From: a virus
Taxonomy: Duplodnaviria; Heunggongvirae; Uroviricota; Caudoviricetes
Reading direction: 5' to 3' (one strand)
Length of the DNA: 9,328 nt
Virus record (IMG/VR): IMGVR_UViG_2751185961_000008
Below the pieces are notes generated by a model. It was not told the origin of the DNA and made no database searches. It saw only the letters and a list, made by a program, of their open reading frames with translations. How positions within the stretch are numbered: position 1 is the first letter of the stretch; every line of letters starts with the position of its first letter. Positions 1 through 9,328 of this stretch are shown here, in pieces. A program made the position numbers and the translations under genes.

Positions 1-1
1 T

Positions 2-88
2 TGGGTCGTCATGTGGGATGGCTGGTTCAGACTTCAGGATATGGTTGAGGGTTACCTGGTGATGAAGTCTCTTGATCAGGAGATCTGA
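2..88 (+). CDS. agp: 3' end of upstream host gene, probably agp (periplasmic glucose-1-phosphatase); partial, continues beyond window start
   Basis: Frame-2 reading frame is open from the window edge to a TGA at 86-88 (...QDMVEGYLVMKSLDQEI*). It is convergent with yccJ, as in the agp-yccJ-wrbA arrangement recalled for E. coli K-12. Identity to Agp is inferred from synteny and was not verified residue by residue. Confidence 0.4.
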   Translation, partial: WVVMWDGWFRLQDMVEGYLVMKSLDQEI

Positions 89-122
89 TCAAGAGACAGG
101 CGTGAAGCGGGGGAGTCGCTGG

Positions 123-350
123 TTAAACGTTTTTACGTTCGATGGTCTGTTCGCCCCAAAAAAGCGAATCTTTATCGGTCTTAGCAAAGGCTTTGACTAA
201 CACTTCATCGCTACCTTCTTCCCAAATCTTTTCCGCCATTTTTTCGTCGTACCCGGCGACTTCGAAAATGGCCTCGGCTATTTCCGGCGACGTATTGCGC
301 AGAGATGCCCATTCACCGACGTGATGAGCTTTCGCTTCTTGAGTTGGCAT
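123..350 (-). CDS. yccJ: YccJ, small conserved enterobacterial protein of unknown function (75 aa)
   Basis: 75-aa ORF ([75 protein letters not shown]) matches my recollection of E. coli YccJ. AGGAGG Shine-Dalgarno about 7 nt upstream of the ATG. It sits 20 bp downstream of the wrbA stop, as in K-12. Confidence 0.85.
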
Positions 351-370
351 GCGTATCCTCCTGTTGAAGA

Positions 371-949
371 TTAGCCGTTAAGTTTAACTGCCAGACCTGC
401 GACATATTCCCCTTGATAACGAGCAATAGACAGTTCTTCCTGGCTGGGCTGGCGTGAACCGTCACCGCCTGCGATGGTGGTTGCGCCGTACGGCGTACCG
501 CCGCGAACCTGTGAAACGTCAAATAATTCCTGCGCTGCGTAGCCAATGGGGACAATCACCATGCCGTGATGCGCAAGGGTCGTCCAGGTGGATGTGATGG
601 TTTGTTCCTGACCGCCGCCAGTACCGGTGGAACTAAAGACGCTCGCCAGTTTTCCGTATAGTGCGCCGGAAGCCCACAGGCCGCCCGTCTGGTCGAGGAA
701 GGTACGCATTTGACCGGACATGTTACCAAAGCGGGTAGGTGTACCAAAAATAATGGCGTCGTAATCGGCCAGTTCTTGCGGGGTTGCAACCGGTGCAGTT
801 TGCGTTTTACCGCCTGCTTTTTCAAATAATTGCGGCGGCATGGTTTCCGGTACACGCTTAACGACAACTTCTGCGCCATCCACTTTGCTTGCACCCTCAG
901 CAACTGCGCGTGCCATCGTTTCAACATGTCTAAGGATATGCTTTATCAT
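371..949 (-). CDS. wrbA: wrbA (NAD(P)H:quinone oxidoreductase, flavodoxin-like), 5' end replaced by prophage DNA; hybrid ORF, probably non-functional
   Basis: From about residue 9 onward ([33 protein letters not shown]...[13 protein letters not shown]) the ORF matches WrbA. The first 8 codons (MIKHILRH) replace the native N-terminus MAKVLVLYYSMYGHI, so the first beta-strand and FMN phosphate-binding loop and the native promoter are missing. The hybrid ATG overlaps the integrase stop codon. Confidence 0.8.
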
Positions 950-950
950 T
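905..950. other. attL prophage-host junction (att core) within the 5' end of wrbA; approximate
   Basis: WrbA-matching sequence ends and phage-derived sequence begins in the interval around 915-930 (native ...GHIETMARAV versus observed ...[10 protein letters not shown]). The integrase 3' end directly abuts or overlaps this point. Exact core boundaries need attR or attB for comparison. Confidence 0.5.
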
Positions 951-2256
951 TTGAAAAATATAATTTTATTTCATCCTCCTGGTCACTTTGGGGCACGTCT
1001 GGGGCACGGGCATTAAGGACATTATTCAGCATAGCAACCTGAGTCACGCTGCACTCAGGCATCCATGCACCATAAACATTGTAGACCATGCTGGCGCTGG
1101 AGTGCCCCATCTGTGATGCAATAAATGTCGGGTTTGCTCCGGCAGATAAAGCCCAGCACGCATAAGTATGGCGTGACTGATATGCTTTCCGGGCTCTTAT
1201 ACCCGCTCTTTTCATTGCTGAGTCCCATGTTGCCCCGATGGAGCTTACCGCATAGTTAATACCCGCCTTGTGATTCTTGCGAACGATTTGCGGACAGAAA
1301 ACAAAAGTGCACTCGTGCAAAATTGTTCTTCCGTACTCGCGTAATTTAACGGTGATCTGATGCTGCCTGCCAAGACGAGTAAGCATCGCCTGGTTTTTAA
1401 GTGCTTCAATGGCTGGTGCCAGAAGATGTATAACCCGGTCGGTGCCAGCATCAGTCTTTGGTAGCGTAAAATCACCTATTTTTGTAAAATTTCTTCGCAC
1501 TGTTATCGTGCCAACTTTCAGGTCGATATCCTCCCATGCAAGTGCGGCAATTTCACCATGTCGCATCCCCGTAAAAACAGCCACTGTCCAGAGGTTTTTG
1601 GTCTGTTGATGATGACAGGCATCAATGAGGCGACCAAACTCCTCTCTGGTCAGTGGATCCGGCACAGGTTTTGATTTCCTCAGTGGTGTTATTGAATTAA
1701 ACGGGTTTTTCTCCAGATACCCGTTTTCAGCGGCAAAGCTGAACATCCCGGCAGTTGTTGTCATGTAATAGTTTACCGTGGGGACTGTTCTTCCTTTGTT
1801 GGTGGAAGTGTTTTTCCTGCTTTCCTTTTCCCCAGTCAGTAAATCTTTCCTGATGAACAGCAAATCCTCTTTTGTAATCGAGGATGCCAGTCTACCCACG
1901 CCAAGCCTCGGTAGCATATTTTTCATCACTGATTGATAACGATTTAAGGCGTTACTACTGATTTCCATTGCTTTCAGAGTAAGCCATTTCTGTGCCAGTT
2001 CACCGACGGTGATATCTTTTTTTACCAGGCCAAATAGCTTCAGGTTAGGTGAGTCAGGGAATCGCTCGGCATAATCAAACGTTCCTGTTCTGATTGCAAA
2101 GCAGACCGAAGCCCTTAACTCACCAGCGATCTTTCTGTTTTTCGGTGTATCGGGCACGCGAAGATTTTCGCGCACTCGTTTACCCCTGTACTTAAACGTT
2201 ATTCGGAGTTTTCCTCCGTGATTTTCAACGCCGGCTGGATAGGCTGAATTCGCCAT
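946..2256 (-). CDS. int: phage integrase, tyrosine recombinase family (436 aa from the ATG at 2256; ORF-track alternative GTG start at 2280)
   Basis: Long ORF adjacent to the att junction. C-terminal catalytic region shows the tyrosine-recombinase pattern ([15 protein letters not shown] ... [35 protein letters not shown]). AGGAGG sits 4 nt upstream of the ATG at 2256, so this start is preferred over the upstream GTG. Confidence 0.9.
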
Positions 2257-2308
2257 TGTTCCTCCTGCGTCCAAGAGCACGCTCAGGTTATACTCTTATG
2301 GACAAGAA

Positions 2309-2593
2309 TTAAACATCCTGAGATGGTAAGGGTTGGTTTTTAATCCAGGTGTTGATGGTAGGAAGATGATAGAGACATTCGCTGTTTTTCTTTGGCGTTC
2401 CGTCGGGGGCGATTTGTTTATATTCTCTGCCGTTCATCCACGCAGCGTCCCTGGCGCGTAATATGGTTCCTTTTCTCAGGCCTGTTACAGCTATTAAAAG
2501 CTCCAGTGTTACCCATTCATTCGCATTTATCTGTACAACAGGTGTGATGACTGGTTGAATGCCATGGCTATGTTGGTTTACGAACTCGCGCAT
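2309..2593 (-). CDS. xis: excisionase-like protein (94 aa), putative Xis
   Basis: Small ORF immediately upstream of int on the same strand, with a GGAGG Shine-Dalgarno 6 nt before the ATG. The motif EWVTLELLIAVTGLRKGTILRARDAAWMNGREY resembles the excisionase-like family found next to prophage integrases. Family assignment is from memory, not a search. Confidence 0.6.
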   Translation of the reverse strand: MREFVNQHSHGIQPVITPVVQINANEWVTLELLIAVTGLRKGTILRARDAAWMNGREYKQIAPDGTPKKNSECLYHLPTINTWIKNQPLPSQDV

Positions 2594-2612
2594 AAGTTAC
2601 CTCCGCATATGT

Positions 2613-2637
2613 AAGAAAAAACCGCCCGAAGGCGGTT
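2613..2637 (-). terminator. rho-independent terminator for leftward transcription (UUCG tetraloop hairpin plus U-tract)
   Basis: Minus-strand RNA reads AACCGCC-UUCG-GGCGGUU followed by UUUUCUU. It lies directly after the stop of ORF 2639..2899 and before xis. The plus strand has an A-run before the hairpin and no T-run after it, so it is unidirectional. Confidence 0.65.
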
Positions 2638-2638
2638 G

Positions 2639-2899
2639 TCAGTTGATTGATGTGCGGCGCATTTTTCGAAGGCTGGCAATATGCTTTTCCTTCTCAATTT
2701 CCGCTTTAATCATATGTAGTTCGTTGTGATCGATTCGCTCAAATTCTGCATTAAATGAGTTAATTGATGCGGCTCTGGTTCTCCCATCCAGCCTTCGGAA
2801 GATCACCTGTGTCAGCGTTACCTTGCAGACTTGAACCGGATAGTTGTTGGCGTCGACGAAGGACTGCCCGCGCTGGATCAGAACGAACACAGGTAGCAT
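2639..2899 (-). CDS. hypothetical small protein downstream of exo (86 aa; possibly shorter from the GTG at 2890)
   Basis: ORF in the same orientation as the Red genes, 38 bp after the exo stop and ending 2 bp before the terminator hairpin. The SD-like AAGGA is adjacent to the ATG, which is suboptimal spacing; the GTG three codons downstream has better spacing. No recognisable domain. Confidence 0.45.
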   Translation of the reverse strand: MLPVFVLIQRGQSFVDANNYPVQVCKVTLTQVIFRRLDGRTRAASINSFNAEFERIDHNELHMIKAEIEKEKHIASLRKMRRTSIN

Positions 2900-2937
2900 T
2901 CCTTAACTGTCATATCATTTGCACCTCGTTGCTACGG

Positions 2938-3618
2938 CTATCGCCATTGCTCCCCAAATACAAAACCAATTTCAGCCAGTGCCTCGTCCATTTTTTCGAT
3001 GAACTCCGGTACCATTTCGTCAAAAACCTCCATGTATTTTTCATCCCGTTCGACCACGACATAATGCAGGCCTTCACGCTTCATACGCGGGTCATAGTTG
3101 GCAAAGTACCAGGCATCTTTTCGCGTCACCCACATGCTGTACTGCACCTGGGCCATGTAAGCCGACTTTATGGCCTCGAAACCACCGAGCCGGAATTTCA
3201 TGAAATCCCGGGAGGTAAACGGGCATTTCAGTTCAAGGCCGTTGCCGTCACTGCATAAACCATCGGGAGAGCAGGCGGTGCGCATACTTTCGTCGCGATA
3301 GATGATCGGGGATTCAGTAACATTCACGCCGGAAGTGAACTCAAAGAGGGCTCTGGCGTCGTTCTCGTACTGTTTTCCCCAGGCCAGCGCTTTAGCGTTA
3401 ACTTCCGGAGCCACACCGGTGCAAACCTCAGCCAGCAGGGTGTGGAAGTAGGACATTTTCATGTCAGGCCATTTCTTTCCTGAGCGGGGTTTTGCTATCA
3501 CGTTGTGAACTTCTGAAGCGGTGATGACGCCGAGCCGTAATTTGTGCCACGCATCATCCCCCTGTTCGACAGCTCTCACGTCGATCCCTGTACGTTGCAG
3601 GATAATGTCCGGTGTCAT
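2938..3618 (-). CDS. exo: lambda-type Red exonuclease (Exo / Red-alpha), 226 aa
   Basis: Protein [65 protein letters not shown]...FVFGEQWR is near-identical over its full length to my recollection of phage lambda Exo. The start overlaps the bet stop (ATGA), as in lambda. Confidence 0.95.
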
Positions 3619-4400
3619 GCTGCTACCTTCTGCTCTGTGACTTTCTGTTTCAGGAATCCAAGAACCTTCACAGCTTCAGCCTGTGTTAGTTCTGAAGATG
3701 TGTAAATGTTGCGGCGAAAAATCCGGGAACAGAGCGGCAACAGGTCGTCATCCCACGTTTTTTCCATGGAAGTAAGAAGGGCGTTAATTTCCGACATGGT
3801 TTCTTCGTTAACCGGGGTGATGTCGCGTTCCGGCTGACGTTCTGTAGTATATGCAGTATTTTCGACAATACGCTCGGCTTCATCCTTGTCATAGATGCCA
3901 GCAAATCCGAAGGCCAGGCGAGCACACTGAATCATGGCTTTGTGCCGTAACATCCGTTTGGGATGCGACTGCCACGGTCCGGTGATTTCTCTGCCTTCGC
4001 GGGTTTTGAATGGTGCGCGGCGACATTCATCCATCCACTCGGTAACGCAGATCGGGTGATTGCGATCTTTGCGGTAAATCCGGCATGTACAGGACTCATT
4101 GTCCTGCTCAAAGTCCATGCCATCAAACTGCTGGTTTTCATTGATAATGCGGGACCAGCCATCAACGCCAACCACCGGAACGATGCCGTTCTGCTTGTCA
4201 GGGAAGGCGTAAATTTCTTTCGTCCAGGGATTAAGGCCGTACTGGTTGGCGACGATCAACAATGCGATAAATTGCGCATCGCTGGCATCACCTTTAAATG
4301 CCGTCTGGCGAAGAGTGGTGATTAGTTCCTGTGGGTCGACAGAATCCATGCCGACACGTTCAGCCAGCTTCCCTGCCAGCGTTGCGAGTGCTGTACTCAT
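3615..4400 (-). CDS. bet: lambda-type Red single-strand annealing protein (Bet / Red-beta), 261 aa
   Basis: Protein [100 protein letters not shown]... matches lambda Bet in length and sequence. Gene order gam-bet-exo is conserved. Confidence 0.95.
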
Positions 4401-4405
4401 CCGTT

Positions 4406-4702
4406 TTATACCTCTGAATCAATATTAATTTGGTGACGGGCGATGGTTTCAGCCATGTAGCGGATGTGTTCTGCCATGCGTTCCTGAAAATCGACATCGT
4501 CATCAAATGCACGGGAAATAGCTTTTTTGCTGGCCCCGTGACGTTGCAGATTATCGATGCATAGCGATTCAAACAGGTGTTGGGGCAGACCTTTTTCCAG
4601 GTCGTCTGCCAGCTCAGCTTCAGTTTCTTCACGGGCAATTTGCTGGTAGTGTCGTGCCCATGACTGCTCTTCAATGCGATCGGGGATAAGCCAGGCATTC
4701 AT
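4406..4702 (-). CDS. gam: Gam, RecBCD inhibitor, short (GamS-length, 98 aa) form
   Basis: Protein [98 protein letters not shown] matches the C-terminal 98 residues of lambda Gam. The start codon overlaps the stop of the upstream 690-aa gene. No in-frame N-terminal extension equivalent to the 138-aa GamL is available. Confidence 0.9.
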
Positions 4703-6771
4703 GATTTATCACCTCCGAAATTTTCAAGCCTGTTGGCAATCATGATGGCGATATCAGGGATTGCTGGCGCTGTGGCTATACATGCGGGGTTGGCGCACAA
4801 ACCATAGACGGCGGCAATCACGAGCTGTCTTTTCCAGTCGAGAGTTACTGGCTCAGAATTGGCGTCATCGCCGGACGTATCACTGCCTGGCTCGTTCTGA
4901 ACAACGGTTTCGCCCTCCTGAGCGGCATCAACAGAGTTTTCCTGAATGATCTTCTCCTCAGTTTGTGCTGAGTCTTCTCCATCAGCGGCGTCATTTTCTC
5001 CAAAAGTTTCTGTGTAAGTGCTATCGCCCATTACCGCACTACAGTCAGGGCAGTTACCCCCGCCAGTCTGACCACAGACGCGGCAGTTTTTTTCCAGCTC
5101 CGGTTGCGCTACTGGCCCTGGCTGTTGCTCTTCTGGCCCGTTTTGTTGCGTATCCGGGCTGTTTTGTCCCGCTTCTGGGGCAATTTGTTCCACTTTGGAC
5201 TGATTCTGGTCCTCAGTGTCGCGAGTCTGGATCCCCTTCACCCACTTCGGATCAGCAGGGTTACTGATGCCTTCAACGAATTCTCCACGCGAGGCAGCCA
5301 GTAATTTGTCGGCATCGACTGGATTTTTTGGGGGGATGTTTTCCCTGGCTTTATTGAGTTCCTCCCTCAGTTCCTGGTATTTCGTTTCTACAGATGAGAC
5401 ATTTTCCAGTGATTGCGTGTCCTCATTATGTTTAACTGGAATTTCTTCCACTGATTCAGGCGCTGCCTGTTCATTAGCCATTGTGTCCGATGCTTGTTGC
5501 TTTTCTTCATCGCCATGTTTTCCTTCTGCTGTTCCGCGCTGCGGCATCGGTGCTGATGAGCGACCGCAGGCAATTTCCACGATTTCCGGATCCGGGTTAG
5601 CGTGATCGGTTTCGGTCAACACTTTGTTGAGATATTCAGTCACGCGTGCCGGGATGGCCTCAATGCCGATTGGTGCATCTTTCACGGAAGCCACCACAAT
5701 GGCGCGGGAATAATCCAGCCCACCGGGCATGGCGATAAATTTGTCGCGAAAAACAGAAAAGGGCGGCTTATTCTCTGACACGATTTCTTCAACGCGTTTT
5801 GCGTGTGCTGGGTGCAGGTTATAAATATCCACATCCATTGAACGGGCCAGAACGCCGGTGGCTACATCTCGTGCGAGTGATGTCTTATCATGTTTGAATC
5901 CTTCACCACGATCGGTAATATTTCCGCCGCCAGCGTTAGCACCGGAAGGCGTACGGGTAATGCCTGAAACATAATTTCCGTTCTGCCATTCTTTTGTCAG
6001 CAGGCCCTGATCAAGGTAGTCAGTTTTCATCCAGGTGGAAATGAACTTGTCGAATTCAGCCGGGCTGATGCGATGATTTGCAGAGTGGGGGAATGCTTTC
6101 CCTACAGATTCAGTCAGGCGACTAAGGTGATAGTTCGTCAGTTTATCCAGTTCATGATGCGCGGCGCGCACAGCAGTAAGCAGGCTCTGAAGGTAACTGT
6201 CCTCTGTGTCCATCTCCATACGGATCACGTTATTGCGTTGTTCTGGTGTGGCATGATGCCGGTATTTTCCATCTTCATCTTTGCTGAATAAGAAGAGGTG
6301 AAGGAAGCGATGAGTAAGGCTCAGAGTGGCGACGGGAATTTCACACTCAGAACAGTCATCGTCGCTGTCCGGGGATTCGCTTTTCTCCACATCATCCGGA
6401 ATAGTTCCGTCCAGGTTATCGTTGTCATCGCCAGCAGTTGTGGCATCTTCACCGTTGATGTTGTCATCGAAGGGGATAGCCATCATGGTGATGCCATCGT
6501 TACCGCCTTTTTCATAGCGGTTGCAGAATTCAGTATCAAACACGCCTTCCGGTGGAAGGTCATTCACGACGGGGAAATTTACGCGAACGGGTTTTTTGAA
6601 ATCATCCTCGTCGTAGCCTGCATCGTCCATGGCTGCAATGCAGCGGGAAACTGCGACAGAAAGTTTTCTGGCCTCGGTCCAGAAAAAACCGCCTTTGATG
6701 CCAAGGCGTTTTCTGACTTTATCGTTTTTTGCTTCGCAGTGTAGTGCAAAAGTCTGTTTATCAGCGCTCAT
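4699..6771 (-). CDS. large (690 aa) highly acidic hypothetical protein with a CxxC-x(n)-CxxC zinc-ribbon-like motif; function unknown
   Basis: Uninterrupted 2073-nt ORF in pL-operon orientation, translationally coupled to gam. It contains long Asp/Glu-rich low-complexity stretches (for example [43 protein letters not shown]; [49 protein letters not shown]) and the motif [16 protein letters not shown]. All plus-strand ORFs inside it are in alternate frames. Confidence 0.8.
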
Positions 6772-6844
6772 TGTATTTAAACCTCTGGCTGGATTAGAAT
6801 TAGCGGCCCTTTGTCTGATTTCTCCGAATACGGTGACGCAGGGA

Positions 6845-6873
6845 GAAATCCGGTAGCCTGCGCTGCCGGATTT
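6845..6873 (-). terminator. possible hairpin terminator or RNA processing element between ORF 6879..7265 and the 690-aa gene; weak
   Basis: Inverted repeat AAATCCGG / CCGGATTT with a 12-nt loop, just downstream (leftward) of the stop of ORF 6879..7265. The flanking U-tract is better on the plus strand than on the minus strand, so function and direction are uncertain. Confidence 0.3.
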
Positions 6874-6878
6874 TTATT

Positions 6879-7265
6879 TCAGTGGAAGGTTGCCTGGTTT
6901 GCTGTTTTGTGAGTTGTTTTTCCCTTTTCGTGCTGGCATTCAGGGCAGTCGCACTCAGAATTTTCTCTTGCAAACTCAAGAGCCTGTGCAAGTGTATGGA
7001 TTTGTTGTACTCCAATGTTGCTTCTGACAACTTCACGTGCAGCATGAATATATGGGCTTGGTGTTTTGCCATTTAACCCACATAAAACAAAACGACTGTC
7101 CTTATATTCGTTATTTCCAACTTCTGTAAGCACTGAAAAAGAAAATACAAAGTCGATTTTGTATTCTTTGCATATTTTACTGATGCGTTCTGCAATTTCT
7201 TTGAGTTCATTTATTGCATCAGGACTGGTTTCGGAAAATATTTCATTTTGCGCAAGTTCTTTCAT
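6879..7265 (-). CDS. hypothetical protein (128 aa) with C-terminal Cys cluster (CDCPEC); AT-rich accessory gene
   Basis: ORF in strongly AT-rich DNA, MKELAQNEIFSETSPDAINELKEIAERISKICKEYKIDFVFSFSVLTEVGNNEYKDSRFVLCGLNGKTPSPYIHAAREVV...ENSECDCPECQHEKGKTTHKTANQATFH. No confident homology recalled. Weak SD (GGAAA about 9 nt upstream). Confidence 0.5.
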   Translation of the reverse strand: MKELAQNEIFSETSPDAINELKEIAERISKICKEYKIDFVFSFSVLTEVGNNEYKDSRFVLCGLNGKTPSPYIHAAREVVRSNIGVQQIHTLAQALEFARENSECDCPECQHEKGKTTHKTANQATFH

Positions 7266-7348
7266 TTTGATTTTTCCGTGATTGATAATTAATGCGGTTT
7301 TATTTCGGCTTGTCTGTTACAGATATGGAAGGTGTATTTTATTACTCG

Positions 7349-7570
7349 TCACAACGACGCTGCTTTTACGGGTAAGCCATCGCGCCCGATGAAAACTTTA
7401 ATCATGCAGTCGGTAATGCATGTTTTTGTTGTGAAGTTACGAATATAGAGTTTTCTCTTTTCAATATTGTTTGCTGAAGCGATATATGTCCGACCTTCAT
7501 GAAGAACATAATCGCCAGGCGTCACGCACTGACGTGGTATTTCATCAGTTCCGAAGTGATGAGCAATCAT
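7349..7570 (-). CDS. hypothetical small protein (73 aa from the ATG at 7570; ORF-track GTG start at 7588)
   Basis: [76 protein letters not shown], with GGAG 6 nt upstream of the ATG at 7570. The upstream GTG and ATG lack an SD. Function unknown. Confidence 0.45.
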
Positions 7571-7744
7571 AATTATCTCCATTTTCACAAATGAACTTTG
7601 TTGATGCGGTGCCTGGTGCCTCCAGGTGACGTTAACCAGTTAACAACTAACGCCGGGTCAGGGGACGATGACTTTCCGTGACATCCTGTCGGTTTAACTG
7701 TTCCGCGTGCGCATAGCCGCATTCACCGCATCACAAAATTCACT

Positions 7745-7787
7745 TTAAAAAGGGCGGACATCAGCAATCGGCAAACCGATGTCCGCC
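7745..7787 (-). terminator. rho-independent terminator for leftward transcription inside the 440-bp non-coding spacer
   Basis: Perfect 10-bp inverted repeat GGCGGACATC ... GATGTCCGCC with a 15-nt loop. On the minus strand it is followed by CUUUUUAAAG; on the plus strand there is no T-tract after the stem. Confidence 0.55.
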
Positions 7788-8026
7788 AAGGGCTACACAC
7801 AGCAATGTTGTTATTCACAACCGGAAGCGCACGGTCGAAGAAATCTAACGACAAGCCTTCAATGGGAAAGAGTCTTCGCCGTGCACTTTCGTGTTGTACC
7901 CTGGCTTTCAGGGTAATGTCTGTTCAGTAAACTGAGAGTGCCGGAACTTACCCGTGTCCGGCGCACGATCTCCACCTCACCCGTGGAGAACTCCTCAACT
8001 ACAAACCCCGTAAGGAGAGTGAATTT

Positions 8027-8236
8027 ATGACACAAGAAGAAAAAGTGATGTTTCTGATGCGGCTGGCTGTCGATACCTACAACACACAATTCAGGGAGAA
8101 AGATATACCTCAAAAGGCAGTTCCTGCCGCGGTAGATAAGGGCGGTGCTATTGCCGTATTTTACGATGCATTTGAATCATTTTTTAATGAAAAACTCGAC
8201 GCTGTTAGCGGCTTCGGAACATCGAGTAATAAATAA
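8027..8236 (+). CDS. hypothetical small protein (69 aa) encoded opposite to the surrounding pL-direction genes
   Basis: ORF MTQEEKVMFLMRLAVDTYNTQFREKDIPQKAVPAAVDKGGAIAVFYDAFESFFNEKLDAVSGFGTSSNK, with a strong SD (TAAGGAGAG) about 8 nt upstream of the ATG. It is preceded by about 440 bp without convincing ORFs. Its 3' end overlaps the 3' end of the convergent ORF 8205..8564 by 32 nt. Confidence 0.55.
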   Translation: MTQEEKVMFLMRLAVDTYNTQFREKDIPQKAVPAAVDKGGAIAVFYDAFESFFNEKLDAVSGFGTSSNK

Positions 8237-8564
8237 CGTTCATTACGGTTCTTAAACAACAATCAGTGGGCTTGATGTTGTTCTTTTCAAGCTCACTTGC
8301 CATCACTTCCATTATTCTTGCACTTACACGAATTATTTGGTGGCTGTAAGCGATGCAACTGTCGCTGATATTGCTGTTTATTTCTATTACTTCATTTTCA
8401 CCATTAGCATCAACTTCGGATGCGCTGTTTTCATTATCCTGTTTCAGTGCTTTTTCTGCCATCTGGATGCGTGTCAGCGTTGCGGAATTTGGGCTAAGTC
8501 GATAAACCTGTCTGGCATCTTCCAGAAGCAGGGCGATAATGTGCTTCAGTTCTGTTTCGTTCAT
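8205..8564 (-). CDS. hypothetical protein (119 aa from the ATG at 8564; ORF-track start at 8585 is probably TTG)
   Basis: ORF MNETELKHIIALLLEDARQVYRLSPNSATLTRIQMAEKALKQDNENSASEVDANGENEVIEINSNISDSCIAYSHQIIRVSARIMEVMASELEKNN..., with GGAG 6 nt upstream of the ATG. It lies 31 bp downstream of ORF 8596..8844 on the same strand, consistent with a two-gene operon. Confidence 0.5.
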   Translation of the reverse strand: MNETELKHIIALLLEDARQVYRLSPNSATLTRIQMAEKALKQDNENSASEVDANGENEVIEINSNISDSCIAYSHQIIRVSARIMEVMASELEKNNIKPTDCCLRTVMNVIYYSMFRSR

Positions 8565-8595
8565 AGTTAACTCCGGTAGTTGCAATTTATTAATA

Positions 8596-8844
8596 TCAGG
8601 CGGTCAGCTCTTTAAGCTTCTGAACTGCTTTATTCATTTCATCCATACAGTCGATGAATTCGTCCAGTTTAAGCTGCATTTTTCCGGCGGCCTGAAGAAT
8701 TTCAAGTTTTAAGGGCGCAAGTTTTTTGTTGAATGCATCATCTTCCTGGCGTTTTTTCTCCGCAATTTCGGCGGCTTTCAGCAATTCTTCAGCCTGTTTT
8801 CTGAGTATTTCTGGTGAAGGTGAAACTGCTTTGAGGTTATTCAT
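8596..8844 (-). CDS. hypothetical helical protein (82 aa from the ATG at 8844; ORF-track ATG at 8901 gives 101 aa); possibly the 3' part of a gene interrupted by IS1
   Basis: ORF MNNLKAVSPSPEILRKQAEELLKAAEIAEKKRQEDDAFNKKLAPLKLEILQAAGKMQLKLDEFIDCMDEMNKAVQKLKELTA, with GGAA 6 nt before the ATG at 8844. The same frame stays open upstream through 8902-8997 with no start codon, up to the insB stop codon inside IS1. Confidence 0.5.
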   Translation of the reverse strand: MNNLKAVSPSPEILRKQAEELLKAAEIAEKKRQEDDAFNKKLAPLKLEILQAAGKMQLKLDEFIDCMDEMNKAVQKLKELTA

Positions 8845-8982
8845 TTCAGGTTCCTGTTGTTGCAGAATTAATTTGTTGCATTCTCTGCGTGAGCGTTTCA
8901 TTGCAGATTCGCACTTCTTGCAATAAATGGCTCTCCCGTCACGCTTGCTGGCATCTGAATAAAAATCATTGACTGATTTTGT

Positions 8983-9328
8983 GGTAATGACTCCAACTTA
9001 CTGATAGTGTTTTATGTTCAGATAATGCCCGATGACCTTGTCATGCAGCTCCACCGATTTTGAGAACGACAGTGACTTCCGTCCCAGCCTTGCCAGATGT
9101 TGTCTCAGATTCAGATTATGTCGCTCAATGCGCTGAGTGTAACGCTTGCTGATAACGTGCAGCTTTCCCTTCAGGCGTGATTCATACAGCGGCCAGCCAT
9201 CCGTCATCCATACCACGACCTCAAAGGCCGACAGCAGGCTCAGAAGACGCTCCAGTGTGGCCAGAGTGCGTTCACCGAAGACGTGCGCCACAACAGTCCT
9301 CCGTATCCTGTCATACGCGTAAAACAGC
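8983..9328 (-). mobile_element. IS1 family insertion sequence, divergent variant, partial (right-end terminal repeat at 8983; element continues beyond window end)
   Basis: Sequence from 8983 (GGTAATGACTCCAACTTACTGATAGTGTTTTATGTTCAGATAATGCCCGATGAC...) matches the reverse complement of the IS1 right terminus and insB region as recalled, with scattered substitutions (roughly 10 percent by eye). The terminus lies 15 nt beyond the insB stop, as in IS1. Confidence 0.9.
8998..9328 (-). CDS. insB: IS1 transposase InsB reading frame (C-terminal part; frame continues open to window end)
   Basis: Translation ...[109 protein letters not shown] matches IS1 InsB with a few substitutions. The ORF-track start at 9291 is an internal GTG, not the real start. 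Confidence 0.85.

Follow-up and report, generated by a model that had tools for sequence, protein, structure and literature searches.

A Rac-type kil region with a KilS-type small RNA, bounded by IS1, in a probable lambdoid early-left operon

Gene layout, composition and distribution of the block

We analysed a 9,328-nt stretch of viral DNA (IMGVR_UViG_2751185961_000008), referred to as the window, and within it the block at positions 6772-8982, which an earlier note, made from the sequence alone, had described as an AT-rich accessory island of five unassignable small ORFs bounded by IS1. Four of its ORFs, of 128, 73, 69 and 119 aa, are present, together with the 3' part of a further gene and a non-coding module, and IS1 begins exactly at the nucleotide after the block (Table 1). 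The shift towards AT stands as an average: with 42.8% GC, compared with 49.4% in the prophage sequence at 946-6771, the block is the lowest-GC 2.2-kb stretch in the window, and its five ORFs have 38.5-42.3% GC (GC3 of 0.30-0.44). It is uneven across the block, however, as the central part (7571-8026) reaches 47-53.5%.

Table 1. Features of the block and of the adjoining IS1, in positions of the window.
Feature	Position	Strand	Basis
128-aa protein gene, phrog_2016	6879..7265	-	full-length PHROG match 2.2e-78
kil, KilR-family FtsZ/cell-division inhibitor, 73 aa (by family match)	7349..7570	-	NCBIfam, PHROG
Structured leader (5' UTR) of kil	7571..7746	-	alignments, fold
KilS-type sRNA, ~89 nt (by homology)	7747..7835	-	homology to K-12 Rac kilS (b4833), fold
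Conserved non-coding region upstream of the sRNA	7836..8010	-	alignment with dicB-type loci and K-12 Qin
69-aa protein gene, phrog_2605	8027..8236	+	full-length PHROG match 2.8e-44
119-aa protein gene, phrog_2982, GGAG RBS	8205..8564	-	PHROG match 5e-77
3' fragment (last 128 codons) of 237-aa gene, phrog_2539	8596..8982	-	open frame to IS1, PHROG
IS1 right end: terminal inverted repeat and C-terminal part of the transposase (ORF 8998-9291)	8983..9328	-	Pfam

In intact relatives, the genes follow the order pL - N - 237-aa gene - 119-aa gene - (69-aa gene, on the other strand) - non-coding module - kil - 128-aa gene - recE-like gene - gam - bet - exo - xis - int, and the recE-like gene of the window, which has no nuclease domain, is likewise followed by lambda gam-bet-exo. 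The block thus occupies the gam-to-N interval, as had been proposed, in which phage 933W carries a lambda-type kil/cIII/ssb(ea10) set. It sits between N and a RecE-family gene in UPEC-245U, O104:H4 2011C-3493 and phage PhiR5_2. At least 80% of it is held by approximately 80 of the 5426 complete E. coli genomes, and some part of it by 4620 of them; its identity is 99-100% in approximately 80 complete E. coli genomes, 99.0% in PhiR5_2 and 98.9% in O104:H4 strains. The O104:H4 match was considered as the wrbA Stx2a prophage and rejected, given that the integrase there is that of the UPEC-245U prophage, a prophage adjoining ynfG. Gene content is mosaic among related phages, in line with the accessory character noted before; across phage records the leader and kil form the widely shared part of the block, and the sRNA-leader module also occurs in Shigella Stx phages.

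None of the five ORFs matched N, CIII, Ea10/Ssb, Ral, lambda Kil or SieB in a Pfam scan at E ≤ 0.1, which agrees with the earlier statement that no ORF of the block resembles CIII, Ea10, Ral, SieB or N.

The kil gene

The 73-aa ORF matched the NCBIfam model NF008465 ('FtsZ inhibitor protein') with 154.9 bits (cutoff 92) over residues 1-72 of 73, and the PHROG family phrog_294 (Kil) at 8e-36. Its counterparts are annotated as kil in RefSeq and phage records, and the KilR model PF27398 is precomputed on homologous loci. These matches identify the ORF as KilR, a member of the Rac-type family of FtsZ inhibitors. The Rac protein inhibits both FtsZ and MreB and is unrelated to lambda Kil (PMC12482147), and its expression leads to filamentation (PMC12482147, PMC5793797). 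In Rac, kilR is silenced via NusG/Rho and induced by read-through (PMC5793797). The claim that all five ORFs are unassignable is hence untenable, since one is KilR by family match. Another, the '82-aa' ORF, is an IS1-truncated fragment. Kil is also among the early proteins that the earlier note had listed as arguing against its island if all five ORFs were of this kind and the GC shift were absent; we found one such ORF, and the shift is present.

The non-coding module upstream of kil

The spacer of 456 nt between the kil ATG and the ATG of the 69-aa gene is free of ORFs, as reported before. Far from being filler, it is a conserved non-coding module that carries an sRNA. The internal terminator seen previously is confirmed as a 13-bp GC-rich hairpin (7753-7787), followed by U5 on the minus strand (7747-7751), and forms the 3' part of this sRNA, whose remaining part is a single-stranded seed region (…AACAUUGCUGUGUGUAGCCCUU). 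A simple terminator scanner skipped the hairpin, whose loop exceeds the scanner's size limit of 8 nt. Compared with Rac kilS (b4833), the window sRNA differs by three substitutions and one indel over the 42 nt preceding the hairpin, and its 3' end precedes the kil ATG by approximately 176 nt, which is also the spacing in Rac. It folds with -35.3 kcal/mol (z = -3.2 against shuffles), and the terminator hairpin carries a compensatory C-G to U-A change in phiSTEC1589. In K-12, KilS has been detected by RIL-seq and Northern blot and has its own transcription start site (PMC8175672). The hallmarks considered for membership were an own promoter or start site, Hfq binding and a transcript of about 98 nt; in the window, the 5' end and the promoter are positioned from homology to Rac KilS alone. 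A weak -10-like TAGATT aligns with the Rac -10 region and lacks a good -35, and a consensus scan was empty there. By its homology and placement, the window sRNA is a KilS ortholog.

Two Rfam families scored below their gathering thresholds. DicF (RF00039) reached 29.5 bits (E = 0.003; gathering 48), whereby the terminator hairpin alone matches and the seed differs. STnc100 (RF02076) reached 31 bits (E = 9e-4; gathering 47) over the leader. PasD, which is placed in one group with STnc100, is located close to the late-gene regulator Q and not in the early-left operon (10.64898/2026.05.13.724894). An identity with STnc100/Pas sRNAs was therefore dropped, and, as these are late (Q)-region RNAs and the score is sub-threshold, the likeness amounts to a weak structural resemblance only.

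The leader between sRNA and kil shows approximately 90% identity with the Rac kilS-kilR spacer and with the Qin dicF-dicB spacer. Its fold, with an MFE of -65.8 kcal/mol (z = -3.9 against shuffles), is closed by a helix of about 25 bp (~7724-7751 paired with ~7582-7612) around inner hairpins. In the consensus fold of 47 non-redundant copies, we observed many wobble-compatible one-sided changes, few breaks and two compensatory pairs; because the covariation is mostly one-sided, the long helix is compatible with the data rather than proven. The sequences of alignment A7 were gathered by an exact 18-mer from one hairpin, which is therefore invariant in this alignment by construction.

Upstream of the sRNA, the region at 7836..8010 is homologous to the sequence preceding dicF in Qin (precursor region) and contains a conserved hairpin at 7897-7915; its plus strand presumably provides the 69-aa gene with a promoter and 5' UTR. 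A consensus scan for promoters with at least 9/12 matches found none on either strand of this region. DicF itself is made by termination together with RNase III/E processing (PMC10448788).

The 128-, 119- and 237-aa genes

The gene for the 128-aa protein takes the position of ydaE/racC in Rac, and its product showed no similarity to YdaE in a pairwise comparison. The family comprises 26 clusters, all from E. coli, down to 59% identity. Of the Cys cluster pointed out earlier, C32, C107 and C110 occur in every family member, whereas C105 varies; H74 and H128 are likewise invariant. An AF2 model from 14 sequences (pLDDT 48) was too poor for a fold search.

Members of the 119-aa family occur in 8 phage records only, and the protein is not similar, in pairwise comparison, to rac11, which occupies the same position in Rac-SA53. 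The '82-aa' ORF, taken before for a separate gene, has a frame that stays open up to the end of IS1 and represents the C-terminal 128 codons of the 237-aa gene, covering positions 106-229 of the 229 of the phrog_2539 profile. The intact CDS lies immediately downstream of N in three loci (L001, L003 and L010). The Zn-ribbon region of the 237-aa protein gave PHROG matches to Lar-like restriction alleviation proteins (2.6e-9) and to the N-terminus of endonuclease VII. Neither the 128-aa nor the intact 237-aa protein had a significant match in a PDB sequence search, and Pfam, NCBIfam and PADLOC matches of the 128-, 69-, 119- and 237-aa proteins were at chance level only. All four (phrog_2016, 2605, 2982 and 2539) belong to E. 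coli-restricted phage families of the early-left operon.

The opposite-strand gene

The 69-aa ORF on the plus strand has a strong RBS of its own (AAGGAG, 8 nt before the ATG) and overlaps the 3' end of the convergent 119-aa gene by 32 nt (8205-8236), both as described before. Its reading frame remains open, at similar length, in homologues with 57% and 44% identity. Over codons 1-16, 4-5 synonymous changes stand against 0-1 non-synonymous ones (pN/pS ~0.05), and the N-terminus MTQEEKVMFLMRLAV is invariant in the family and protein-constrained. This pattern of substitutions marks the ORF as a real gene. Upstream of it we detected no promoter-like site with at least 9/12 consensus matches, and a terminator scan found none downstream. 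An AF2 model based on a 7-sequence alignment predicted a helical hairpin (pLDDT 62, pTM 0.30) and was too poor for a fold search.

The family occurs in the same slot beside both Kil-type and DicB-type modules. The gene is present in 6 of 24 KilS-Kil modules (missing from 18), in 3 of 7 type3-DicB modules and in 0 of 54 DicF-DicB modules; being absent from most Kil and DicB modules, the 69-aa protein is not an obligatory antidote of Kil. It is also absent from 75/02 Stx, and the slot holds rac10 in Rac-SA53 and sieB in K-12 Rac; pairwise comparison showed no similarity of the 69-aa protein to rac10 or to Rac SieB. The opposite-strand slot beside the sRNA is apparently a recurrent site for optional genes. 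The earlier idea of moron cargo survives for this gene, given its variable presence, but not for the block as a whole: judged from its sequence features, it is the only gene of the block that looks moron-like, being real, optional and in the sieB slot.

The IS1 insertion

The transposase part matched Pfam DDE_Tnp_IS1 (PF03400) at 5.9e-51 over profile positions 35-131 of 131. Identity with the uninterrupted 237-aa gene breaks exactly at 8982/8983, beside GGTAATGACTCCAAC…, which we take to be the right inverted repeat of IS1. The gene is split within its central Zn-ribbon, with one of the two CxxC pairs on either side of the insertion. IS1 and the block share their direction of transcription, and the window ends inside IS1. 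Thus, IS1 destroyed the 237-aa gene and disconnected the block downstream of it from N and pL. The exact junction was absent from 185,579 species representatives and from the complete E. coli genomes, the best of which covers at most 68% of the window. As none of these genomes has the junction, the insertion is private and probably recent.

Comparison with Rac, Qin and lambda-type phages

A close known counterpart is Rac of K-12 (racR-ydaG-ydaF-(sieB)-kilS-kilR-ydaE-racC-recE), which has the same order and strands: small early genes, an opposite-strand gene, an sRNA with terminator, a leader of about 180 nt, kilR, small genes and a recE-type gene. Both encode a Kil of the same family; the seed and hairpin of KilS differ very little between them, and the leaders agree at about 90%. 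The flanking genes differ, however: the 128-aa gene replaces ydaE/racC, the 119- and 237-aa genes replace ydaF/ydaG, and the 69-aa gene replaces sieB. The operon of the window is furthermore of the N-dependent (lambda/Stx) type rather than the RacR/DicA type, its recE-like gene lacks the nuclease domain and has lambda gam-bet-exo next to it, and the region is cut by IS1.

The dicBF locus of Qin (ydfABC-dicF-dicB) shares with the window the upstream non-coding region, the GGCGG…CCGCC terminator hairpin and the leader before a division inhibitor, and in both the 3' end of the sRNA lies approximately 180 nt from the start codon of the inhibitor. In contrast to Qin, the window has another seed, encodes Kil instead of DicB, and lacks the additional ~90 nt that DicF-type loci carry upstream of the seed.

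In the lambda type, represented by 933W (kil-cIII-ea10(ssb)-ral-sieB), the same gam-N position in the pL operon also contains, at a corresponding point, a small FtsZ-targeting killer gene. There is no protein homology with the block, including no CIII, Ea10 or Ral match, and by the annotation of 933W the interval holds no KilS/DicF-like sRNA module. 933W is a wrbA phage whose int module is closely related to that of the window. Since 933W has this interval filled by the lambda-type kil/cIII/ssb set, the block represents an allelic alternative rather than inserted DNA. SieB of Rac, lambda and P22 offers a comparison for the 69-aa gene, as sieB occupies the same opposite-strand slot in K-12 Rac; the two proteins nevertheless differ in length (69 compared with 162 aa) and share no sequence similarity, and the 69-aa protein is predicted, with low confidence, to be a soluble helical hairpin.

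Discussion

The block is a Rac-type kil region, namely a division-inhibitor gene behind an sRNA/terminator leader, flanked by small phage genes. We further conclude that the window very probably carries the Rac-type version of a mosaic lambdoid prophage's early-left (pL) operon, of which positions 6772-8982 form the promoter-distal section. The Rac-type kil region, the KilR family and the KilS sRNA are already known, and the block is ordinary in this respect.

Based on what is known for Rac and Qin, the module might work as follows. In a lysogen, the repressor would keep pL off, as it does in Rac and Qin, and stray transcription would stop at the KilS terminator or by Rho/NusG, so that toxic Kil is not made; a short KilS RNA could accumulate under these conditions and act in trans through Hfq. 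Upon induction, N-modified polymerase would pass the terminator, and the long helix of the leader is a plausible RNase III site at which the sRNA could be separated from the kil mRNA. Translated Kil would then block FtsZ (in Rac also MreB) and cause filamentation. The 128-, 119- and 237-aa proteins would be co-transcribed accessory early proteins, and the 69-aa gene a separate, optional unit on the opposite strand. After the insertion, the only transcription from upstream would be read-through from IS1, and since this should, without N, end at the KilS terminator, the block appears to be an orphaned, sequence-intact remnant that is probably largely silent.

It is unlikely that the remnant is already dead, with nothing in it expressed or selected after IS1 and the prophage DNA decaying. 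The loss of pL and N, the destruction of one gene and the absence of the junction from every complete E. coli genome and species representative would all be expected of such DNA. However, all remaining ORFs are intact, and no decay is visible: the identity is 99.9% with copies in other genomes and 99.0% with PhiR5_2, an inducible phage. Moreover, Rac KilS is transcribed from a start site of its own (PMC8175672), and some expression could persist after IS1 because the 69-aa gene is an independent unit.

A bolder reading, which we consider rather unlikely, would make the 69-aa family a new lysogen-expressed factor tied to sRNA and division-inhibitor modules, acting in superinfection exclusion or as a modulator of Kil/DicB. 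More generally, DicF, KilS and at least two more seed types are built on one terminator and leader chassis, and the locus would accordingly be a seed-swapping sRNA platform in lambdoid prophages.

The proposal of the earlier note, a moron or defence island of lysogen-expressed cargo regulated independently of the early operon, we regard as quite improbable. Its GC content below that of the neighbouring phage genes and its mosaic gene content would suit such an island, as would the 69-aa gene, which is optional, runs on the opposite strand behind its own RBS and takes the place that the exclusion gene sieB has in Rac. In addition, the functionally analogous DicB is reported to protect against phage infection (PMC6832061), and Kil-type modules could by this analogy have exclusion side-effects. 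Yet four of the five ORFs run in the direction of the pL operon and lie within it, and the complete arrangement from N to recE/gam occurs in intact, functional phages, which speaks against a foreign, independently regulated island. What had been taken for signs of independent regulation, the terminator and the spacer, is the KilS sRNA and kil leader element known from Rac and Qin, and neither the consensus promoter scan nor the comparison with SieB lends the 69-aa gene the expected features. PADLOC-DB v2 gave two chance-level matches only (E = 0.014 and 0.043), so that anti-phage defence finds no model matching any of the encoded proteins.

Highly improbable, finally, is a toxin-antitoxin module in which Kil would be the toxin and its antidote either the 69-aa protein or, in a type I/III-like manner, the KilS RNA: Kil is toxic, the membership of KilR in a toxin-antitoxin system is still uncertain (PMC12482147) and the 69-aa family travels beside Kil-type and DicB-type division inhibitors, but KilS lies upstream of kil in sense and not antisense orientation, the 69-aa gene is missing from most modules, and in Rac and Qin repressor, terminator and Rho/NusG account for how kilR and dicB are controlled. 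KilS as an antisense antidote was rejected, as its duplex energy with kil is no better than that of shuffles: for pairing of the seed with the kil start, 77% of 1000 shuffled sequences equalled or surpassed it.

The apparent defence island therefore turns into a routine, well-precedented prophage module, and as such the block does not merit priority as a new defence system. Outside K-12, the KilS-type sRNA and its leader are unannotated in the RefSeq and phage records that we inspected, and pathogen prophages that are widespread carry phrog_2016, 2605, 2982 and 2539 in their early-left operon.

A Rac-type kil region in the early-left operon of a mosaic prophage

The flagged block belongs to a mosaic wrbA prophage and is its Rac-type kil region, cut short by IS1. 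It comprises a KilS-type sRNA as well as the leader that DicF and KilS loci share, and it represents an already known kind of prophage region. Its 73-aa protein is KilR, the Rac-type FtsZ inhibitor (NCBIfam NF008465, 154.9 bits, cutoff 92), and also matches phrog_294. [quoted passage not shown]

Features of the window and of the comparison locus with the intact 237-aa gene (L001)
Feature	Position	Strand	Remark
wrbA	371-949	minus
tyrosine integrase	946-2280	minus
DUF1233 excisionase	2309-2593	minus
exo, bet, gam	2938-4702	minus
RecE-family protein, 690 aa	4699-6771	minus
flagged block	6772-8982	minus	read on this strand
128-aa gene	6879-7265	minus
kil (73 aa)	7349-7570	minus
leader	7571-7746	minus
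KilS-type sRNA	7747-7835	minus
69-aa gene	8027-8236	plus
119-aa gene	8205-8564	minus
IS1 right end	8983-9328	minus
intact 237-aa gene	L001 8828-9538		just downstream of N

With 42.8% GC against 49.4% in the remaining prophage, the block is the lowest-GC 2.2-kb stretch within the window. The AT-rich shift described in the earlier note is real; it is the coding parts that carry the drop (38.5-42.3% GC, GC3 0.30-0.44), the central non-coding part (7571-8026) being at 47-53.5% GC. Four of the five ORFs reported there were recovered as described, whereas the fifth, of 82 aa, proved to be a fragment of a 237-aa gene; the strong ribosome-binding site of the plus-strand ORF (AAGGAG) and the convergent overlap of 32 nt were likewise found. 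The long untranslated spacer is indeed free of ORFs over 456 nt, but it contains the KilS-type sRNA and a conserved leader.

Copies of the full 2,211-nt block in E. coli chromosomes are 99-99.9% identical to it, those in phage PhiR5_2 and phiSTEC1589-Stx1c 99.0% and 96%, respectively, and the Shigella phages 75/02 Stx and POCJ13 match it at 91% across 81% of its length. At least 80% of the block is present in about 80 of 5,426 complete E. coli genomes and some part of it in 4,620, while the piece commonly shared among phage records is that around kil and its leader. Records that carry the block have the order N, 237-aa CDS, 119-aa CDS, (69-aa CDS on the opposite strand), kil, 128-aa CDS, recE-like, gam, bet, exo. 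Given this position between N and the RecE-family gene, the block belongs to the early-left operon and is not an insertion into it, contrary to the proposal that the whole of it is independently regulated cargo. In 933W, a wrbA phage whose int module is closely related, the genes between gam and N are a lambda-type kil, cIII and ssb/ea10 together with a single hypothetical gene. The block and this lambda-type set are thus alternative alleles of the gam-to-N interval, and the earlier note had correctly placed the block where lambda carries cIII and ea10.

Directly downstream of kil, phiSTEC1589 has an extra 174-nt CDS (L008 3075-3248, in the locus of that phage) annotated 'Rtr1/RPAP2 family', and Rac phages have a small CDS, ydaE; in the window, only an AT-rich intergenic gap of 83 nt (7266-7348, 32.5% GC) separates kil from the 128-aa gene.

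The window itself is a mosaic with a junction at about 2600-2620. Positions 1-2616, with the wrbA-type integrase and the excisionase, match wrbA-integrated Stx phages, and 2617-8982 match prophages carrying another integrase, of which the only one seen with its flank, that in UPEC-245U, adjoins ynfG. The 1-2616 type and the 2617-onward type occur together in no complete E. coli genome, and neither the whole window nor the IS1 junction was present in any database genome searched. The 690-aa product, the 'acidic protein' of the earlier note, corresponds to about the first 600 residues of RecE (NF007259 positions 1-598 of 877; 742 bits, under the cutoff of 1269) and is without the model part past position 598, where the nuclease domain lies. 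Because its gene is followed immediately by a full set of lambda-type gam, bet and exo genes, the recombination region looks like a hybrid of Rac and lambda modules. The wrbA ORF adjoins the integrase gene, and its N-terminus presumably replaces the native K-12 WrbA start; such an altered start would be consistent with a prophage integrated inside the 5' part of wrbA.

IS1 truncates a 237-aa gene and separates the block from N

That IS1 bounds the block was confirmed: the frame of the fifth ORF is open right to the IS1 end, and in the alignment with an uninterrupted copy identity stops exactly at 8982/8983. Positions 8596-8982 are the last 128 codons of the 237-aa gene and match phrog_2539 over profile positions 106-229 of 229. 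At the centre of the intact protein lies a Zn-ribbon that resembles, at PHROG level, Lar-like restriction-alleviation proteins (2.6e-9) and the N-terminus of endonuclease VII; IS1 inserted between its two CxxC pairs. In lambda, ral occupies the position of this gene. The insertion cut N and pL off from the block, and IS1 is oriented in the same direction of transcription. A dead remnant left after this event, with which such a reading is compatible, is nevertheless unlikely, as decay is not visible; the ORFs that survive are intact and nearly identical to their counterparts in an inducible phage, so the insertion looks recent.

The remaining proteins and the optional 69-aa gene

Apart from KilR, the ORFs called unassignable largely stayed so: the 128-, 69- and 119-aa proteins have full-length matches only to PHROG families of unknown function (phrog_2016, phrog_2605 and phrog_2982, respectively). 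None of them gave a significant match in Pfam, NCBIfam or PADLOC, nor did the 128-aa protein among PDB sequences, and the predicted structures were of too low confidence (pLDDT 62 for the 69-aa and 48 for the 128-aa protein). Among 5.8 billion proteins, the 69-aa family comprises 15 clusters and the 128-aa family 26, with all source-named members from E. coli, while the 119-aa protein was found in 8 phage records only (Escherichia, Shigella and a partial Cronobacter match). The suggested role in anti-phage defence thus found no defence-model match in PADLOC, and since a defence island would also be at odds with the early-left operon context, we consider it quite improbable.

The substitution pattern marks the plus-strand 69-aa ORF as a real gene. 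Its frame and length are retained in relatives at 57% and 44% identity, and its invariant first 16 codons show 4-5 synonymous against 0-1 non-synonymous differences (pN/pS ~0.05), so the protein is under constraint and not the DNA alone. It takes the same opposite-strand slot beside Kil-type and DicB-type modules, being present, in the viral-contig sample, in 6 of 24 KilS-Kil, 3 of 7 "type 3"-DicB and 0 of 54 DicF-DicB modules; 75/02 Stx is without it. In K-12 Rac and Rac-SA53 the slot is instead taken by unrelated genes, sieB and rac10, respectively. The gene is therefore optional and the block's one moron-like element. For it alone does the idea of lysogen-expressed cargo retain support, of a purely positional kind, although a consensus promoter scan returned no promoter for it.

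A predicted KilS-type sRNA and a conserved leader precede kil

The internal terminator noted earlier is a textbook intrinsic terminator, a GC-rich hairpin of 13 bp followed by U5 (7753-7787, minus strand), which a simple terminator scanner overlooked because its loop exceeds 8 nt; the phiSTEC1589 stem has a compensatory C-G to U-A change. In K-12 Rac, the genes are arranged racR-ydaG-ydaF-(sieB, opposite strand)-kilS-kilR-ydaE-racC-recE, with the annotated sRNA kilS about 176 nt upstream of kilR. Window 7747-7835 can be aligned with this KilS and differs from it by 3 substitutions and 1 indel over the 42 nt before the hairpin. Hfq RIL-seq data led to the prediction of KilS, a Northern blot confirmed it, and the RNA has been assigned a separate transcription start (PMC8175672). 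Assignment of the sRNA to the DicF or STnc100 family was rejected, both Rfam scores being sub-threshold (DicF 29.5 bits, threshold 48, with the hairpin alone matching; STnc100 31 bits, threshold 47). A toxin-antitoxin module is a very improbable reading, as KilS is in sense orientation relative to kil, its predicted pairing with the start of kil is not stronger than that with shuffled sequences, and most modules are without the 69-aa gene.

A single chassis of terminator hairpin and leader bears at least four different 5' 'seed' sequences across prophages (window 7747-7835, comparison loci L005, L006, L007 and L013-L015, and viral contigs): the DicF type, the KilS type, a third type (…CCATGTTGATTACC…, with DicB) and the 75/02 Stx type (…CCATGTATCAATATCC…, with Kil). 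KilS seeds were paired with Kil in 26 of 27 cases and DicF seeds with DicB in 54 of 55, recombinants being rare. A literature search, which was not exhaustive, turned up no account of such seed swapping.

Between the terminator and the start codon of kil lie 176 nt that share about 90% identity with the kilS-kilR spacer of Rac and with the dicF-dicB spacer of Qin. The window's sequence upstream of the sRNA likewise has its counterpart upstream of dicF, as far as about 8010. The leader folds at -65.8 kcal/mol (z = -3.9), and the consensus of 47 non-redundant copies has a closing helix of ~25 bp. This predicted, near-perfect helix (7724-7751 with 7582-7612, within 7571-7751), common to Rac and the Qin dicF-dicB spacer, joins the sequence right after the KilS U-run to that just before the kil ribosome-binding site. 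Across the 47 copies, one-sided changes that still allow wobble pairing are frequent in this helix and breaks are few, and an inner hairpin has two compensatory pairs; one leader hairpin is invariant by construction, since the set was collected via it. Though limited, this sequence variation supports a putative structure, and the length of the closing helix suggests an RNase III substrate, making it a plausible predicted RNase III site. The leader also holds two direct GTTAAC repeats (GTTAACTGGTTAAC) and an invariant CCUGG-AGGCA-CCAGG hairpin.

In previous work, kilR was silenced by NusG/Rho and expressed upon read-through (PMC5793797), and DicF was made by termination and RNase III/E processing of polycistronic RNA (PMC10448788). 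By analogy with Rac and Qin, the operon would be repressed in a lysogen and kilR additionally silenced by NusG/Rho. After induction of a phage of this type, N-modified polymerase would read past the KilS terminator, RNase III might cleave at the long leader helix, and Kil would then block division. In the window, the sole transcription able to enter the block would be read-through from IS1, which, without N, should end at the KilS terminator.

Upstream of the sRNA, a 7-bp hairpin (7897-7915, minus strand; UACCCUG-AAAGC-CAGGGUA) is conserved and recurs in K-12 Qin and in dicB-type loci; over its first ten bases it is similar to the lambda boxB stem-loop.

Follow-up and report, generated by a model that had tools for sequence, protein, structure and literature searches.

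The closest described relative of the locus analyzed here is KilS of Escherichia coli K-12, a 98-nt RNA predicted from RIL-seq data for Hfq (Bar et al. 2021, PMC8175672). This RNA is stable and Hfq-dependent, accumulates in stationary phase and appears to have its own transcription start site; yncL is a RIL-seq partner, and KilS has only three RIL-seq interactions and no demonstrated regulatory effect (PMC8175672). In the literature that we searched, KilS is named as a small RNA in this single paper and is never linked to RprA. The kilS gene (ncRNA b4833, 98 nt) of the K-12 Rac prophage lies directly upstream of kilR, and in the Qin prophage of K-12 dicF lies upstream of dicB at the same distance. 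RNase III yields a second, 72-nt form of DicF (PMC5069750), and kilR of K-12 is expressed by read-through when NusG is low or depleted (PMC10798246). The processed form of RprA comprises the last 47 nt of this RNA and coexists with the full-length RNA in vivo (PMC9262595).

The window, i.e. the whole stretch of 9,328 nucleotides that was analyzed, comes from the early-left (pL) operon of an E. coli lambdoid prophage. Its positions 7300-8500 show 99.8% identity with several E. coli chromosomes; for Escherichia phage PhiR5_2, a related phage that encodes N upstream, the value is 99.2%. The leftward gene order in these records is N, a 237-aa gene, a 119-aa gene, a gap, kil, a 128-aa gene, a RecE-family exonuclease gene, gam, bet, exo, and int. 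The start of kil was assigned to ATG 7570 on the annotation and on the match of its product to NF008465 (154.9 bits against a cut-off of 92, residues 1-72 of 73); phrog_294 matches with an E value of 8e-36, and kil is annotated in records L001 and L002. GTG 7588 was considered as an alternative start and rejected on the annotation and the extent of the NF008465 match. With kil beginning at ATG 7570, a spacer of 456 bp (7571-8026) separates it from a 69-aa open reading frame (ORF) on the opposite strand.

Comparison with the K-12 loci suggests that this spacer is most probably a stack of minus-strand RNA elements belonging to the early-left operon (Table 1), a judgment that applies jointly to a small RNA, a terminator acting as a gate, a structured leader and an independent 69-aa gene. 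Homology, synteny, structure and coding selection are established for this explanation. What seemed an empty spacer can thereby be annotated as three elements, all of them left blank by genome pipelines; the annotation under the match reads "None" in thousands of E. coli genomes.

Table 1. Coordinates of the features in and around the spacer upstream of kil
Feature	Positions	Strand	Basis or remarks
kil, FtsZ-inhibitor gene, 73 aa	7349..7570	-	NCBIfam NF008465; phrog_294; annotated
Structured STnc100-like 5' leader of kil	7571..7746	-	Long stem, 7745-7723 with 7606-7584
KilS-family small RNA gene, ~92 nt	7747..7838	-	Covariance model, blastn, K-12 synteny
Intrinsic terminator, likely Hfq-binding 3' module (predicted)	7747..7787	-	13-bp stem (10 perfect), then C, U5
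Single-stranded seed ACAUUGCUGUGUGUAG	7793..7808 (7808 to 7793)	-	Unpaired in centroid fold
Conserved block common to KilS-type and DicF-type loci	7839..7899	-	86% matches, many E. coli genomes and phages
Candidate -10 (TAGATT) of small RNA promoter	7842..7847	-	Aligns with K-12 extended -10 TGTTAAATT
Block travelling with the 69-aa gene family	7900..8026	+	Occurs in L126 and L130, lacking in Rac, POCJ13 and mEp460; plus-strand fold z -2.0
Weak plus-strand promoter candidate	CTTTCA 7905-7910, TAAACT 7928-7933	+	Putative role
Candidate anti-SD hairpin	CUCCU 7991-7995 with AGGAG 8013-8017	+	Could mask the SD
Small gene, 69 aa	8027..8236	+	phrog_2605, E 2.8e-44, residues 1-69 on profile 1-69/69
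Convergent early-left ORF, 126 aa	8205..8585	-	phrog_2982, E 6e-77; 119 aa in L001 annotation

Probable small RNA gene and its terminator upstream of kil

On sequence grounds, the segment 7747-7838 is a homologue of KilS of the K-12 Rac prophage and belongs to a known but barely studied small RNA family. We built a covariance model on 11 KilS-type sequences, leaving out the variant of the window itself. This model matches the window with 79.1 bits (E 1.9e-16) over all of its 92 positions, while it gives 33.9 bits for DicF, 24.4 bits for the POCJ13 variant and 15.2 bits for RprA. By blastn, the segment is 81% identical to K-12-type copies over 93 nt (E 1e-14), and it occupies the place homologous to that of kilS in Rac. 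The 5' end of the predicted RNA (7838) was set by alignment to the mapped 5' end of the K-12 RNA. An Rfam covariance scan of the spacer, recommended in the earlier note, was partly productive: at gathering thresholds there was no match in the window or in eight variant loci, whereas a permissive scan returned three minus-strand matches, all below their gathering scores, to STnc100 (7556-7750), DicF (7752-7801) and RprA (7743-7854). These sub-threshold matches are explained by the K-12 RefSeq genome, in which kilS precedes kilR and dicF precedes dicB.

The window and K-12 Rac loci share several characteristic features: (i) the small RNA gene is located ~175 nt upstream of kil on the same strand, (ii) the seed core is common to both, and (iii) so is the terminator scaffold. 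They differ in the first ~10 nt of the 5' segment, where the window has UCGACC in place of GUGGGA, in the hairpin loop, which is shorter in the window, and in the candidate -10, which in the window lacks the TG of its K-12 counterpart. Moreover, the host element of the window is an N-type lambdoid phage rather than Rac, and the opposite-strand neighbour is the 69-aa gene rather than sieB.

The likeness to DicF of Qin (RF00039) is one of architecture. In both cases a seed and a GGCGG-hairpin scaffold lie in a prophage operon and are followed by a conserved leader and a division inhibitor, and an upstream block is common to the DicF and window loci. However, the window scores 29.5 bits (E 2.7e-4) on the DicF model against a gathering score of 48, its seed is unrelated to that of DicF, and ~110 nt of the DicF precursor are missing from it. 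KilS of K-12 itself scores 39.1 bits on this model. Three-way and five-way alignments revealed the design that these loci share: an upstream block, a short variable seed, a GGCGG...CCGCCC-U5 terminator, a near-invariant leader of ~175 nt, and a division-inhibitor gene.

The 10-bp perfect stem of a leftward terminator described earlier is present (7753-7762 pairs with 7778-7787), and C and U5 (7751-7747) come next on the minus strand. The 56-nt 3' module folds as RNA with -23.9 kcal/mol (z = -4.9), and 0 of 200 shuffled sequences fold as well; the fold is thus well beyond chance. A scan for simple or consensus terminators missed this hairpin only because its loop exceeds 8 nt. Among 25 distinct homologous hairpins that were folded, 24 form one continuous hairpin, with energies from -13.6 to -24.1 kcal/mol. 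Their inner stems vary (CAUCAG/CUGAUG, UACCAG/CUGGUA, UGGCAG/CUGACCA and AUAUCAG/CUGAUAU), and compensatory changes in these stems are seen by eye, sequence by sequence. Formal covariation in the MAFFT and model-fitted alignments, which modelled only the invariant parts of the stems, is weak, with one modelled pair showing double changes.

The hairpin is therefore read differently than in the earlier note, in which it was placed to silence the 69-aa gene: the same terminator and leader precede kil in POCJ13, where this ORF is absent. The leftward terminator is the 3' end of the predicted small RNA and probably a gate before the toxic kil gene, not a device against the 69-aa gene, and the small regulatory RNA that the earlier note named as a fallback idea corresponds to the minus-strand KilS-family RNA that this terminator ends.

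The following scheme is consistent with these features. A small RNA of ~92 nt (7838 to 7747) would be made probably from a weak promoter of its own, by processing of pL transcripts, or by both routes. It would end at the strong intrinsic terminator and have a DicF-like architecture, with the seed directly 5' of the GGCGG...CCGCCC-U5 hairpin, and in this form it would bind Hfq. Since the 5' end of processed RprA has this same seed, the RNA should pair in trans with host mRNAs. The terminator would also insulate the toxic FtsZ inhibitor gene kil, which would be reached only by read-through. The expression of the spacer elements, their binding to Hfq, their targets and their control by read-through are predictions of this scheme.

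As to a promoter, the candidate -10 of the window lacks the TG of K-12 TGTTAAATT, no -35 is evident, and the scan gave no consensus promoter; activity of the aligned -10 of the window is thus putative. Just upstream of it, within the conserved block and on the operon strand, there is a short hairpin with a GNRA-type loop, CAC-GAAA-GUG (7884-7893, minus strand), which reads CGC-GAAA-GCG in L126, L130 and Qin, a compensatory change.

Seed and its likeness to processed RprA

The last 14 nt of the seed ACAUUGCUGUGUGUAG are identical to the first 14 nt of processed RprA, and the seed core is the most conserved block of the Rfam RprA consensus. Smith-Waterman scores of KilS against RprA are 36-40, compared with a shuffle mean of 14.1 (sd 2.2), and 0 of 2000 shuffles reach this level. 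In the processed 47-nt form of RprA (RF00034), as in the window RNA, AUUGCUGUGUGUAG is an identical single-stranded 5' end immediately before a terminator hairpin. Beyond this segment the two RNAs differ. The window scores 29.7 bits (E 0.26) on the RprA model against a gathering score of 70, the common core being only 14-19 nt long, and it has neither the 5' stem-loops nor the three-stem architecture of RprA. The motif AACGAAUU, which we take to be the rpoS-pairing motif of RprA, is not intact in the window, where it reads AACAACAUU. The terminators are different as well, and the window RNA is phage-borne, whereas RprA is encoded by a core gene.

The 16-mer seed occurs in at least 120 viral contigs, a seed-selected set in which seed invariance by itself proves nothing; among these loci, the 5' parts and the hairpins diverge, giving 25 distinct terminators. 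The unbiased sample for seed conservation consists of the 80 closest Kil loci. The 14-nt seed core is exact in 34 of them and has one mismatch in another 34, 4 loci carry a different seed on the same terminator, and 6 are unresolved.

These distributions bear on the alternative that the hairpin is a mere tL-type operon terminator, overridden by N, and that the KilS-like sequence is a relic that is never released as a small RNA. Such a reading would agree with the -10, which is degenerate relative to K-12, with the presence of N in the related phage, and with the few partners of K-12 KilS. We nevertheless regard it as improbable: the seed is exact or has a single mismatch in 68 of the 80 closest Kil loci, it persists in the seed-selected loci where the 5' parts and terminators diverge, the K-12 homologue is a stable, Hfq-dependent RNA, and by the precedent of DicF, processing alone can release an RNA of this kind.

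A KilS-family small RNA remains the preferred reading, and its seeds appear, from the comparison of loci, to be exchanged on a common scaffold. In POCJ13, the terminator (a 98% identical stretch) and the leader are near-identical to those of the window and the seed is different, while in L010 the KilS seed is joined to a DicF-type upstream scaffold. The kil and dicB loci have one modular design in common, in which an upstream block, an exchangeable seed, a terminator, an RNase III-type leader, and a division inhibitor are arranged in series. Other seeds observed on the same terminator and kil or dicB leader are AUCCAUGUAUCAAUAUCCUCUUU in POCJ13 (L133 850-945) and ACCCAUGUUGAUUACCUUUU in L130 (3613-3695); therefore, at least three or four seed types exist on one scaffold in related phages.

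The pattern of the KilS-type seed followed by GGCGG was found in E. coli, E. ruysiae, Shigella flexneri, Citrobacter braakii, and Trabulsiella, with one genome per species, and also in two metagenome-assembled genomes assigned elsewhere. In three loci of viral contigs (L076, L084, and L098, the first two from contigs of ~266 kb), the 16-mer stands before unrelated terminators and the sequences resemble rprA of other enterics; these matches are below the Rfam RprA gathering score.

As a tentative extension, for which we claim less than even confidence, lambdoid prophages of Escherichia, Shigella, Citrobacter, and Trabulsiella may carry a family of small RNAs built on the DicF scaffold with cassette-like seeds, in which the KilS-type seed, being that of processed RprA, would enable the prophage to mimic this 3' form of RprA or to compete with it. 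If this is true, the prophage could tap the host regulon of RprA, the transcription of which is under the Rcs envelope-stress phosphorelay, from lysogeny and independently of pL. The link between an RprA seed and a DicF scaffold appears to be unreported and may be new. The RprA-identical seed also suggests, in concrete and testable form, what KilS may do and how cryptic prophages may be linked to host stress regulons.

Several candidate targets were evaluated. DicF-like targeting of ftsZ was rejected: the duplex of seed and ftsZ has -13.7 kcal/mol, and 253 of 300 shuffles are as good. A search of the rest of the window for complementarity to the seed found none. Pairing of the seed alone with yncL is barely above that of shuffles (21 of 500 as good), and duplexfold of the whole RNA against yncL was discarded, as it yields long duplexes that are meaningless. 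In yncL of K-12 (L132 12196-12240 and 12060-12100), the 5' UTR carries ACUAUACACA...GCAAUG, a stretch with complementarity to the KilS/RprA seed; the most favourable duplex computed for yncL, however, is located just past its stop codon. RprA would pair at the same sites.

The opposite-strand 69-aa gene and the region upstream of it

The 69-aa ORF described in the earlier note is present at 8027-8236 on the plus strand, with an ATG start and a strong Shine-Dalgarno sequence (SD), AAGGAGAG at 8012-8019, whose GGAG lies 9 nt 5' of the ATG. The annotation of a 99.8%-identical UPEC chromosome bears out that it is the sole plus-strand gene among leftward genes, and the spacer has indeed no credible ORF, as related records annotate none there. 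In RefSeq the product is a hypothetical protein, and in the PhiR5_2 phage record the ORF is unannotated. Fifteen homologues were found. Members that are 57% and 47% identical have an intact reading frame and likewise lie on the opposite strand in this slot, ahead of kil or of dicF-dicB. The overall dN/dS is 0.38-0.45, and the invariant N-terminus (codons 1-16) has 2-5 synonymous versus 0-1 non-synonymous changes. Thus, judged by sequence comparison, the ORF is a genuine and independent gene, because it has a full-length phrog_2605 match, slot-conserved homologues and a signature of coding selection. The protein has no match in Pfam, NCBIfam or PADLOC. AlphaFold gives a two-helix model with a pLDDT of 62, too uncertain for a fold search.

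The slot in which this gene resides is variable. Among 127 seed-bearing loci, it holds sieB in 47 and a member of the 69-aa family in 14, and in the rest mostly neither, the two kinds of loci being separated by tblastn; in some loci that lack both genes, a ydaF-like gene is directly upstream. Thus, small RNA and kil form a constant module to which the plus-strand gene is variably added. SieB of Rac has the same position and orientation relative to kilS and kil and is likewise convergent with the operon; however, the 162-aa SieB has no sequence similarity to the predicted two-helix protein of 69 aa. The 69-aa gene sits in a variable opposite-strand 'moron' slot, occupied by sieB in Rac, and adds a conserved small protein to it; since the slot holds sieB in Rac, the gene is a candidate for a lysogen-expressed function. 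In phage mEp460_ev081 (L134 589-789), a different 66-aa opposite-strand ORF (MTKEEFVSYIFDKTVEMY...) occupies the same slot upstream of a true dicF-dicB pair; its N-terminal pattern is as in the 69-aa family, and hhalign is only suggestive (probability 18%, E 1.4e-3).

The earlier note had proposed that the ~440-bp spacer comprises the promoter and long leader of the 69-aa gene, with the terminator set for silencing by the early-left operon, so that lysogens would express the gene and induction would shut it off. Several observations stand on its side. The orientation is real and the geometry of antisense crossing by pL transcripts is correct, the 3' end of the ORF and the convergent 126-aa ORF have 32 nt in common, the exclusion gene sieB occupies the same slot in other loci, and 7900-8026 co-occurs with the ORF family. 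As an account of the spacer, we consider this reading unlikely, since homologues of the terminator, seed, and leader exist without a plus-strand gene (POCJ13 and ydaF-like loci) as well as upstream of dicB, and a scan of the spacer found no consensus plus-strand promoter. A plus-strand start near 7935 would give a leader of ~90 nt. At least 7571-7838 consists of minus-strand elements, with or without the plus-strand gene, and the claim of a ~440-bp leader is not retained. Expression of the 69-aa gene in the lysogen and transcriptional interference stay plausible on account of the pL antisense geometry, the 32-nt overlap and the sieB slot in Rac; geometry is the sole basis of the interference model.

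For the 69-aa gene as an independent add-on, the relevant upstream region is probably 7900-8026, which may hold its promoter and 5' UTR, as this block accompanies the members of the ORF family. On the plus strand of the spacer, the scan detected no sigma-70 consensus promoter, and the hexamers given in Table 1 are a weak candidate. With a transcription start near 7935, the true leader of the gene is probably ~90 nt rather than 440 nt long. A predicted hairpin could, more speculatively, mask the SD of the 69-aa gene.

Between ydfC and dicF, Qin of K-12 likewise carries the block associated with the 69-aa gene (window 7900-8010; L004 2070-2190); the ORF is missing there. The homology of the Qin block begins exactly at the SD of the ORF. 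By this comparison, Qin looks like the product of a deletion that removed the ORF and a 201-aa gene and kept the upstream region of the ORF.

The structured leader of kil and predicted read-through into it

The RNA from 7746 to 7560 folds with a minimum free energy of -64.2 kcal/mol (z -3.65), and 0 of 200 shuffles are as good. Its closing stem of ~22 bp between AAGUGAAUUUUGUGAUGCGGUG and CACCGCAUCAACAAAGUUCAUUU agrees with the STnc100 model. The leader is near-invariant before kilR and dicB in K-12, and the gap between the terminator and the kil ATG, 176 nt in the window (7747 to 7570), is 175-176 nt in 59 of the 72 Kil loci measured. The inverted repeats noticed earlier in the spacer were all located, namely the GTTAAC-CA-GTTAAC palindrome (7631-7644), CCTGG/CCAGG (7613-7627), and GCCGGA/TCCGGC (7941-7962); the first two of them are parts of the conserved kil leader.

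The segment 7556-7750 aligns with the whole STnc100 model (RF02076, positions 1-206 of 206), including the long closing helix and the CACCUGGAGGCACCAGGCACC hairpin, and shares with STnc100 a prophage context. It differs in its score (31 bits, E 8e-5), which is below the gathering score of 47, and in being a 5' UTR that runs into the kil start codon and has no terminator of its own. The leaders in Qin and Rac of K-12 are sub-threshold on this model as well, with 34.4 and 28 bits, respectively. The Pas small RNAs (PasA-D), of which PasD is related to STnc100, were considered and set aside, as they come from late/structural regions and not from this locus (bioRxiv 10.64898/2026.05.13.724894).

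A read-through transcript would traverse this 176-nt STnc100-like leader. By analogy with DicF, the long closing stem is a probable RNase III site, since a cut ~19 nt past the terminator would fall there. N-modified pL transcription or reduced Rho/NusG activity could supply the read-through, and in this N-type phage the former is the expected route to kil.

That the whole of 7571-8026 is purely a cis-regulatory leader of kil (Rho loading, antitermination or RNase III control) and yields no trans-acting RNA is the least probable of the alternatives, in spite of the highly structured leader, the read-through control of kilR and the local hairpins in the conserved upstream block, because cis control has no need for a strong intrinsic terminator in mid-region or for a seed shared with RprA, K-12 KilS is recovered on Hfq in chimeras with another RNA, and the upstream region (7844-8026) folds no better than shuffles on the minus strand (z -0.9).

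An IS1 copy is located at window positions 8984-9328, with the terminal repeat GGTAATGACTCCAACTTACTGATAG... and a transposase ORF at 8998-9291 on the minus strand. It breaks the 237-aa early-left gene, of which UPEC-245U has an intact copy. In the genome of the window, the insertion thus cuts off pL and N from kil and the small RNA, and expression of the latter, if any, would need its own promoter or read-out from IS1. Further along the operon, the window contains tandem recombination modules (2938-6771), which comprise a RecE-family exonuclease of 690 aa and a complete lambda-type gam, bet, and exo set.

Follow-up and report, generated by a model that had tools for sequence, protein, structure and literature searches.

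Does the IS1 copy that abuts the early operon of a prophage in E. coli FC23 lie between genes, or has it cut into one? The question arises in a stretch of 9,328 bp (hereafter the window), the reverse complement of the whole draft contig MECV01000050.1 (assembly GCA_001722155.1), in which the reading frame of a small gene, ORF F, stays open upstream as far as IS1. A preliminary description of this DNA had proposed that IS1 either interrupted a longer gene or, lying between genes, detached the operon from its native promoter. FC23 (MECV00000000) is one of the isolates in a study of non-serotypeable Shigella-like isolates, where gyrB grouped it with E. coli and where its assembly is given as 4.66 Mb, with an IncX1 plasmid and no virulence genes listed (PMC5674244).

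The element that carries the junction is a lambda-like prophage at wrbA, and the window shows its delayed-early pL operon. On the minus strand IS1 is followed by a gene remnant, a 119-aa gene (phrog_2982), kil, a 128-aa gene and a 690-aa RecE-family gene, and then by gam, bet, exo, DUF4222, a DUF1233 excisionase-like gene, a 436-aa integrase and wrbA, all on the same strand. As in lambdoid pL operons, the genes for KilR, Gam, RecT (Bet) and YqaJ (Exo) through integrase are co-oriented and the series ends at the attachment site. There the wrbA ORF (371-949, minus strand) lies beside that of the integrase (946-2256, minus strand), its ATG overlapping the integrase stop codon; its product begins MIKHILRH, lacks the canonical N-terminus of WrbA and leaves positions 1-12 of the NCBIfam profile unmatched. 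The prophage junction leaves a hybrid, probably impaired wrbA at this site. Between kil and the 119-aa gene, ~600 bp (7589-8204) carry short ORFs on both strands and no confidently assigned gene; a plus-strand ORF (8027-8236) is annotated as hypothetical in relatives. Rfam gave no match in the window, 7589-8204 included.

The left contig end lies ~107 bp into ISEc13 and the right end 346 bp into IS1. Insertion sequences thus bound the 9.3-kb contig on both sides, so that the assembly stops at both ends; since it stops inside IS1 on the right, prophage viability cannot be concluded from the window. ISEc13 itself sits within the yccJ terminator hairpin, where homology with an uninterrupted yccJ-agp region (L006) breaks. 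The features at the two ends and at the junction are:

1-107: terminal ~107 bp of ISEc13 (IS4 family), 99% identical to annotated copies
8205-8564, minus strand: 119-aa gene, phrog_2982 (PHROG match), the first intact gene past the insertion
8596-8844, minus strand: ORF F, 82 codons from Met156 (ATG 8844), called as an 82-residue product on the contig; encodes a long C-terminal helix
8899-8901, minus strand: ATG of Met137, start of a mechanically called 101-codon ORF, without a preceding Shine-Dalgarno motif
8983-9328, minus strand: right-hand 346 bp of IS1 (IS1X2-type variant), 100% identical to annotated E. coli IS1 and IS1X2-type copies
8983-9005: right terminal inverted repeat of IS1, GGTAATGACTCCAACTTACTGAT, its outer boundary; homology to IS1-free relatives ends at 8982/8983
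8998-9000, minus strand: TAA stop of insB, the IS1 transposase frame, in frame with the interrupted gene

The IS1 junction and the open frame beside it

Both the visible end and the transposase of the element are those of IS1. Its right inverted repeat begins at 8983 (reading GGTAATGACTCCAACTTACTGATAG) and has the form of the family, ~23 bp, imperfect and starting GGTRATG...CCAACTTA. The transposase matched Pfam PF03400 (DDE_Tnp_IS1) at E 9.2e-58 over profile positions 23-131 of 131; NCBIfam NF033558 (transpos_IS1) scored 97.9 bits, below its cut-off of 100, the product being cut short where the contig stops. The same variant was read as a complete 768-bp copy, with both inverted repeats, in another locus (L020): positions 8983-9005 of the window are identical to its right end and pair with its left repeat, GGTAATGCTGCCAACTTACTGAT. 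The insA and insB genes are oriented like the pL operon.

The ATGs at 8844 and 8901 lie 139 nt and 82 nt from the IS1 end at 8983; these distances, the IS1 end and the insB stop at 8998-9000 had all been given in the preliminary description, and both our reading of the sequence and its translation agree with them. Between the second ATG and the insB stop, the minus strand (8902-8997) reads VGVITTKSVNDFYSDASKRDGRAIYCKKCESA, which is 32 sense codons without ATG, GTG, TTG or stop, again as described. The caution that such openness can arise by chance was well placed: ~14% of composition-matched random 32-codon stretches were stop-free, as were 33% of the contig's own 32-codon windows. Thus the stretch is significant because of homology and not because of its 32-codon openness alone. 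It is made up of 27 codons for residues 110-136 of a 237-residue protein found in relatives, and of five more (VGVIT) from the 15 IS1 bases past the insB stop. Judged by that homology, 8902-8982 is genuine coding sequence and 8983-8997 is the tail of IS1 past the insB stop. The frame that insB and the interrupted gene share is a one-in-three coincidence. A translational InsB::ORF F fusion is ruled out by the in-frame insB TAA that stands between the two.

An identical junction, with 0 mismatches over 5954 nt, was present in the independent Logan assembly of SRR3581386 (L015), which breaks 29 nt into IS1. Thus the junction is read-supported and not the artefact of a single assembler. Exact scans for a junction 32-mer found it in none of the viral, genome-representative and metagenome contig collections. 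When the junction region and the entire non-IS part were compared by megablast with 5426 complete E. coli genomes, no copy of the junction emerged, and the alignments all stopped at 8982. A repeat search around the junction gave chance-level repeats only, and we found no description of this particular IS1 insertion in the literature searched.

A 237-codon gene downstream of N in IS1-free relatives

Comparison with IS1-free homologous prophages, which the preliminary description had proposed as a check, revealed an in-frame upstream coding continuation of 327 nt. Megablast of 8200-8982 against phage records returned six records from four distinct phages, two of the records (PhiR5_2 and phiSTEC1589-Stx1c) at 98.6-99% identity, and E. 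coli JNEC-KY204 was 99.8% identical to the window over 2617-8982. Homology ended exactly at 8982 in PhiR5_2, phiSTEC1589, JNEC-KY204, O104:H4 strains and loci L003-L012, and the IS1-free relatives matching up to that base included eight draft or metagenome loci. Beyond 8982 the relatives continue in the same frame to give a single 237-codon ORF, the exceptions being two frameshifted loci. The part of this gene that is left in FC23 is:

8596-8982, minus strand: 3' remnant of the interrupted gene, codons 110-237 plus stop; 0 mismatches against the intact gene in L013 and L004

The intact ORF has the hallmarks of a translated gene. Its ATG lies 3 nt past the N stop (TGA TTG ATG) and is preceded by a GAGG Shine-Dalgarno motif, and the start context GCGAGGT-N5-ATG recurs in homologues of only 50-58% identity. 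RefSeq carries a CDS for it (237 aa, WP_000211196.1), and the uninterrupted allele was found in 61 of the 5426 complete E. coli genomes. At the protein level, phrog_2539 matched the intact product (L013 allele) end to end (positions 1-229 of 229, E 7.1e-131). Among the 67 representatives retrieved from a 5.8-billion-cluster protein collection, most were full-length homologues at 32-58% identity, from Kluyvera, Enterobacter, Citrobacter, Klebsiella, Salmonella, Serratia, Providencia and other Enterobacterales.

These observations bear on whether the open stretch arose by chance, with ORF F (82 or 101 codons) a stand-alone gene and IS1 intergenic upstream of it. Such a reading can appeal to the frequency of open random stretches (~14% over 32 codons) and to several annotations that call only 82 or 101 residues even for the intact ORF. 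Against it, protein conservation across genera extends over the upstream 136 codons (as the full-length PHROG match and the full-length homologues show), a Shine-Dalgarno motif precedes the ORF, whose ATG is coupled to the N stop, and RefSeq now gives 237 residues. We regard it as extremely improbable: the relatives' continuous ORF, the phrog_2539 match and the full-length homologues rule out a chance feature. The same ORF, running across the insertion point, refutes the proposal that an intergenic IS1 merely detached a promoter, as an explanation of the open frame, and bears out the other proposal, that IS1 interrupted a longer gene.

Thus the insertion is intragenic: by comparison with the relatives, IS1 lies after codon 112 (...CTRCGQ-TKS, then the break) of a 237-codon gene that in them lies downstream of N. 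The full-length 237-residue protein cannot be made from the interrupted gene, and ORF F is, by the same comparison, the surviving tail of that gene and not a complete gene. In IS1-free E. coli relatives the upstream order is pL, N and then the interrupted gene directly after N. The earlier placement of IS1 at the promoter-proximal edge of the operon therefore holds only loosely, since the interrupted gene is the one after N and both N and pL lie further upstream in relatives.

Among six distant loci examined, the gene follows N directly at two; it does so in homologues L021-L024 and not in L025-L028. In the latter group it was seen after sieB and other small genes in a Providencia prophage and after an HNH/AP2 gene in a Serratia locus; in a metagenomic phage (L027) the family member lies in the late-regulatory region, between a KilA-N gene and the DUF968 gene that precedes Q.

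Annotation of the ORF is inconsistent: 82 residues on this contig and 62 others, 101 in many drafts with the intact ORF (some annotations start at the ATG of Met137 even where the gene is intact), and 237 in current RefSeq and phage records. Conservation, read from sequence alignments, supports the 237-residue form. The 90%-identity cluster that contains the 237-aa protein also holds the unrelated 119-aa protein encoded downstream (window 8205-8564), probably through an artefact of clustering, so that cluster sizes for the 237-aa protein are not to be taken at face value.

As an event, this is IS1 entering an accessory gene of a prophage, ordinary and of a kind already well known; the conserved internal start in the gene family, treated below, is the sole mildly novel element. 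The significance of the insertion is chiefly for annotation, namely the status of ORF F and the contig ends caused by insertion sequences. The early-gene IS1 mutants of lambda, among which r14 is said to be a classical polar mutant with IS1 in cII, resemble it in two respects: i) IS1 within a gene of a lambdoid early operon abolishes the gene product; ii) an element of ~768 bp, able to terminate transcription, comes to lie between an early promoter and distal genes. Unlike those mutants, where the essential rightward replication region is hit, FC23 has the element in the leftward pL operon, in an accessory gene downstream of N, and since it lies outside the essential region, polarity is not expected to be lethal for phage growth.

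Two other disruptions of the gene family provide closer comparisons. In P0078 (WP_367745781.1, E. coli) IS1 disrupts the same family in nearly the same allele, and the product runs on into the left end of IS1 to finish in GDAANLLI; unlike in FC23, the insertion is at ~codon 222, near the C-terminus, instead of codon 112, and the IS1 left end is GGTGAT as against GGTAAT. The P0078 insertion thereby truncates the C-terminal helix, which the FC23 insertion spares. In loci L011 (6275-6987) and L012 (3343-4055), with product P0056, the full-length protein is likewise lost and the C-terminal ORF left open; here 1 nt has been deleted from an A6 run at codon 82, so that the gene falls into two ORFs of 136 and 101 codons.

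The far side of IS1 and the distal genes

The reading that we prefer, to which we assign a probability of roughly 0.9, is that an IS1X2-type IS1 transposed, probably by simple insertion, into the 237-codon gene (after N in relatives) of the pL operon of the lambda-like prophage at wrbA. Target duplications of IS1 are usually 9 bp, and for this site the break point places the predicted duplication as follows:

8974-8982: predicted 9-bp target-site duplication, TGATTTTGT on the plus strand; ACAAAATCA on the gene strand, where it encodes Thr110-Lys111-Ser112

A simple transposition with a 9-bp duplication would repeat ACAAAATCA at both IS1 junctions and would leave an N-terminal fragment ending ...CGQTKS-GNAANLLI. 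The far junction, after N and codons 1-109, would be expected to join ...CAGATGCGGGCAGACAAAATCA to GGTAATGCTGCCAACTTACTG... (also ...TGCGGGCAGACAAAATCA to GGTAATGCTGCC...). The prediction of the fusion product is sound, since the independent P0078 product ends in the corresponding manner, ...DCM-GDAANLLI. We looked up 12 predicted N-terminal::IS1 fusion products, which allowed for target duplications between 7 and 11 bp, for two variants of the IS1 left end and for six haplotypes of the N-terminal part, as exact matches in a 15-billion-protein collection that includes the junction-bearing Logan assembly, and none was present. Their absence is weak evidence that the N-terminal half may not adjoin the far IS1 end; annotation as a pseudogene or a small sequence difference would explain it equally well.

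IS1 may instead mark the boundary of a rearrangement, in which an adjacent deletion or IS1-IS1 recombination after the insertion took away or moved the N-terminal half along with N and the immunity region, and possibly the remainder of the prophage, so that the segment from int to ORF F would be a prophage remnant. Besides the missing fusion products (0 of 12), this would fit the insertion sequences at both contig sides (ISEc13 at 1-107 and IS1), the contigs with this exact RecE-family allele, all of which are 9.3 kb or shorter, and the absence of listed virulence genes from FC23 and its 4.66-Mb assembly (PMC5674244). On the other hand, all of this evidence is indirect: a truncated gene frequently receives a pseudogene annotation and no protein entry, and draft contigs break at any IS copy whatever follows. 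The 100% identity of the remnant with intact alleles is what a recent, simple event would give. Moreover, IS1 transposition usually ends in simple insertion. We consider a rearrangement unlikely, though it deserves to be kept in view.

With a simple insertion as the preferred reading, the consequences for the distal genes would depend on the state of the prophage. In a repressed lysogen little change is expected, because pL is silent there. IS1 is polar, and N-modified RNA polymerase overrides polar insertions of this sort; N-mediated release of polarity was reportedly described by Adhya, Gottesman and de Crombrugghe in 1974. In lambda-like phages nutL lies upstream, so that an IS1 downstream of N would lie past nutL too. 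After induction, N-modified polymerase would largely read through IS1, and expression of Kil, the RecE-family gene, Gam, Bet, Exo, Xis and Int would continue, if perhaps reduced. With the region transcribed, the C-terminal 82 residues would remain translatable from ATG 8844 and its conserved internal ribosome-binding site.

A more active role for the element can be imagined, namely that transcription out of its right end, by read-through from the IS1 promoter or from a hybrid promoter at the junction, drives ORF F, kil and the RecE-family/gam/bet/exo genes in the repressed lysogen, which would resemble the sbcA-type activation of recET in the Rac prophage. IS1's own transcription does point into the operon, the downstream block does contain a RecE-family gene, Gam, Bet (RecT) and a lambda-type exonuclease, and IS1 itself holds one weak promoter-like match (score 9/12; 9143-9115, minus strand). 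The promoter and terminator scan of the junction, however, returned no hybrid promoter or other promoter-like site across it and no minus-strand terminator, and, by eye, TTGGAG near the IS1 end is not followed at 16-18 nt by an acceptable -10 hexamer. IS1 represses its own weak promoter through InsA; Kil is an inhibitor of FtsZ, and its constitutive expression would harm the cell. We therefore hold such rewiring to be improbable. The earlier view that the insertion makes the prophage defective or rewires the block is not supported by the present analysis.

Domains of the interrupted protein and its candidate internal start

An AlphaFold model of the intact protein, built on a 56-sequence alignment, had a mean pLDDT of 83 and comprised the following parts:

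residues 9-81: winged-helix-like domain (AlphaFold model)
residues 93-130: beta-rich zinc-ribbon segment (AlphaFold model)
residues 131-150: helix (AlphaFold model)
residues 151-160: disordered linker (AlphaFold model, pLDDT < 50)
residues 166-236: single long helix (AlphaFold model)
8911-8922, minus strand: second CxxC of the zinc ribbon, Cys130-Lys-Lys-Cys133 (translation, alignment and model)

In the model, the zinc ribbon links the winged-helix-like N-terminal domain to the long C-terminal helix. Of the two CxxC pairs of the ribbon, the first (Cys104-Cys107) is encoded ahead of the insertion point, and IS1 thus falls between them. The alignment showed an N-terminal domain of ~95 residues that is strongly conserved, a zinc ribbon that is an optional insert (many members of the phrog_2539 family are without it) and a conserved C-terminal helical domain.

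Pfam and NCBIfam gave nothing above threshold for the protein of the interrupted gene, and a precomputed PF27269 (YonG_N) mark on some homologues was rated only "faint". Foldseek against PDB gave no match at E <= 0.001, the weak winged-helix resemblances (PadR/LmrR, BlaI, Fur, Rpc34) all having E > 0.06. Matches in BFVD were mainly to the zinc ribbons of HNH endonucleases or uncharacterised proteins, a few uncharacterised phage proteins among them. Side matches among the PHROGs (endonuclease VII, HNH endonuclease, Lar-like) were confined to residues ~99-163. We did not accept the gene as an endonuclease VII, HNH or Lar-like family member, the matches being restricted to the zinc ribbon.

The Lar resemblance was weighed separately. 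The small restriction-alleviation genes ral of lambda and lar of Rac lie downstream of N, and the interrupted gene shares with them the N-proximal part of the pL operon; its zinc-ribbon residues 99-163 also match phrog_5558, "Lar-like restriction alleviation protein", at E 2.5e-9. The differences are that i) the zinc ribbon alone matches, and the ribbons of HNH and endonuclease VII families match the same segment equally well; ii) locus L024 carries a separate Ral gene further downstream of its family member. Membership in Lar/Ral was not adopted, as the part that matches phrog_5558 is the optional insert.

The insertion leaves intact both ORF F and a candidate ribosome-binding site for it:

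8852-8855, minus strand: AGGA, Shine-Dalgarno-like, 7 nt ahead of ATG 8844

Met156, encoded by that ATG, is conserved in at least 90% of the family despite the variable, disordered linker around it. We surveyed the DNA of eight homologues, with products 32-99% identical to the query protein. In seven of the eight (L001, L021, L023 and L025-L028), an aligned ATG or GTG is preceded by AGGA, GAGGA, GGAG or AAGGAGGA at a spacer of 6-10 nt; the eighth has AAGGTGA at the aligned position. For six of the seven, the aligned site is the sole in-frame start with a core Shine-Dalgarno motif in the gene, and the seventh (L021) has one further site, the only other among ~1700 codon positions.

From this pattern, the phrog_2539 family may encode two nested products, the full-length protein and an 82-residue C-terminal helix translated from the conserved internal Shine-Dalgarno motif and start; we rate the chance of this at somewhat below even. 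The 82-residue product may accordingly survive the insertion in FC23, its putative ribosome-binding site and ORF being left intact. The conserved site amounts to a testable hypothesis on a widespread phage gene next to N. If the family does encode nested products, the IS1 insertion in FC23 and the frameshifts in L011 and L012 would be natural separation-of-function alleles that keep the short product only, which would hint that selection in lysogens acts on the short product.
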